Assembly: GCA_963750165.1 (NCBI GenBank)
Contig: CAVVPN010000011.1
Coordinates: 1,664,001 to 1,728,000 of the forward strand
Origin: an uncultured Gemmataceae bacterium
GTDB lineage: Bacteria > Planctomycetota > Planctomycetia > Gemmatales > Gemmataceae
Direction of reading: 5' to 3'
Length of the DNA stretch: 64,000 nucleotides
Shown here: positions 1 through 64,000 of the stretch, in pieces
Position numbering within the stretch: position 1 is the stretch's first letter
Layout of the letters: each line of letters starts with the position of its first letter
The notes under the pieces: model-generated
Told to the model about the DNA's origin: nothing
Database searches by the model: none
The model's input: only the letters and a program-made list of their open reading frames with translations
Made by a program: the position numbers and the translations under genes

Positions 1-651
1 GCAATACTCCAGGGTAAAAAACGGCAGGCCGTCGCACTCGCCCACTTCGTGGATCAGCACAATATTGGGGTGTTGCAGCCGCGCGACGGTCTCCGCCTCG
101 GTGCGGAACCGCCTCAGGTCCGCCGTACTCACCTGCGCGTCGCCCTTGATTCGCTTCAACGCCACCAGCCGGTTCAATTGCAAGTGCCGGGCCTGGTAGA
201 CGATGCCCATGCCGCCCTCGCCCAGCACCGATAGCACCTCGTAACCCGGCACCTCCGGCAACCCCGCCGCCACGGCCGGAGAACGCGGCTTGCCGCGGTC
301 CGCCGCCGTCGAGGCCGCCAGGCGCTCGGCCAGGCGCCCGACCAGCGCGGGGAAGTGCCCGACATAATCCGCCGCCGTGGGCTGTTCCCCGCGCCCGAGC
401 CGTGTGCGCCAGTCCGCCACGAGCAGTTCGAGGACCAGTTCCTCGTCCCGCTCCAGCTCGGGGAACGGCGTCAGGTAGGCGTCCACGCTGATCGGAAGAC
501 CGCGCTTGCGGCGGTACTCCAGGTCGATGTGTACCAGCTCGCCGGCAATCGCGGCGCGGTCGGCGGCGTCGGGCGGCACGAAGTCCTGCACCCGCGGCGT
601 TTCTCCCTTCTGATGGGCCGCTTCAAAGGCGTAAACGATCTGCGAGAGCAT
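1..651 (-). CDS. Ser/Thr protein kinase (N-terminal part; runs off the window start)
   Basis: Manual translation from ATG at 651: MLSQIVYAFEAAHQKG...PGYEVLSVLGEGGMGIVYQARHLQLNRLVALKRI...RFRTEAETVARLQHPNIVLIHEVGECDGLPFFTLEYC, covering Hanks kinase subdomains I-V. Absent from the ORF track because the stop lies outside the window. Confidence 0.92.
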   Translation of the reverse strand, partial: MLSQIVYAFEAAHQKGETPRVQDFVPPDAADRAAIAGELVHIDLEYRRKRGLPISVDAYLTPFPELERDEELVLELLVADWRTRLGRGEQPTAADYVGHFPALVGRLAERLAASTAADRGKPRSPAVAAGLPEVPGYEVLSVLGEGGMGIVYQARHLQLNRLVALKRIKGDAQVSTADLRRFRTEAETVARLQHPNIVLIHEVGECDGLPFFTLEYC

Positions 652-690
652 GGCGCGTTCCTCGGTACATGAGGTCTGGAGGTTGCGAAC

Positions 691-1317
691 CTACCCCGGC
701 AGTCCGGATTCCAGCCCCGGAGGGGCCAACCCGGCGATCTCGGCGTACAGGTCCCGGATTTTGTGCAGAACACGCTTGACCGTGCGCTCACTCAACTGGA
801 CCTGATCGGCGATATCCTTGACCAGATAGCCGCCCAGGTGCATGGCCAGCACCTGCTGTTGCCGCTCGTCCCCCAGGCGCACGGCGATCAACTCGGTGGT
901 CTCGGCAGCGGCGGCCTCCTCGTCGGGTGCGGGCGCGTCCCCCGGCAATTCCCAGCCCGCGGGGGGCCCCGCCAGCGAGGTTTCTCGGGCGGCGTCGCGC
1001 TTCTGGCTGTGGCTGCGCTCGAGCAGATCATGGAGTTTGCAGACGGCGATGCGCGCCAGCAGCGGCCACAGACTGTTGCGGTCGTCGAGGTCGAGCCGGC
1101 CTTCGCCGTAGCCGCGGAGAAAGCTGGCCCACGCCGACTGCGCGAGGTCGGCCGGTTCCACGCGCTGGCAAAGGTAGGCCGGGAGGCGCTTGCGCAGCAG
1201 GCTGATCATGCGCAGCAGGTAGCGCTCGTACGCCGTGGTCAGAGCCCGGCGGCGCGGTTCATCGCCGGACTGCTGCAGGTCGGCCAGGATGCGGATGGAT
1301 TCGGCGGGGCTTGGCAT
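691..1317 (-). CDS. ECF-type RNA polymerase sigma factor, STK-associated planctomycete type
   Basis: Region 2 DLAQSAWASF...LWPLLARIAVCK...QKRDAARE; region 4 HTH GYLVKDIADQVQLSERTVKRVL; lies directly upstream of the kinase. Confidence 0.88.
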   Translation of the reverse strand: MPSPAESIRILADLQQSGDEPRRRALTTAYERYLLRMISLLRKRLPAYLCQRVEPADLAQSAWASFLRGYGEGRLDLDDRNSLWPLLARIAVCKLHDLLERSHSQKRDAARETSLAGPPAGWELPGDAPAPDEEAAAAETTELIAVRLGDERQQQVLAMHLGGYLVKDIADQVQLSERTVKRVLHKIRDLYAEIAGLAPPGLESGLPG

Positions 1318-1498
1318 GGGCGGTCGTCCTCACTTTTCCGGCGATGGTAGCAATCCCCCAGCGCTCTGTAAAGTTGTTGGGAAAAAATTCGCGGCGTCTG
1401 GCCCCGTTCGCGGCCGCCCCCGGACTCCCTGGGTGAGAACGCACGGCGGACGTGACCGCCGGCAACACGCCTGGCCCTTGACCGCGAAGGAGATTCCG

Positions 1499-2155
1499 AT
1501 GACGCAGCAGCTGACCTCCCGCCGGACGACTCTGAGCCTGGAGCACCTGGAACGCCGCGACCTGCCGGCCACCCTGGGCAGCGTGGCGACCGCCCTGGCC
1601 GCCCAGATCCGCACCGACGCCCAGGTCCTGGTCCGCGATGTCGCCACCCTCGAATCGGCCCGGCCGACCATCGCCATCAACGCGCTCACGCGGGATCTGG
1701 TGGCGCTGAGCAACGACGACCTCCGCGGCAGCATCGACGCAGTGTTCTCGGATACCACCCGGCTCCTGGGCGACCTGCGGACGGAGGCGGTGCTGATCTC
1801 GGCCTACCACCTGCCGCAAAGCTCGGCCCTGAACAACATCGCCGTGCAGCGCGATTTCATCCGCGTCGCCGCCGACAAGCAGGCGGTCGTTCAGCTGGTC
1901 AACTACGTACACCAGCACCCGAACCAGCCCGCGCCGACCGCGAACTCGAACCTGTTGAGCGTGGCCACCTCGATCGGGGGGATCAGCAGCAGCGTGCAGT
2001 CGATTCTGAACCAGGAGTATCAGAACGCGTTGAACACCTACCATCCGGGCCAGGGCAACAGCAATTCCTACCTGAGCGCTCAGGAGGGGATTCTGGACTC
2101 CGGCCAGCACTTTTCCGACATCGTCAACAGCACCGATTTCGGCGGCGGGTCGTGA
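1499..2155 (+). CDS. Putative exported protein with planctomycete LEPRxLL-like N-terminal motif
   Basis: RBS AAGGAG, then ATG at 1499; MTQQLTSRRTTLSLEHLERRDLPA followed by helical and S/N/Q-rich sequence. Confidence 0.75.
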   Translation: MTQQLTSRRTTLSLEHLERRDLPATLGSVATALAAQIRTDAQVLVRDVATLESARPTIAINALTRDLVALSNDDLRGSIDAVFSDTTRLLGDLRTEAVLISAYHLPQSSALNNIAVQRDFIRVAADKQAVVQLVNYVHQHPNQPAPTANSNLLSVATSIGGISSSVQSILNQEYQNALNTYHPGQGNSNSYLSAQEGILDSGQHFSDIVNSTDFGGGS

Positions 2156-2388
2156 TGAGGGTCTGAGGATGGTTGGACCGGCGAACCGCTCACCAGCGAT
2201 TCGCCGGTTTTTTTCTGAGGCGAAACTGCCACAAGGAACTGTGGAAAACAACTCGCGCAACAGGCGCCGAAGCGTCGTTTTGCATTGTGTTCGCAGTGGT
2301 TTTCCACCGCGAATGCGCGGTTTTGCTGGCGCGTGGACGGCAACACTGCCCTCCGCCAAGAGCCAGACGAGGACCAAAGGGCGCCCGA

Positions 2389-2528
2389 TCTCGACGTATG
2401 AAAAAGTTGGCGTTCCTGGCGTTCTTGGCGTCCTTGATTGGTCAGTCGGCGTCATCGAGCGACGCGCTGTGCCAGCAAGAGGGTCAAATCGCGACGTGTG
2501 AACAAGTTGGCTCCCCTGGCTCCCTTGG
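2389..2528 (+). repeat. Two direct copies of a ~40-bp motif TCkCGACGTrTGAAmAAGTTGGC..CTGGC..CTTGG, 100 bp apart
   Basis: 2389 tctcgacgtatgaaaaagttggcgttcctggcgttcttgg vs 2489 tcgcgacgtgtgaacaagttggctcccctggctcccttgg (31/40 identical); third copy on the - strand at ~63648-63686. Confidence 0.7.
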
Positions 2529-2690
2529 TGTGACGGGCGGCGCCGCCGGAAGCCCGGCCGTGCCACCTGTCGGGGCCTTCCATCCTGGGTGTGGATCAAT
2601 ACACTGCCCCATAATGCACTTGCGCGTTCCCGCCGGGACTGCTCGCTGCGCGGTGCCCCCAACCTTGCACACCGAGGAAACCGCATTGCA

Positions 2691-3515
2691 ATGAGCACGC
2701 AGACGATCCATCACGCATACAACGACGTGGTCGCCTCGCATTACGACCTCGACCCGCAGGGCGTCATCAACCGCGCGCTGGACCGGGCGGTCGCCCAGCT
2801 GCGGAAGCGGGGCCTCATTGGCGACGACGCGAGGCCATTGAAGGTGCTCGATCTGGGCATGGGCACCGGCCTGTTCCTGGCCAAGCTGAAGGCACTCGGC
2901 GGCGACCGCGTGCAGCCGTTTGGCCTCGACCTGGCCGAGAACATGGTCGAAAGCGCCCGCCGCAAGCTCCCCGACCTGACCGCGGAGGTCGGCGACGCCG
3001 CCCGCCTCGACGCCCACTTCCCGGGCCAGTCGTTCGACTGCGTTTCGACCGATTTCGTCACCGGCTTCGTGTCCATGACTGTGCTGGCCCCGAAAATCTG
3101 GGACCGGCTCGAGGAGGGCGGTTACTGGTCGCTCGTCGGCGGCACCAAGGCGGGCTACCCGGCACTGCGGGCCAAAACGGACTCGAAATGGCTGCGGCGG
3201 CTGGCCGGCGCCGGCTCGCGCAGCATTGACGACGAGTTCATCAACCCGGCCGATCTCGCCGAGGTCGGCCGCACGTTCACGGCTCATGGCTTCGAGCTGT
3301 GCGAGGGCGAAACCTTTGAGCCGGAACTGGACTTCCCGAACTTCGAGGTCTTCATGGAATACGCCTACCAGGGCGGCTGGCTCACGCCCGTGATCGAGGC
3401 GGTCGGCCTCCACAAGGCCGGCTTCCTCAAGCGCTGGGCGCTCAACCGCCTGGTGTTCCCGCTCAAGGACCGTCACAGTATCGTCATCGCGCTGGCCCGC
3501 AAGGTGCGGAAATAA
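2691..3515 (+). CDS. Class I SAM-dependent methyltransferase
   Basis: Motif I VLDLGMGTG; GLDLAENMVESAR; GDA...SFDCV; ATG at 2691 after GAGGA. Confidence 0.85.
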   Translation: MSTQTIHHAYNDVVASHYDLDPQGVINRALDRAVAQLRKRGLIGDDARPLKVLDLGMGTGLFLAKLKALGGDRVQPFGLDLAENMVESARRKLPDLTAEVGDAARLDAHFPGQSFDCVSTDFVTGFVSMTVLAPKIWDRLEEGGYWSLVGGTKAGYPALRAKTDSKWLRRLAGAGSRSIDDEFINPADLAEVGRTFTAHGFELCEGETFEPELDFPNFEVFMEYAYQGGWLTPVIEAVGLHKAGFLKRWALNRLVFPLKDRHSIVIALARKVRK

Positions 3516-3560
3516 CGCCGTTCGCCCGGCGTCCGAGGTACGCGCTCTCCGGAGAACTCC

Positions 3561-4847
3561 ATGCGTGTCGCCATCATCGCGGAAGTGTTCCTGCCCAAGA
3601 TCGACGGCGTCGTCAGCCGGACGTTGAACCTGATCCGGCACCTGGCCCGATCCGGCGACGAGTTGCTCATCGTCTGCCCCGACGCCCGCGGTCTGACCGA
3701 GAGCCCGGCGCCGGTCCTGGCGGTGCCGAGCTTCTCGTTCCCGTTCTACCCCGAGTACCGCATCGGCCTGCCGGATCGGCGGCTGGCTCGCGCCCTGAAG
3801 CGCTTCGCCCCCGATGTGCTGCACTACATCAACCCGTTCGGCTTCGGCTTCCGCTGCCATGACGCGCTGCGGCGCGCGTGTCTGCGGGTGCCGACCGTCT
3901 TCTCGTTCCACACCCTCTACGGCGAGTTCGTCAAGCGCTACAAGGGGCTCGAGCCGCTGTCGCGTCTGCTGTGGTGGCTGACACGCAACTACCACAACCG
4001 CGCCAACTTCAACCTCACAGTCTCGCCGGCCATGCAGGCCGACCTGGCCCGGCGCGGCTTCCACCGCGTCGAGCTGTGGCCGCCGGCCGTGGACAGCGAG
4101 CTGTTCAGCCCCGGCCGCGCCAGCCCAGCGATGCGCGCCCGCCTCACGGGTGGGCGCCCGGAGCGGCCGCTGCTGCTGACCGTCTCACGGCTGGCGCCTG
4201 AGAAGAATGTCGGCTTCCTGGCCGGCGTGATCCGGCAGCTGCCCGGGGTTTGCTTCGCGGTCGTCGGCGACGGCCCGGCCCGGCCGGATCTGGAGCGTGC
4301 CTTCGCCGGCAGCGACACCCGCTTCCTGGGCTACCTGAAGGGGGAAGAGCTGGCGACCGCCTACGCCTCCGCCGACGCCTTCGTGTACGCTTCCGAAACG
4401 GAGACGATGGGCAACGTCGTGCTGGAGGCGATGGCCTGCGGCCGTGCCGTGGTGGTGCCGAACGCGGGCGGCATTCCGAACCTGGTGGCGCACGGGACCA
4501 CCGGCTTCCTGTACCCGCCGCGAGACTTGCCGGAAGCGGTGCGGCAGGTCCGGGCGCTGCTGATGGAAGAGGCGCTGCGGGCCCGCGTCGGCCAGGCCGC
4601 CCGGCTGGCGATTGAGGAGCGCAACTGGGAGCATTCGGTCGGCCGGGTGCGCGAGGTCTACGCCGAGGCGATCCGTTCCGGCAACCCCACGGCCACCTGG
4701 ACCTGGTGCGAGAGCGTGGCTCAGGTCACCATGACCGCCCTGGTGTCCGCGTTCCGGGTGGTGCCCCCCAAGAAGAAACGGCCCGCCCTGGCTCAACCAG
4801 CCGCCGTCCCCCAGCCCGACGACGCCCTCGTATCGGCGCTCGTGTAA
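3561..4847 (+). CDS. GT4 glycosyltransferase, SqdX/MgtA-like
   Basis: N-terminus MRVAIIAEVFLPKIDGVV resembles SqdX (RIALFTETFLPKVDGIV); GT4 signature ETMGNVVLEAMACG; RLAPEKN. Confidence 0.85.
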   Translation: MRVAIIAEVFLPKIDGVVSRTLNLIRHLARSGDELLIVCPDARGLTESPAPVLAVPSFSFPFYPEYRIGLPDRRLARALKRFAPDVLHYINPFGFGFRCHDALRRACLRVPTVFSFHTLYGEFVKRYKGLEPLSRLLWWLTRNYHNRANFNLTVSPAMQADLARRGFHRVELWPPAVDSELFSPGRASPAMRARLTGGRPERPLLLTVSRLAPEKNVGFLAGVIRQLPGVCFAVVGDGPARPDLERAFAGSDTRFLGYLKGEELATAYASADAFVYASETETMGNVVLEAMACGRAVVVPNAGGIPNLVAHGTTGFLYPPRDLPEAVRQVRALLMEEALRARVGQAARLAIEERNWEHSVGRVREVYAEAIRSGNPTATWTWCESVAQVTMTALVSAFRVVPPKKKRPALAQPAAVPQPDDALVSALV

Positions 4848-4865
4848 TCCCGACTTCGCACGCAC

Positions 4866-4922
4866 CCCGTGTATGTTTCGCGCGGCCTCGACAGCGCGCG
4901 AAACATACACGGGCCTGTTTTT
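4866..4922 (+). terminator. 19-bp perfect hairpin followed by a T-rich tract; terminator or REP-like element
   Basis: cccgtgtatgtttcgcgcg (4866-4884) / cgcgcgaaacatacacggg (4895-4913), then cctgttttt. Confidence 0.6.
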
Positions 4923-5145
4923 CGGGCTGCTCCAGTGGCGGCACGGGATGTGCTTTCTCCACTCATATTCGCGGCCGCTGTTTCCAGGTCGGCGGTTGAC
5001 CAGGCCCCCGCTTCACTCGGCCGCAGATGGTTCGAAAATAGGCCCGGCAGCGGCGGCTTGTGGAGTCCTGCCCAGCGACGGCTCGTTCCCGCTTCCTCCC
5101 TGCCGCAACCGCACCATCCACCGACGGTCCAGAGAGGTCGATTTG

Positions 5146-6658
5146 ATGAACGCTGTCTCGCGTTTACCCGATCCGGCCCCCGAACCCCGGGCCACGACCG
5201 GCATTGATGGTTTTGACGACATTCTCGGGGGCGGCTTCACTCCCCAGCGGCTGTACCTGCTCGAGGGTGTGCCCGGCTCCGGCAAGACCACGCTGGCGCT
5301 GCAATTCTTGCTGGAGGGCGTCCGCCGCGGCGAGCCGGTCCTGTACGTGACTCTCTCGGAAACGGAAGCCGAACTCCGCGGAGTGGCCGCCTCACACGGC
5401 TGGTCGCTCGACGGCATCACCATCCGCGAACTGGTCCCGAGTGAAGATAGTCTGCGGCCCGACGACCAGTACACCATGTTTCACCCCTCGGAGGTGGAAC
5501 TGAGCGAGACGACCAGGACGATCCTGGCGGAAGTGGAACAGCTCAAGCCGGCGCGGGTGGTGTTTGATTCGTTCTCGGAGTTGCGCCTGCTGGCAGGCAA
5601 CCCGCTCCGCTACCGCCGGCAAATCCTCGCCCTCAAGCAGTTCTTCAGCGGCCGCAGTTGCACCGTCCTGATGCTGGACGACCTGACCAGCGCGAACCAC
5701 GACCTGCAGGTCCAGAGCATCGCGCACGGCGTGGTGCGGCTGGAGCAGTTGAATCCGGAATACGGGTCGGAGCGACGGCGGCTGATCGTGCTCAAATTCC
5801 GAGGTGCCCGCTTCCGGGGCGGTTATCACGATTACGTCATCCACCGGGGCGGCATCGAGGTCTTTCCGCGGTTGGTCGCAGTCGAACACCGCCTCGCCGC
5901 GACCATGGAAAAGCTCGCCAGCGGCATCGCCGAGATGGACATCCTGCTCGGCGGTGGCATCGAGCGCGGCACCAGCACACTGATCGTAGGCGCAGCGGGC
6001 ACCGGCAAGTCGTCGCTCGCCACGCAGTTCGTGGCAGCGGCGGCCGCGCGCGGCCAGCGGTCGGCCCTGTTCATCTTCGACGAAAGCACCAACACGCTGT
6101 TGACCCGCTCCGCCGGACTCGGCATGGACCTGCAGCCCTACCTGGCTGACGGCCGCGTGACCGTGCAACAGGTGGACCCCGCCGAGTTGTCGCCGGGTGA
6201 GTTCGTCCACGCCATCCGCCGGGCCGTCGAACGCCAGGGCGTTTCCATCGTGATGATCGACAGCCTGAACGGCTACCTCAACGCCATGCCTGGGGAGCGC
6301 TTCCTCATCATCCAGTTGCACGAACTCCTGACGTACCTGGGCCATGCGGGCATCGCCACGCTTCTGATCGGCGCCCACCAGGGGCTGGTTGGCGGTCAGA
6401 TGATCGCCCCCGTGGACGCCAGTTACCTGGCCGACACGGTGATCCTGATCCGCTACTACGAAACACGCGGGGAAGTCCACCAGGCGATCTCGGTCGTCAA
6501 AAAGCGCAGCGGCGCACGAGCGGACCATCCGCGACTTTCAGTTGGCGGACGGCCGCCTCAGCGTCGGGCAACCGCTGCGCAATTTCCGCGGCGTGCTCAC
6601 CGGAGTGCCGATCGTGGAGGGGGCGGCCGACCCGTTGCGCGAAGGGAAACTCTCGTGA
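5146..6658 (+). CDS. kaiC: KaiC-like double RecA-fold ATPase, frameshifted near 6514
   Basis: Two Walker A motifs (GVPGSGKT, GAAGTGKS). After ...VVKKRSG the expected tail HERTIRDFQLADGRLSVGQPLRNFRGVLTGVP...KLS* continues in another frame and ends at TGA 6656-6658. Confidence 0.85.
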
Positions 6659-8235
6659 CCGAGGCCGACCGGGAACGCCTGGAGCAGCGCGTGCTCGTCC
6701 TGGCTCCGACAGGCAAGGACGCGGCCCTGACCCAGTCCGTCCTCAACCGGGCCGGCGTGGCGTGCGTCGAGTCCGCCAACCTGGAGCAGGTGTGCGACCA
6801 GCTGAACGCGGGCGCCGCCGCCGTGCTGCTGGCGGAAGAGGCGGTCACGCCGGATCGTGGCGGCTGCCTGGCGGAGTGGCTGGACCGGCAACCGCCGTGG
6901 TCCGACCTGCCGGTGCTCGTGTTGACGCGGCCCGGCGCCGACTCCGCCGCGGTGGCGCAGGCGATGGACCTCTTCGGCAACGTCACGGTGCTGGAGCGGC
7001 CGACGCGCGTGGCCGCCCTGGTGAGCGCCGTGCGCACGGCGCTGCGGGCGCGGCATCGGCAGTACCAGATTCGCGACCACCTGGCGGAGCGGGCGCGGAC
7101 CGAGGCGGCGCTGCGCGATGCGGACCAGCGCAAGGACGAGTTCCTGGCGATCCTCGCCCACGAGCTGCGCAACCCGCTGGCGCCGATCCGCAATTCCCTG
7201 CACATCCTGCGGCTGACTGGCCGGCTCGATCCGGCCGCCGAGCGCGTCGGCGAAATGATGGAGCGGCAGGTGAACCACCTGGTGCGCCTGGTGGACGACC
7301 TGCTCGAGGTCTCGCGCATCACCCGCGGCAAGATCGAGCTGCGCAAGGAGCCGGTCGAGATCGCTGCCATCGTGCGCAATGCCGTGGAGACGAGCCGCCC
7401 GCAGATCGAGGCCGGCAGCCACCAACTGGCCCTGGCGCTGCCCCCCGAACCGCTCACCGTGGAGGGCGACGCCGTCCGTCTGGCCCAGGTCTTCGCCAAC
7501 CTGCTGAACAACTCGGCGAAATACACCGACGAGGGCGGCCAGATCTGGCTCACCGTCCGACGCGAGGAAGCCGAAGTGGCCGTGTCCGTGCGGGACTCCG
7601 GCGCGGGCATTCCGCCCGACATGCTGCCGCGGGTGTTCGAGTTGTTCACCCAGGTAGACCGCCAGGGCGACCGCGCCCAGGGCGGGCTCGGCATCGGTCT
7701 GACGCTCGTCAAGAGTCTCGTTGAAATGCACGGTGGCAGTGTCCAGGCCCACAGCGCAGGACCTGGACGGGGGAGCGAATTTGTGGTCCGCCTGCCACTG
7801 GCAACCCCGCGCGGGAGCGGTCCAGGGGCGGCAGCCACGCCGTCCGCCGTGCTGACGCCGTGCCGCGTCCTGGTGGTCGATGACAACCGCGACGCGGCCG
7901 AGAGCCTGGGGATGCTGCTCAAACTGCTCGGCGCCGAGGTGCAGGTCGTGTTCAGCGGCCCGGACGCCCTGGAGGCGCTCGCCACTTACCGGCCGTCCGT
8001 GGTGCTTCTGGACATTGGCATGCCGGGCATGGACGGCCATGAAGTGGCGCGGCGGATTCGGCAGCAACGCGGGTCCGAGGAAATGACGCTCATCGCGCTG
8101 ACTGGCTGGGGGCAGGAGGAAGACCGCCGCCGCTCCCAGAGCGCGGGTTTCGACTATCACCTGATCAAACCCGCGGATGTCAACGCCCTGGAGACGTTGT
8201 TGCTTTCTCTCGAAAGTCGGCCGGCAAAGCGCTGA
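6655..8235 (+). CDS. Hybrid sensor histidine kinase (degenerate receiver-HisKA-HATPase-receiver)
   Basis: GTG at 6655 overlaps the kaiC-like TGA (GTGA). H-box FLAILAHELRNPL, N-box QVFANLLNNSAKY, G-boxes DSGAGI and GGLGIGL, C-terminal receiver VLVVDDN...LLDIGMP...KP. Confidence 0.9.
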   Translation: MTEADRERLEQRVLVLAPTGKDAALTQSVLNRAGVACVESANLEQVCDQLNAGAAAVLLAEEAVTPDRGGCLAEWLDRQPPWSDLPVLVLTRPGADSAAVAQAMDLFGNVTVLERPTRVAALVSAVRTALRARHRQYQIRDHLAERARTEAALRDADQRKDEFLAILAHELRNPLAPIRNSLHILRLTGRLDPAAERVGEMMERQVNHLVRLVDDLLEVSRITRGKIELRKEPVEIAAIVRNAVETSRPQIEAGSHQLALALPPEPLTVEGDAVRLAQVFANLLNNSAKYTDEGGQIWLTVRREEAEVAVSVRDSGAGIPPDMLPRVFELFTQVDRQGDRAQGGLGIGLTLVKSLVEMHGGSVQAHSAGPGRGSEFVVRLPLATPRGSGPGAAATPSAVLTPCRVLVVDDNRDAAESLGMLLKLLGAEVQVVFSGPDALEALATYRPSVVLLDIGMPGMDGHEVARRIRQQRGSEEMTLIALTGWGQEEDRRRSQSAGFDYHLIKPADVNALETLLLSLESRPAKR

Positions 8236-8440
8236 CTTGCTCTCTTCCAGCAAAATCGAGCCGGACCGCTTCTGCCAGGGCCGCGGGGCAATGGCAGGGG
8301 GACGGAAAGACGGTATAATCCTGATCGGCGTGGTCTGTGCTTGCAGATTGTTGCGGGCGAAGTGGGGACCGGCCCGAGAGCCGCCCGCCGCCCGTCTCAT
8401 CGTTCCGACCGTCCCGGACTGCCAACGAAGAGGGCCCCTC

Positions 8441-9136
8441 ATGGAACCAGCCGATGCGCTGACGCCGGCGGTGCAGGATTACCTGAAGGCGATCCACGGC
8501 CTGGGCGGCGCCGACCGGCCGGTGCCGCCCAATGAGATCGCCGCGCGCCTCGGCGTGCGCGCCCCGTCAGTGACGGGCATGCTCAAGCGCCTGGCGGAGG
8601 CGGGCTCGATCCGCTACGAGTCCGGCCACGGCGCCCAGCTGACCGAGCAGGGCATCGCCCAGGCACGCCGCGTCATCCGCCGACACCGCCTGCTGGAGCT
8701 GTTCCTGATGCGCGTGCTCGGCCTGGACTGGAGCGAGGTGGACGCCGAGGCCGACGCCCTGGAGCACGCGATTTCACCACGGCTGGAGCAGGCCATCGCC
8801 GCCTACCTGCACGAGCCGCTGGAGGACCCGCACGGCCACCCCATCCCGACGCGCGAGGGGGCGCTGGCGCAGCGGGCGCTGCAATCGCTGGACCACTTCC
8901 GGGCCGGCGATCAGGTCATCATCCGCGAGGCGTCCGACGACAACCCCGAACGGTTGCGGCGCTGGCAGGCGCTCGGCCTGACGCCGGGCACCACCGTGCG
9001 CGTCCGCAGTCACCAGCCGCTCGACGACCTGTACGAACTGGAGGTGGGCGGCCAGGTGATTCCGGTCGGCAGTGAGGGGCTCAAGGGGTTGCGCGGCGAA
9101 CGCACGCCGCCGCGGGAGGAGGCGAGACAGTCCTGA
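8441..9136 (+). CDS. DtxR/MntR-family metal-dependent transcriptional regulator with C-terminal FeoA domain
   Basis: QDYLKAI...SVTGMLKRL; RRHRLLELFL; LEHAIS; DPHGHPIP; LGLTPGT. Confidence 0.92.
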   Translation: MEPADALTPAVQDYLKAIHGLGGADRPVPPNEIAARLGVRAPSVTGMLKRLAEAGSIRYESGHGAQLTEQGIAQARRVIRRHRLLELFLMRVLGLDWSEVDAEADALEHAISPRLEQAIAAYLHEPLEDPHGHPIPTREGALAQRALQSLDHFRAGDQVIIREASDDNPERLRRWQALGLTPGTTVRVRSHQPLDDLYELEVGGQVIPVGSEGLKGLRGERTPPREEARQS

Positions 9137-9187
9137 AGGCGAGCGGCGTCCCCAGAGCGATGCCCTGGGCTAATACGGAATCGCCTT

Positions 9188-9266
9188 GCTGGTTCTGGTT
9201 AGCCCGACGCGCGAGCGCGGGTAAAACCTCAACCCGCGCTCGCGCGTCGGGCTAACCAGAACCAGC
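9188..9266. repeat. Perfect 35-bp inverted repeat (REP-like dimer) between convergent genes
   Basis: gctggttctggttagcccgacgcgcgagcgcgggt - 9-nt loop - acccgcgctcgcgcgtcgggctaaccagaaccagc. Confidence 0.9.
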
Positions 9267-9271
9267 GCGCG

Positions 9272-10159
9272 CTAACTGGGAGAGTCATTTTGGGGCGGTT
9301 CCTCGCGGGGCAGATCCCGATCCAGCAGGGCGATGCCGTCGAAGAACAGCAGCCGCACCAGGAAGATCCACACACGCAGCACGGTCAGCGCCAGCAGCGG
9401 CACGCCGGCCATCATCAGGCCGGCGAGGACACCGCCCCAGAACGGAACGCCGAACAACAGCAACAGCAGCCCGCTGGCGGCAGACAGGATCAGTAACGCC
9501 ACGACCACGAACACCAGCCAGTCGAACACCGCCTCCCGGAGCGACCGCGGTCGGTGTTTCTGGCCCGGCGGCAGGATGGGTGGGGCGGTCGTCAGCGGCC
9601 GCTGGCCCAGCGCCCACGACCAGGTGTAGACGGCCCACAGGGCGTCCAGCGGTTCGAGGCCGGCCCGCAACACCAGCCGGGTCGCCTGGGCGCGCAGCAG
9701 CTGGACGGGTGGTTCGTCCGGCTCGGCGTCGAGGCGCTCCACCACACCCAGGGCCAGCGCCCGGCACAGCAGATACGCCTGTCGCGGTTGTGCCTCCAGG
9801 ACGGCCCGCACCAGGGCCTGACCTTGCGCGTCGTCCTCCCACAGGGTCGGGCCGTGGCGGCGCACCAGGTCGCGCAGGTGGCGATGCAGCAGCGGGTCGT
9901 AGGCGCCGGGCGGCTGCCACCAGCGGCCCAGCACCCAGCCGGCGAAGAGTCCGAACAGCACTTCGAGCAGGAACGCCAGCACGGCGTGCTCGACTGATCC
10001 CACCTGAGCCGCGGACAGGACGCCGGCCGCGCCTCCAAGGACGGCCCCGACGGCGGCACCGACCACCTCCCCGCGCGAAAACCCACGGCCGGACGGAGGC
10101 GCGGCGCCGGCATCAGCGAACTTCATGGACGGCCCCTCCCCGAACGGCGTCCGCCTCAC
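9272..10159 (-). CDS. Hypothetical membrane protein (2 N-terminal and 2 C-terminal TM segments)
   Basis: ORF abuts the hydrolase stop (GTGA overlap); hydrophobic stretches at both ends; an alternative downstream ATG start (MKFAD) exists. Confidence 0.6.
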   Translation of the reverse strand: MRRTPFGEGPSMKFADAGAAPPSGRGFSRGEVVGAAVGAVLGGAAGVLSAAQVGSVEHAVLAFLLEVLFGLFAGWVLGRWWQPPGAYDPLLHRHLRDLVRRHGPTLWEDDAQGQALVRAVLEAQPRQAYLLCRALALGVVERLDAEPDEPPVQLLRAQATRLVLRAGLEPLDALWAVYTWSWALGQRPLTTAPPILPPGQKHRPRSLREAVFDWLVFVVVALLILSAASGLLLLLFGVPFWGGVLAGLMMAGVPLLALTVLRVWIFLVRLLFFDGIALLDRDLPREEPPQNDSPS

Positions 10160-11369
10160 ACCCAGAAGCCGGGCCGGTTGCCGCGACAGCCCAGCGCCTG
10201 ATAGACCGCATCGACCAGTCTCTGACCGCGGTCGTTGAGCAGCACGCCGCGGCCCTGCTTGTTCATGACATAGCCGAACGCCAGCCGGGCCGCCGGGTCC
10301 GCGAAGCCGAGCGAACCGCCCATGCCCGCGTGGCCGAACGCCGCCGCCGACAGGATCAGACTGTCCCGCGCGCCCGGGGCCGCCCGCCGATTGTCCGACG
10401 ATTTCATGTAGCCCAGCGCAAAGCGCAGGCCCACCAGCAGCACCGCATCGACCGCACTGGCGGAATGGACTGCGGCCAGCGCCGCCAGCGTGTCCGCGTC
10501 CACCAGGCGGACGCCGTTGATTGCGCCGCCCAGGGCCAGCGGCGCGTACAGCCCGGCCAAACCGCGGGCGTTGCTGATGCCGCCCTGGCTCGGCAGCACC
10601 GCGGCGCGGCCGCGCGCGACTCCAACTCGCCCGGCCGCAGTCCCGTATTGCGCATCGTCAGCGCCTGGAGGCTCTGCGGATCCTCGGCCATGCGCGCGAC
10701 GAAGCGCCACGGCGTTTCCCCGGGCGGCGTCAGGTCGGGCTTGATGGTCGGCGCGACGCGCGGCTCATCCGCCTCGGGCAGTCCGAGGTGAAAGTCCAGG
10801 CTAAGCGGCCCCGCGATCTCGTCGCGGAAGAACACGTCCAGCGGTTGGCCCGCGACGCGGCGCACCACCTCGCCGACCAGGTGGCCGAAGGTGAGGGCGT
10901 GATAGCCCTGGCGCGTGCCCGGCTCCCAGAACGGCGCCGCCGCGGCCAGGGTTTCGGTGACGTACTGCCAGTCAAACAGACCGCCGGGCTGCAGCGGTTG
11001 GCGCACCGTCGGCAGCCCTGCCTGGTGGCTGAGCAGCAGTCGGGTGGTGATCGCCTCCTTGCCCGCCTGGGCGAACTCCGGCCAGTAGCGGGCCACCAGA
11101 GCGTCGAGGTCGAGCTGGCCGCGCGAAACGAGGATGTGAGCGCACAGGGCAACGGCGCCCTTGGTGCAGGACCAGACCAGGCCGAGGGTGTCGCGCTGCC
11201 AGGGCCGTTGCGTGCGCCGGTCGGCGACGCCGCCCCACAAATCGACGACACTCCGGCCGTCCACGAGGACACAGACGGCGGCGCCGACCTCGCCGCGCTC
11301 GCGGAAGTTGCGCTCGAACTCGGCGCGGACGGCCTGGAAACGCGGGTCGCAGTCGCCGTGCAGCTCCAT
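10156..11369 (-). CDS. Serine hydrolase, beta-lactamase class C/EstA family, frameshifted near 10610
   Basis: SxxK WSCTKG, LLLSHQAGL, PFWEPGTRQGYHALTFG in ORF 10404..11393; PSQGGISNARGLA...FGHAGMGGS...YVMN in ORF 10156..10710; 1 nt missing in a GC run. Confidence 0.85.
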
Positions 11370-12496
11370 CACGCCTCCAGCACCGGCACGCACGGCAGGC
11401 GAAACGTCTCCGCGACCGCCGGGTTGGTCACCTGGCCCTGACGGATGTTGACGCCCTGTGCCAGCGTCGGGTTGCTGCGCACCGCCTGCTTGTAGCCCTT
11501 ATTCGCCAGTTGCATCACGTAGGGCAGCGTCACGTTCGTCAGCGCGTACGTGCTCGTGCGGCCGACCGCGCCCGGCATGTTGGTCACGCAGTAATGCACG
11601 ATCTCATCGACGATGTAGATCGGCTTGCTGTGCGTCGTCGGCCGCGACGTTTCGACGCAGCCGCCCTGGTCGATGGCCACGTCGATGATGACGGCCCGCG
11701 GCGGCATCCGCTTCAGGTCCTCGCGGCGCACCAGGAACGGCGCGCGAGCGCCGGGGATGAGCACGGCGCCGATCAGCAGGTCCGCCGTGCGCAGGCACTC
11801 CAGAATGTTGTGCCGATCGCTGAACAGCGTGGTCACGTTGGGCGGCAGCGTGTCGTCGAGGTAGCGGAGGCGGTCGAGGTTCACGTCGAGGATGACGACG
11901 TTGGCGCCGAGGCCGGCCGCCACCTTGGCGGCGTTGGCTCCCACGACACCACCGCCGAGGATCACCACATTGGCCGGCAGCACGCCTGGCACGCCGCTCA
12001 GCAGAATGCCGCGGCCCTCGAACGGTCGCTCCAGAAACTTCGCCCCCTGCTGGATGCTCATGCGGCCCGCCACCTCGCTCATCGGCGTCAGCAGCGGCAG
12101 GTGGCCGCGCGCGTCCTTGATCGTCTCGTAGGCGATGGCGGTGATGCCCGACTTGAGCACCGCCTGCGTCAGCGCCTCGTCCGCCGCGAAGTGGAAGTAG
12201 GTGAAGACGATCTGCCCGGGACGCAGCTGTGGCCACTCCTGCGGCAGCGGTTCCTTGACCTTGACGACCAGGTCCGCCTGCCGCCAGATGGTGACGGCGT
12301 CGGCGACGATCTCGGCGCCGTGGGCGGCGTACTGCTCGTCGCTGATGCCGCTGCCCTGGCCGGCCGCCGTCTGCATCAGGACGCGGTGGCCCTCGCGCGT
12401 CAACTCCTCGACGCCGACCGGGATCATGGCCACGCGGTACTCGTCTGTCTTGACCTCGCGGGGCACGCCGATCACGTATTTCGTGCTGGTCGTCAT
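11369..12496 (-). CDS. ald: Alanine dehydrogenase
   Basis: IGVPREVKTDEYRVA, KVKEP, FTYFHFAA, PMSEVAGR, GGGVVG, DVAIDQGGC, YCVTNMPG. Confidence 0.96.
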   Translation of the reverse strand: MTTSTKYVIGVPREVKTDEYRVAMIPVGVEELTREGHRVLMQTAAGQGSGISDEQYAAHGAEIVADAVTIWRQADLVVKVKEPLPQEWPQLRPGQIVFTYFHFAADEALTQAVLKSGITAIAYETIKDARGHLPLLTPMSEVAGRMSIQQGAKFLERPFEGRGILLSGVPGVLPANVVILGGGVVGANAAKVAAGLGANVVILDVNLDRLRYLDDTLPPNVTTLFSDRHNILECLRTADLLIGAVLIPGARAPFLVRREDLKRMPPRAVIIDVAIDQGGCVETSRPTTHSKPIYIVDEIVHYCVTNMPGAVGRTSTYALTNVTLPYVMQLANKGYKQAVRSNPTLAQGVNIRQGQVTNPAVAETFRLPCVPVLEA

Positions 12497-12533
12497 GGCA
12501 TCCTTCCTGGGGGTCGGGCGGGAAAGCACTAAT

Positions 12534-12690
12534 GCAGGTTCAAGGGATTGATGGATCGAAGCACGGTAGAAGGCGCATGCCTGGAACTCCGTGGCATCAA
12601 GGGAGGTTGAGATTCCCTCGATTTACGGAGCCCAGGCACTTGCAGCTGTGCCGACTGCCTGTCACTTGTTACCCGGGCTGGAACCACGCC
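12534..12690 (-). ncRNA. Candidate rod-like structured RNA in the ald leader/intergenic region
   Basis: Nested helices on the - strand: GUGCCUGG/CCAGGCAU, GCUCCGU/ACGGAGU, AUCGAGGGA/UCCCUUGAU, GGUUC/GAACC. Three G-U pairs would be A-C mismatches on the + strand. Confidence 0.4.
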
Positions 12691-12727
12691 GAGATGAAAT
12701 GGTGCCTCGGACGCCGCGGAAAGCCGG

Positions 12728-13532
12728 TCACGGTTGCGGCGGCTTCGGCTTCGGCCGGTCGGGGCACGGGTGCTTGAATTCCCTGGCGCCGGGCCAGTCG
12801 CCCTTGGCCTCATGCTTCAGTTCGGCGTAGTTCCGGGCCAGTTCGATCACCGCGTCGTTGCTCTTGTCCACGTGCAGGTCGAGCCAGTAGCCCTCGACGC
12901 CCTTTTTGCAGACGCGGATGCCGGCCGCCAACCGGCCGCGGTGGTCGCCGCCGGCGCAGTCCGCCGCCAGCAGCGCCGCCAGCAGCCGATCCGCCAGACT
13001 GCCCTTCGTCTTCTCGTACGCCTCGGCCATCGCGGTGATGACCTCGCGGCCCGTCAGTGTGTTGCCCTGACAGGTGTAGAACTTGCCGCTCATGCCGCCC
13101 CAGTAATTGCTGCCCTTGCCGGCCTTCGTCGGGTGGTGCAGAGCACTGCGGCCCTTCATGTCGATGATCGCCAGCTGCCGGCCGTCGCGGCCCTTGTCGT
13201 CCTTCAACAGTTCAACGAACACCTCCTCGCAGGTCTTGCCCTTGGCGAGCAGGTCCAGCGCGGGCTCGCCCCAGTCCTTGCGGCCGTAGTGCTGGGTGCA
13301 GAAGGCGCCCGACGTCGGCGCGGGCGTGCGCCACCACCTTGCCGACCGCCGGGTACTTGCTCGCCACCGCGGCGCCGCAGACGCCCGACTCCGGGTCCAC
13401 CGCGGCGATGGAAAACGTGGCGATGAGCTGCTCCGGCGGATCATCCGCGGCCGGGGCCGCAGTGCGCTCCACCGAGCCCAGCGCAGCGAACAGGCCCACG
13501 CTCAGAACCAGGCTGACCAGAATACGCAGCAT
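12728..13532 (-). CDS. DUF1028 (Ntn-hydrolase-like) family protein with signal peptide, frameshifted near 13309
   Basis: MLRILVSLVLSVGLFAALG signal; ATFSIAAVDPESG..GAAVASKY.AVG; continues AFCTQHY...RQLAIID...QGNTL...AGGDHRGRLAA in another frame; extra G in GTC GGG CGC. Confidence 0.85.
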
Positions 13533-13551
13533 GACGAGTCTCCTTATCTTC

Positions 13552-13608
13552 CGTAGTGCAGACGGCTCGCCTGCACGGCCATTGTGCAGGCGGGCCGCCT
13601 GCACTACG
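13552..13608. repeat. GTAG-type REP dimer overlapping the thiG stop
   Basis: cgtagtgcagacggctcgcctgcac...gtgcaggcgggccgcctgcactacg. Confidence 0.7.
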
Positions 13609-14644
13609 AACTGTGCGGCGCAATGCGGCCCTCCATCGGGCTCGACGCCTGGGCGTACAGCTTCTTCGGAATCCGCCCCGCCAGGAACGCCAGCCGGCCC
13701 GCCGCCGTCGCGTGCCGCATCGCCCACGCCATCCGCAGCGGATCCTGCGCATGCGCAATGCCCGTGTTCAGCAGCACGCCATCGCAGCCCAGCTCCAGCG
13801 CCACCGCCACGTCGCTCGCCGTGCCCACCCCAGCGTCCACAATCACCGGATACTCCGGGTCGCCGTCTTTCAGGTACTCCAGGATGATGCGCAGGTTGTT
13901 CGGGTTCAGCACGCCCTGACCGCTGCCGATCGGACTGCCGGCCGGCATCACGCTGCTCGCCCCTGCCGCCTTCAGCCGCCGCGCCATGATCGGGTCGTCA
14001 CTCGTGTACACCAGCACCTCGAAGCCCTCCTTGACCAGCTGCTCCGTCGCTTGCAACGTCGCCACCGGGTCTGGTAGCAATGTCCGCGGATCGCCCAGAC
14101 ACTCCAGCTTGACCCAGCGCAAACCTGGGTTGTCAAGATTAGTTAACAGTTCGCGCGCGAACCGGGCGTGGCGCACCGCGTCCTCGGCGCTGAAGCAGCC
14201 GGCCGTGTTCGGCAAAATCGTAAATTTTTTCAGGTCGAGGTAATCCAGGATATTGCGGCCGGTCTTGTCGATCAGCCGCTCGCGGCGCACCGCCACCGTC
14301 GTCACCTCGCAGCCGCTCGCCGCCAGGCAGTCGCGCATCAGCTCGAACGAGGCGTATTTCCCCGTCCCGGTAATCAGCCGGCTGTGAAACGTGAACGAGC
14401 CGATGACCAGCGGTTTGTCCGCCGGTTCGTCGGCCGTGGGGCTGCCGCCGCCGACCAGCGTCACGATTTCCACGCGGTCGCCGTTGTGCAGGGCCTGCTC
14501 CGCGTGGCGCACGCGGGGCACCACTGCACAGTTCACTTCCACGGCCGTCCGCCGCGGATCGCGGCCCAGTTGTTCCAGCAGCTGCGCCACGGTCAGGCAG
14601 TCTGGCAAAGTGCGCGGTTCGTCATTGATGGTGAGGTTCAACAT
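13604..14644 (-). CDS. thiG: Fused ThiS sulfur carrier-ThiG thiazole synthase
   Basis: ThiS LTINDEP...AVEVN..VVPR...[13 protein letters not shown] joined in frame to Thi[44 protein letters not shown]. Confidence 0.95.
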
Positions 14645-14749
14645 GAGCAACTTCCCGGCGGCAAAAAAACCCTGTCTTTAACCACCGCTTACTGTACATT
14701 ATCCCTGGAGCACTGACCACGCACCCCGCCATGACCTGAGATTACCGCC

Positions 14750-16612
14750 ATGTCCTCTCATTACATCCCCCACACCCGGATTCCAACACTGGTCTTTCCC
14801 ACCAGTGCCCAGGCGTCCCGGCACGTGGCCCTGATGATCGAGAGCCTGATTCGACAGAACAACTCCGCCAACCGCCCGACGGTGCTCGGCCTGGCCACCG
14901 GCTCGACGCCCGTCGGCCTGTACCGCGAACTCATCCGCCTGCACAAGGAAACCGGCCTCGACTTCTCGCGCGTCATCACGTTCAACCTCGACGAATACTT
15001 TCCGATGCAGCCGGACGACCCGCACAGCTACCATTTCTGGATGCACGAGACGTTCTTCGACCAGGTGAACCTTCCGCCGCAGAACATCCACATCCCCGAT
15101 GGCACCATCCCGCCGCAGGACGCCGAGGACTACTGCGTCCGCTACGAGCAGCTCATCCGCCGCAGCGGCGGCATCGATCTGCAAATCCTCGGCATCGGCC
15201 GCACCGGCCACATCGGCTTCAACGAGCCCGGTTCGACGCGCCACAGCCGCACCCGCCTGGTCACGCTCGACCCGGTGACGCGCCGCGACGCCGCCTCCGG
15301 CTTCTTCGGCGAGGAGAACGTGCCACACCAGGCCCTGACCATGGGCGTCGGCACCATCCTGGAGGCGCGCAAGATCGTCATCATGGCGTTCGGCGAGCAC
15401 AAGGCGCCAATTGTGCAGCGCGCCGTCGAAGGCGACATGACCGACGCGATTGCGGCAAGCTTTTTGCAGAAGCACAACGATACGACCTTCCTGCTCGACC
15501 AGGCCGCGGCCGGGCAGCTGACGCCGGTACGCCTGCCCTGGGTTCTCGGTGCCATCAACTGGACGCCCGGGCTGGTCCGCCGGGCCGTCATCTGGCTCAG
15601 TTTGAAGGTGAGCAAGGCCCTGCTGAAGTTATCTGATGATGACTTCCGCGAGCACGAACTGTATGAGTTACTCCGCGAACAGGGCCCCGCGGAGCGGCTG
15701 GGCCGGCGGGTCTTCGACGAGATGATGGGCACCTTGTGTACCCAACCTTGCGGATCCGAACCACGCACGGTGCTGGTGTTCAGCCCGCACCCCGACGACG
15801 ACGTGATTAGCATGGGCGGCACACTGATCCGCCTGGTCGAACAGGGGCACCGGGTCCACGTGGCGTACATGACGAGCGGCAACATCGCCGTCTTCGACCA
15901 CGACGCCTGGCGGTTCACGGATTTCGTGGTGGAGTTCAACGAGCTTTTCGCCATCGACAAGGACCACACCCTGGCGGTAAAGGAGCGCGTGCAAAGTTTC
16001 CTGCGGAGCAAGAAGCCGGCCCAGCCGGACTCGGCGGACCTGCTGAACATCAAGAAACTGATCCGCGAGACGGAGGCCCGGGCCGCGGCGCTGGCCTGCG
16101 GCATCGCGCCGGAGCAGCTTGAGTTCATGGACCTCCGGTTTTACCGAACCGGCACCATCGCCAAGGCGCCGATCCATCCGCAGGACATTCGCGACATCAT
16201 CGCCTTGCTGGAACGGTTACAGCCGGCTCAAATTTATGTGGCGGGGGAACTGTCGGACCCGCACGGCACGCATCGGGTGTGTGCCAACGCCATTTACGAG
16301 GCGGTTCGCAATGTGCGGACGCAGGGACAGGCGTTCGAGGTCTGGCTGTACCGCGGCGCCTGGGAGGAGTGGGAACCGCACGAGATCGAGCGGGTGGTGC
16401 CGCTCAGCCCGGAGGATCTGGAGCGCAAGAAGCACGCGATCTTTCGCCATCAATCCCAGAAGGACCGGGCGATGTTTCCTGGCGGCACCGACCGCCGTGA
16501 GTTCTGGCAGCGGGCTGAGGATCGCAACCGCCACACCGCCGCGGTTTACGACTCCCTGGGGCTGCCGGAGTTTTACGCCCTGGAAGGCTTCGTGCAATGG
16601 CGCGGCGACTGA
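14750..16612 (+). CDS. nagB: Glucosamine-6-phosphate deaminase fused to a PIG-L/LmbE deacetylase-like domain (long NagB)
   Basis: LGLATGSTP, TFNLDEY, LGIGRTGHIGFNEPG; C-terminal FSPHPDDDVISMGG, DPHGTH, HQSQ. Confidence 0.93.
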   Translation: MSSHYIPHTRIPTLVFPTSAQASRHVALMIESLIRQNNSANRPTVLGLATGSTPVGLYRELIRLHKETGLDFSRVITFNLDEYFPMQPDDPHSYHFWMHETFFDQVNLPPQNIHIPDGTIPPQDAEDYCVRYEQLIRRSGGIDLQILGIGRTGHIGFNEPGSTRHSRTRLVTLDPVTRRDAASGFFGEENVPHQALTMGVGTILEARKIVIMAFGEHKAPIVQRAVEGDMTDAIAASFLQKHNDTTFLLDQAAAGQLTPVRLPWVLGAINWTPGLVRRAVIWLSLKVSKALLKLSDDDFREHELYELLREQGPAERLGRRVFDEMMGTLCTQPCGSEPRTVLVFSPHPDDDVISMGGTLIRLVEQGHRVHVAYMTSGNIAVFDHDAWRFTDFVVEFNELFAIDKDHTLAVKERVQSFLRSKKPAQPDSADLLNIKKLIRETEARAAALACGIAPEQLEFMDLRFYRTGTIAKAPIHPQDIRDIIALLERLQPAQIYVAGELSDPHGTHRVCANAIYEAVRNVRTQGQAFEVWLYRGAWEEWEPHEIERVVPLSPEDLERKKHAIFRHQSQKDRAMFPGGTDRREFWQRAEDRNRHTAAVYDSLGLPEFYALEGFVQWRGD

Positions 16613-16826
16613 GGGTGGAGAGCGCCAAGCCGCAAGCGGCGGAACATCTGGGATGGCGCTTGCGGCCAAGCGGAGAATCGCCCTACGGACCTGGCAGGTG
16701 TGAGGAAAAACGGGCAGAATCACTCACAAACTCATTTGTCTTCAGCGTTGCCGACTTGATTTCCGACGTATGATGTAAGTGGGAAGGGAAGAGGGTCCTG
16801 GACCCTTGACAAAAGGGGGGAGCACA

Positions 16827-17315
16827 ATGAACGGTTCCACCGGAAACACCGCTTCCAACGCACCGGAGCGCCCGGAACGCCGGGACACGGTGATGAGCCT
16901 GGTAACCGCACGCCGCATGTTGCCGCTAGTCGAGCGTGTGGTGCGCGACGTGCTGGAATATCAGAAAACCCTCGACCGCCTGCAGCCCGAGCAGGAACGC
17001 CTGGACCGCCACCGCCGCGATCTGGTGTGGCTGGAACGGCAGCGCCGCTATCAGGTTCGCGAGGAGGTTCTCGCCGCCGAGGGCCACCTGCGCGGCGCCC
17101 TGGAGGAACTGCACTGTCTCGGCCTGGCCCTGCTCGACGGCGACACCGGTCGCGTCGGTTTCCCGACCATCGTCAACGACCGCCGCGCCTTCTTCTGCTG
17201 GCAGCCGGGCGAGGAGGGCATTCGCTCCTGGCACTTCGTCGAGGAGTCGGTGTGCCGGCCGATCCCGCCTGCCTGGCTCAAGGCGGGCGACATCAGCCTG
17301 CTCGGCAAAAGTTAA
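16827..17315 (+). CDS. DUF2203 family protein
   Basis: ARRMLPLV...coiled segment...LDGDTGRVGFPTIVNDRRAFFCWQPGEEGIRSWH...RPIP. Confidence 0.8.
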   Translation: MNGSTGNTASNAPERPERRDTVMSLVTARRMLPLVERVVRDVLEYQKTLDRLQPEQERLDRHRRDLVWLERQRRYQVREEVLAAEGHLRGALEELHCLGLALLDGDTGRVGFPTIVNDRRAFFCWQPGEEGIRSWHFVEESVCRPIPPAWLKAGDISLLGKS

Positions 17316-17348
17316 TCGGTTTCTCCTCTCGCTTTCCTGCGCACTCAT

Positions 17349-17390
17349 CCCGCGGGGCGCCAGCGCTTGCCGGCGCCCCGCGGTTTTTTT
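17349..17390 (+). terminator. Rho-independent terminator of the DUF2203 gene
   Basis: cgcggggcgcc...ggcgccccgcg followed by gttttttt. Confidence 0.75.
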
Positions 17391-17437
17391 GGGGCGCCGC
17401 CCTTCCGCACTTTTCTTGAAAAAATCCACCGCCGCGT

Positions 17438-17466
17438 TTGCACTCGACCGAAACGCGACCTACTTT
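17438..17466 (+). promoter_or_regulatory. sigma70-like promoter TTGCAC-N17-TACTTT
   Basis: -35 at 17438-17443, 17-nt spacer, -10 at 17461-17466; no sizeable ORF before the next terminator. Confidence 0.55.
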
Positions 17467-17469
17467 TGG

Positions 17470-17656
17470 GTTGTGACGGTTATCCTATCCGTCACGCAAC
17501 GGGCGCGGCTGCTGCAAACCAACCGCGCCTTCCTGTGAGTTTGAAACCGTTCCGAGGGGGGGACGGTTTTAAGCTGCCAAGCTGCCGAAGGGATGGACGG
17601 GACCCGTAAGTAAGCTTGGTATCTGGGCCCCCGCAAGGGGGCCCAGATTATTTTTT
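17470..17656 (+). ncRNA. Candidate ~185-nt small RNA (multi-hairpin, own promoter and terminator)
   Basis: Four stems (gtgacgg/ccgtcac, ggcgcgg/ccgcgcc, aaaccgttcc/gggacggttt, ccaagct/agcttgg), then terminator atctgggccccc-GCAA-gggggcccagat-tatttttt. Confidence 0.5.
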
Positions 17657-17846
17657 GCGCGGAACTTTTCTTCCACTCCGGGGTTCGTAAAGGATAAGAA
17701 TAAGTGTGGTAGTCTTCCAACCAAAATCACACCTTATACCGAAACCCACCACAACCGCCCGGCCTGCCTGAATAACCTGCCTTGCCGCGAACGCTTTTGT
17801 CGCCACCCACCCCGAACCGTCGCTCCGAAAGCGCCTGAACCACGAC

Positions 17847-18605
17847 ATGCACACGCTCTCTCTATCCCGCTCCCAGCCTGGTCGGACGGCCCGCGGTCTG
17901 AGCGTTCTGGCCGTCACCTTCCTGGCGTTCAGCACCCTGGATTTTCTCCTGACCTGGTGCCTGCTGGGGACACCGGGCGGTGGCGTCTACGAGGCCAACC
18001 CGATCGCCGCTCGCCTGCTGACCGCGTTCGGGTGGCTGGGGCTGGCCGCGTACAAGGTCGCCTGCCTGTCCGTGGTGCTGGGCGCGGTGGCGACGCTGCG
18101 CCTGTGGCGGCCAGCGATCGCCCGGCGCGTTTTGGTTCTGGGCTGCGTCGTGCTGGGGGGGGTGGTCGGTTACAGCGCTGTCCTGCTGCACGAGACGAGC
18201 CCCAACCGCGAGGAGCGCATCCTGCTGGAGCACGAACGGGCGCGGTCCCGGAATCTCCGCGAGGAATTTGAAAAGTCGCAACTGTTCATCCAGAAAACGA
18301 ACGACCTGGCCGAGGCGATGGCCTGTCACGGCCTGCCGCTCGACCAGGCGGTCACCCAGCTGAAGGGTTACCTGGCGACCATTGAATACGACCCGCTGCC
18401 CCTGCTGCGGAAATTCACCCGCCTGGAGAACGACCAGGCGGCGCTGGCCGCCAAGCTGGTGCGCCACGTGGGCTTCGTCGTCCAGGAGAACCCGAACCTG
18501 CCCGTGACACCCCTGCCGCAGTTGGCCAGCGCATTCGAGCACCAGTTCCAGTGTCAGCTGCCGCATTTCGCCGTGGAAACCTACATCCCTGACAGCGACC
18601 TGTAG
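17847..18605 (+). CDS. DUF5658-like membrane protein
   Basis: LDFLLTWCLL...YEANPIA...GWLGLAAYK; three TM segments, then a helical C-terminal domain. Confidence 0.7.
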   Translation: MHTLSLSRSQPGRTARGLSVLAVTFLAFSTLDFLLTWCLLGTPGGGVYEANPIAARLLTAFGWLGLAAYKVACLSVVLGAVATLRLWRPAIARRVLVLGCVVLGGVVGYSAVLLHETSPNREERILLEHERARSRNLREEFEKSQLFIQKTNDLAEAMACHGLPLDQAVTQLKGYLATIEYDPLPLLRKFTRLENDQAALAAKLVRHVGFVVQENPNLPVTPLPQLASAFEHQFQCQLPHFAVETYIPDSDL

Positions 18606-19029
18606 CCCCCCACGGCCTTGAGGGCGCGCGCCACAGTCGCGGCGGCATCAGCACGAGCGCCAGCAGCACCAGCACCGCGAAGCTGGCGTAGCCAGCAACG
18701 AAGATCCACACCTGGTCGCCCACGTCGTAGAACAGGATGCCCTGCAGCCAGCGCATGGCCGGCGCGGTGGCGTCGCCGAACCGGTTCGCCGGATCGGCCA
18801 GCTTCCGCAAATCCCACTCCCACGTCGTCAGCGGACAGGTGACGCCGAGCGCCGCCTGCATCGCGATGTAGCAGATCAACGCCAGGTGTCCCAGGCGGAA
18901 CCACGGGTTGCGCACCCAGCGCCAACCGCACAGGCCGCCCAGCACAATCACCAGCAGCCCGACAATCAAGAACGCCATCAGACCGACGTGTACCGTCAGT
19001 ACCACGTCGGCCAGTCTTTCGTAAAACAT
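18415..19029 (-). CDS. DUF2784 family membrane protein (3' end uncertain)
   Basis: LADVVLTVH...WRWVRNPWFRLGHL...CPLTTWEWDLR. The frame overlaps the convergent gene by ~190 bp, so the true stop may be TAG near 18581 after a frameshift. Confidence 0.75.
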   Translation of the reverse strand: MFYERLADVVLTVHVGLMAFLIVGLLVIVLGGLCGWRWVRNPWFRLGHLALICYIAMQAALGVTCPLTTWEWDLRKLADPANRFGDATAPAMRWLQGILFYDVGDQVWIFVAGYASFAVLVLLALVLMPPRLWRAPSRPWGATGRCQGCRFPRRNAAADTGTGARMRWPTAAGVSRAGSGSPGRRSPRGAPAWRPAPPGRSPGG

Positions 19030-19240
19030 GAACCACTCCGAGGATGAGCGCGGCGCGCACCCCGACTGCAGGAAGGAGCCCCCCTTCCCTTCGTCCTGCG
19101 GCCGTGCATTGGACCGGTATTGTTTAGAGAGGAAATGTCGCGCAAAGGGTTCAGCTGATATGGCCAAACCTCGAAAACGAAATGGCCCCTCTTCTCCTGT
19201 TGATGAGAGCCGGGGCCGGTGTGATTTATTCCCGCGTCCG

Positions 19241-19951
19241 TCAGCGGAAGTCGTGCCATTCGCCGTCGGAATCGAGGAGCTGGTTGGGAGTGAACTGCGC
19301 CTTGTACGCCATCGTCTGGGCGCCGACCACGTAATAGCCGAGGTAAACGTGCGGCAGGCCGCGGGCGGCGGCGGCGGCGAGCAGGTTGAGCACGTTCCAG
19401 GTGCCCAGCGAGCGGTGCCGCAGTTCCGGCTCGTAAAAGAAGTAGATGGCGGACAGGCCAGCCGGCAGGTCGTCCACGTAGCCAACCGCGATCAGCCGAC
19501 CGCCGAGGTAATAGCACCACTCCTGCGTCGGGAAGGGGTTGTCCACGAACGACTGGGCGTAGCCGGCGGCGTCCTTGGCGGGGTGCAGCGGCCAGCCCTT
19601 GGCGTCGGCCTGGAAGGCGTGGTAGCGGTCGTACAGCATTAGCTTGGCCCGCGTCACGGCCGGAGCGCCGACGCGGACTTCCACCTGGCCCGCGTTGGTT
19701 CGGGCGGCGCGACGCTGACTGCGGTCGGGCCGGAAGCGCTCGACTTGGACGCGCAGGGATCGGCAGGCGTTGCATTGCCGGCAGCGCGGCCGGAACAGCA
19801 TCGCTCCGAAGCGGCGCCAGCCAGCGGTCAGGCGTTCCTGGTATTCCGCCGCCGTCTGGTCGCTGACCAGCTCGTACTCCATGCTCCAGCGCTGGCCCGG
19901 CAGGTAGCCGCAGGGGCTGGGCTCGGCGACGAAATGGAGCACGGATTCCAT
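19241..19951 (-). CDS. bpt: Aspartate/glutamate leucyltransferase (Bpt, ATE-family)
   Basis: PCGYLP, GWRRFG..FRPRC..CNAC.SLR, F.PDRSQRR, LSAIYFFYEP...RSLGTW, YLGYYV...MAYK. Confidence 0.9.
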   Translation of the reverse strand: MESVLHFVAEPSPCGYLPGQRWSMEYELVSDQTAAEYQERLTAGWRRFGAMLFRPRCRQCNACRSLRVQVERFRPDRSQRRAARTNAGQVEVRVGAPAVTRAKLMLYDRYHAFQADAKGWPLHPAKDAAGYAQSFVDNPFPTQEWCYYLGGRLIAVGYVDDLPAGLSAIYFFYEPELRHRSLGTWNVLNLLAAAAARGLPHVYLGYYVVGAQTMAYKAQFTPNQLLDSDGEWHDFR

Positions 19952-19964
19952 GAGGCTTTGCCTC

Positions 19965-20041
19965 CAGAAGTCAGAAGTCAGTCCGTCTTTTCTGCCGCTT
20001 GCGGTTTAGCGTTAATCTCTGACCTCTGACTTCTGACTTCT
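19965..20041. repeat. Inverted heptamer array (CAGAAGT)n/(TCTGACT)n
   Basis: cagaagtcagaagtcag...ctctgacctctgacttctgacttct, enclosing gccgcttgcgg. Confidence 0.75.
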
Positions 20042-20990
20042 ACTCGAACAACATACTGACCGACTCATTGAAATGGATGCGCTTGATGGCGTCGGCCAGC
20101 AGCGGCGCGACGCTCAGCACCTTGATACGCGGCAGTTGCTTTTCGGGTGTCAGCGGGATGCTGTCGGAGATGATGACCTGCTTGATCGGCGAGTCGCGCA
20201 GCCGGTCGATGGCCGGGCCGCACAGGACGCCGTGCGTGGCGCAGGCGTAGATCTCGCGAGCGCCGTTGACGCGGGCGACGTTGGCGGCGCCGATGATGCT
20301 GCCGGCGGTCGAGATCATGTCGTCGAAGATGACCGCGACCTTGCCCTCCAGCGAACTGCCGATCAGGTTGGCCTGCTTGGTATCGACGGCACTGCTGCGG
20401 CGCTTGTCCACGATGGCGATGGCACCGCTGAGCCGCTTCTGGTAGAGCAGGCTCTTCTTGATACTGCCCTCGTCGGGGGCGAGCACCACGAAGTCGCGCG
20501 GCGAGATGTTCAGGCTGCGGACGTATTCGCTGATGACCGGGTTGGCGTGCAGGTGATCGACGGGGATGTCGAAGAAGCCCTGCAACTGGGCGGCGTGCAG
20601 GTCGAGGGCGAGCACCCGGCTGGCGCCCGCGGCGGTGATCAGATCCGCGACCAGCTTGGCGGTGATGGGCACACGGCCGACATCCTTGCGGTCCTGGCGG
20701 GCGTAGCCGTAGTACGGCAGCACTGCGGTGACGCGGGCGGCGCTGGCGCGTTTGAGGCTGTCCAGGATGATGAGCAGCTCCATCAGGTTTTCGTTGACCG
20801 GCGGGCAGGTCGGCTGCACGACGAACACGTCGCGGCCGCGCACATCTTCGTCGATCTTGCACCAGGTTTCGCCGTCCGGGAAGTTCTGCAGCGTGATCTT
20901 GCCGAGCGGATCGCCCAGACAGCCGGCGATCTTCTCGGCCAGGGGCACGTTGGCTCGACCGCTGAACACCTTCAAAATGTTGTTGTTCAT
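20040..20990 (-). CDS. prs: Ribose-phosphate pyrophosphokinase
   Basis: FPDGE, PYYGYARQDRK, DLHAAQLQGFF, PDEG, DDMISTAGS, ATHGV. Confidence 0.96.
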   Translation of the reverse strand: MNNNILKVFSGRANVPLAEKIAGCLGDPLGKITLQNFPDGETWCKIDEDVRGRDVFVVQPTCPPVNENLMELLIILDSLKRASAARVTAVLPYYGYARQDRKDVGRVPITAKLVADLITAAGASRVLALDLHAAQLQGFFDIPVDHLHANPVISEYVRSLNISPRDFVVLAPDEGSIKKSLLYQKRLSGAIAIVDKRRSSAVDTKQANLIGSSLEGKVAVIFDDMISTAGSIIGAANVARVNGAREIYACATHGVLCGPAIDRLRDSPIKQVIISDSIPLTPEKQLPRIKVLSVAPLLADAIKRIHFNESVSMLFE

Positions 20991-20991
20991 T

Positions 20992-21091
20992 TGTCCGTGG
21001 TCCGTGGTCCGTGGTCCGTGGCCATTGGCATTTTACGCCATCTTCTTCTCCACCTGCAACCTACTTCACAACGGACCACCGACCACGGACA
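20992..21091. repeat. Inverted heptamer array (GTCCGTG)n/(CCACGGA)n
   Basis: tgtccgtggtccgtggtccgtggtccgtgg...cggaccaccgaccacggaca; abuts the prs start codon. Confidence 0.8.
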
Positions 21092-21094
21092 AAG

Positions 21095-22273
21095 TTATCC
21101 CATCACCCCATAGGCATACGGCGTCTTGACGGGATCGTTCTCCTCAAAGCGCGTCAGCCGCAGCGGGCGGATGTCCAGTGTGGACGCCTGACCGTCGAGC
21201 ACCAGTTCCGCCATGAGTTGGCCGACAACCGGCGACAGCTTGAAGCCGTGGCCGCTGAAGCCGACGGCGCAGTAGCCGCCCTCCAGGCCCGGCAGCCGGT
21301 CGAGGATCGGGTGCCAGTCTGGCGTGATGCCGTACAGCGCCCCAAAGCCGCCGCGGCCGTAACTGCGGTGCATGGCCGGGTAGCGCCGGCTCAGGCGCTG
21401 ACGGATGGTCGGCAGCCAGTCGCCGTCCGCGGCCTCGTTGTAGTTGTCGGGGTCCACCGGGTCCTGCACTTCCTCACCCGCCAGGCTGCCGGCGTGGATG
21501 ATGTCGCCGTGCGTCGGCTTGAAATAGATGCCCTGCACAAAGTCGCCGTAGACGGCACAGCGGCGGCCGAAGTCCGCTGGCCGGCGGTACAGCGCCACCT
21601 GCGTGCGGCACGCCTGCACCGGCAGCTTGAAGCCCGCGTCCTTCGCCAGCTGGGCGGCCCACGGCCCGGTGGCCAGGATGACGCGGCCGCTGTGGTAGCG
21701 GCCCTCGTTGGTGTCCACGCCGACGACGCGATTACCTTCGACCAGCAGCCGCTGCACCTCGACGCCCTGGCGGATGTCGGCGGCCTCGTGGCGAGCGGCC
21801 TCGGCGAAGGACGCGACCACCTGCACCGCTTCGACGAAGCCGGCCTCGGACTCGAACGCTGCCAGTTCGTCCTCTGCCAGACGGGCATTGGGGTCGATCT
21901 CCAGCAACTCCTGGCCGGAGAGCAGGCGCACGTCGATACCCAACTCGCGCTGCAGAGCGATGTTGGCCTGCAGGCCGGCACGGTCGCGCTCGTTGACGAC
22001 GATGACCATGCCGGTGTGCGTAAACACAGGCGGACCGCCGATCAGGTCGGAGAAGTGCTCGAAGACGCGCAGGCTCTTCTGGGCCATGGCCGCGGTCAGG
22101 CGGTTGGAGTAGTGCTGGCGGACGATGGCCCCGGACTTGCCGCTGGAGCCGGCGCCGAGGAAGCACTTTTCCAGCAGGATGACGCGGCCGGCGTGCCGCC
22201 GCGCCAGCGCGTGGGCAATGCTGGCGCCGATGACGCCGCCGCCGACGATGAGGAAATCACAGGTGACCGCCAT
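21095..22273 (-). CDS. FAD-dependent oxidoreductase, DAO/sarcosine oxidase beta family
   Basis: IVGGGVIG, GAGSSGKSGAIVR, ATGPW, YGITPDWHP, GFSGHGFKLSP. Confidence 0.9.
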   Translation of the reverse strand: MAVTCDFLIVGGGVIGASIAHALARRHAGRVILLEKCFLGAGSSGKSGAIVRQHYSNRLTAAMAQKSLRVFEHFSDLIGGPPVFTHTGMVIVVNERDRAGLQANIALQRELGIDVRLLSGQELLEIDPNARLAEDELAAFESEAGFVEAVQVVASFAEAARHEAADIRQGVEVQRLLVEGNRVVGVDTNEGRYHSGRVILATGPWAAQLAKDAGFKLPVQACRTQVALYRRPADFGRRCAVYGDFVQGIYFKPTHGDIIHAGSLAGEEVQDPVDPDNYNEAADGDWLPTIRQRLSRRYPAMHRSYGRGGFGALYGITPDWHPILDRLPGLEGGYCAVGFSGHGFKLSPVVGQLMAELVLDGQASTLDIRPLRLTRFEENDPVKTPYAYGVMG

Positions 22274-22324
22274 GCAACCACTCCTCCGCCCCGCCGTGAA
22301 GGTCAGGAAGTGATTGTAAACGAA

Positions 22325-22464
22325 TTTAGCCACAGAGGACACCGAGAACACCGAGAGAGGAAAAGAGAACAAGTTGGACCATCCGCGCCCCCACGCGAAG
22401 GCTGGGATGCTGCCACCCGTTCTCGCTTTCTCTCTCGGTGTTCTCGGTGTCCTCTGTGGCTAAA
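22325..22464. repeat. Inverted nonamer array with perfect 35-bp arms
   Basis: tttagccacagaggacaccgagaacaccgagagag / ctctctcggtgttctcggtgtcctctgtggctaaa. Confidence 0.9.
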
Positions 22465-22494
22465 GCGGATTGCGGTTGGGTGTAGCGGTCTGGG

Positions 22495-22553
22495 GTAGGT
22501 GCCGCGAGCCGAGCGGCACCCGCTGGGGGTCCGGCTCGGCTCGCCGGACCTAC
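22495..22553. repeat. GTAG-type REP dimer
   Basis: gtaggtgccgcgagccgagcggcacc...ggtccggctcggctcgccggacctac. Confidence 0.7.
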
Positions 22554-22597
22554 TACCCGCTACACGCACCTGCAAACCGCGCTAATTCCCAGTCCTC

Positions 22598-22972
22598 TTA
22601 CGCCGCCCGCGGCATGGTGAACTGCGCCTGCACCGGCTGTTCCAGCAGATACCACAGGTCGGTGCCCATCGCCCGAAGCAGCGGCGCCAGGGCGCTGGTC
22701 ATCAGTTGCACGCGCGACAGGTGTGACCAGTTCAGGCAGGTCTGGTTCCACAGCACACGCACCGCGTAGGCGTCGGCGCCGCGGCGGACGATGCGGATGC
22801 TGAAATGTTCCGGTGGTGGTCCGATCAGGCACAGGTTCTCCGGCAGATACCAGCGCCGCTCCGCCTCGCCGGGGGCGCTGGCGTCCCAGCGCAGGCTCAT
22901 GGCCGGCACATGCGGCTCGAAACTGGTGTCTACGTAACACTGGGTAATTTCCGGCGCTGGTAGTGAGTGCAT
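22598..22972 (-). CDS. Hypothetical protein
   Basis: MHSLPAPEITQCYVDTSFEP... after AGAAGGG; coding-like composition; no family recognised. Confidence 0.6.
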   Translation of the reverse strand: MHSLPAPEITQCYVDTSFEPHVPAMSLRWDASAPGEAERRWYLPENLCLIGPPPEHFSIRIVRRGADAYAVRVLWNQTCLNWSHLSRVQLMTSALAPLLRAMGTDLWYLLEQPVQAQFTMPRAA

Positions 22973-23243
22973 CGCCCTTCTCCCGGGACTGACGGCCTCC
23001 CGCGCCGTCCGATTGGTCCCGGGGATATGCGGTCGGCGGCCCATCCTGTCAAGGGCAGGCTGTTCGTTTCTTCCTCCCGTTTGGTGGGACTCCCGGACGG
23101 CGCGGCGTTCTGGGTTGTGGGTGGGGAGTCTGCGCGTCCCCTGGGGTTGTCAGGGGGTCTGTGAGATGAGACGAGACGAAAGCCTTCCCTGGCACCTACC
23201 TCTATCATACGGCCCAGCCCGCTCCCGGGGAACGACACTGGCG

Positions 23244-24778
23244 TCAGCCCTGGCGCATCCGCGCCTCGACCTGGGTGCGCAGGCGGACGAAGGCGTTGGC
23301 GCAGGTGGGGTCGAAGTGCGTACCGGCGTGGGCCACGATTTCGCCGAACGCCACGTCCACCGACAACGCCCGCCGATAGGGTCGGTCCGAGGTCATGGCG
23401 TCGAAGGCGTCGGCCACCGCCACCACCCGCGCTGTCTGGGCGATCTGCTCGCGGGCCAGGCCATCCGGGTAGCCGCGGCCGTCCCAGCGTTCGTGATGGT
23501 TGCGTACGATCGGGATCACCGGCGCCAGCGCGGCCACCGACTGCAGGATGTTGGCGCCCAGCACCGTGTGCTGCTTCATGCGCTCGAACTCCGCCTCGGT
23601 CAGCCGATCCGCCTTGCGCAGGATGGCGTCGTCGATGCCGATCTTGCCGATGTCGTGCAGCGGGGCGCCGATCTCGATGTGGTAGCGATCCGCCGGCGCC
23701 AGCCGCAGCGCGTCGGCCAGCAGCAGCGAATAATCGGTCACGCGGAGGGTGTGTTCGCCGGTGTACGAGTCGCGGATGTCCACGGTGTGCGCCAGGGCGG
23801 TCACCGTCTGCAGGAACTGGTTGCGCTCCTGCTCGACCAGCTGGGCGCTCTCGATGCCGACCGCCACGGTTGCGGCCAGGGCGTCGGCCAGGTAGAAGTC
23901 GGACTCGTCGAACGGGTCCTGGAACGGGCCGCGGTCCAGCTGCAGCACGCCGACCTGGCGGCGCGGCGAACGCAACGGGCGCAGATGATCGAGGCCATGG
24001 CGCCGCGCTGAACGCTCTGGGCGCCGCGCAGGTCCTGCTCGGTGTTGGCGTCGCGGCACAGGATCGATTCGCCGGACTTGAAGCAGCGTTCGGCCAGGGT
24101 CTGGCTGTGGGTGCGGGTGTTGCTGCGGTTCAGGCCGGGGGCCAGGGACACGATGAGTTTGAGCACTCCGGTCGTGGGGTCCGCCAGCAGGATCGAGCCG
24201 CGTTGCGCCTGCACCGCCTTGATGGCGTCGGTCAGGATGGAGCGCAGCAGTTCATCGAGCGAGGCGATGCGGCCGACGTGGAAGCCGGTGCGCAGCAGCG
24301 TCAGCAGGTGATGGGTGTTGGTCGGCCGCGACTGGTCAAGGGTGACGATTTCCAGGGCCTCTTCCCAGGTGCGCTGGGCCTTGGCCTGGACCTTCATGAA
24401 CACGCCGCTGGCGCGGATGTGGTCGGGGTGCGGCCCCTCAGCGGACGGCGGCGGGGTCAACTCCGGGATTTCGAGGGTGGCGACCTTGAGCGTCATACTG
24501 CCGCACTGCAACAGGTCATTGGGCCGCAACTGCTGGTCGGTGCGGCCGACGCGGACGCCGTTGACCAGCGTCGCGTAGCGCTCCTGGTTGGCCAGGTCGC
24601 GCACCACCCAGCGCGGGCCGGTGGCGACCACCTCGGCGTGCTGACGAAAAACAGACGGGTCATCCAGGAAGATGTCGGCGCTGGCCTGCCGGCCGATGCG
24701 CAGCACGCTCTCGGATTCCCACTGCAAGCCGTTCACCTTGGGACTGACGCCGGCCAGCACGATGCGAGGCTGTGCCAT
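23244..24778 (-). CDS. FHA-GAF-HD-GYP cyclic dinucleotide phosphodiesterase, frameshifted near 23978
   Basis: FHA IGRQ..ADIFLDDPSVFRQHA...VNG; GAF ASIICA(P)LRSPRRQVGVLQLDR; HD-GYP LHDIGKIG, HHERWDGRGYP, ADAFDAMTSDRPYR; one C missing from GCC CCG. Confidence 0.88.
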
Positions 24779-24916
24779 ACTACCACGATCCCTTCCGGGG
24801 AGGGGGGGACATTTCAGGGGCACACCGAGAAACTATAGCTCACGGCCCCTTCGCCTCCAAATGGGGTGCGCACTTTCTGGCCCGTCCTGAATCCCCACAG
24901 CGCTCGGGCTCCGACT

Positions 24917-25915
24917 TCAGCACCAGCGCTGCTTGTCCACGACGTTGCGCAGCGGTTGGCCGGCGACGAAGCGGCGCAGGTTGTCCAGCAGCGTTTCCAG
25001 ATGCCGCTCCGGCACGCGCGTCGAGGCGGCGGCGCAGTGCGGCGTCAGGATGACGTTCTCCATGCTCCAGAGTGGGTGTCCCGACGGCAGCGGTTCGACC
25101 TCGAACACATCAAGGCCGGCGCCGGCGATCTCGCCCGCCTGCAGCGCCGCCGTCAGGTCCGCCAGATCGACGATGACGCCGCGGCCAACGTTGATGAGGA
25201 AGGCGGTGCGCTTCATGCGCCGCAGCCGGTCGCGGTTGAAGAGCTTGTACGTTTCCGGCGTGTGCGGCGCGGCGATCACCACGAAATCGCTTGCAGCCAG
25301 CAACTCGTCCAGGCGGTCGGGCCGCCACAGGGTCACGCCCGGCGGTGCCGCCCCGGCCGTCGGATCGACGCCGAGCACACGCATGCCGAACGCCAGGCCG
25401 CGGCGGGCCGTCTCGGCGCCGATGCCGCCCAGGCCGACGACGCCGAGCGTGCAGTCGGCCAGGGTGATGGCTTCGCGGTCGGACGGATCGATCTCGCCGG
25501 GGCCGCCGTAACCCGGCAGCGCGTTCTCCGGCTTGCCGAGCATCCGCCAGAGGCCGCGCTGCTGTTGACGGATGTAAATGTGAAAATTCTTTGCGAAGCA
25601 CAGGATGAAGCCGAACACGTGGTCCGCGATCACGTCGCTGAAGATGCCGCGCATATTGGTGACGACGACCGGCGCCGCGACCAGTTCGGGGAAGAGGTAC
25701 TTTTCCATGCTGGCGGTCGGCGCCTGGACCCAGCGCAACCGCGGGGCGGCGCGGAGCAGGGCCGGCGTCAGGTAGCCGAACAGGGCGTCGGCGTCGGCGC
25801 TGGCGGCGACCGCGGCGGCCTCATCGGCGGCTTGCACGACCGCCATCGGCGCGGCGGCGCCGCGGATTTTCTCCAGGCGGTGCTCGGAAACAGTGGGGTG
25901 GATGACGAGTTTCAT
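24917..25915 (-). CDS. D-2-hydroxyacid dehydrogenase family protein
   Basis: VGLGGIG, PHTPET, INVGRG, AGLDVFEVEPL, TPHCAA. Confidence 0.92.
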   Translation of the reverse strand: MKLVIHPTVSEHRLEKIRGAAAPMAVVQAADEAAAVAASADADALFGYLTPALLRAAPRLRWVQAPTASMEKYLFPELVAAPVVVTNMRGIFSDVIADHVFGFILCFAKNFHIYIRQQQRGLWRMLGKPENALPGYGGPGEIDPSDREAITLADCTLGVVGLGGIGAETARRGLAFGMRVLGVDPTAGAAPPGVTLWRPDRLDELLAASDFVVIAAPHTPETYKLFNRDRLRRMKRTAFLINVGRGVIVDLADLTAALQAGEIAGAGLDVFEVEPLPSGHPLWSMENVILTPHCAAASTRVPERHLETLLDNLRRFVAGQPLRNVVDKQRWC

Positions 25916-26065
25916 GGTCGGCAGTCGGTCCTGGGGTTGGGGCGACAACGATTGTGGTAGCGGTTTTGGAAGCCGCTGGCGAGCAATCCGCCGATCCGCG
26001 CTCGCCGTCGAATGGATGGAATGGTAACATGATGGCCAATCAATCCGCCGCTGGGGGACCGATCC

Positions 26066-27439
26066 ATGCCTGAGAAAGAACTGCTGGCCGGGGCCGCGAC
26101 CGCGGTCATCACGCCGAACCTGGGCGTGTCCGTGTGCGGCTCCATGCAGGACCGCCGCGCCGAGAACATCCACGACGACCTGACCGCCCGCGCCCTGGTG
26201 CTCGACAACGGCGAGACGCGCATCGCCCTGGTGCTGCTCGATCTGATCGCCGCCCGCAAGGAGTGGCTCGGCGAGATCAAGCATTTAATCCACGGCTACA
26301 CCAAGATTCCCCTGTCGAACATCCTCATTAGCTGCACGCACACGCACAGTGCCGTGACGCCGGTGGACGTGTTCCAGAGCAACACCGACACTACATACCT
26401 GAAGTGGGCGGCACCGCGCGTGGCGGACTGCGTGCGCGTGGCGGTGCGGCGGCTGCAGCCGGCGCGGATCGGCTGGGCCATCGGCCGTGAGGACCGCGTC
26501 GTCTTCAACCGCCGCTACTTCATGACCGACCAGAAGCTGCCAAGCCCGTTCCCCGGCCAGACGGATCGCGTGCGCATGAACCCGAGCGTCGGCAACAAGA
26601 ACATCGTCCGTCCCGCCGGTCCCATCGACCCGGACGTGGCGGTGCTCGCGGTGCAGAAGGCCAGCAACCCCGATGGTCAGCCGCTGGCCCTGTACGCCAG
26701 CTACGCCCTGCACTACGTCGGCGGCAACCCAGGCACTGACGTTTCGGCGGACTACTTTGGCGTCGTGGCGGACCTGCTGCACGAGAAGCTGGGGGCGCCG
26801 CGCCGCGACCCAACACAGCCCTTCGTCGGCATGCTGGCCAACGCCTGTTTCGGCGACATCAACAACATCGACGTGCGCCGCACCACACCACAGCCGTACA
26901 TCTATCACCAGATGTTCCAGGTCGCTGACATCGTGGCCGAGGCCATCGCGACGGCGTTTCGCGGCATCCGCTACCGGCCGTGGGTGCCGCTGCGGGCACT
27001 GGAGCAGTCGCTGGACCTGGCAGTGCGCAAGCCGACGGAGAAGGAAGTGCAGGCGGCGCGCGAGATTCTGCAGCGGGCGCCGCAGGGACCGCTGCGGACG
27101 TTGCCGGAGATTTACGCCCGTGAGACGGTGCAGCTGGCGGAGTGGAAGCCGCGCTTCCAGACGCCGGTGCAGTCGTTCCGCATTGGCGATCTGGGCCTGG
27201 TAGCGCTGCCGGGCGAACCGTTCTGCCAGACGGGCCTGAACATCAAGGCCAAGAGCCCGTTCAAGCAGACGATGCTGGTCGGCATGGCCAACGACTACGC
27301 CGGCTACCTGCCGACAGAGGAGCAGCACGCGCTGGGCGGTTACGAGACGTGGCGGGCCAAGTCCAGTTTCCTGGAGGTTAAGGCGGCGTCGGTGATTCAG
27401 GACGCGGCCCTGGGGCTGCTGGGCAAAGTGGTGAAGTGA
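26066..27439 (+). CDS. Neutral/alkaline ceramidase-like metallohydrolase
   Basis: IHDDLTARALVL, ISCTHTHS, FNRR, GPIDPDV, YALHY, SADYFG, LPGEPF, ANDYAGYLP..GGYET. Confidence 0.8.
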   Translation: MPEKELLAGAATAVITPNLGVSVCGSMQDRRAENIHDDLTARALVLDNGETRIALVLLDLIAARKEWLGEIKHLIHGYTKIPLSNILISCTHTHSAVTPVDVFQSNTDTTYLKWAAPRVADCVRVAVRRLQPARIGWAIGREDRVVFNRRYFMTDQKLPSPFPGQTDRVRMNPSVGNKNIVRPAGPIDPDVAVLAVQKASNPDGQPLALYASYALHYVGGNPGTDVSADYFGVVADLLHEKLGAPRRDPTQPFVGMLANACFGDINNIDVRRTTPQPYIYHQMFQVADIVAEAIATAFRGIRYRPWVPLRALEQSLDLAVRKPTEKEVQAAREILQRAPQGPLRTLPEIYARETVQLAEWKPRFQTPVQSFRIGDLGLVALPGEPFCQTGLNIKAKSPFKQTMLVGMANDYAGYLPTEEQHALGGYETWRAKSSFLEVKAASVIQDAALGLLGKVVK

Positions 27440-27659
27440 CTTCCGAGTTTGGCTCCTTTGCACGCAGGTCGATGAAGGCTTCGGAGACTATTCAAGCGAC
27501 TCCGGTTGTAGACTTTGCGGATTTTGGCGTGCGTTACTTGCTATTTGGCTGCCGGGTGGTTACGTTCTCCGGCAATGTGGATGCTCTACCGCGGGAAATC
27601 ATTCCCAAAGACCCCCAGCCGGATCTACCGTAGGGGTAATTTCCGATGAGGAAGACGCC

Positions 27660-28169
27660 ATGCGAACAGCGCTTTTTTGGATAGAGGGGCCCTGGCGTGG
27701 CCGCTTGGCGATCATGCCGCGCCCACGCGGTGGTGACTGGCTTGAAGAGGAAGTCCAGGCGTGGCGCCAATCCGATATCGATGTGGTAGTCTCTCTCCTG
27801 ACACCCGATGAACATGCGGAGTTGAATTTGGCCGAGGAAGGAAACTTGTGTCGGGCAAACGGCATTGAGTTTGTGTCTTTCTCGATCATCGACCGATCTG
27901 TTCCTTCGTCGATGGAGGCGTTTTCGGATCTGGTAACAGCGCTCGCTCGGCAACTCGCGAACGGAAAGAACATCGCGGTTCATTGCCGGCAAGGTATTGG
28001 AAGAGCGGGCTTAGTCGCGATCTGTCTGCTCATCTTGTCCGGTGTAGAGCAAGGCGCGGCTATCGCGCGGGTTGGTTCGGCACGAGGTTGTTCCGTTCCC
28101 GAAACGCCCGAGCAACAACGATGGATCGCAGACTTCGCGAAGTCACTGGTAGTCCAGCTTCCAAGGTAG
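27660..28169 (+). CDS. Dual-specificity/tyrosine protein phosphatase (CX5R)
   Basis: VHCRQGIGRAG, IIDRSVP, VPETPEQ; visibly lower GC3 than the flanking genes. Confidence 0.88.
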   Translation: MRTALFWIEGPWRGRLAIMPRPRGGDWLEEEVQAWRQSDIDVVVSLLTPDEHAELNLAEEGNLCRANGIEFVSFSIIDRSVPSSMEAFSDLVTALARQLANGKNIAVHCRQGIGRAGLVAICLLILSGVEQGAAIARVGSARGCSVPETPEQQRWIADFAKSLVVQLPR

Positions 28170-28175
28170 CCAACC

Positions 28176-28290
28176 GGCCGAACCGGGCGCTGCAGTCGAT
28201 CAGGCGCTGCGTCTGACCGGGGCCGCAGGTCGTCTTTCTCAGAGTCCAAGCTGCTGGGGCGGCCCGGCAGGTGGGCCTGGTCGTTCGGCC
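28176..28290 (+). mobile_element. attC-like integron recombination site (degenerate)
   Basis: Ends GGCCGAAC (28176-28183) and GTTCGGCC (28283-28290) are exact complements; inner arms ctgaccggggccgc / gcggcccggcag; starts 7 bp after the phosphatase stop. Confidence 0.55.
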
Positions 28291-28323
28291 GCGTCGGAGG
28301 TCGGTCCCTGGGCGAACGCCACC

Positions 28324-28370
28324 TTGGCTCGTCGGGGCGGTCTCTCCTACAATACGTGCAGTAACACGTG
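28324..28370 (+). promoter_or_regulatory. TA promoter with palindromic operator
   Basis: TTGGCT-N18-TACAAT, followed immediately by ACGTG-cagtaa-CACGT (28354-28369). Confidence 0.55.
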
Positions 28371-28385
28371 TTCTCGGAGGGCGCC

Positions 28386-28616
28386 ATGCAGAAGAAGTTG
28401 ACCATCACTATCGACGAACGCGTTTATGACGGCCTCCACGCTGTCATCGGCCGGCGGCGCATCAGCCAGTTCATCGAGTCCCTCGTCCGGCCCCACGTCA
28501 TCGGCAAGGATCTGGAGGTTGCCTACGAGCAGATGGCCCGGGACGAGGCACGCGAGGCCGAGGCGCTGGCCTGGGCTGAGGCTACCGTGGGGGACGTGGC
28601 CGATGAAGCGCGGTGA
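28386..28616 (+). CDS. Type II antitoxin (RHH-like)
   Basis: MQKKLTITIDERVYDGL...RISQFIESLV; acidic C-terminus; overlaps the toxin start. Confidence 0.8.
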   Translation: MQKKLTITIDERVYDGLHAVIGRRRISQFIESLVRPHVIGKDLEVAYEQMARDEAREAEALAWAEATVGDVADEAR

Positions 28617-28926
28617 GGTCTGGTGGGTCAACTTCGAGCCCGCCGTCGGCGGCGAGGTGCGCAAGGAGCGGCCCGCGGTGATCGTAAGCAACGACGCCTC
28701 CAACAAGCACCTCAAGCGCGTGCAGATGGTGCCGCTGACCACCAACGTGGATCGAGTCTACCCCAGCGAGGCGTTGGTCAAGGTCCGCGGCAAGAAACAC
28801 AAAGCCATGGCGGACCAGCTAACGACGGTGAGCAAGACCCGCCTGGAGAACCACGTGGGCCGGCTGTCCAAGGCGGACATGCAAGCGGTCGAGCAGGCCA
28901 TCAAAGTTCAGTTGGAGTTGCCCTGA
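28603..28926 (+). CDS. mazF: Type II toxin, PemK/MazF family endoribonuclease
   Basis: MKRGEVWWVNFEPAVGGEVRKERPAVIVSND...VPLTT...ADQLTTVSKTRL. Confidence 0.92.
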   Translation: MKRGEVWWVNFEPAVGGEVRKERPAVIVSNDASNKHLKRVQMVPLTTNVDRVYPSEALVKVRGKKHKAMADQLTTVSKTRLENHVGRLSKADMQAVEQAIKVQLELP

Positions 28927-29043
28927 CTCCGCGAGGGTGGACCGCCCCATCTGCCGTCAAGCGTTCACAGGTGAGTCGAAATGGATACGCCCAGGTCAAC
29001 CGGCCCGCACGTGAACTTCGTTGTTAAGCAGACGATAGACACC

Positions 29044-29069
29044 CGGCCACGGACCACGGACCACGGACA
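29044..29069 (+). repeat. (CCACGGA)n heptamer array immediately upstream of the amidase ATG
   Basis: cggccacggaccacggaccacggacac-ATG. Confidence 0.7.
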
Positions 29070-29070
29070 C

Positions 29071-30405
29071 ATGCTGACGACCATTCACGCCGCGGCGGAC
29101 GCTTTGGAGGCCGGCCGCGTTTCGCCGCTCGACCTGCTGGACGCCTGCCTGGAGCACATCGACCGTTACGAGTCGCGCATCCGCGCCTGGGTGTTCGTGG
29201 ACCGCGCCCGTGCCGACGCCGAGGCCCGCGCCGCCGAGCTGCAACGCGGTTATCGTCGGGGGCCGCTGCACGGCATCCCGCTCGGCATCAAGGACATCTT
29301 CGACGTGTTCGACTGGCCGACCGCCGCGGGCTCGCGCCTGTGGGTCAACAGCATCGCCCGTCAGGACTGCACCGCGGTGGAGAAACTGCGGCAGGCGGGA
29401 GCGGTGTTCGTCGGCAAGACGGTGACGACGCAGTACGCCAGCTTCGACCCACCGCCGACGCGCAACCCGTGGAATTCGGAGCGAACGCCGGGCGGCTCCA
29501 GCAGCGGCAGCGCCGCGGCGCTGGCGTGTGGCATGTGCCTGGGGGCGCTCGGCTCGCAGACGGGCGGCTCGATCACGCGGCCGGCGGCGTTCTGCGGCGT
29601 ATCGGGCTGCAAGCCGACCTATGGCCGCGTCAGCTGTTTCGGCGTGGTGCCGCTGGCCGCGTCGATGGACCACCCCGGCCCGCTGGGCCGCTGCGTCTGG
29701 GACCTGGCGGCGCTGCTGCAGGTGATCGCCGGCCACGACCCCCGCGACCCGTCCACCAGCGCCCGAGTTGTGCCGGACTACCTGGCAGCGCTGGCCGGCG
29801 AGCTGGCGCCGCCGCGGCTGGGCCGGCTGCACGGCCTGTTCGACGACCTGGCCCAGCCGGTGACGCGGAGCCTGATGGAGCAGGTGAGCGGGCGCTTGCA
29901 GTCGGCGGGGGCGGTGGTGTCGGACGTGGCGCTGCCGGCGGCGTTCGCGGAGGTGCTGCCGCGGCACCGCGTGGTGATGGCGGTCGAGGCGCTGATGTAT
30001 CACGAGCCGCGGCTGCGACGGCACCCGGAGGATTACGACCCGAATTTCCGCAGTTTGCTCGCCGAGGGCGAGGCGTGTCCGGCGGCGGAGTACGCTCGCT
30101 GCAAGGAGCATCAGGCCCGGCTGAAGATGGACGTGCTGCACTGCTTCGACCACGCGGACGTGCTGCTGACGCCGGCGGCGACCGGCCCGGCGCCGGCGGC
30201 GGCGACGACCGGCGACCCGGCGTTCAACTCGCCGTGGAGCTACACGGGCCTGCCGACGGTGTCGCTGCCGGCGGGCTGGAGTCCGGAGGGGCTGCCGTTG
30301 TCGATTCAACTGGTGGGTCGGCCGTGGGGCGAGGCGGAGCTATTCGCGGCGGCGGCGTGGTGCGAGCGGGTGCTGGCGTTCGAGACGCGCTGGCCGGTGG
30401 CATAG
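29071..30405 (+). CDS. Amidase signature family protein
   Basis: GPLHGIPLGIKD, PGGSSSGSAAA, GSQTGGSITRPAAFCG. Confidence 0.92.
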   Translation: MLTTIHAAADALEAGRVSPLDLLDACLEHIDRYESRIRAWVFVDRARADAEARAAELQRGYRRGPLHGIPLGIKDIFDVFDWPTAAGSRLWVNSIARQDCTAVEKLRQAGAVFVGKTVTTQYASFDPPPTRNPWNSERTPGGSSSGSAAALACGMCLGALGSQTGGSITRPAAFCGVSGCKPTYGRVSCFGVVPLAASMDHPGPLGRCVWDLAALLQVIAGHDPRDPSTSARVVPDYLAALAGELAPPRLGRLHGLFDDLAQPVTRSLMEQVSGRLQSAGAVVSDVALPAAFAEVLPRHRVVMAVEALMYHEPRLRRHPEDYDPNFRSLLAEGEACPAAEYARCKEHQARLKMDVLHCFDHADVLLTPAATGPAPAAATTGDPAFNSPWSYTGLPTVSLPAGWSPEGLPLSIQLVGRPWGEAELFAAAAWCERVLAFETRWPVA

Positions 30406-30429
30406 AAGATCGGGCATCGGGGGCGACAG

Positions 30430-31011
30430 ATGAGTGTACTCGACTTACCGCCTTTCCCGCGTCTCGGTTGGGATGACGGCTTCTGGGTGGGTGAAATCAC
30501 ACTGCCATCGTGGGTGGACTTTCAGACGCGCCGAGGCGGATACAACTCCGTGAGTTCCGCCCATCCGTCCGATGGCTCTGTCCAGCTGGTGGTCGTTCCG
30601 AGCGATGAGAAAAGCCAAACCCCACCGACGGTTGAGCAGGTGGCTGCCTTCCGACACTTGCTCGACCACGAGGCGTCCGTGGCTGCCTCCGTTCTCCGCG
30701 CGCTATTTGATCGGTATCCGGAGGAAAAGAAGGCATACGACGAGGACTATGATGAAGAAGATGACGTGCAGGCGTTGCCGGTCATCCAAAATCCAGGCGA
30801 ATTGCACACCCTGATCGGTCTGTCCATCGTGCATGTGTTATCGGTGGTCAAAGACGGCGTGGCGTACGTCGGCTTCGAGTTCGGCTGTGTGTGGGACCGG
30901 GAACATGGTGCCGGGGTGATGACACACCTGGGACGGGTGACCGCGTTAGGTCAGGCGGACACGGCATTCGTGGCGTGGATTGCCAGGCGCGACGCCGAGC
31001 CGAATTCTTGA
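30430..31011 (+). CDS. DUF6985-like acidic hypothetical protein
   Basis: YVGFEFGCVWDREHGAGV motif; lower GC; ends ...RRDAEPNS. Confidence 0.65.
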   Translation: MSVLDLPPFPRLGWDDGFWVGEITLPSWVDFQTRRGGYNSVSSAHPSDGSVQLVVVPSDEKSQTPPTVEQVAAFRHLLDHEASVAASVLRALFDRYPEEKKAYDEDYDEEDDVQALPVIQNPGELHTLIGLSIVHVLSVVKDGVAYVGFEFGCVWDREHGAGVMTHLGRVTALGQADTAFVAWIARRDAEPNS

Positions 31012-31191
31012 GGCGACGCGGAATTAACTCACCTGGGCGGATTGACTTTCCTGGCTGATTGGCGTGATGCGCACGACGTGCATGAGGGATGCGACATCGC
31101 CGATCCTGAGTCGAGAAATGTGACCGCGGCTCGCACGGGTCGGCCGGCATCCTCCGCAATTCCGGAACAGCACAGCCCGACCGCTTCTCCC

Positions 31192-31638
31192 TCATTTTTC
31201 CTTGTCCGCCTGTAGCCGCTTGATGGCCGACTCCACCCGCTGGCGCTGCCAGGCGCGGTAGCGCACTTCCAGTTGGCTCAGTTCGACCGCCCCTTGCTTC
31301 TGGATGACTTCCTGAGAATACTTTGCCACGGTCAGCTCGAGATTGATCAATTCCTCGCGGCTAATCGGGTTCTTCGGCCCAATTCCGGGGGGGTTGCGGT
31401 AGAGTTCCAGCCGCCTCGTAGTCGCTTGCAGGATTGCCTGAGTGGCCTTCTTGTCTTCCTCCGCGATGCGGAGTTTGACCTTGGCCATCTCCAGCCGAAT
31501 CTCCGCGCCTTCCAGCTTCTCCTTGAGCAACTCCAGCGCTTCCTTCTTGTCGGGAGGCTGTTTTTGCTGGGCGCGGGCCTCCACCGCGCCGAAAGCGAGA
31601 CACCCCAACACCACTGTCAGCGCTACGCGGACTTGCAT
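31192..31638 (-). CDS. Hypothetical exported coiled-coil protein
   Basis: RBS GGAGG; signal peptide MQVRVALTVVLGCLAFGAVEARA; helical hairpin-like body. Confidence 0.65.
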   Translation of the reverse strand: MQVRVALTVVLGCLAFGAVEARAQQKQPPDKKEALELLKEKLEGAEIRLEMAKVKLRIAEEDKKATQAILQATTRRLELYRNPPGIGPKNPISREELINLELTVAKYSQEVIQKQGAVELSQLEVRYRAWQRQRVESAIKRLQADKEK

Positions 31639-31835
31639 GGGACGGACCTCCTGCCAGGGATGGGAACGGAGCCGTGGACCTGGGAACGACACCGCACCCA
31701 GTCTACCCGCCCCGCCCGGGCACAGGCAAGCTCTCGTGTTGCCACCGCCGCCGCCAAATCGTATCGTGCCAGGGGTAGCGCTCCTGACGCGGTGGCGCCG
31801 CCCGAACTCGCAACCCCACGACGGAACCCCCCGCG

Positions 31836-33356
31836 GTGCGCATCCTCTACGCCGCCTCTGAAGTCGCTGGCTTCGCCAAGACCGGCGGCCTCGCCGATGT
31901 CGCCGGCGCCCTGCCGCGCGCTCTCGCCGAGCGCGGTCATGAGGTCACCGTGATCCTGCCGCTGTACCGCTGCGTCCGCCAGGGCGGCCACAAGCTCGAA
32001 GCCACCGGCGTCAAGGTCACCATCCCCTTCGGCGACCGCCTCAGCACCGGCTCCTATGTCCGCAGCAAACTGCCCGGCTCCGACGTGCCCGTGCTGCTCG
32101 TCGAGCAACCGCACTACTTCGAGCGCGACCATCACGCCGAGGGCCGCGGTTTCTATCAGTGGACGAGCCCCGACGGCCGCAAGCTCGACTACAGCGACAA
32201 CTGCGAGCGCTTCGCCTTTCTCAGCCAGGCCGTCCTCGAAGCGCCGCGGCTGCTCGACCTCTGGCCGGACGTCATCCACGTCAACGACTGGCAGACCGCC
32301 CTGGTGCCGGTCTATCTCAAGGAACTGTACCGCAACCATCCGACCGCCGCCCTGCGGCCGCAGTACCAGCGCATCCGCACGCTGCTGACGCTCCACAACC
32401 TCGCCTACCAGGGGGTATTCTGGCACGAGGATTTGCCGCTGATCGGCCTGCCGTGGCGGCTCTACAACGACGAGCACCTGGAGTTTTACGGCAAAATCAA
32501 CTTCCTCAAGGGCGGCATCGTCTTCGCCGACCTGCTCAACACCGTCAGCCCGACCTACGCGCGCGAAATCCAGACACGCTACTTCGGCTGCGGCCTGCAG
32601 GGCGTGCTTGCCAACCGGCAAAAAGCGCTATTCGGCATCGTCAACGGTGTTGATGAGCGCACCTGGGACCCGGCGACCGACAAGCACCTGCCGGCGAACT
32701 ACACGGTGGACACCGTTGAGCAGGGCAAGGCGGTGTGCAAGCAGGCGCTGCAGCGATACCACGAGTTGGCGGAGGAACCGCGGACGCCCCTGCTGGGCAT
32801 GGTGTCGCGGCTCGTGGAGCAGAAGGGGCTGGACCTGATCGGCCAGAGCGCCCGGCGGTTGCTGGAGCTGGGCACGCAGCTGGTCTTTCTCGGCGAGGGC
32901 GATCAGCAGTATCATAAAATGTTGAGTGAACTGCAGGCGCAGCATCCGCGGCAAGTCGGCGTCACGCTGGGACAGCACGAGCCGCTGGCGCACCTGATCG
33001 AGGCGGGCGCGGACCTGTTTCTGATGCCGAGCCTGTTCGAGCCGTGCGGCCTGAACCAGATGTACAGCCTGAAGTACGGCACGGCGCCGGTGGTGCGGGC
33101 GACGGGCGGCCTGGCGGACACGGTCGCGGACGCCACGCCGGAGCGGCTGGCCGACGACACCGCCACCGGCTTCTCGTTCATTCCGGACACGGCGGACGTG
33201 TTCGTCGCCACGGTGCGGCGGGCCGTGACGCTGTACCATGACGACCCGGAGCGCTGGCTACGATTGTTGCGCACGGGGATGCGGCAGGACTGGTCCTGGC
33301 GGCGCAGCGCCGGCGAGTACGAGACGCTGTACCAGCGGCTGCGCGAGATGAAATGA
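31836..33356 (+). CDS. glgA: Glycogen synthase
   Basis: FAKTGGLADV, HVNDWQT, HNLAYQG, SRLVEQKG, MPSLFEPCGLNQ, TGGLADTV. Confidence 0.96.
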   Translation: MRILYAASEVAGFAKTGGLADVAGALPRALAERGHEVTVILPLYRCVRQGGHKLEATGVKVTIPFGDRLSTGSYVRSKLPGSDVPVLLVEQPHYFERDHHAEGRGFYQWTSPDGRKLDYSDNCERFAFLSQAVLEAPRLLDLWPDVIHVNDWQTALVPVYLKELYRNHPTAALRPQYQRIRTLLTLHNLAYQGVFWHEDLPLIGLPWRLYNDEHLEFYGKINFLKGGIVFADLLNTVSPTYAREIQTRYFGCGLQGVLANRQKALFGIVNGVDERTWDPATDKHLPANYTVDTVEQGKAVCKQALQRYHELAEEPRTPLLGMVSRLVEQKGLDLIGQSARRLLELGTQLVFLGEGDQQYHKMLSELQAQHPRQVGVTLGQHEPLAHLIEAGADLFLMPSLFEPCGLNQMYSLKYGTAPVVRATGGLADTVADATPERLADDTATGFSFIPDTADVFVATVRRAVTLYHDDPERWLRLLRTGMRQDWSWRRSAGEYETLYQRLREMK

Positions 33357-33379
33357 AGCGGCGGTTGGGGGTCGTTTGT

Positions 33380-33449
33380 CTTCGTTCGTAGTACCGCCTT
33401 CAGGCGGCATTCAGTGAAGACCGCCCGAAGGCGGTACTACAAACGAAGA
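33380..33449. repeat. GTAG-type REP dimer
   Basis: cttcgttcgtagtaccgccttcaggcgg...ccgcccgaaggcggtactacaaacgaag. Confidence 0.8.
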
Positions 33450-33489
33450 GGCCCCAGTTCCCCGTGCCGGCGGTCGAGGAGGCCCCATC

Positions 33490-35685
33490 ATGGCAGACCT
33501 TGCGCTCGCCCTCTTCTGGCACCAGCACCAGCCCTACTACCCCGACGACCTCACCGGCGACAATCCGATGCCGTGGGTGCGTCTGCACGGCGTCAAGGAC
33601 TATTACGGCATGGCCCTGCACCTGCTCGAGGTGCCGGAGATGCGCTGCACCATCAACCTGGTGCCGAGCCTGCTGCAGCAGCTCCAGGCGTACACCGAGC
33701 GCGGCGCCAGCGACCGGCCGCTCGAGGTGTCGCGCCGGCCCGCGGACGGCCTGACCGAAGAGGATTGTCTGTATCTGCTCGACAACTTCTTCATGGCCAA
33801 CCCGCACTGGATGATCCGGCCGTATCCGCGCTACTTCGACCTCTACCAGCGCCGCGGCCTCGGTCGCAACACCGCCCGTGAGGCCCTGCGCCGCTTCAGC
33901 GAACGCGACTTTCGCGATCTGCAAGTCTGGTTCAACCTCACCTGGATTCACCCGCTCGCGGTCGTCGCCGACGCGGACCTGAAAGAACTGTTCGACAAGG
34001 GCCGCCATTTCACCGAGGCGGACAAGCAGCTGGTGCTCGACAAACACCTGGACATTCTGCGACGCATCATTCCGCTGCACCGCCAGCTGGCCGCGAACGG
34101 TCAGGTCGAACTGACGACCACGCCCTATTTCCATCCGATCCTGCCGCTGCTGTTCGACAAGAAGCTGGCGCGCGAGGCCATGCCCGACGTGAAGCTGCCG
34201 CGCTTCACCGGCGGCTATCCCGAGGACGCCGCCGTCCATGTCCGCCGAGCCGTTGAGCAGCACACGGCCTTCTTCGGCGAACCGCCGCGCGGCATGTGGC
34301 CGGCGGAGGGCAGCGTCTGTCAGGCCATGCTGCCGCTGCTGGCGGAGCACGGCATCCGCTGGATCGCCACGGACGAGGAGATTTTGAGCCAATCGACCCA
34401 GGGCTTCATCAGCCGCGACGGCCACGGCCATGTCCGCAACCCCGAGCTGTTGTACCGCCCTTACCGGGTGCGCGCGGGCGACAGCGAACTGGGGATCGTC
34501 TTCCGCGACCATGCGCTGAGCGACATGATCGGCTTCCACTACCAGCGCAGCGAGGGCGTCGCCGCGGCGGACGACTTCGTACAGCACCTGCACAACATCA
34601 AGAAGGCGGTCGGTGACAACGAGCCAGCGCTGGTCAGTGTCATTCTCGACGGCGAGAACTGCTGGGAGCACTACCCCGATGGCGGCGTGCCGTTCCTGCG
34701 GGCGCTGTACGAGCGCTGCACGCGCACTGCCGGCATCCAGTCCGTCCGCGTCGGCGATTTCCTGGAGCGGCACCCGCCGCGCGAGGCGCTGCCGCAGCTG
34801 TTCGCCGGCAGCTGGATCAGCCATAACTTCGCCATCTGGATCGGCCACGAGGAGGACAACACCGCCTGGGACGCTCTGCACCGCGCCCGCGAACACCTGC
34901 GCAGTCGGTCGCTGACGCCGCACGTGGCGCCCGAGAAAATCCGGCAGGCGTGGGAGGAAATTTACATCGCCGAGGGCAGCGACTGGTTCTGGTGGTTCGG
35001 CGACGACCATTCCAGCGCCCAGGACGCCCTGTTCGACTACCTGTTCCGCAAGCATTTGCAGAACGTCTACCAGTTGCTCGGCGATTCGCTGCCGTCGGAG
35101 CTGCTGCGGCCGATCAGCCGCCGCGGCCAGCGGCCGGCGTACACGCTGCCGCGCAGTTTCCTCGACGTGAAGATCGACGGCCGACAGACATTCTTCGAGT
35201 GGATCAGCGCCGGCCGCTACGCACGGCACAACGAACGTGGTACGATGGCCCAGGTGACGCAGGGGCCCATGAAAGAGGTCTATTTCGGCTTCAACCTGGA
35301 GGCGCTGCTGCTGCGCGTGGACTTTGACACACCGGCCCGCGCCGCCCTGGCGAACTACGACGCCTTCCGGTTGGGGTTTGCCGAGCCGGTCGGTTGGGAG
35401 CTATTAATTGAAGAACCGGCAACAGCGCGGCCGCGCGTGCAGCTGCTGCACGATGGCCTGGCGCCGGAGACCGAGCCGGGGGCGCCGGTTGTCGCGGTGG
35501 GCATCGACCAGATTCTGGAGCTGTCGCTGCCGTTCGCGCTGCTGGCCGTGCAGGCGGACGAACCGGTGCAGTTCTTCGTGGAGTTGTTGCAGGGCGACCA
35601 GAGCCGCGACCGCGCTCCCCGTGAGGGAGCCATCCACCTGACGTGCCCGTCGCCGGACTTCGAGCGCATCATGTGGCAGGTGTGA
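33490..35685 (+). CDS. Glycoside hydrolase family 57 (amylopullulanase/alpha-amylase-like)
   Basis: WHQHQP, PYFHPILP, GMWPAEG, ILDGENCWE, AEGSDWFWW. Confidence 0.93.
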   Translation: MADLALALFWHQHQPYYPDDLTGDNPMPWVRLHGVKDYYGMALHLLEVPEMRCTINLVPSLLQQLQAYTERGASDRPLEVSRRPADGLTEEDCLYLLDNFFMANPHWMIRPYPRYFDLYQRRGLGRNTAREALRRFSERDFRDLQVWFNLTWIHPLAVVADADLKELFDKGRHFTEADKQLVLDKHLDILRRIIPLHRQLAANGQVELTTTPYFHPILPLLFDKKLAREAMPDVKLPRFTGGYPEDAAVHVRRAVEQHTAFFGEPPRGMWPAEGSVCQAMLPLLAEHGIRWIATDEEILSQSTQGFISRDGHGHVRNPELLYRPYRVRAGDSELGIVFRDHALSDMIGFHYQRSEGVAAADDFVQHLHNIKKAVGDNEPALVSVILDGENCWEHYPDGGVPFLRALYERCTRTAGIQSVRVGDFLERHPPREALPQLFAGSWISHNFAIWIGHEEDNTAWDALHRAREHLRSRSLTPHVAPEKIRQAWEEIYIAEGSDWFWWFGDDHSSAQDALFDYLFRKHLQNVYQLLGDSLPSELLRPISRRGQRPAYTLPRSFLDVKIDGRQTFFEWISAGRYARHNERGTMAQVTQGPMKEVYFGFNLEALLLRVDFDTPARAALANYDAFRLGFAEPVGWELLIEEPATARPRVQLLHDGLAPETEPGAPVVAVGIDQILELSLPFALLAVQADEPVQFFVELLQGDQSRDRAPREGAIHLTCPSPDFERIMWQV

Positions 35686-35689
35686 ATGA

Positions 35690-35779
35690 AATTGCAAATT
35701 GCAGATTGCAAATTGCCAATTGAAAGACAGCGGGGTTTCTGATTTTCAATTTGCAATCTGCAATTTGCAATTTGCAATT
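35690..35779. repeat. Inverted heptamer array (ATTGCAA)n/(TTTGCAA)n
   Basis: aattgcaaattgcagattgcaaattgccaattgaaa...tttcaatttgcaatctgcaatttgcaatttgcaatt. Confidence 0.85.
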
Positions 35780-35847
35780 GCTTCCCTGGGCCGCCGATCA
35801 TGGACCATTCATTACAAGGTTTTGCCGCCTCCATCCGAGGGTTGCCG

Positions 35848-36885
35848 ATGCCGGAATTGCGCAAGGATCCGATCGTGGGCCGCTGGGTCATCATCGCCAC
35901 CGACCGGGCCAAGCGGCCGGTCGCTCCCAAGACGGAGCTGTTGCCCACGGGGGGCTTCTGCCCGTTCTGCGAGGGCAGCGAGGACAAGACACCGCAGGAA
36001 ATCCTCGCCTACCGTGACCGCAGCACACGCTCCAACGACAAGGGCTGGCGCGTGCGCGTCGTGCCGAACAAGTTCCCGGCACTGCAAATCGAGGGCGAGC
36101 TGAACAAGCGCGGCGAAGGCATTTACGACAAGATGAACGGCATCGGCGCCCATGAGGTCATCATCGAGTGTCCGCACCACGAAACGACCATGGCCAACCT
36201 CAGCGAGGAGACCATCCGCGAGGTGCTCTGGGTCTACCGCGACCGCCTGGTCGATCTGAAGAAGGATCCGCGGCTGGTTTACGGCATGGTGTTCAAGAAC
36301 GTCGGCGCCCTGGCCGGGGCGTCGCTGGAGCACACGCACTCGCAGCTGATCGTCACGCCCATCGTGCCGATCAACGTCTGGGAGGAGATGAGCGGCTCGC
36401 TGGAGTTCTTCAACTATCGCGGCCGCTGCATCTACTGCGACATGATCCATCAGGAGTTGTCGTCGGAGAAGCGCATCGTCCTGGACACGCCCAACTTCAT
36501 CGCCTTCGTGCCGTTCGCCAGCCGTTTCCCGTTCGAGACGTGGATTCTGCCCAAGCAGCACAACAGCCACTTCGAGAACATTCAGAAGACCGAGGTGGAC
36601 GAACTGGGCACCGTTCTGAAGACGATCCTGCTCAAGCTGGAGACCGCGCTGGACAAACCAGCGTACAACTACATCATCCACACGGCGCCGTTCGACACGC
36701 AGTCACTGCCGCACTACCACTGGCACATTGAGGTGATCCCGCGGCTGACGCGCGTGGCCGGCTTCGAGTGGGGCACCGGCTTCTACATCAATCCGGTGCC
36801 GCCGGAGCAGGCCGCCGACTACCTCCGCGACACGGAGGTGGATGTGTCCGGCAAGCCCAGGGGGCAGGGCTCCCAGGGTGGTTGA
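35848..36885 (+). CDS. galT: GalT-family nucleotidyltransferase (Gal-1-P uridylyltransferase/ADP-glucose phosphorylase-like)
   Basis: [51 protein letters not shown]. Confidence 0.9.
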
Positions 36886-36907
36886 GACAAGCAAGAAGCA
36901 ACCGACC

Positions 36908-38146
36908 TCAAGCCCCGCTGACTGCATCCAGCGCCGCCAGCACGCGGTCGATCTCCTCATGCGTGTTGTAATGCACCAGCCCCAGCCGCACGAAGCCGCC
37001 GCGCTCCTCCAGGCCCAGCCGTTCACTCAGACTCACCGCGTACATGTTGCCGTGCCACACGTACACGCCGGCCTCGGCCAGGTGCGCCGCCACGTCCGCG
37101 GCGCGGCGCTGCGGCAGGCTGATCGACACCGTCGGCACCCGCTCCGCCAGCCGCTTCGGATCGGCGATGCCGTACACCTGGAGCGGCCACCGCGCCACCA
37201 GTCCCTCCAGCAGGTGCTTCGACAGCTCCGCCTCGTAAGCTCGGATCGCCTCCAGCGACGCCAGCAATCGCTGCCGGTAGCTCAACCCGGGTGCCGGCCC
37301 CGCCACGTCCGCCAGGTAGTCCAGCGCCGCCTTGACGCCGGCAATGCCCTCGTGGTTCTGCGTCCCCGTCATCCAGCGGCCAGGTAACGTTTCCGGCGCC
37401 GGCCGCACCTTGTACGCCGGCAGGGATTCCAGCAACTCGCGCCGGCCCCACAGGATGCCGACGTGCGGCCCGAAGAACTTGTACGCCGAGCACGCCAGAA
37501 AGTCGCAGCCCCACGCGCGCACGTCAATCGGCCCGTGCGGCGCGTAATGCACCGCGTCGAGGTACACCAGCGCCCCCGCTGCGTGCGCCCAGCGCGTCAG
37601 TGTCGCCACGTCCGTCAGGCTGCCGACGGCGTTGCTCGCGCAGGTCACCGCCACCAGCCGCGTTTTGTCGGTCAGCTTCTGGCGAAAGTCTTCCAGGTTG
37701 AGCGTGCAGTCCTCGCGGCGTACGTCGCAGGTGCGCACCAAAGCGCCGGCGTCGCGCGCGGCAAGAATCCACGGCGACACGTTGGCGTCGTGGTCGAGCC
37801 GCGTCACCAGCACTTCATCGCCGGCCTGCAGTGTCCGGCCCAGCGCTCGCGCCAGGTGGAACGTCAGCGTCGTCATGTTGGCGCCGAACACCACCTCGCC
37901 GGCTGACGGCGCGTTGAGGAAGTCAGCCACGGCCTGGTGGGCGGCGTGCAGCACCTCGTCAGAGGCCCGGCTGGTGGCGAACAGCCCGCCGTGGTTGGCG
38001 TTGCAGCGCGTCAGGTAGTCCGTCAGGGCGTCGATCACCCGCCGCGGCACCTGAGTGCCGCCGGGGCCATCGAGGAACACCGGCGTGCGGCCGTTGCGGG
38101 GTTGTAGGGCGGGGAACTGCTGGCGCAGCGCGTGAACGTCGAACAT
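36908..38146 (-). CDS. Cysteine desulfurase-like class V aminotransferase
   Basis: FLDGPGGTQVP, GANMT, DHDANV.PW, DAVHYAPH, CSAYKFFGPH. Confidence 0.9.
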   Translation of the reverse strand: MFDVHALRQQFPALQPRNGRTPVFLDGPGGTQVPRRVIDALTDYLTRCNANHGGLFATSRASDEVLHAAHQAVADFLNAPSAGEVVFGANMTTLTFHLARALGRTLQAGDEVLVTRLDHDANVSPWILAARDAGALVRTCDVRREDCTLNLEDFRQKLTDKTRLVAVTCASNAVGSLTDVATLTRWAHAAGALVYLDAVHYAPHGPIDVRAWGCDFLACSAYKFFGPHVGILWGRRELLESLPAYKVRPAPETLPGRWMTGTQNHEGIAGVKAALDYLADVAGPAPGLSYRQRLLASLEAIRAYEAELSKHLLEGLVARWPLQVYGIADPKRLAERVPTVSISLPQRRAADVAAHLAEAGVYVWHGNMYAVSLSERLGLEERGGFVRLGLVHYNTHEEIDRVLAALDAVSGA

Positions 38147-38245
38147 GGCAGGAATCCGTGAAGGTGGGAAAAACCGCGCCCGTCCGGAAGCGTGGGTCTT
38201 GCGGGAACGCTCGCCGAACGGGCGCGGCCGTCGGACCGGGACCGC

Positions 38246-38503
38246 TTACCACTGTGATAGCATTTCCAGCGCCAGTTGACTCAGGCTTTCTTCGCCCACC
38301 GAAACCGCGTGGCCGCACTCCGGGCAGTGGATCGCTCCCTTGTCGGTCAGCGCGTTGAAGATCATGTCCTCAAAGGTTTCGCCATCACCCAGGCCGAACC
38401 ACGGGCCTTGCTCGTCCATGCGGTCGAGAATCTCCACCGCGGACGTTTCCGGCGGCGCGACAAACCGGCAGCAGCAGTTTGTGCAGGACAGTTCAATCCG
38501 CAT
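38246..38503 (-). CDS. Small Zn-ribbon-like protein (CxxC...CPECG)
   Basis: RBS AAGGAGG; MRIELSCTNCCCRF...LGDGETFEDMIF...CPECG. Confidence 0.75.
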   Translation of the reverse strand: MRIELSCTNCCCRFVAPPETSAVEILDRMDEQGPWFGLGDGETFEDMIFNALTDKGAIHCPECGHAVSVGEESLSQLALEMLSQW

Positions 38504-38557
38504 GGGACACCTCCTTGGAAGGACGGATGAGAGTTTTGGATTGGCGACTGCATAAAA

Positions 38558-38573
38558 AGCAAGACCAATACCA
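38558..38573 (-). promoter_or_regulatory. sigma54 (-24/-12) promoter
   Basis: TGGTAT-TGGTC-TTGCT on the - strand with GG-N10-GC spacing, ~55 bp upstream of the Zn-ribbon gene. Confidence 0.55.
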
Positions 38574-38756
38574 ATCGCCCGTGTTCGCGCCAGCGGGCCC
38601 AGCGATTGGTCCGCAAGCCAAACAGTTGCAAGTAGTTAAGTGCGAAAAAACGGCCGGGAAAAATGGCGAACCTGGCGGGTCGGCGGCAGCGGTGTCGGCG
38701 TGATCGTTGCAAAAGCGCACATCGCGGTTTACAACGCGGTTTGCAGAATTGACAAG

Positions 38757-38804
38757 AGCAAAACAACCGGGCCGCCGGACACGGCAAGGTGTCCGGCGGC
38801 CCGG
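38757..38804 (-). terminator. Rho-independent terminator
   Basis: 16-bp stem ccgggccgccggacac/gtgtccggcggcccgg, followed on the - strand by ttgttttg. Confidence 0.75.
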
Positions 38805-38839
38805 ATTGGTAACCGAAGTCTCACGACTTCAGCTATGGC

Positions 38840-40060
38840 CTATTGTTCCTTGACGACAGCGACCTGCGAGTTGAGCGCCATGGTGTAGGCGGCCAGCAGC
38901 GTCTGCAGCGCGTGGTAGGCGTCCTCGTCGCCGCTCCCCGCCGGGGCGAAACGCAGGCCGTTGGCGCTCATGTAGCTCACCAGATCCTGCACGTTCTTGC
39001 CCTCGCCGGCGAATTCCTTGTGGAATTCGATGTTGCGCGGCACGTCGCCGCTCTGAATGGCCACCAGGGCGTCGTCGAACTCATTGAGGAAGCGCTTGGC
39101 CGCGAGATACTGCTGCGTCGGCAGATCGTTAGCCCGCTTCAGCAACTTCTCGCGCAGAGTGTCGATGTCGCTCTTCATGCTGATGACGAGGTTGTCCGGC
39201 GGAGTCTTTTTGGCGGCGAGCCGGTAGGCTTCGCGGGCGTCGGCGGCGATGTCGTCCCGCTGCTTCACGGTGGTAAGTTCGCGCAGGGCGGTCGGCCAAT
39301 CGAACTGACCCTTGGTGCGCAGCAGACCGATGTTGCCGTGGCTCTTGCCGCCGCGCACGTTCACGTGCTGCAGCAGTTTCTCGTTGAGCGGGATCGGGTG
39401 GAGCTTCGGCCCCCTGGCCATCGTCTTCTTGCCCAGATCATCGGCCAACAGGTTCTGGGAACTGCCGGCCATGATTTCGCCGAGGGTGGGCGCGTTCAGG
39501 GCGCGATCCTGGCTGATTTTGAGGTTGCGTTTGGCGTTGTCCGTATAGGTGGGCGTGTTGGCCCGCTCGTAGGCCATCAGATCGATCATCTTTTTCTTGG
39601 TGTCGAGTTTGGCCTGGATGGCCACCTCGCGCAGGATGCGCGTCTGCTCCGAGGAGATGCCCAGCTGGCCGTAGGAGTTCATCACCGCAGCCTCGCCGTA
39701 CAGGGTGCCGAGGCTGTAGAAGCCGTTGTAGGGGTCGTACGGACCCAGGCCGCCATAGCCGCCGCCGCCGTAGCCGCCGTAGCCGCCGTAGCCGCCGAAG
39801 TTGCCGCCCACGACGGACGGCGTGTAGGGGTTGTAGCCATACATCCAGGGCGGGAACTGGCCGTAGGTGCGGCCGACGACATTGGTGTTGTACGCCCACT
39901 GCTTGAGCTGCATCCCCGGCATGATGTACGGGTTGGTCACGACTGGGTTCAACTGCTGGACGCTCGGGAAGCCCCGCTGCGCCGCGGCTGGCGTCGCCAG
40001 CACCGCCATCAGGGCGACGGCTGTTAGCACCGCGGCCCCGCGTTTCGCAAAGGTCAACAT
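38840..40060 (-). CDS. Hypothetical exported protein with a (YGG)n low-complexity segment
   Basis: Signal peptide MLTFAKRGAAVLTAVALMAVLATPAAAQ; GGYGGYGGYGGGGYGG; C-terminal GLRFAPA..GDEDAY.AL. Confidence 0.75.
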   Translation of the reverse strand: MLTFAKRGAAVLTAVALMAVLATPAAAQRGFPSVQQLNPVVTNPYIMPGMQLKQWAYNTNVVGRTYGQFPPWMYGYNPYTPSVVGGNFGGYGGYGGYGGGGYGGLGPYDPYNGFYSLGTLYGEAAVMNSYGQLGISSEQTRILREVAIQAKLDTKKKMIDLMAYERANTPTYTDNAKRNLKISQDRALNAPTLGEIMAGSSQNLLADDLGKKTMARGPKLHPIPLNEKLLQHVNVRGGKSHGNIGLLRTKGQFDWPTALRELTTVKQRDDIAADAREAYRLAAKKTPPDNLVISMKSDIDTLREKLLKRANDLPTQQYLAAKRFLNEFDDALVAIQSGDVPRNIEFHKEFAGEGKNVQDLVSYMSANGLRFAPAGSGDEDAYHALQTLLAAYTMALNSQVAVVKEQ

Positions 40061-40328
40061 GGTCGGCCTCTCTTTACCACTATGTTCGGCTTTTTCAGCC
40101 CCCAAATATCCCTGTTGCGCACCCGTTCCCGGAACGGAGTAGCTAATTTATATTCTAGTCCAGGTGGGGTGGCAAAAACAAGCAACAATCGCGGTGGGCA
40201 GCCTGCGCGGGGAGCCGGGATGCGGTTACGACCGGTTCGGCGCTTGCGGCGCGGCGGCCGGCGCTTTACCATGCCGGGACGGCATCCGTGTACGGCGGCA
40301 GCTTTCAGCAACTCCGGGAGGTGCAGCG

Positions 40329-41552
40329 ATGACGTGGCAGCGTTCCCTGGTCGGCGGCCTGTTCCTTCTGACTGGTGCGTTTCTGGCGGCGCCGACCGCG
40401 GCCCGGCCCGGCCCAGTCCAGGCGCCGGCGGCGCAGGCGCAGAAGCCCGGCAAACTCTGGGTCTTCCTCGGCACCTATACGCGCGGCAGTAAATCCAAGG
40501 GCATCTACCGCTGCGAGTTCGACGCGGCGACCGGCAAGCTGACGGAGCCCAGGCTCGCCACCGAGGCGGACAATCCCTCGTTCCTGGAGGTCCATCCCAG
40601 CCGGCAGTTCCTGTACTGCGTCAACGAAATCGACGACTTCAACGACAAAAAAGAGGGAGCGGTCAGCGCCTTCCGGCTCGATGTCAAGGACGGCAAACTG
40701 GAACTGCTCAACCAGCTCTCGACCGGCGGCGAGGGGCCGTGTCACGTCAGCGTGGACCCGACCGGCAAGACGGTGCTGGCGGCGAACTACGGCGGCGGCA
40801 GCGCCTGCGCCTTTCTGCTCGACTACGAAAACGCGGACCCGGCGGAGCGGGGCCGCCTGCGCCAGCGCACCTCGTTCGCGCAGCACAATGGCAAGGGCAC
40901 CGACGCCAAACGCCAGGAGGCCCCGCACGCCCACTGCATTATCACCGACCCGGCCGGCAAGCTCGTGCTCATCGCCGACCTTGGCCTGGACAAGATCATC
41001 CTCTACAGCCTTGACGCCGCCAAGGGCGCCCTCGGCACCCACCGGCCGCCCTACGCCGATCTGACGGCCGGCGCCGGCCCGCGCCACCTCGCCTTCCACC
41101 CCAACGGCAAATACCTCTACTGCATCAATGAGCTGAATTCCAGCGTGACCGCCTTCCGCTACAACGCCGACAAGGGCAGCCTGACGCCGTTCCAGATGAC
41201 CTCAACGCTGCCCAAGAAGTTCAAGGGCGAAAACACCGCCGCCGAGGTCGCGGTCCACCCGAGCGGCAAATTCCTGTACGGCTCCAACCGCGGCCACAAC
41301 AGCATCGCCGCCTTCAAGATCGACGAGCAGACCGGCCGCCTGACGCTCATCGCCCTGCAAACGAAAAACATCAAGACGCCGCGCAACTTTGCCATCGATC
41401 CGAGCGGCACTTTCCTGCTGGTCGCCAACCAGGACGCGGACAACGTCGTCGTTTTCCGCATTGACCCCAAAACTGGAACGCTGACCGAAACCGGTGTGAC
41501 CGTGCCGGTGCCGCGGCCTGTCTGTATCAAGATGGTGCCGCGCAACCCCTGA
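40329..41552 (+). CDS. 6-phosphogluconolactonase-like lactonase (beta-propeller), exported
   Basis: GTYT, NPSFL, GPCHVS, ANYGGG, RQEAPHAH, DLGLD, GAGPRH, SNRGHNSI, PRNF. Confidence 0.9.
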   Translation: MTWQRSLVGGLFLLTGAFLAAPTAARPGPVQAPAAQAQKPGKLWVFLGTYTRGSKSKGIYRCEFDAATGKLTEPRLATEADNPSFLEVHPSRQFLYCVNEIDDFNDKKEGAVSAFRLDVKDGKLELLNQLSTGGEGPCHVSVDPTGKTVLAANYGGGSACAFLLDYENADPAERGRLRQRTSFAQHNGKGTDAKRQEAPHAHCIITDPAGKLVLIADLGLDKIILYSLDAAKGALGTHRPPYADLTAGAGPRHLAFHPNGKYLYCINELNSSVTAFRYNADKGSLTPFQMTSTLPKKFKGENTAAEVAVHPSGKFLYGSNRGHNSIAAFKIDEQTGRLTLIALQTKNIKTPRNFAIDPSGTFLLVANQDADNVVVFRIDPKTGTLTETGVTVPVPRPVCIKMVPRNP

Positions 41553-41621
41553 TCCGGCGGCCGTGCGACGGTGTCTATTCCAATAGTCGAGCCAAACCAT
41601 CTCACCCGTGACGAGGGTGCC

Positions 41622-42329
41622 ATGACGACCTCCTTCAGCTGTCCGAAGTGTAACAAACTGTTGAAACTGGGCCAGCCCGTGGCGGCCGGCACCAAGGTCA
41701 AGTGTCCGCAGTGCGCCGCCATCTTCGCCGCCCCGGGCGCGGAGAACGCCTTCGCGCCGCCGGCCCGCCAGCAGCGCCCAGCGGCGGCGCCGGCGCCGTC
41801 CCGCGACGAGGAGGAGCCGCGGCCGCGCCGCCGCGACGAGGATCTCGACTTCGAGGAGGACGACCGGCCCCGGTCGCGCCGCAAGAAGAAGAAGGCCGGC
41901 GGCGGCCTGCCGGGCTGGGCGCTCGGCCTGATTATCGGCGGCTCGGCGTTCCTGGTGCTGCTGATCGTCGGCGTCATCATCCTGATTGTTGTGCTCAACA
42001 ACCGCTCACCGCGGCAACAGCTCGTCGGCCGCTGGGAGCCGACCGCCGGCAACGCGCGGTTCGGGCCGCGGGGCGGGCCGCAAAGCATGATCCTCGAGTT
42101 CACCTCCGGCAATGAGGTCAAGATCAGTGTCACGGCGGGGCAGCCGGGCATGCAGAACCTCAACGCGAACCTGTCCGGCACATACCGCTGGGTTGACGAC
42201 CGGACGATTGAGATGAATATCGCGTTCGTGCCCACGACCCTCTTCTCCGTGAGTATCAGCGGCGACACGCTCACCATGACGCCGAAGAACGGCGTGGGAG
42301 GGCCGGAGTCGTTCCGCCGCGTACGCTGA
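41622..42329 (+). CDS. Zn-ribbon/single-TM membrane protein, paralog 1
   Basis: CPKC...KVKCPQC, charged linker DDRPRSRRKKKK, TM, beta-rich C-domain LVGRWE...SGTYRW. Confidence 0.75.
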   Translation: MTTSFSCPKCNKLLKLGQPVAAGTKVKCPQCAAIFAAPGAENAFAPPARQQRPAAAPAPSRDEEEPRPRRRDEDLDFEEDDRPRSRRKKKKAGGGLPGWALGLIIGGSAFLVLLIVGVIILIVVLNNRSPRQQLVGRWEPTAGNARFGPRGGPQSMILEFTSGNEVKISVTAGQPGMQNLNANLSGTYRWVDDRTIEMNIAFVPTTLFSVSISGDTLTMTPKNGVGGPESFRRVR

Positions 42330-42354
42330 GGCCGCCAGCCGCGGCGGGGGTGTT

Positions 42355-42993
42355 ATGGCGAACTCCTTCACCTGTCCGAAGTGCGACAAATTGTTGAAGC
42401 TCAGTCAGTCCGTGGCGGCCGGCACCAAGGTCAAGTGCCCGCAGTGCGCCACCATCTTCGCCGCCCCGGGGGACGGCGATGAGGACGCTGACGTGGCGCC
42501 GCCGCGGCAGCGCTCTCGCCGCGACGAGGAGTTCTACGAGGACGAGGACGACCGCCCACGGCCGCGGCGCAAGAAGAAGAAGGCGGGCGGCGGTATGCCG
42601 GGCTGGGCGCTCGGCTTGATTATCGGCGGCCCCATCCTGCTGGTGCTGCTCATCGTCGGCGGCATCGTGCTATTCCTCATACTCAGCGGTAATGCGGCAC
42701 GGCAGCAGCTCATCGGCCGCTGGGAGGTGACGAACCACCCGGGGTTGGGGACCCAGGTGTATGAGTTCACCTCTGACGGCCGGATCAAGATCAACACCTC
42801 GGTCAGGCAGCAGGGCATCAACGTCGGCGGCCTGGATATGAGCGGAACCTACCGCTGGGTGGACAACCAGACGATTGAGATCACATTGCTGGGGATCCCG
42901 CTCCCCCACACGGTCAACCGCAGCGGCGACACACTCACCCTGACCCCGCAGGCCCCCGGCAGCCGGGCGACGACCTTACGCCGCCTACGCTGA
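42355..42993 (+). CDS. Zn-ribbon/single-TM membrane protein, paralog 2
   Basis: Same architecture as 41622..42329, with near-identical N-terminus and TM. Confidence 0.78.
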   Translation: MANSFTCPKCDKLLKLSQSVAAGTKVKCPQCATIFAAPGDGDEDADVAPPRQRSRRDEEFYEDEDDRPRPRRKKKKAGGGMPGWALGLIIGGPILLVLLIVGGIVLFLILSGNAARQQLIGRWEVTNHPGLGTQVYEFTSDGRIKINTSVRQQGINVGGLDMSGTYRWVDNQTIEITLLGIPLPHTVNRSGDTLTLTPQAPGSRATTLRRLR

Positions 42994-44619
42994 GGCGGGG
43001 TGTAAAAAGCCGGTGCAGAACGCCCGCAGTTCCGCCTCCGGGTACAGGCAGAAGGAGTAATCGCGCCGCCCGAGCACCTCACGCAATCGTAGTTCCGCTT
43101 GCAGACGCTCCAGACGTGCCTGCGCGACCTCGACTTCCCTGGCCACGAAGGGCCGTAATTGCTCCCCGACCTGTCGCAGCGTGCGAAAGCGCTCGGCCCG
43201 CTCCTGGCGCGTGGCGGCCGTCTGCGCGGCCAGCCCCCGTTGACGTTCCGCCAGCGCCGTTGCCGCCGCGACCGCTCCGACCAGGTGCCGCTGTGGGTTC
43301 CAGTACAGGTCGCGCAACTGGCGCTCCGCCTGGTGCGCGTCCGCCGGCGCCGCCGGCGGCCGCGGCAGCGGCAACAGCAGCGTCGCCGACAGCACCAGGA
43401 AACGCGGCGGCTCGGCGCCGTAAAAGCGCCGGCTGATCTCGTCGGTCAATTCGTCGTACTTGCCGCCGCCGATGCCGTGAATGAACAGGTCGCACAGGAA
43501 CAACCGCGCGAACAGCGTGTTGGTCAGCGCCCGGCTGCGGATTTTCAGACCGTGCTGCTCCAGCTCGCGCAGCGCCGCCACCGTCTGTTGCGGCTCCGCG
43601 GCCGGCAGCGTCGGCCACTCCTCAGTGCCGACGCGCAGCGCAATACGGTCGGCGTGGCGCCGCGCCAGCAGTCGGCCGCGCCGCTCCTGACCGCTGCGCC
43701 ACGCCCAGAACGGCGCCTCCAGCCAGTCGCCCTGGCGTGCCAGGTCCGGCACCGGATGGTTGCGGCTATGGATGTCGTTGGCTCGGCGGTAGTCGTTGAC
43801 GACGGCGTTGTAGGTCGCGTGGAAGTGCGGCAGTTCGCCCAGCAGGTGAGCCGCGAACCAAGCGAACGGCTCCGTCCGGCAGACGGCGCTGACGGGGACT
43901 TCGAGGTTGTGACAGCCCCAGCGCCGCTCCCAGGCCCGCCGCGCCGCCGCCAAACGTTCGCCCAGCAGCGGCGTCCGCCGTGCCTGCCGCCGGGCCTCCT
44001 CCCAGAAGACCGGCAGCAGCGGTTGATAGGGCCAGTCGCGGAAGAACGGGGCGGCGCGCTCCGGCAGGCTGGCGAACAGCTCCTCATCGCGGATGGTGCG
44101 CTCTTCGTAGGGCACCTCGCTGGCCCAGTGGTCGAAGGAGACGGACTGGACATGCGGCACGACCTGGGGCAGATATTCCAGCCTGCCAACTCCTCGGCGG
44201 GGTAGAAAACCTACCCCATGTGCGGGGATTTTCAGCAGGCTGCTCTTGTTGGTGTCGTTATCGACGACGAGGTTGACCGGCACGAGGCCGTGGACACGGG
44301 CCAGGCCCTGCAGCGCGAAGTTCTTGACCCAGACGCCGGGGTGAAACAACTCCGGCTGATGGCCGGCCATCACCACCGCATCGCGGTCCACGTCCGGCAC
44401 CGGTTCGCCAGCCTGGCTAAGGTACGCGGTGGCAGCGTCCAGCACCGCCCGCCGTGCCTGTCGGCGCAACTCCGGCCACGGCCGGCCCAGCAGCGTGCTG
44501 GTGGCGCAGTCCAGCAGCCGGCGGTTGTCCGCCAGGACGGCGCCGACCGTGGCCAGCGGCGGCTCGGCCAGAACAGCGCCGTCCGCGGCGGGCGCTCGCA
44601 GGGGGTGTGCCTGGTTCAC
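42985..44619 (-). CDS. Conserved hypothetical protein, BshC/WbqC-like HUP-fold candidate
   Basis: GTG at 44619 overlaps the GT2 stop (GTGA); motifs AGHQPELFHPGVWVK, VVDND, RALTNT, HGIGGGKYD, coiled coil, YSFCLYP. Confidence 0.7.
   Translation of the reverse strand: MNQAHPLRAPAADGAVLAEPPLATVGAVLADNRRLLDCATSTLLGRPWPELRRQARRAVLDAATAYLSQAGEPVPDVDRDAVVMAGHQPELFHPGVWVKNFALQGLARVHGLVPVNLVVDNDTNKSSLLKIPAHGVGFLPRRGVGRLEYLPQVVPHVQSVSFDHWASEVPYEERTIRDEELFASLPERAAPFFRDWPYQPLLPVFWEEARRQARRTPLLGERLAAARRAWERRWGCHNLEVPVSAVCRTEPFAWFAAHLLGELPHFHATYNAVVNDYRRANDIHSRNHPVPDLARQGDWLEAPFWAWRSGQERRGRLLARRHADRIALRVGTEEWPTLPAAEPQQTVAALRELEQHGLKIRSRALTNTLFARLFLCDLFIHGIGGGKYDELTDEISRRFYGAEPPRFLVLSATLLLPLPRPPAAPADAHQAERQLRDLYWNPQRHLVGAVAAATALAERQRGLAAQTAATRQERAERFRTLRQVGEQLRPFVAREVEVAQARLERLQAELRLREVLGRRDYSFCLYPEAELRAFCTGFLHPASA
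44164..44219. repeat. Degenerate REP-like dimer inside a coding sequence
   Basis: ctggggcagatattccagcctgcc-aactcctc-ggcggggtagaaaacctaccccat (17/24 complementary). Confidence 0.5.
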
Positions 44620-45371
44620 CGACAGGTTCCCCGCGGCCAGGCGTCGCAGCAAGCGGTCGGCAGCGTGACGTGTCCGGCCCGGCTCTCCTCTTGCAGGGCA
44701 TCGCAGATGACCTGGCGGTAATGCGCCAGCCGCTGTTCCGCGTTGTCGAACACGCCGCCGAAGGCTCGCGTCGGGTCGAGGTAAACGCGCGGCACCCCCA
44801 CTTCCTTGACGCGCAGCCCCTGCCGCGCCGCCCGCACCCACAGTTGCAACGGCATGCCCCAGCCGGTTTCGGTGATGTGCAGACGGGCCAGCGCCTCGCG
44901 GCGGTACGCCTTGAAGCCGCAGAAGGCGTCCGTCAGGTGCAGGCCGAGCAGGTCGTTGAGTTCCGCGGTGATGGTCTGGTTGATGCGGCGGCGATCCTCC
45001 GGCGGCAGCGTGTCCTGGCGGAAGTCGCGCAGGTAGCGGCTGCCGGAGACGATGTCGGCGTCGTGGATGGCCTCCAGCAGCACGGGGATGCGAGCGGGCT
45101 CGTGCTGGCCGTCGCAGTCCATGGTGACGAGCACGTCCGCGTCGCTGCGCAGGCCGTGAGCGAACGCGGAGATCAGGGCGGCGCCGTAGCCGCGGTTCTG
45201 CCCGTGTGTGATGATGTCCAGGTCGCGCTGCCGGGCCAGCAGTTCGCCGGTGCGGTCGGTGGAGCCGTCGTTGATGACGAGGATGTGCGGGCTGTAGCGG
45301 CGGACCTCGTCGAGGACGTGTTCCAGGTGCCGTTCTTCGTTGAAGACGGGGATCGCGGTTAGCAATTTCAT
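44616..45371 (-). CDS. GT2 glycosyltransferase (DPM1-like)
   Basis: IPVFNEE, INDGSTD, NRGYGAA, MDCDGQH, VSGSRY, TDAFCGFKAY. Confidence 0.92.
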   Translation of the reverse strand: MKLLTAIPVFNEERHLEHVLDEVRRYSPHILVINDGSTDRTGELLARQRDLDIITHGQNRGYGAALISAFAHGLRSDADVLVTMDCDGQHEPARIPVLLEAIHDADIVSGSRYLRDFRQDTLPPEDRRRINQTITAELNDLLGLHLTDAFCGFKAYRREALARLHITETGWGMPLQLWVRAARQGLRVKEVGVPRVYLDPTRAFGGVFDNAEQRLAHYRQVICDALQEESRAGHVTLPTACCDAWPRGTCR

Positions 45372-45457
45372 GTGGCACCCACCTTTCGCGAATGAAGAAA
45401 TTAAGAGGGCGAAATCATTCTAACCAGGGTCAAAGGGATGTCAAACAACCGGAAAAA

Positions 45458-45520
45458 GGTCGGAGCCCGAGCGCCAGCGCGGGGCCAGCGCTGCCCCGCG
45501 CTGGCGCTCGGGCTCCGACC
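45458..45520. repeat. Perfect 28-bp inverted repeat (REP-like; related to the 9188 element)
   Basis: ggtcggagcccgagcgccagcgcggggc-cagcgct-gccccgcgctggcgctcgggctccgacc. Confidence 0.88.
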
Positions 45521-45676
45521 AGAAGCAAGAACCGCCCAGGGGCTGTCATTCTCGCGCCCGATGCCGGCGCGCCTTGCCAGATCGGCATACCGCCGGCACA
45601 GGAAGCAATACCATCCTCGTTGCCCAAGTCTTACAGGAAAAACAACTAGGAGTTCACGCCCCGTGACGCCAGGGTT

Positions 45677-45692
45677 TGGCACACGACTTGCT
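45677..45692 (+). promoter_or_regulatory. sigma54 promoter of the hsp20 pair
   Basis: TGGCAC-ACGAC-TTGCT, a near-consensus -24/-12; palindrome TGCC-AGATC-GGCA ~100 bp upstream. Confidence 0.75.
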
Positions 45693-45765
45693 AATTTCAA
45701 GTTGAGAGGCTCGTAGCAAACGTCCTGCGACCACGATCCACATCATTTCACAAAGGAGAGGGGCC

Positions 45766-46212
45766 ATGAGACAGACGCGCTGGCAACCGCTCAACCCACT
45801 GTGGAACCAGCTGCAGCAGTTCCAGAACGAGATGAACCACCTGTTCGCGCGCTGGAACGACAACGACCGCGGCGTTGCCGCTGGTAGCTACCCGCCGGTC
45901 AACGTGCTGGAGGACGGCGACACCATTTTGGTTGAGGCGGAGGTGCCCGGCCTGGACCTGAAGGACCTGGAGATTTACGTCACGGGCACCAACCAGCTGA
46001 CGCTCAAGGGCGAGCGCAAGCCGTTGGCGCCGGACAAGGGCACGCGGCACCGGCAGGAGCGCGGCTTCGGCACGTTCGTGCGCGTGTTGACGCTGCCGTT
46101 TGCGGTGGACGCCAACAAGGTGGACGCCCGTCTGGAGCAGGGCGTGTTGCAGATCAAGCTGGCCAAGCACGAGTCGGCGCGGCCGCGCAAGATCGTCGTC
46201 AAGGGCGAGTGA
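45766..46212 (+). CDS. Hsp20/alpha-crystallin small heat shock protein
   Basis: YPPVNVLED, AEVPG, LTLKGER, ERGFGTFVR.LTLP, GVLQIKLAK. Confidence 0.93.
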   Translation: MRQTRWQPLNPLWNQLQQFQNEMNHLFARWNDNDRGVAAGSYPPVNVLEDGDTILVEAEVPGLDLKDLEIYVTGTNQLTLKGERKPLAPDKGTRHRQERGFGTFVRVLTLPFAVDANKVDARLEQGVLQIKLAKHESARPRKIVVKGE

Positions 46213-46247
46213 GCGAACCCCCAGAACCCCAACCGAGGAGCAAAACC

Positions 46248-46640
46248 ATGGCCGAACAAAATGCCCTGAAGCAGCGAACGAACGCGGGCCAGGCGGAGGC
46301 GACGCGCGGCGGCCAGTATTTCACGCCGAGCGTGGACATCTACGAGACGGACGGCGAACTGACGCTGTGCGCGGACGTGCCGGGCGTCAAGCCGGCGGAC
46401 GTGGACCTGCGTTACGAGCGCGGCGAACTGATCCTGCATGCGAAGGTGACACCGCGACCGCAGCAGGGCCAGTACGTCCACTACGAATACGAGGAGGGCG
46501 ACTTCTACCGCGTCTTCCAGATTCACGAATCGATTGACGCCTCGCGCATCGAGGCGGAGTGCAAGCAAGGCGTGCTGACGGTGCATCTGCCCAAGGCCGA
46601 GTCCGCCAAGCCGCGCCAGGTGCAGGTGCGCGGCGAGTAG
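46248..46640 (+). CDS. Hsp20/alpha-crystallin small heat shock protein
   Basis: PSVDIYET, ADVPGV, FYRVFQI, GVLTVHLPK; RBS GAGGAG. Confidence 0.93.
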   Translation: MAEQNALKQRTNAGQAEATRGGQYFTPSVDIYETDGELTLCADVPGVKPADVDLRYERGELILHAKVTPRPQQGQYVHYEYEEGDFYRVFQIHESIDASRIEAECKQGVLTVHLPKAESAKPRQVQVRGE

Positions 46641-46699
46641 TGTCTTTTCCGCCACTGCTGCAGACGCTTCACCAGGCGGTGCAGGGGCGGGATCCTGGT

Positions 46700-46950
46700 T
46701 CGTAGTACCGCCGGCAGTCGGGACAAGGGCCGACGGGCTCGCTCTGGGTCAGGGTGCCGTCGCGGCAGGCCAGGGTGCGCTCGGTCAGGCCGGCCGCGTC
46801 AGCCTGACCGAGTTGCTCCAGGGCGTTGAGATCGACCTCGGTCAGCGGGCCGTCACCGCAGGCGCGGTGGGCCACGATCTTGCCCCAGCTCTTGGCCGAC
46901 TCACGGATTTCGCGGAGGTCTTCAGGGGAAAATGCGCGGTGCGTCGTGGC
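46700..46950 (-). mobile_element. Decayed IS ORF fragment, ISKra4-like
   Basis: FSPEDLREIRESAKSWGKIVAHRACGDGPLTEVDLNALEQLGQADAAGLTERTL...CPDC resembles the N-terminal ORF of planctomycete ISKra4-type elements; no intact transposase. Confidence 0.5.
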
Positions 46951-47109
46951 GGCTCCTGCCTGGGGGTTACGTAAATCCAGCGGACGCATCCTCCCTGGCG
47001 TTGTATCGCAAGCCCCTTTGCCGGGCAAAGCTGTTCATGACCTCAAGCTCTGAACCAGAGGCCAAAAGCCCTTGACAACCGAGCCGGACAGAATATAGTG
47101 GAAAAGAGT

Positions 47110-47320
47110 AGGAGTACCTTACCAACTTCGGAATCGTGACCGTGAGATTAATTCCCCTCTGGAACACGGCTACGTGTTGGTGTAGGTAGTCTTTGTTCAC
47201 CTCACATACCAGTCGGAAAAACTTCCGGAGGGCGGCCAACAACTTTTCCAGGGAGGGCATTGTCGTGGACTTTTCTGCCCCTGACGCAGTCGTCGTCCCG
47301 AGCGTATCTCGTAGGCCCGG
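47110..47320 (-). mobile_element. IS1595-family transposase C-terminal remnant (frameshifted)
   Basis: YARDDDCVRGRKVHDNAL in one frame and LRKFFRLVCEVNKDYLHQHVAVF in another match the WARDDDGDG.REVH.N.LE...LR.F.GV.K.YL..YV..F tail. Confidence 0.55.
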
Positions 47321-47810
47321 GAATGGTAGCCTCGTCTTCCCCGCAACCCTTCCCAGGCGCCCTGGCACCCCCCGACCACTCATCCGCCCGCACTGCCCCC
47401 AGCAGTAGTCGAACAACCGCTACCGTTAACGAACCTGGACTTCGACTCGGTCTTCCTCCCCGCTCCGCGAACACTGGATCTCGCCGGGGTGGAAGAAATC
47501 GTGGAGGAAACGAGATTACCGCCGCACGAAAGAAGGTCATACAGGGCCGAAGTACCAGTAGCCGAATCTCGTCTTTGGCTCGTCGTGCTTATGAGGATCT
47601 TTCCTGCCGGGGTAATAACAGGCAACTGGATCCATCAGATTCACGAACGGGAAGTCCTTCTCCCCTCCTCTCGATCCGTCTCTTCCGGTCCAGCGGCGGC
47701 AGGCACGGCCCGAAGTTTACCCCCTCTGTCTGGTCGGTGGAAAACCCCAACCCCGATCGCCGCGTAAGCCGGTGTACAATCCAATAAGGTAACTAACGAG
47801 CGAAACGGCT

Positions 47811-48905
47811 ATGAAAATCTCACAGATCCTGGCCATCATCCTGGCGCTGAGTTGCCTCTCCCTCCCTGCTTGCCAGACACGCGAGGAGCAGTCCGAATCG
47901 GGGAACCAGAAGATCGTGGTCACCAGTCCTCTGGAAAAGGACGTCATCCTCACCCAGCCGTACGTCTGCCAGATCCACTCGCAGAACCACATCAAGGTCA
48001 AAGCGTTGATGGGCGGGTATCTCGAGGAGATCCTGGTCAAGGAGGGCCAGGGGGTGCGAAAAGGCTCTTTGATGTTCAAGATCCTGCCGATCCTTTACAA
48101 GGCAAATATGGACGCCGAGATGGCCGAGGCCAAGATCGCGGAGCTGGAACTCAAGTTCACCGAGAAGTTGGCGAAGCTAAACACAGTCTCTGAGAATGAA
48201 GTGGCACTGTACAGGGCCAAACTGACAAGGGCCGAGGCCAGGGCGGAGAAGGCGAAGGCCGAATGGAAATTTACCAAGATCGAGGCACCGTTCGACGGCA
48301 TCGTCGATCGTCTGCACGAGCAACTCGGCAGCCTGATCAAGGAAGGGGATGTCCTCACGACCCTGTCCGACAACAGCGGGATGTGGGTTTATTTCAACGT
48401 GCCCGAGGCCCACTACATCAAGTACCAGAAAGAGCAGGGTCAGCTTAAGGAAGACCCGCGCATCGAACTGCGGCTGGCGGGCGGCAGCAAGTTCTCGTAC
48501 AGCGGCAAGTTCTATACGATCGAGGCCGTCTTTAACAACGAGACCGGGACCGTCCCCTTCCGCGCGGATTTCCCGAACCCGAACCGCGTGCTGCGGCACG
48601 GCATGACCGGCAACGTGTTGATCCACCGCACGTTGAGCAACGCCATCCTCATCCCGCAGCGGGCGACGTTCGAGATTCTCGACAGGCGCTACGTTTTCGT
48701 CGTCAATCGAGAGGGCAAGGTACATCAGCGCGAGATCGTCATCCAGAACGAATTGCAAGACATCTATGTCATCAAGAGCGGACTGAGCCTGGGGGATCGG
48801 TTCATTTTCGAGGGAGTTCGACAGGTCCGCGACGGTGATAAGATCGAGTACGAGTTCCGTCCCCCGGAACAGGTGCTTGCCCACCAGAACTTTCACGCGG
48901 AATAG
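47811..48905 (+). CDS. RND efflux periplasmic adaptor (MFP), lipoprotein
   Basis: Lipobox LPAC; VKEGQGVRKG.LMFKI; IEAPFDG; ETGTVPFRADFPNP; IPQRA. Confidence 0.93.
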   Translation: MKISQILAIILALSCLSLPACQTREEQSESGNQKIVVTSPLEKDVILTQPYVCQIHSQNHIKVKALMGGYLEEILVKEGQGVRKGSLMFKILPILYKANMDAEMAEAKIAELELKFTEKLAKLNTVSENEVALYRAKLTRAEARAEKAKAEWKFTKIEAPFDGIVDRLHEQLGSLIKEGDVLTTLSDNSGMWVYFNVPEAHYIKYQKEQGQLKEDPRIELRLAGGSKFSYSGKFYTIEAVFNNETGTVPFRADFPNPNRVLRHGMTGNVLIHRTLSNAILIPQRATFEILDRRYVFVVNREGKVHQREIVIQNELQDIYVIKSGLSLGDRFIFEGVRQVRDGDKIEYEFRPPEQVLAHQNFHAE

Positions 48906-48956
48906 CAACCACGTTTTCACGCCCCGGCACGGAAGTCGATAAGAGAACCTCAGAAC

Positions 48957-51900
48957 ATGTTCACCAAAATTCTCTACCGGCCGGCGCTGGCGATCGTGAT
49001 CTCCATCATCCTCTTGTTCCTGGGGACGCTGGGGATCAAGACCCTACCGACAGCTCAGTTCCCCGACATCGCGCCGCCGACCGTTCGCGTCGGGATTTCC
49101 TATCCCGGTGCCAGTGCCAATGTCCTGGTCAATTCGGTCCTGGTGCCGATGGAGCGAGCCATCAACGGCGTCCAGAACATGCGTTACATGGCCTCCTCCG
49201 CCACCAGTGCCGGTGAGGCAGCGATCACCATCTACTTCGAGCCGGGCACGGACCCCAACATCAACGCCGTGAACGTGCTCAACCGGGTCAACATCGTGCG
49301 GAGCCAGCTCCCCGAGTTGGTGCAGCGCGAGGGGATCATCGTCCTGCCGGTCGTGCCAAGCATGCTGATGTATGTGAATATTTACAGCACGGATACCAGC
49401 GTCGATCAGAAATTCCTTTACAACTTCGCCAACACAAACGTCATGCCCGAGATCCAGCGGATCCAGGGGATGGGTATCCCCTGGAATCTCGGCAACCGCG
49501 CCTATGCGATGCGGATCTGGCTGAATATCGACCGCTTGCGCGCCTACAAGCTGTCCAGTGAGGACGTCATGAAGGCCCTGGCGGAGACGAGCGTGATTGG
49601 CTCGCCCGGGCGACTCGGCCAGGCCACGGGCCACAGGTCGCAATCCCGCGAGTACGTCCTGACCTGGATCGGGCGCTATAACAAAGTGGAGCAGTATGAA
49701 AACATCGTTTTGAAGGCCAGTCCCAAGGGGGAGATCCTGCGGCTCAAGGACGTGTGTGGCACCTGGGATGAAAACGGCGTCCGGAAGACTCCCGGCATCG
49801 AGTTGGGCTCGTCGATGTTCGACATTTACTCGGACATCAATGGTTACCCTGCGTGTTCCATCATTCTCAAACAAACTCCCGGCTCCAACGCCTCCGCCGT
49901 TATTGAGGAAATCAAGACGCACCTCAAGGAGATCAAGAAGGAATCGTTTCCTCCCGGCATGGACTACGAATTCGCCTACGACGTTTCCAGCTTTCTGGAC
50001 GCCTCCATCGAAAAGGTGCTGCATACCCTGCTGGAGGCGTTCATTTTGGTGTCGCTGGTGGTCTACCTGTTCCTCGGGGATTTTCGTTCCACGCTGATCC
50101 CGACCCTGGCGGTGCCGGTGTCGCTGATCGGCACCTTTTTCTTCCTCAAGTTGTTCGGTCTCTCCATCAACCTGATCACGCTCTTCGCGATGGTGCTGGC
50201 GATCGGGGTCGTGGTGGACGATGCGATCGTGGTGGTGGAGGCGGTGCATGCCAAGATGGCCGAGAAGCATCTCGGCCCCTATCAGGCGACCATGGAGGTG
50301 CTGCACGAGATCTCCGGCGCGATCATCGCCATCACGTTGGTGATGACCTCCGTCTTCATTCCGGTGACCTTCGTGCCCGGACCGGCCGGCGTCTTTTACC
50401 GCCAGTTCGGCATCACCATGGCCACGTCCATCATCCTCTCCGGTCTGGTGGCCCTGACGCTGACGCCCGTACTCTGTGCGATGATTCTCAAACCCCACAC
50501 CCACGCCAACACCCACACCAGCAACCACAACCACACGAGTCCCGTGAAAAAGAAGCGCGGACTCCTGGTCATGCTGCTGTTTTTTATTGGTGGGATGCTG
50601 CTCTTGGCAGGCATCACTTATGTGGCGTACCACCTGTGGGGATTAGCCGGCCTGCCGATCGCCCTGGTGCCCTTTCTGCAGCGCCCCTTTGACCGCGTTG
50701 TGACCTTCGTCACGAGCGTTTATGGTGGGATCCTGCGAGGGATCGTCACCCGCCGCGTGCTGACCATGGCCGTCGTCGGGGGCTTTGCCGCCGGCATTGG
50801 GGTCGTCAGCACGCAGATCTCGGCTGGTTTTATCCCGGGCGAGGACCAGGGCATCATCTACGCGGTCCTCCAGACGCCGCCGGGCTCCACCCTCGAGTAC
50901 ACCAACGGCAAGGCCCAGGAACTCGAGAAGGTTGCCGAAGAACTCGAAGACGTCACCTCCGTCACTTCGATCGCCGGTTACGAGATCCTGACGGAAGGCC
51001 GCGGCTCGAACGCGGGAACCTGTGTCATCAACCTGAAAGAATGGTCCAAGCGCGATCGCACCGCGCGGCAGATCATCGAACAACTCGAAGAAAAATGCCG
51101 CCGGTTGTCCAACGTGAAGCTCGAGTTCTTCGAACCCCCCGCGGTCCCCGGCTTCGGCGCTGCCGGGGGTTTCTCCATCAACGTCCTCGACAAGACCAAC
51201 TCGGCCACGCCTGACTACAAGAAGCTCGGCGAGGTGACCGACACGTTCATGAAAGCCTTGAAGAAACGCAAGGAAGTGAAGAACCTGTTCACCTTCTATA
51301 CCGCCGGCTACCCGCAGTACGAGCTGAACATCGACATCGCCCGGGCCATGCAGAAGGGCGTGTCGGTCAAGAAGGCCCTGGACAACCTGAACATCTACGT
51401 CGGCAGCACCTGGGAGCAAGGCTTCATTCTCTTCAACCAGTTCTACAAGGTTTACGTCCAGGCCGCGCCGGAGTTCCGGCGTTTCCCCAAGGATCTGGAC
51501 AACATTTTCGTCAAAAGCGACAGCGGGCAAATGGTTCCCTACTCCTCGTTCATGACGATCAAGGAAAAGCAGGGATTGAACGAAATCAATCGCTATAACA
51601 TGTATCCCACCGCCCCCATTCAAGGTGCACCAGCTCCCGGCTACAGCACCGGTCAAGCCATCCAGGCGGTCAGGGAGGTTGCCGTTCAGACGCTGCCACA
51701 CGGTTACGCCATCGGCTGGTCAGGTCTCTCGTACGACGAGGAAAAAAAGGGGAACGAGGCGGTTTTTATCTTCCTCATCGTCGTCGCCTTCGTCTATCTG
51801 GTCCTGGTCGCGCAGTACGAGAGTTTTCTGTTGCCGCTGGCCGTCATCCTGTCCCTGCCGATCGGGATCTTCGGTTCCTTTTTCCTCCTGCAGGCCCTGG

Positions 51901-52823
51901 GTTTGGCCAACGACGTCTGGGCCCAAATTGGTCTGATCATGCTGGTCGGCCTGCTGGGTAAGAATGCGATCCTGATCGTCGAATTCGCGGTGCAGCGGCG
52001 CCGGGAGGGCCTGCCCATCCACGAGGCAGCCATCGAAGGAGGAAAATTGCGCTTCCGGCCGATTCAGATGACCTCCTTCGCCTTCATCGCCGGCCTCATT
52101 CCGTTGGTCATTGCCACCGGCGCCGGGGCGATCGCCAACCGCACCATTGGCACCACGGGGGTGGGCGGGATGCTCACGGGCACCGTGGTCGGCGTCCTGG
52201 TGATTCCCGGCCTTTATTACATTTTCGCCCGCATCGCCGACGGGAAAAAAATCCTCCGGGAGGAGGTGGATGAACCGCTCAGTGAGGTTCTCGATCACAA
52301 ACCATTTGAGGCGCTTCCGGAAGTGACGGCCGGTGAGATCGAGAGTCTGCTGAACTACCTCGACGCCCGCGGCGGTCGGGACGACCTCTCCCACATCGCC
52401 GCCCAGACCCACCGTGACTTCCGCCAACTCCTCATCGTGGCCCAGGCCGCCGAGTTGCTCGATTTCGTCACCACAGCGCCAGGCCAGGTCGTGGTCAACG
52501 ACGAGGGCGACCGCTTCAGCAAGGCGAGCCCCGCGGATCGCCAGGCCATCTGGCGTGAGCACATCCTTCAGTTGCGGCTGTTCAAGGAGACCCAGGAGAT
52601 TCTCCGCCGTGCGGGCGGTCTCATCGACAGCGATCTGTTGCGGGAAATCTTCATCCTGAACCTGCCCGGGGTGAACTTCGACAAAGGTGTCGCCACCTTG
52701 ATCGACTGGGCCAGATACGGCGACCTGTTCGCCTACGACGACTCAACCGGGAAGATCTCAACGCGGGGAGCGGGTCACACCCTGTTCACGTCAGCCGAGA
52801 GGCCGCCGGGAGAGCGTCACTAG
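48957..52823 (+). CDS. RND efflux permease (HAE1/AcrB-like) with an internal insert and a C-terminal AAA_assoc_C-like domain
   Basis: QFPDIAPP.V, YPGASA, VVDDAIVVVE, PGEDQG, GKNAILIVEF, RFRPIQMT; 1288 aa versus the usual ~1050; tail AAELLDF...LIDWARYGDLFAYD. Confidence 0.92.
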   Translation: MFTKILYRPALAIVISIILLFLGTLGIKTLPTAQFPDIAPPTVRVGISYPGASANVLVNSVLVPMERAINGVQNMRYMASSATSAGEAAITIYFEPGTDPNINAVNVLNRVNIVRSQLPELVQREGIIVLPVVPSMLMYVNIYSTDTSVDQKFLYNFANTNVMPEIQRIQGMGIPWNLGNRAYAMRIWLNIDRLRAYKLSSEDVMKALAETSVIGSPGRLGQATGHRSQSREYVLTWIGRYNKVEQYENIVLKASPKGEILRLKDVCGTWDENGVRKTPGIELGSSMFDIYSDINGYPACSIILKQTPGSNASAVIEEIKTHLKEIKKESFPPGMDYEFAYDVSSFLDASIEKVLHTLLEAFILVSLVVYLFLGDFRSTLIPTLAVPVSLIGTFFFLKLFGLSINLITLFAMVLAIGVVVDDAIVVVEAVHAKMAEKHLGPYQATMEVLHEISGAIIAITLVMTSVFIPVTFVPGPAGVFYRQFGITMATSIILSGLVALTLTPVLCAMILKPHTHANTHTSNHNHTSPVKKKRGLLVMLLFFIGGMLLLAGITYVAYHLWGLAGLPIALVPFLQRPFDRVVTFVTSVYGGILRGIVTRRVLTMAVVGGFAAGIGVVSTQISAGFIPGEDQGIIYAVLQTPPGSTLEYTNGKAQELEKVAEELEDVTSVTSIAGYEILTEGRGSNAGTCVINLKEWSKRDRTARQIIEQLEEKCRRLSNVKLEFFEPPAVPGFGAAGGFSINVLDKTNSATPDYKKLGEVTDTFMKALKKRKEVKNLFTFYTAGYPQYELNIDIARAMQKGVSVKKALDNLNIYVGSTWEQGFILFNQFYKVYVQAAPEFRRFPKDLDNIFVKSDSGQMVPYSSFMTIKEKQGLNEINRYNMYPTAPIQGAPAPGYSTGQAIQAVREVAVQTLPHGYAIGWSGLSYDEEKKGNEAVFIFLIVVAFVYLVLVAQYESFLLPLAVILSLPIGIFGSFFLLQALGLANDVWAQIGLIMLVGLLGKNAILIVEFAVQRRREGLPIHEAAIEGGKLRFRPIQMTSFAFIAGLIPLVIATGAGAIANRTIGTTGVGGMLTGTVVGVLVIPGLYYIFARIADGKKILREEVDEPLSEVLDHKPFEALPEVTAGEIESLLNYLDARGGRDDLSHIAAQTHRDFRQLLIVAQAAELLDFVTTAPGQVVVNDEGDRFSKASPADRQAIWREHILQLRLFKETQEILRRAGGLIDSDLLREIFILNLPGVNFDKGVATLIDWARYGDLFAYDDSTGKISTRGAGHTLFTSAERPPGERH

Positions 52824-52959
52824 CGTACCTTCGTCATTCGCTGGAATTTCCACTGTTTTTCCCCAGTTCGAGCGGGAATAGTCGAACGTTGCCGGCACAA
52901 CCGCTAAAGTCCACCCGGCATATCGGTCGAAGAAAGAAGTGGAAGCGAACGATTTCAAC

Positions 52960-53160
52960 AGGCTGCTGATGCCGTGTTCTGCATTTCCCCATCTCCGACA
53001 GGTGGGGCCAGGGCCAGTCCTGCCGGCAAGCTTCTTCAACGGAGCGACCAGCCTGGAAAATTCAGCTTAGCTCGGGATCGAAGCGTTCACATTGATCCGA
53101 TCCTGACGCGCTGATCGTCCAGGCAGTGGCCGGCAATCGGGAGTTGAAAAGCCTGGCTCA
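52960..53160 (+). pseudogene. Decayed duplicate of the 5' part of the downstream OMF gene
   Basis: ccggcaagcttcttcaacggagcgaccagcctggaaaattcagcttagctcgggatcgaagcgtt matches 53319-53383, with CAG>TAG and indels. Confidence 0.85.
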
Positions 53161-53180
53161 GGGCTTCAAGGACGGTGCAG

Positions 53181-54857
53181 ATGAACCTCTTAGTGCGATT
53201 TTCGCGCACAACGCGTGTGAAGCAAGTGCTTGCGAGAGCGATCACTTGCTGCATGCTCCTGGTGCTGCCGGCCTGTGCAATCCCCAATCTCCGTCAGGCG
53301 CAGTCGGGGCCCGACCTTCCGGCAAGCTTTTTCAACGGAGCGACCAGCCCGGAAAACTCAGCTCAGCTCGGGATCGAAGCGTTTTTCAATGATCCGGTGC
53401 TTACGGGCTTGATCGACCAAGCGGCGGTCGGCAATCGGGAGCTGAAAATCCTGAATGAGGAGGTCCAGATCGCCAGAAACGAGATTCTGGCGAGGCAGGG
53501 GACGTACCTTCCCTTTGTCGGTTTCACGGGCGCTGCGAGTCTGGACCAACTCAGCACCTTCACGCTTCCTGGTGCCGGCGTACACGACGACCCGTATCTC
53601 GACGGAAAGTTCCTTCCCAATCCGCTGCCGAATTACCTGCTCGGCCTCAACTTGTTCTGGCGGATCGACATCTGGAGGGAACTGCGCAATGCCAGGGACG
53701 CGGCGGCGCAGCGCTACGTCGCCGCCGTGGAGAAACGGAACTTCTTCGTGACCCGTCTGGTCGCAGAGATTGCCGAGAATTATTACGGGCTGATGGCGCA
53801 CGACAAACGGCTTGAGAATCTGGATAAAATCATCGAGCTGCAGAAGAAAAGCCTCAAGACCGCCGAGGCCTTTATGGAAGCAACGAAGATCACCGCGTTC
53901 CCTGTCCGGCGTTTCCAGGCCGAGATTCGCAAGAACCAGAGTCAAAAGCTGATCGTTAAGCAGGAGATCATCGAGGTCGAGAACCGTATCAACTTCCTCG
54001 TCAATCGCTACCCGCAGCCTGTCGAACGCATGACTGCGCGGTTCTACGATCTGAACTTTCCGCTGTTCATCGGGGTGCCCGCACAGCTGCTTCAGAACCG
54101 ACCCGACATCCGCCAGGCCGAGCGCGAGCTGGAGGCTGCCGGGCTCGACGTGAAGGTCGCCCGGGCCCACTTCTTTCCCAAGCTGGACATCAACGGCGGC
54201 GTTGGCTACGAGGCCTTCAACCCCAAATATCTGTTCTGGACTCCGGACGCCTTGATTGGAAGCGTTGCTGGTGGACTGGTCGCGCCGGTGATCAATTTCA
54301 AAGCGATTCAGGCCGAGTACCTCAGCGCGAACGCCAAACAATTGCAGAGCGTCTACAACTACCAGCGCGTAATCCTCAACGCTTTCACCGAGGTTGTCAC
54401 CCGCGTGTCCATGGTGCAGAACTACAGCCAGAGCATCGGGATCAGGAAGCAGCAGGTGGAAGCGCTTGAGGACGCCGTCACCCAGGCCACCAACCTTTTT
54501 AATTTTCCCAGGCCGGGGGAGAAAAACCCCGTCGATTACCTGGACGTGCTATTGGCCCAGCGTGACCTCTGGGGGGCGAGATTGGAATTGATCGACACCA
54601 AACAGCAGCAACTGGCTGCCTTCGTGAACGTCTATCAAGCCCTGGGCGGTGGCGTCTCCGTATTGAGTCACCTGCAGGACGGCACGCATACGCCAGTTCC
54701 TTGCAATCAGACCAAGGAATCTGAGGCGACACTGCCACCGCCGACGGTGATGCAGATGTCGTACGCGCCGCCGACCGTGCCGACCTTCCCGAGCATCGAA
54801 GGAACCCCGGCTACTGCGACGGCGCGGTTACTGCCTCCGACTTTTCTGCCACCATAA
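53181..54857 (+). CDS. TolC/NodT-family outer membrane efflux lipoprotein
   Basis: Lipobox LPAC; FFNDPVLTGLIDQA..GNRELK; PAQLLQNRPDIRQAE; YQALGGG; Pro/Thr tail; start uncertain (53175-53253). Confidence 0.92.
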   Translation: MNLLVRFSRTTRVKQVLARAITCCMLLVLPACAIPNLRQAQSGPDLPASFFNGATSPENSAQLGIEAFFNDPVLTGLIDQAAVGNRELKILNEEVQIARNEILARQGTYLPFVGFTGAASLDQLSTFTLPGAGVHDDPYLDGKFLPNPLPNYLLGLNLFWRIDIWRELRNARDAAAQRYVAAVEKRNFFVTRLVAEIAENYYGLMAHDKRLENLDKIIELQKKSLKTAEAFMEATKITAFPVRRFQAEIRKNQSQKLIVKQEIIEVENRINFLVNRYPQPVERMTARFYDLNFPLFIGVPAQLLQNRPDIRQAERELEAAGLDVKVARAHFFPKLDINGGVGYEAFNPKYLFWTPDALIGSVAGGLVAPVINFKAIQAEYLSANAKQLQSVYNYQRVILNAFTEVVTRVSMVQNYSQSIGIRKQQVEALEDAVTQATNLFNFPRPGEKNPVDYLDVLLAQRDLWGARLELIDTKQQQLAAFVNVYQALGGGVSVLSHLQDGTHTPVPCNQTKESEATLPPPTVMQMSYAPPTVPTFPSIEGTPATATARLLPPTFLPP

Positions 54858-54861
54858 GAGG

Positions 54862-55006
54862 AAGTGCCGACGGCTGAGCAAGGACCGGGAGAAAAGCGTG
54901 CGCTCGTCGGAGGCGTTCGTCAAGTTGGCCATGATCCACCTGATTCTCAACCGCCTGGCACCCCAGGGACGCGCAGGTCGAGTTCTGTTACCGCAAGGCC
55001 GTCTAA
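54862..55006 (+). mobile_element. IS5-family transposase C-terminal remnant
   Basis: Manual translation KCRRLSKDREKSVRSSEAFVKLAMIHLILNRLAP...EFCYRKAV* matches the RRLSKD.E...SEA.I..AMI..ML.RL tail. Confidence 0.7.
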
Positions 55007-55040
55007 CCTGACATATTACCCCGGCGGGTAAGATGGCCAT

Positions 55041-55068
55041 GTAGGACGGCTCTGGAGAGCCGTCCTAC
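55041..55068. repeat. GTAG-type REP palindrome (same family as 63797-63889)
   Basis: gtaggacggctctggagagccgtcctac. Confidence 0.75.
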
Positions 55069-55143
55069 GTGACGATGTTAGCTGCCAGGGTAATATGGGA
55101 CAGATGCTTACAATCGTCACGCTCATTTCAGGGAAGTGAAGAG

Positions 55144-55590
55144 ATGGTCTATCGCGTAATTTGTGCTTTCTTGCTGCTCTCAAGCCTGCCAATTGCAGGA
55201 TGCGGGACGGTTGCAAACCTGGTCAAGACGCCTCCCGAGGAAGGCGGGAAGAGCCCTTTCGGTGGAGTAAGACACGATCTGGGGTGTATTGAGCATGCGG
55301 CAATCGGAGAATCTGGCTGCAGGACACACCCCGAGCCGGAGTTGGAGCAATGTCGGCAGGTGGCACTAACGCTCTGCTGCAGCGCAGACCTGCCGTTGAG
55401 TTTTATCGGCGATCTCGTGACGTGGCCTTATACGGCGACGTACTCCTTCATTAATCAGCCAGTCCCTACCCCACCTGTGAACCAGGCACCTACCTCGCCT
55501 GTGACACAAGGAACGACCGAGGTCCGGCCTCAGCCTGCTCCGTTAGAACCCCAGCCAGAAACTTTGCCAGACCCCAGAAAACTTCCCTGA
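55144..55590 (+). CDS. YceK/YidQ (DUF1375) family lipoprotein
   Basis: Lipobox IAGCGTV; PFGGVRHD; ADLPLSFIGDLVTWPY; Pro-rich tail. Confidence 0.8.
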   Translation: MVYRVICAFLLLSSLPIAGCGTVANLVKTPPEEGGKSPFGGVRHDLGCIEHAAIGESGCRTHPEPELEQCRQVALTLCCSADLPLSFIGDLVTWPYTATYSFINQPVPTPPVNQAPTSPVTQGTTEVRPQPAPLEPQPETLPDPRKLP

Positions 55591-55800
55591 ATACGGCGTG
55601 CCATAGGGGTTTTGTCAGTGGTTCTCACGGAGCGATGGACCGACGTGCTCCGGGGCTGCAGCCTGACGTTTCGCGTTCGCGCCACCCCTTGCCCACTGGT
55701 TATCGGCGCGCAAGCCGCCACCTCGACATCGAACTCCCGCAGCCGCGCCACCTGCGCTTGTTGTGTCTCCGTCCGCTGCGCCGGCCTGGCGCTGACCGCG

Positions 55801-55899
55801 CTGGGCGTCGTGGATGGATTCTCCCCGAAGGGGGTCGAGGACGAGGGAGAGATCAGTTGGCGGAAGGACTTCCTGCGGAAGCTCGGGTACAAGCTGTAA
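55801..55899 (+). pseudogene. 3' fragment of an adenosine-specific kinase (DUF355-like) gene
   Basis: [32 protein letters not shown] is the characteristic C-terminus; the upstream part is missing. Confidence 0.65.
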
Positions 55900-55919
55900 G
55901 CGGAAAAGACAGGTGGACC

Positions 55920-56630
55920 ATGACCGCCGCTGACCAGGATCAGCCACGGAAAGGGATCAATCAGCGCCGCTTGATCGGTTTCCTGGTGGCCGTGCCGGTG
56001 TACTTTGCCCTGTTCATGTTTCTGCCTGCCGGCACCTGGGCGTGGACGAAGGGCTGGCTCTTTGTCGGGGTGTTCCTCGGTACGCTGGCCGTCGTCGGTG
56101 TGTATCTCTGGCGAGTGAATCCCGAAGTCGTGGTCGCCAGGACCGGCTCGCAGAAAGGAACCAAGCGCTGGGACAAGATTCTGGTCCCTATCCTGCTGGC
56201 GGTGGTGTACGCCATCATTCCCGTTGCGGCGCTTGACGACGGGCGCTTTCACTGGTTTCCAGTTCCCTGGTGGGTCTGTGGCGTCGGCTACGTTCTGTTC
56301 CTTGTCGGCATGGGCATTCTTACCTGGGCGGAAGCCGTCAACAAGTTCTTCGAGGTCACGGTACGCATCCAGACGGATCGAGGTCAGAAGGTGATCGACA
56401 CCGGCCCCTACACCATCGTGCGGCATCCCGGATATGTCGGCGGCATCCTCTTCTTCGTGGGGACGGCCTTGTGCCTGGGGTCGGTTTGGGCGCTGGTTCC
56501 TGCGGGCCTGGCCTCTGCCCTGTTGATCCTGCGGACGCAGTGGGAAGATCAGACGTTGCAGGCCGAGTTGGCGGGGTACAAGGAGTACGCCCAGCAGGTC
56601 CGCTATAAACTCATCCCTGGCGTGTGGTGA
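55920..56630 (+). CDS. Isoprenylcysteine carboxyl methyltransferase (ICMT/PEMT) family membrane protein
   Basis: NKFF..TVRIQTDRGQKVIDTGPYTIVRHPGY...RTQWEDQTL..EL.GY.EY..VRYKLIPGVW. Confidence 0.9.
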   Translation: MTAADQDQPRKGINQRRLIGFLVAVPVYFALFMFLPAGTWAWTKGWLFVGVFLGTLAVVGVYLWRVNPEVVVARTGSQKGTKRWDKILVPILLAVVYAIIPVAALDDGRFHWFPVPWWVCGVGYVLFLVGMGILTWAEAVNKFFEVTVRIQTDRGQKVIDTGPYTIVRHPGYVGGILFFVGTALCLGSVWALVPAGLASALLILRTQWEDQTLQAELAGYKEYAQQVRYKLIPGVW

Positions 56631-57103
56631 TTGCCTCCAGACAAATCTCGCACCGGGGCACTGCTTCCAGGATCACCCGGAATGAAACCTCTGCGGTTAT
56701 CCGGCCAGGCCAGGTAGAACATCCACACCCAACACGCTCCCCGAAGACCCTCGAACGCCGTCCACCACCACGGCAACCCCGCCGCCCAATCCACGCCGAC
56801 GAAGACTACGCTCATCAGGCCGACCGCAGCAGCCAGAAAGCGCACCAGGGGCCGGTAGCGCTCCAGGTCGGACGCCACCACCAGGCAAAGAGCGCCCAGG
56901 AGGACGTAGAAGGCCGAGAGAGATCGGGCCAGATACTCGACCACGGGAGAAGTCGGCATCTCTCCCAGGCCCAGCCAGCGGTGCGCAGCGACCATCCACG
57001 ACACGGGCATGAAGACAGGAACCAGGGCGAACAACCCGCTCACGCCCCCGACCCAGAGGAGAGCAACCAGCACCTTGTCGGCCCCCGGTCTGTTTGCCGT
57101 CAT
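56603..57103 (-). CDS. Hypothetical membrane protein
   Basis: VFMPVSWMVAAHRWLGLGEMP..PVVEYLARSLSAFY...DLERYRPLV; multiple TMs; 3' end possibly degenerate. Confidence 0.6.
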   Translation of the reverse strand: MTANRPGADKVLVALLWVGGVSGLFALVPVFMPVSWMVAAHRWLGLGEMPTSPVVEYLARSLSAFYVLLGALCLVVASDLERYRPLVRFLAAAVGLMSVVFVGVDWAAGLPWWWTAFEGLRGACWVWMFYLAWPDNRRGFIPGDPGSSAPVRDLSGGNHHTPGMSL

Positions 57104-57137
57104 TGCCATACTCCGACCTGATCCGGTGGCCGCCCGC

Positions 57138-57500
57138 CACCTGTTGTTCCAGAACCAGTAGGCATAGTCCTTCAGCAGTTGCCGGGTGGGGCCGCTCTTC
57201 TTCGCCTCGCACTCGGCCAGCGGCACTTCGACCAATCGGTCCTCGGCCCTCGCCTCGCACAACAGACCGTACATCTCGTCCGCACAGGCGTCGTCAGCAT
57301 CGCCCAGGTCGGTGATCTTGCTGATCGGCCTGGGGCCGTATACCGGCTCCCACCTGGCCTCGAAGGGGAACGCCAGGTGCGCCGCCAGGTAGCGATGGTA
57401 CGTTCGCAGCGTTCGTCATCGACGCCCGGCAGCGGATCGTCACCCGTCAGCCCCAGCGCTATCCGCACACGGTCGTCCTCGTCGCTGGGCTGTGTCAGCC
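57138..57500 (-). pseudogene. CcbP-like calcium-binding protein, frameshifted
   Basis: DEDDRVRIALGLTGDDPLPGVDDE / LRTYHRYLAAHLAFPFEARW...DEMYGLLCEAR...VPLAECE...QLLKDYAYWFWNNR; frameshift near 57410; reads through into the next gene. Confidence 0.55.
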
Positions 57501-57509
57501 ATCTCCGTG

Positions 57510-57655
57510 TCAGCCACGGATTCGGTGGACAGCCCACAGAATCAGGGTCAGGACCAGGCTGAGGAGCAGGCACGTCACGACCGGGAAGTAGAAGCGGAAG
57601 TTCTCCCGCTCGATGCGGATGTCGCCCGGCAGCCGGCCCAGCCAGGAGATTTTGT
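57510..57655 (-). pseudogene. 5'-truncated DUF2905 family gene
   Basis: WLGRLPGDIRIERENFRFYFPVVTCLLLSLVLTLILW is present; the N-terminal TM and a plausible start are absent. Confidence 0.7.
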
Positions 57656-57750
57656 ATACCAATGACTTGCGCTCGGTCAGGCTGGAGACAGAGTAGAAAT
57701 AAGCCGCATGATCGGATTTCCCTCGCTGAAAGAAAATTCTCGCAGGCGAC

Positions 57751-57779
57751 TTGACTGTAAACAGACAGGTCTGTATAGT
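57751..57779 (+). promoter_or_regulatory. sigma70 promoter TTGACT-N17-TATAGT with a TetR operator in the spacer
   Basis: Palindrome ACAGAC-AG-GTCTGT at 57761-57774; predicted TSS coincides with the GTG at 57786. Confidence 0.75.
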
Positions 57780-57785
57780 TGAGAG

Positions 57786-58364
57786 GTGGGGCGCACACGA
57801 GAAACCTCTGAAGCCCGGCAACGCATCCTTGAAACAGCCGGCCGGCTGTTCTACCAGGAAGGGGTGCGGGCGGTAGGCATCGACCGGATCATCGCCGAGG
57901 CTGGGGTCGCTAAGATGAGCCTATACAAGCACTTTCCGTCCAAGGACGACCTGATCCTGGCCGTCCTGAAGCATCGAGAAGAAAGCGTATTGGCGTTCTT
58001 CCGTTCGGCGATGGAGCGGCAGAGCAAGAAGATGAAGAACCCGCTGCGGGCCTTCTTCGCCGCCCTGAAGGAGTGGTTCGAGACGCCGGACTTCCGGGGC
58101 TGCGCCTTCCAGAACGCCGCCGTCGAACTGGCGGACGCCGCCCACCCCGGCACCGAGTTCGTCCGTGGGCACAAGCAGCGATTCGGCGAGTTCCTGCGTG
58201 GCCTGGTCGAAGAAGCGGTCGGCAAGTCGGCGAAGGTCACCCCCGCCGTGGCCCTGCTGGTTGAAGGGGCCATCGTGACCGCCGTGATCCAGGGCAAGCC
58301 CGACGCCGCCGACGTGGCCCGTGACGCTGCTCTGAAGCTGGTGGCCGAAGGGAAGGGCGGCTAA
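57786..58364 (+). CDS. TetR/AcrR family transcriptional regulator
   Basis: RQRILETA..LFYQEGVRAVGIDRIIAEAGVAKMSLYKHFPSKDDL; FRGCAFQNAAVE. Confidence 0.94.
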   Translation: MGRTRETSEARQRILETAGRLFYQEGVRAVGIDRIIAEAGVAKMSLYKHFPSKDDLILAVLKHREESVLAFFRSAMERQSKKMKNPLRAFFAALKEWFETPDFRGCAFQNAAVELADAAHPGTEFVRGHKQRFGEFLRGLVEEAVGKSAKVTPAVALLVEGAIVTAVIQGKPDAADVARDAALKLVAEGKGG

Positions 58365-58386
58365 TTCGTCCCTTTTTGCATCAAAT

Positions 58387-58404
58387 ATACAGACCTGTCT
58401 GTAT
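58387..58404. promoter_or_regulatory. Second TetR operator
   Basis: ATACAGAC-CT-GTCTGTAT, the same palindrome as at 57761. Confidence 0.75.
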
Positions 58405-58427
58405 TGACAGAAATGAGGGCAGGAGCC

Positions 58428-59051
58428 ATGAGACAGTATCCGAGTGACATCGCCTTCACTCCCGCCGTGAAGGGCATACAGACGGCGAAAGGCTCACGGG
58501 CCGGCTACGCCAAGGTCGAAAGCCGTGGTTGGCGGACCCGTGTGACGCCAGACCTGGCCGAATTCGTGGCGGGGTTGGATATGTTCTACCTTGGCACGGC
58601 GAGCGCCGAAGGGCAGCCGTACATCCAGCATCGAGGCGGATCGCCTGGCTTTCTGAAGGTGCTGGACGACAAGACGCTCGCCTTCGCAGACTTCGGCGGC
58701 AATCGCCAGTACATCACGCTTGGCAACCTGTCGGAGAACCCCAAGGCGTTCATCTTCCTGATGGATTACGCCAACCAGCAGCGGGTCAAGCTCTGGGGCA
58801 CAGCCAGGGCGGTCGAAGATGACGCCGAGTTGCTGGAACGCTTGCGTGACCCGGACTATCCAGCCAAGGTGGAGCGGGCTATCGTCTTCACCATCGAAGC
58901 CTGGGACATCAACTGCCCGCAGCACATCCAGAAGCGGTATTCGCAACGGGAAGTTCAGCCCGTGATCGAGCAACTACAGCGCCGCATCAGCGAGTTGGAG
59001 TCACAGTTGGCGCAACGAGAGGCCCATGAGCCACGCCCCTCGCCCGCCTGA
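58428..59051 (+). CDS. Pyridoxamine 5'-phosphate oxidase-like FMN-binding protein
   Basis: FYLGTAS..GQPYIQHRGG.PGFLKVLD...ADFGGNRQY...WDINCPQHI. Confidence 0.9.
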   Translation: MRQYPSDIAFTPAVKGIQTAKGSRAGYAKVESRGWRTRVTPDLAEFVAGLDMFYLGTASAEGQPYIQHRGGSPGFLKVLDDKTLAFADFGGNRQYITLGNLSENPKAFIFLMDYANQQRVKLWGTARAVEDDAELLERLRDPDYPAKVERAIVFTIEAWDINCPQHIQKRYSQREVQPVIEQLQRRISELESQLAQREAHEPRPSPA

Positions 59052-59144
59052 AAAGATCAACGTCCCACGAAGATTTCTTCCCGTTCAGGTCGGTCGCCGA
59101 GGGGCGACTGCCTGCGACGATCTTTCCCTCCCAGGGAGTTTGAC

Positions 59145-60023
59145 ATGACGATTCCGAAAATGGCGTACCGCACTGTGAACATCGACGGCCTGGACATCTT
59201 CCATCGAGAGGCGGGTGCGAAGGACGCCCCGTCGATCCTGCTGTTGCACGGCTTCCCGACATCCTCGCATATGTTCCGCAACCTGATCCCGGCCCTGGCC
59301 GACGAGTTCCACCTGGTCGCCCCGGACTACCCCGGCTTCGGCTACAGTTCGGCCCCGCCCGTGGGCCGGTTCGACTACACCTTCGACAACCTGGCCGACG
59401 TGGTGGAGAAGTTCACCCAGGAGGTCGGGCTGAAGAAGTACGCCCTTTACGTCCAGGACTACGGCGCTCCGGTCGGTTACCGGCTGGCAGTCAGGCACCC
59501 GGAGCGTGTCACCGCCCTGGTGGTGCAGAACGGCAACGCCTACGAGGAGGGGCTGGACAACGACTTCTGGAAGCCGCTCAAGGCGTACTGGCAGGACCGC
59601 TCCGAGAAGAACGCCGAGCCGCTGCGGAAATTCCTGGCCCTGGAGGCGACGAAGTGGCAGTACACGCACGGGGTCCGCAACCTGGAGGCAATCAGCCCGG
59701 ACACCTGGACCATCGACCAGGCGCTCCTCGACCGGCCCGGCAACCAGGAAGTTCAGTTGGCGTTGTTCTACAGCTACGGCAGCAATCCGGCGCAGTACCC
59801 CCGCTGGCACGACTACTTCCGCCAGCACCAGCCTCCGACCCTCATCACCTGGGGCAAGAACGACGCCATCTTCCCGCCCGCAGGGGCCGAACCGTACAGG
59901 AGGGACTTGAAGAATATCGACTTCCACCTGCTCGATACCGGCCATTTCGCCCTGGAGGAAGACGGTGACGAGATCGCCAGCCTCATGCGGCAGTTCTTGC
60001 GGAAGCATTCAGCAACCAAGTAG
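59145..60023 (+). CDS. Alpha/beta hydrolase (epoxide hydrolase/dehalogenase-like)
   Basis: [14 protein letters not shown], nucleophile [20 protein letters not shown]. Confidence 0.92.
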
Positions 60024-60057
60024 CGCCCTTTCCTTCTCGCCGTTGAAGAGACTTTCT

Positions 60058-60639
60058 ATGCACTACGAATTCACCGCCATCCCCGATGTCGATGTCCTCC
60101 AGGCCGTCGAACCGATTTTCCAGCACGTTGTCACCGCCTACGCCAGCGAGGCGAACAAGACGGTAAGCGTCTGGAGGGCGGTGCCGGACCATCTTCTCGA
60201 CTTCAAGCCGCACGAGAAGACCAACCCGATCCGCACCATTCTGGTCCACCAGCTTCTCTCCGAGCGGCGGTTCTTCGCTCAGTTCGTCGGCACTGAGGAG
60301 CCACCCGTCGAAGAACTCCTCCCTGCCGGCGAGAAGCCCGTCGTCCAGGCGTACATCGAGAAGTACATCTGGCTCGTGAAGCGCCGGCTGCCGCAGTTGG
60401 CGAAGGGCACCGCTGTCTGGTGGCTGGAGAACCGGCCCTTCTTTGGCGGCTTGCAGCGGGAGCGGATTTGGGTCTTCTGGCGGCGAGTCTTGCACACCTG
60501 CCACCACCGGACGCAGGTGCAGTCCTGGCTGCGCCTCGCCGGCCAGCACGTCCCGGCCATCTACGGGCCGTCCGGCGACGTGAAGTGGGACGAGGCCACC
60601 CCGACCTACTCCCTGGAGGCGGCGAAGCGAGGCGGGTGA
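60058..60639 (+). CDS. DinB family protein
   Basis: FKPHEK...ILVHQ...RRVLHTCHHRTQ...LRLAG..VPAIYGPSGD. Confidence 0.85.
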   Translation: MHYEFTAIPDVDVLQAVEPIFQHVVTAYASEANKTVSVWRAVPDHLLDFKPHEKTNPIRTILVHQLLSERRFFAQFVGTEEPPVEELLPAGEKPVVQAYIEKYIWLVKRRLPQLAKGTAVWWLENRPFFGGLQRERIWVFWRRVLHTCHHRTQVQSWLRLAGQHVPAIYGPSGDVKWDEATPTYSLEAAKRGG

Positions 60640-60757
60640 CTGCTGCCGTGATTTGTCGAAATCGTCAAAGAATGCCCTCGGCTCGGTACAAGGGTAGGAG
60701 ATCGGCGGGGGTGTAGATTCTGTCGTCGTGCTCCACGGTTGATTATTGGAACAGCCT

Positions 60758-60941
60758 CTAAACTCGACTGATGCACTTTTTCGAGGGGGCGAGTTTCGGG
60801 AAAGCCAGGGATTTTCGGGGGTTTTGCATATTTTGAGACAGGCCGCACCCGATATGGGGTGTGCAAAAAGTCCTTCTCCAGCGTAAAACCGCAGAAAAAC
60901 CTGGCAAATCCCCTTCCGAAAAAGTGCATCAGTCGAACTAA
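60758..60941. mobile_element. MITE-like element with 20-bp terminal inverted repeats and possible CTAA duplication
   Basis: tcgactgatgcactttttcg (60764-60783) / cgaaaaagtgcatcagtcga (60917-60936); CTAA at 60758 and 60938; AT-richer interior with no credible ORF. Confidence 0.65.
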
Positions 60942-61026
60942 AAGGCTACCGCAGTAGAGGCCGACCGCCGGGCCGCACATCGGGCTGCCAGTATCTCAGG
61001 ATGCTCTTCGGCGGCGGGGCAGGTGG

Positions 61027-61701
61027 CTAAGCAGGACCGAATTCCGGCAGCAGCGCCCGCACCAGGGCGCGCGGTGCGCCGATGTCCGCCACATGGACCT
61101 CGCCCAGCCATTCTTTGGCTGTGGGGTTGGCGAAGCCTTTCTTCTGGGTCACGAACGTGACCGTGTGCAGCGCCCGCACGCACGGCCCCAGCGGCAAACC
61201 GGTGTCGCAGTCCATCCCGGACGGCAGGTCCACCGCCAGTACCTTCGCTCCGCCAGCGTTGATCGCGGCAATCACCCGGTCCAGCGGCGGCCGCGCCGGT
61301 CCCGTCACCCCAGTTCCGAGCAAGGCGTCCACCACCCAGTCCGCGCCCGCCAAGTCCGGCGCTGGCACGGCATCAGCGCACACCGTCAACGGCAGTCCCG
61401 CGCGACGCACAATCTCGAAGTTGATGGCCGCGTCACCGGTCAGCGTCTGCGGTTGGCCGAAGAACAGCACGCGCACCGTGACGCCGTGGTTGTCCAGGTG
61501 GCGAGCGATGACGAAGCCGTCGCCACCATTGTTGCCCTTGCCGCAACACACCACCACCGGGCCGCACACGCCCAGCCGCAGCAGCACCTCCGCGGCGCCG
61601 CGGCCGGCGTTCTCCATGAGCACCACGCCCGGCACGCCATACTCGGCGCTGGCCCGCCGGTCCAGCTCCCGCACCTGGTCACGGCTGATGAATTCGCCCA
61701 T
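61027..61701 (-). CDS. nnrE: NAD(P)H-hydrate epimerase (stand-alone YjeF_N)
   Basis: LMENAG, CGKGNNGGDG, VDALLGTG, AVDLPSG, TVTF, DIG. Confidence 0.93.
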   Translation of the reverse strand: MGEFISRDQVRELDRRASAEYGVPGVVLMENAGRGAAEVLLRLGVCGPVVVCCGKGNNGGDGFVIARHLDNHGVTVRVLFFGQPQTLTGDAAINFEIVRRAGLPLTVCADAVPAPDLAGADWVVDALLGTGVTGPARPPLDRVIAAINAGGAKVLAVDLPSGMDCDTGLPLGPCVRALHTVTFVTQKKGFANPTAKEWLGEVHVADIGAPRALVRALLPEFGPA

Positions 61702-61708
61702 ACGCCCC

Positions 61709-62695
61709 TCAGCGGCTGATGCGCAGCGTGCCGCTCTTCATGGTCGCCTCGACCTCCTCGCGCGTCAGCCAGGCGAAGTCACCGGGGATCGAGTGCTTGA
61801 GCGCACTGGCCGCGACGCCCGCGTCCAGGCCGCGCTGCAGGTCGTTGCTCAGCAGGCCGTGGATCAACCCCGCCGCGAAGCAGTCGCCCGCGCCGAGCCG
61901 ATCCACTATCTCCACCTCATAGGTGCGCGTCTTGTAGACCTTGCCGTCCTGGTACGCCATCGCGGTCCAGCTGTTTTTCCAGACGAGCGGGTTTTCGCGC
62001 AGCGTGATGGCGACAGTCTTGAGGCCAAAGCGGCGCACCAGCTGGGCGGACACGTCCTCGTAATCCTTGCCGTGGATGCCGAAGACGCGCTCGGTGTCCT
62101 CCTCGGTGGTGATGAGCACGTCGCACAACGGCATGAACTCGCTCATCCAGCGGGCCGCCTCCGCCTGGCTCCACAACTTCACGCGGTAATTCAGGTCCAT
62201 GCTGGTGCGAACGCCGGCCGCCCGCGCCGCTTGCAGGGACTCGCGCGTGACCTCGGCAGCGCCAGCGCTGAGCGCGGGCGTGATGCCGGTGACGTGATAC
62301 CACTTCGCCCCGGCGAAGACCTTTTTCCAATCGACCATGCCCGGCCCGATGCCGGCGATGGCCGCGTTCTTGCGGTCGTAGAGGACGCTGCTGGCGCGCG
62401 GGGCGGCGCCGAATTCGAGGAAGTAGAGGCCAACGCGGTCGTCGTCGGTCCAGACGACGTGATCGGTGGCGACGCCGGCACAGCGGGCGTGGTTGGCGAT
62501 CAGGCGGCCGAGGGGGTTGCGCGTCAGCCGCGACACCCACGCCGTGGCGTGGCCAAGCCGCGCCAGCGCTACCGCGGTGTTCAGCTCGGCGCCGCCGACC
62601 ATGAGGTCCAGACTGGTCGCCTGCTCCAGCCGGCGGAAGTTCGGCGGACTGAGGCGGACCATCGCCTCGCCGAACGTGATGACCTCGGGAGACAT
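61709..62695 (-). CDS. kdgK: 2-dehydro-3-deoxygluconokinase (PfkB family)
   Basis: FGEAMVRL, GGAELN.A, TGITPAL, DLNYR.KLW, DRLGAGDCF, KHSIPGD. Confidence 0.9.
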   Translation of the reverse strand: MSPEVITFGEAMVRLSPPNFRRLEQATSLDLMVGGAELNTAVALARLGHATAWVSRLTRNPLGRLIANHARCAGVATDHVVWTDDDRVGLYFLEFGAAPRASSVLYDRKNAAIAGIGPGMVDWKKVFAGAKWYHVTGITPALSAGAAEVTRESLQAARAAGVRTSMDLNYRVKLWSQAEAARWMSEFMPLCDVLITTEEDTERVFGIHGKDYEDVSAQLVRRFGLKTVAITLRENPLVWKNSWTAMAYQDGKVYKTRTYEVEIVDRLGAGDCFAAGLIHGLLSNDLQRGLDAGVAASALKHSIPGDFAWLTREEVEATMKSGTLRISR

Positions 62696-62710
62696 GGATA
62701 CCTCCGAAGA

Positions 62711-62783
62711 CATTAGTCATTAGTCACCAGTCATTAGTTTCAATCCTAATGACTAATGACTAATGACTGATGACTAATGACTA
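62711..62783. repeat. Inverted heptamer array (CATTAGT)n/(AATGACT)n
   Basis: cattagtcattagtcaccagtcattag...ctaatgactaatgactaatgactgatgactaatgact; overlaps the eda stop. Confidence 0.85.
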
Positions 62784-63433
62784 TTTTGTTCTTCGCGGGT
62801 TTTGCGGACGATGGCGACGTACTGCCGGGCCAGGTCGCGGAGGCGCTCGAAGTTGCGTTCCTGCACCGCCCGCGGCTCGACCAGCTGGCTACCGATACCG
62901 AGGCAGCAGGCACCTGCCTTGAGGAACGCTGCGGCCGTGGTCAGATCGACGCCGCCGGTTGGCATGACGCGGATTTGCGGCAGCGGCCCCCGCAGCGCCT
63001 TGAAGTACGCCGGCCCAACCACCTCCGCGGGGAACACCTTGACGATGTCGGCGCCGGCCTCCCAGGCGGTCAGGATCTCCGTCGGCGTGAAGGCGCCGGG
63101 CATGACCAGCTTGTTGTAGCGCTGGCACAGCTTGATGACCTCGACGTTGACGGTCGGCGAGACGATGTACTCCGCCCCGGCGAGGAAGACGGCACGGGCG
63201 GTTTCGGGGTCGAGGACGGTGCCGGCGCCGAGGAGAATCTGGTCGCCGAGGGCGTCGCGGACCTGGCGCAGTACGTCGAGGGCGTTGGGCACGGTCATGG
63301 TGATTTCGATGACGTGAACGCCGCCGTCGGCCAGCGCCCGCGCCACCTCGACGAGCTGCCGGCTGTCCGGCGAACGCACGACGGCGACGATGCCGTCGTC
63401 GAGGACGCGCTGGAGTTGACGTTCCTTGCTCAT
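62774..63433 (-). CDS. eda: KDPG/KHG aldolase
   Basis: IVAVVR, IEITMT, GAGTVL, IVSP, PGAFTPTE, KVFPA, MPTGGV. Confidence 0.94.
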   Translation of the reverse strand: MSKERQLQRVLDDGIVAVVRSPDSRQLVEVARALADGGVHVIEITMTVPNALDVLRQVRDALGDQILLGAGTVLDPETARAVFLAGAEYIVSPTVNVEVIKLCQRYNKLVMPGAFTPTEILTAWEAGADIVKVFPAEVVGPAYFKALRGPLPQIRVMPTGGVDLTTAAAFLKAGACCLGIGSQLVEPRAVQERNFERLRDLARQYVAIVRKTREEQNSH

Positions 63434-63754
63434 GGCCTGCCCCAGTCCAGGAAATCGCGGGCGACTGGAGGGGTTTGTACGGGGCCGATGGCGGAAGTCA
63501 ACTCCGCGGTGGGCCGCGCCATGCCGGCCAGCGCCTGGGGTTGCCGGGCCGGGCAAGGATGCCAAGGGGGCCAACGGAGCCAGTGCCAGCGGTCGCCAAT
63601 TGCGCGTGCCGTGTCGCGCCGCGGGAAGCCGTCGCTTGCCGGTGAAAGCAAGGGTGCCAAGAGTGCCAACATTTTGTACGTCGAGAATCGGCGCCGTTGC
63701 CCCACGCGGCCGCCCTTCCGAAGTCTGCTGGCCAGCCGCGACAATGATCATTCT

Positions 63755-63930
63755 TGGTTCGTAGTTCTACGGTGCGCGGTGGGCAATGGAGGAGGTGTAG
63801 GACGGCTCTCCAGAGCCGTCTCTGCGGCAGAAGATGGCTCTGGAGAGCCGTCTCTGCGGCAGAAGACGGCTCTGGAGAGCCGTCCTACACCTCGCCTTCC
63901 CCGCATCCCGCACCGTAGAACTACAAACCA
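63755..63930. repeat. Nested palindromic REP cluster with an internal 32-bp tandem unit
   Basis: Outer arms tggttcgtagttctacggtgcg / cgcaccgtagaactacaaacca; inner gtgtaggacggctctccagagccgtc...gacggctctggagagccgtcctacac. Confidence 0.85.
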
Positions 63931-63942
63931 GGACAACCGCGT

Positions 63943-64000
63943 TCAGCGCGACGTTCCTGCCAGGGCGGTGAGGCGCTTGTTCGCCTCCTCGTGGCGGGCC
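63943..64000 (-). CDS. 3' end of an unidentified gene entering from outside the window
   Basis: ...ARHEEANKRLTALAGTSR* with GC-rich codon usage; TGA at 63943-63945. Confidence 0.5.
   Translation of the reverse strand, partial: ARHEEANKRLTALAGTSR

Follow-up and report, generated by a model that had tools for sequence, protein, structure and literature searches.

An RND permease of the HAE1/AcrB type, encoded in the 64,000-nucleotide stretch of DNA analysed in this work (the window, from an uncultured Gemmataceae bacterium), carries an in-frame C-terminal tail behind its last transmembrane helix (TM12), and this tail includes an AAA_assoc_C domain (PF09821). The last ~170 residues of the protein are read here, with about even confidence, as an autonomously folding acidic domain, probably captured from an ABC system, that likely tunes the pump from the cytoplasm as a docking or regulatory module with which some pumps dispense. 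Positions of the parts of the pump gene and of its neighbours are collected in Table 1.

The pump gene and its operon

The open reading frame at 48957..52823 (+) runs uninterrupted, with no internal stop, and encodes one protein of 1288 aa, in which ACR_tran covers residues 4-1090 (Pfam, E 1.3e-277, 924.1 bits against a cut-off of 28). Beyond TM12 the frame extends for a further 198 aa (residues 1091-1288), in line with the original prediction that it would continue unbroken for ~190 aa past the last transmembrane helix. The tail that had been placed at 52240..52823 is indeed present; in the reading frame it starts one base earlier, at nt 52239.

The protein was assigned to the HAE1 subfamily by a full-length match to TIGR00915 (975.9 bits, cut-off 940.35); its score on NCBIfam NF000282 (RND_permease_1) is 1092.7 bits, under the cut-off of 1250 for that multidrug subfamily model. 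An MmpL-type body is not indicated, with 25.3 bits on TIGR00833 (cut-off 874.7) and a weak, partial Pfam MMPL match (27.4 bits, residues 356-510). In alignments to chains of solved RND pumps the proton-relay positions are filled by D421, D422, K1002, R1032 and T1039, which we take to correspond to D407/D408/K940/R971/T978 of AcrB (offsets from the alignment rows). The relay is intact, as had been proposed, and all five residues are invariant or at least 90% conserved across 30 family members. Matches of NCBIfam RND models to the body are split in two, with the break around residue 520, and a family-specific insertion lies between TM6 and TM7, with a hydropathy peak of 2.3 over residues 537-555. 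It is present in 30/30 aligned family members at a mean identity of 59%, and may form a membrane hairpin.

Table 1. Features of the pump gene and of neighbouring genes in the window
Feature	Position	Strand	Basis or description
RND permease body, residues 1-1090, HAE1/AcrB type	48957..52226	+	ACR_tran, TIGR00915, alignments to CmeB, MexB and AcrB chains
Family-specific insertion between TM6 and TM7, ~residues 513-575	50493..50681	+	His-rich stretch, then ~40 hydrophobic residues
Cytoplasmic linker after TM12, residues 1091-1116, ADGKKILREEVDEPLSEVLDHKP	52227..52304	+	66.5% mean identity, pLDDT ~61
AAA_assoc_C tandem winged-helix domain, residues 1117-1270	52305..52766	+	PF09821, AlphaFold2
Unconserved C-terminal end, residues 1271-1288, and stop codon	52767..52823	+	pLDDT 55-59, 22% mean identity
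Periplasmic adaptor (membrane fusion protein) gene, 364 aa, lipoprotein-like N-terminus	47811..48905	+	RND_mfp, HlyD_D23, HlyD_3
Outer-membrane factor gene, 560 aa from GTG (true start uncertain)	53175..54857	+	Pfam OEP
Small predicted lipoprotein P0004, from internal ATG, possibly YceK/YidQ-like	55144..55590	+	Lipobox IAGC

The adaptor gene upstream of the pump scores 198.7 bits on TIGR01730 RND_mfp (cut-off 94.9) and matches Pfam HlyD_D23 and HlyD_3, and the outer-membrane factor gene downstream matches Pfam OEP (E 5.3e-38), with 190.7 bits on TIGR01845 (under the cut-off of 210.05). The same gene order is found in two further genomes of the family, G063 and G072. The small lipoprotein P0004, which had been put forward as a possible fourth component of the pump and is here a candidate at most, has no Pfam match even at E<=10 and none in NCBIfam. 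In the ESM-Atlas it lies closest to clusters that bear the name YceK/YidQ (score 0.96), where PF07119 is found on 38% of members, and a genome-wide profile search with PF07119 (DUF1375) matches contig 4 only. A homologue of P0004 is in the operon at one of the two other tail-bearing orthologous loci (L020, not L019); in G072 a 65%-identical homologue sits between the RND and outer-membrane factor genes.

With its full ACR_tran body, its proton relay and its operon for an adaptor and an outer-membrane factor, the pump resembles the tripartite pumps AcrB, MexB and CmeB. It differs from them in the ~60-residue insertion between TM6 and TM7 and in the ~198 cytoplasmic residues past TM12, which include a folded tandem winged helix.

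Authenticity and spread of the fusion

The same in-frame junction was found in 34 other 90%-identity protein clusters (NCBI, JGI and ENA records) and in G063 and G072, which excludes both chance and mis-assembly. That the RND-tail junction arose by an assembly error or a frameshift has a negligible probability, being refuted in practice by these independent assemblies, and the domain boundary ([FV]E[AP]LP[DE]) is also the same in RND and ABC contexts. On the other side stands the result from reads: in soil sequencing runs with a small share of the genome (best 0.11), no read or contig bridged nt 52239 with at least 31 letters on each side. Read assembly gave short contigs of relatives, one of which (153 nt) is identical to the window inside the tail (52347-52499), so that the proposed check of the junction in reads supported the interior of the tail and yielded nothing across its start. 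Among the sequencing runs matching the genome there was no RNA run.

ACR_tran (PF00873) and PF09821 occur together in 35/35 matches (the 34 and the window's own protein; tail identity 57-74%), and at least 25 RND proteins with PF09821 are among the 120 matches listed in a further search. The tail is also carried by a second RND subfamily: P0192 and P0208, two proteins with PF09821, reach 879 and 868 bits against the TIGR00914 model for CusA/CzcA, whose cut-off is 701, and this CusA/CzcA-type (HME) fusion is carried by genomes G006, G009, G012 and G022. A fusion to an RND pump of any type was found in 7/121 sampled genomes of the family. In a survey of the phylum, PF09821 was found in 24/401 genomes (the window's genome, G000, included), and no PF09821 frame in those 401 genomes is an RND besides that of G000 itself; the six longest or oddest frames of the survey are all ABC_tran with AAA_assoc_C by Pfam, some of them over-extended. 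A separate search returned a Thermoguttaceae MAG that bears an HME-type fusion (L008). The architecture is thus not unique to the window, and recurs in Gemmataceae, on a second RND subfamily and in public databases with both Pfam labels.

The original prediction knew of no described RND fusion with this domain, and this held: literature searches by domain, by RND with winged helix and by Planctomycetes with RND found no paper describing an RND fusion with AAA_assoc_C, and found PF09821 for ABC transporters only. The portion of a Chem Rev review available (PMC8277102) does not discuss any C-terminal domain that RND permeases might have in the cytoplasm.

Fold, charge and conservation of the tail

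PF09821 was matched at residues 1146-1261 (nt 52392-52739) over profile positions 2-119 of 119 (E 1.8e-17, 64.4 bits against a cut-off of 27.6; 69.2 bits in the genome search), which confirms the assignment of the tail to AAA_assoc_C. AlphaFold2 predicts the tail as two winged-helix units (H-S-H-H-S-S) on a flexible linker of ~25 residues (mean pLDDT 89.5, pTM 0.80, with pLDDT of 94-99 over tail residues 21-170), so by predicted structure it has the winged-helix fold that, in the accessible part of PMC3688454, is reported for AAA_assoc_C by HHsearch.

Foldseek of the tail against the PDB returned nothing at E<=0.001, and a profile search of PDB sequences with the tail gave a best match of E 0.08 (MntR). 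In whole-domain structural comparison the best matches are N.BspD6I (Z 10.3, 153 aligned residues, rmsd 4.0), FokI (Z 10.0) and BrxA (Z 9.3), values of 9-10 being little above the typical best background of 7-8. The likeness to the recognition modules of FokI, N.BspD6I and BpuJI and to BREX BrxA spans the whole domain (Z 8.5-10.3, 145-153 aligned residues); identity to these is 8-14%, Z is slightly above background and the tail is acidic, so that shared function is not implied. These best whole-domain structural neighbours bind DNA, which is an observation against a docking or regulatory reading.

A tandem winged helix that binds DNA, by which the pump would regulate transcription from the membrane or anchor the nucleoid, would fit these matches, the MarR-like character of the single winged-helix units (Z ~7) and the lack of a regulator gene directly upstream of the operon. 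We nevertheless regard DNA binding as very unlikely, since the domain is acidic almost everywhere and the helices at the recognition positions (tail residues 61-73 and 147-160) have one or two basic residues each; a TetR-family gene is moreover close by at 57786..58364. The net charge of HAE1 tails is -2 to -17 in 30/30, and a positive net charge was found in 1/42 HAE1 tails, 0/11 HME tails, 0/18 Gemmataceae ABC tails, 8/140 other ABC tails and 1/51 stand-alone domains. Because of this acidity, the tail would work by protein or ligand binding, and probably not by DNA binding.

Origin of the tail and relation to ABC systems

The genome also encodes a NitT/TauT-like ABC ATPase (L001, 447 aa), with whose tail that of the pump shares 48% identity, and the pump protein (P0001) is not itself a NitT/TauT ATPase, having no match to the ABC_tran domain that L001 has. 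In a tree of tails, those of HAE1 pumps and those of HME pumps each group in a clade of their own (SH-aLRT 99 for either), and the two fall within a clade (97) shared with Gemmataceae ABC tails. To judge from its sequence, which is closest to planctomycetal NitT/TauT-like ABC tails, the tail was probably captured from a planctomycetal ABC ATPase of this type. The HAE1 and HME clades are not sisters on the quick tree, and the AU test does not reject a joint clade of the two (p 0.456); two independent captures are thus not established, and the domain may have been captured once and then passed from one pump family to the other.

An Nrt/Ssu/Tau-like ABC system with AAA_assoc_C on its ATPase and with a double-TMD permease is described bioinformatically in the part of PMC3688454 available. 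The pump shares with that system the domain and its boundary, and differs in that the carrier is a proton-driven RND pump without ABC_tran. In Planctomycetota the double-TMD permease is found directly upstream of the ABC ATPase with AAA_assoc_C, and in genomes G391 and G451 the double-TMD permease gene is followed by one for an NBD of 252-254 aa and then by a separate AAA_assoc_C gene of 187-200 aa. Further architectures are MgtE_N with ABC_tran and AAA_assoc_C, and ABC_tran with AAA_assoc_C and PTS_EIIA_2, the latter in 2/32 proteins scanned (P0052 and P0058) and at locus L046; the window's genome has three PTS_EIIA_2 loci, two on contig 3 (near 181.6 kb and 2,093.7 kb) and one on contig 12 (near 541 kb).

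It had been suggested that the tail might couple efflux to an ABC importer, by docking the pump on the NBD or permease of a NitT/TauT-like system. In split systems the stand-alone domain presumably associates with ABC partners, and the window's genome does have both a domain-bearing ABC ATPase (contig 3) and a double-TMD permease (contig 4). These two are, however, unlinked to each other and to the pump, and the permease was found in only 2/6 tail-bearing genomes tested (G000 and G012). The permease query had no match in G006, G009, G063 and G072 (completeness 95, 99, 91 and 88%), and the same four have no second, ABC-type copy of PF09821. The suggested coupling was not borne out, and docking on an ABC system is highly improbable.

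An optional part of the pump

At least 13 full-length orthologous pumps in related genomes (70-79% identity) end just past the linker without a tail. The tail is optional on the pump, and transport would not need it, because these close orthologues do without it. They keep the linker and end soon after it, by which sequence comparison the linker is a part of the pump orthogroup that did not come with the captured domain. In a tree of pump bodies only, tail-bearers are interleaved with tail-less pumps (6 label changes, of which well-supported branches require no fewer than 4), and the AU test rejects the tail-bearers as a single clade (p 0.0015). In the DNA downstream of the 13 tail-less orthologues, tblastn with 7 tails and an unfiltered profile search returned only the shared linker (best domain E 0.72) and no remnant of a tail; the pattern may reflect a single gain with several losses, or several gains.

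These interleaved losses or gains, and the small share of sampled family genomes with an RND fusion, are what a nearly neutral passenger would leave behind, that is, a piece of domain that landed behind the pump gene, was tolerated and was lost lineage by lineage. This is quite unlikely, as mean pairwise identity among 30 family members is 70.1% in the AAA_assoc_C domain against 22% at the unconstrained extreme C-terminus (82-85% in the pump body), the fold is predicted with a pLDDT of ~95, and the tail is retained on two RND subfamilies and in the 34 other clusters. Repeated absence of the tail from close orthologues would also be expected of a passenger that is neutral or weakly useful, and counts against a docking or regulatory role.

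Cytoplasmic appendages are rare in canonical RND proteins according to the part of PMC10171966 available, in which the cytoplasmic C-terminal domain of MmpL3 is described as non-essential and is linked to localisation, protein-protein interactions and phosphoregulation. As far as that source goes, the tail resembles those of MmpL3, MmpL11 and MmpL13 in being a dispensable cytoplasmic C-terminal appendage on a transporter of the RND superfamily; disorder is predicted for the MmpL3 domain, which phosphorylation regulates, whereas the tail belongs to a named Pfam family and is predicted with confidence to fold as a tandem winged helix. With this closest RND precedent, likewise dispensable, the tail could be a clustering or localisation device that places or bundles pump trimers by self-association or by binding a cytoskeletal or polar factor, much as the MmpL3 domain contributes to polar localisation. 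Several weak Foldseek matches, to O-methyltransferases, have winged helices that serve as dimerisation modules; prediction of a two-copy complex of tail residues 21-180 gave scores of 0.33, 0.00 and 0.00, which speak neither for nor against self-association. Besides the difference between a disordered and a folded domain, the occurrence of AAA_assoc_C in ABC systems, either on the ATPase or encoded by its own gene in the operon, where a need for localisation is less obvious, speaks against such a device, and we think it unlikely.

Proposed role of the tail

We favour a docking or regulatory role. The original prediction of a cytoplasmic module of this kind stands as to side, since known RND topology places the tail in the cytoplasm after TM12; as to function, docking or regulation is the best reading that we infer from the combined evidence. 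The tail, tethered to TM12 by its flexible linker, would bind a soluble partner (a protein or a small ligand), and this binding would tune the pump. Its signal would not be the substrate, because metal-type pumps, drug-type pumps and the ABC system all carry the domain.

Among ABC importer ATPases, MalK (with EIIA-Glc), MetN and ModC have C-terminal regulatory domains. By analogy with these, the tail would likely work as an added domain on the cytoplasmic side, placed after the part that supplies the energy and responding to a signal from the cytosol, although the folds differ (TOBE or NIL in domains of the MalK/MetN/ModC type, winged helix in the tail). The fusions of AAA_assoc_C with EIIA_2 echo the link between MalK and EIIA, and a PTS-Ntr EIIA-like protein may be one candidate partner of the tail, because in some ABC ATPases an EIIA_2 domain comes after AAA_assoc_C. 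The architecture behind this EIIA link is a minority one, which weighs against it.

A wider proposal, which we offer tentatively and consider rather doubtful, is that AAA_assoc_C is a portable 'signal socket' that, fused or free, plugs one cytosolic regulator (such as a PTS-Ntr EIIA-type protein) into ABC importers and into drug and metal RND exporters. If this were true, uptake and efflux would be gated jointly by one nutrient or energy signal, and this would be the first case of a canonical tripartite RND pump with a folded regulatory domain in the cytoplasm.

Hosts of the fusion are environmental Planctomycetota, mainly Gemmataceae, so the interest of the finding is mechanistic and evolutionary and not clinical. 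For a Pfam domain of unknown function, the fusion amounts to an experiment made by nature, since the domain is found on two mechanistically unrelated classes of transporter, fused or separate, and in close orthologues with and without it. Canonical RND pumps are described as having no domains in the cytoplasm. A folded, conserved and optional cytoplasmic module on RND pumps of the drug and metal types would imply that efflux is controlled post-translationally from within the cell, a level of control that has been little explored.

The pump operon and its neighbourhood

The plus strand of the window carries a four-gene cluster encoding an RND adaptor, an RND permease (P0001), an outer-membrane factor (OMF) and a small lipoprotein-like product (P0004); features are listed in the table. 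The permease frame contains no stop and matches both Pfam domains, ACR_tran at residues 4-1090 (E 1.3e-277) and AAA_assoc_C (PF09821) at residues 1146-1261 (profile positions 2-119 of 119, 64.4 bits, cut-off 27.6). The original prediction that an RND permease and an AAA_assoc_C tail share one unbroken frame was therefore confirmed, with the start of the tail corrected from nucleotide 52240 to the in-frame 52239. P0001 satisfied TIGR00915, the model for the HAE1 (AcrB/drug-type) subfamily (975.9, cut-off 940.35), and did not reach the narrower NF000282 model (1092.7, cut-off 1250). The proton relay is intact, as had been proposed: in alignments D421, D422, K1002, R1032 and T1039 fall at the proton-relay positions of solved pumps, and they are conserved across the pump family. 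An insertion of ~60 residues between TM6 and TM7 of the pump orthogroup (window 50493-50681, P0001 residues ~513-575) is made up of a His-rich stretch (HTHANTHTSNHNHTS) and, after it, ~40 hydrophobic residues, judged long enough to form a membrane hairpin, and is present in 30/30 aligned tail-bearing members (mean identity 59%).

No regulator gene was found directly upstream of the adaptor gene, between it and the HSP20 pair. A 797-aa open frame on the opposite strand (window 42985-45378) matched no Pfam family at E<=0.001. P0004 had no Pfam or NCBIfam match; the Atlas clusters closest to it are YceK/YidQ. In another genome, G072, a homologue with 65% identity separates the RND gene from the OMF gene, and the G063 locus yielded none; the gene, which follows the OMF gene in the window, moves with the operon while its place varies.

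Features of the window and of related loci (G000, the window's own genome; other G numbers, other genomes; L numbers, loci)
Feature	Location	Strand
HSP20, first of two tandem genes directly upstream of operon	45766..46212	+
HSP20, second tandem gene	46209..46640	+
RND adaptor	47811..48905	+
RND permease, 1288 aa	48957..52823	+
Outer-membrane factor	53175..54857	+
Small lipoprotein-like gene (P0004)	55069/55144..55590	+
PEMT/ICMT-like membrane methyltransferase, downstream of operon	55635..56630	+
TetR-family regulator, downstream of operon	57786..58364	+
AAA_assoc_C-bearing ABC ATPase of G000 (L001/L003)	contig 3: 3390518-3391861	
Double-TMD permease of G000 (L050)	contig 4: 1072630-1074369	
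P0004-like lipoprotein gene, L020 (G072 contig 2)	~nt 4732-5058 of locus	-
Split ABC system (G391)	L065:2616-5743	
Split ABC system (G451)	L067:5133-8286	

Recurrence of the fusion

A search with the tail only, restricted to proteins of RND length and clustered at 90% identity, matched 35 clusters including the window's own, all with PF00873 plus PF09821 (35/35), with 57-74% tail identity and with source names, where given, indicating Gemmataceae. Recurrence of the architecture in 34 further clusters excludes an assembly or frameshift artefact and, together with its presence on a second RND type, also disposes of the idea that it is unique. Thirty of the 35 were aligned (overall identity 70-83%), the five left out being fragments of 764-1106 aa. 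PF09821 is encoded in 27 of the 121 genomes sampled from the window's family (G000 included), in seven of them on an RND frame: G000, G063 and G072 have orthologues of the window pump with the tail (73-77% identity), and G006, G009, G012 and G022 have a different tail-bearing pump, ~22% identical to it. The latter pump belongs to the CusA/CzcA type (P0192, 879 bits, and P0208, 868 bits; TIGR00914 cut-off 701), a fusion also found in a Thermoguttaceae MAG (L008). PF09821 occurred in 24/401 sampled genomes of the phylum (G000 included), and among these 401 it was RND-borne in G000 alone; other long PF09821 frames in this sample were ABC ATPases with over-extended frames.

With the entire pump as query, the same 121 genomes yielded 13 full-length orthologues (70-79% identity) whose match ended at query residue 1110-1127, with an OMF gene next in 9/13 loci. 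These tail-less frames end 0 to ~60 residues past a conserved linker, ADGRKLL.DE.DEPLSE, and the linker is therefore part of the pump, the domain having been added behind it. No domain remnant was found downstream of the tail-less pump genes. On a tree restricted to residues of the pump body (32 tail-bearing and 13 tail-less rows), the tail label changed six times, at least four of these changes being forced by well-supported branches, and tail-bearers as a single clade were rejected by the AU test (p 0.0015); this tree supersedes an earlier one that included tail columns and gave four changes. Since the tails themselves form a single clade, a single gain followed by several losses would be the simpler explanation, although not a proven one. 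CusA/CzcA-type pumps of Planctomycetota likewise occur with and without the tail (L005, L006, L010 and L011 versus L008, L013 and L016-L018; 63-68% identity to P0192), a patchiness like that of the HAE1 orthogroup.

Origin of the tail

The one further PF09821 copy in G000 forms the C-terminus of a 447-aa ABC ATPase and is 48% identical to the pump tail over 159 residues, both starting at a common FEALPE boundary. In a quick maximum-likelihood tree of 144 domain sequences, HAE1 tails formed a single clade (SH-aLRT 99) and tails of HME (metal-type) pumps a separate one (99), not sisters and both nested in a clade (97) with Gemmataceae ABC-ATPase tails; a joint HAE1 and HME clade was not rejected by the AU test (p 0.456). 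The nesting supports at least one probable capture from a planctomycetal ABC tail, and given that p value two independent captures are not established.

When 1.84 billion representatives were searched exhaustively for the tail, 440 proteins were recovered at E<=0.001. Among the 32 covered by a Pfam scan, 14 were ABC_tran plus AAA_assoc_C (two also with PTS_EIIA_2, one with N-terminal MgtE_N), six were C-terminal RND fragments bearing the domain, 11 had the domain alone and one had Ig-like domains. Searching longer proteins by profile gave 916 matches at E<=1e-5, of which the 120 listed comprised 25 RND fusions, one NACHT-type protein and otherwise ABC ATPases, mostly with MgtE_N. A NACHT-type NTPase (P0189, 1080 aa, metagenome; PF05729, SAV_2336 N-terminal domain) bears two C-terminal AAA_assoc_C copies, so the domain is not limited to transporters. 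In two planctomycetes (G152, G019) the ABC ATPase gene lies adjacent and 3' to a permease gene whose product has two BPD_transp_1 halves. The ABC system of G391 and G451 is split into a double-TMD permease, a 252-254-aa NBD gene and a separate 187-200-aa AAA_assoc_C gene, and the domain is therefore an autonomous module. A stand-alone AAA_assoc_C gene without an ABC neighbour occurs in G311 (L066:4982-5557).

The coupling of efflux to an ABC importer, as originally proposed, would require the importer in tail-bearing genomes. Six of the seven were checked (G000, G006, G009, G012, G063 and G072), and the double-TMD permease was found in two, G012 and G000; in G000 its gene, on contig 4, has no linkage to the ATPase gene of contig 3. 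Neither this permease, with the query used, nor a second PF09821 copy was found in G006, G009, G063 and G072 (completeness 95, 99, 91 and 88%), which argues against obligatory coupling. The G000 ABC ATPase is an orphan, flanked by uroporphyrinogen decarboxylase and GNAT acetyltransferase genes.

Structure and proposed working of the tail

The tail was modelled with AlphaFold2 from a 96-row alignment (mean pLDDT 89.5, pTM 0.80; ~61 for the linker, tail residues 1-20, and 94-99 for residues 21-170). The predicted order of elements, H-S-H-H-S-S, two linking helices and again H-S-H-H-S-S, is that of a tandem winged helix. No sequence relative was found in the PDB (best E 0.08), nor any Foldseek match to the model at E<=0.001. 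In an exhaustive structural search the matches spanning the whole domain were N.BspD6I (Z 10.3, 153 aligned, rmsd 4.0), FokI (10.0), BrxA (9.3), 3bhw (9.0), BpuJI (8.5) and SspB (8.3), followed by MarR-type single winged helices (~7), Z scores with a modest margin over the stated background of the search. Mean pairwise identity in the family is 70.1% for the domain, 82-85% for the pump body and 22% for the last 18 residues.

Despite these structural neighbours DNA binding is unlikely, because the tail is acidic (net charge -2 to -17 in 30/30 HAE1 tails) and its 'recognition' helices contain few basic residues; positive net charge was seen in 1/42 HAE1, 0/11 HME and 0/18 Gemmataceae ABC tails, 8/140 other ABC tails and 1/51 stand-alone domains. 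The transported substrate is unlikely to be the signal read, as drug-type pumps, metal-type pumps and an ABC system bear the same module, and a part in the transport cycle is unlikely because close orthologues work without the tail. These three points, with the regulatory company of the domain (EIIA_2, MgtE_N), lead us to infer an accessory module that, flexibly tethered in the cytoplasm, would serve the pump in docking or regulation. Three PTS_EIIA_2 loci in G000 encode candidate partners, and nothing more than candidates.

Among RND-superfamily proteins, MmpL3, MmpL11 and MmpL13 offer the closest precedent, a cytoplasmic C-terminal domain that is non-essential and disordered (review PMC10171966), whereas the pump tail is predicted to be folded. 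According to that review, canonical RND proteins rarely have domains of this kind. In the literature searched, no RND pump was described with AAA_assoc_C or with a winged helix of any kind as a cytoplasmic domain. Because databases already contain proteins with both Pfam labels, the architecture has passed without comment but is not undiscovered. The fusion is real, conserved and evolutionarily labile in these pumps, and the function we infer for it would be that of a docking or regulatory accessory.
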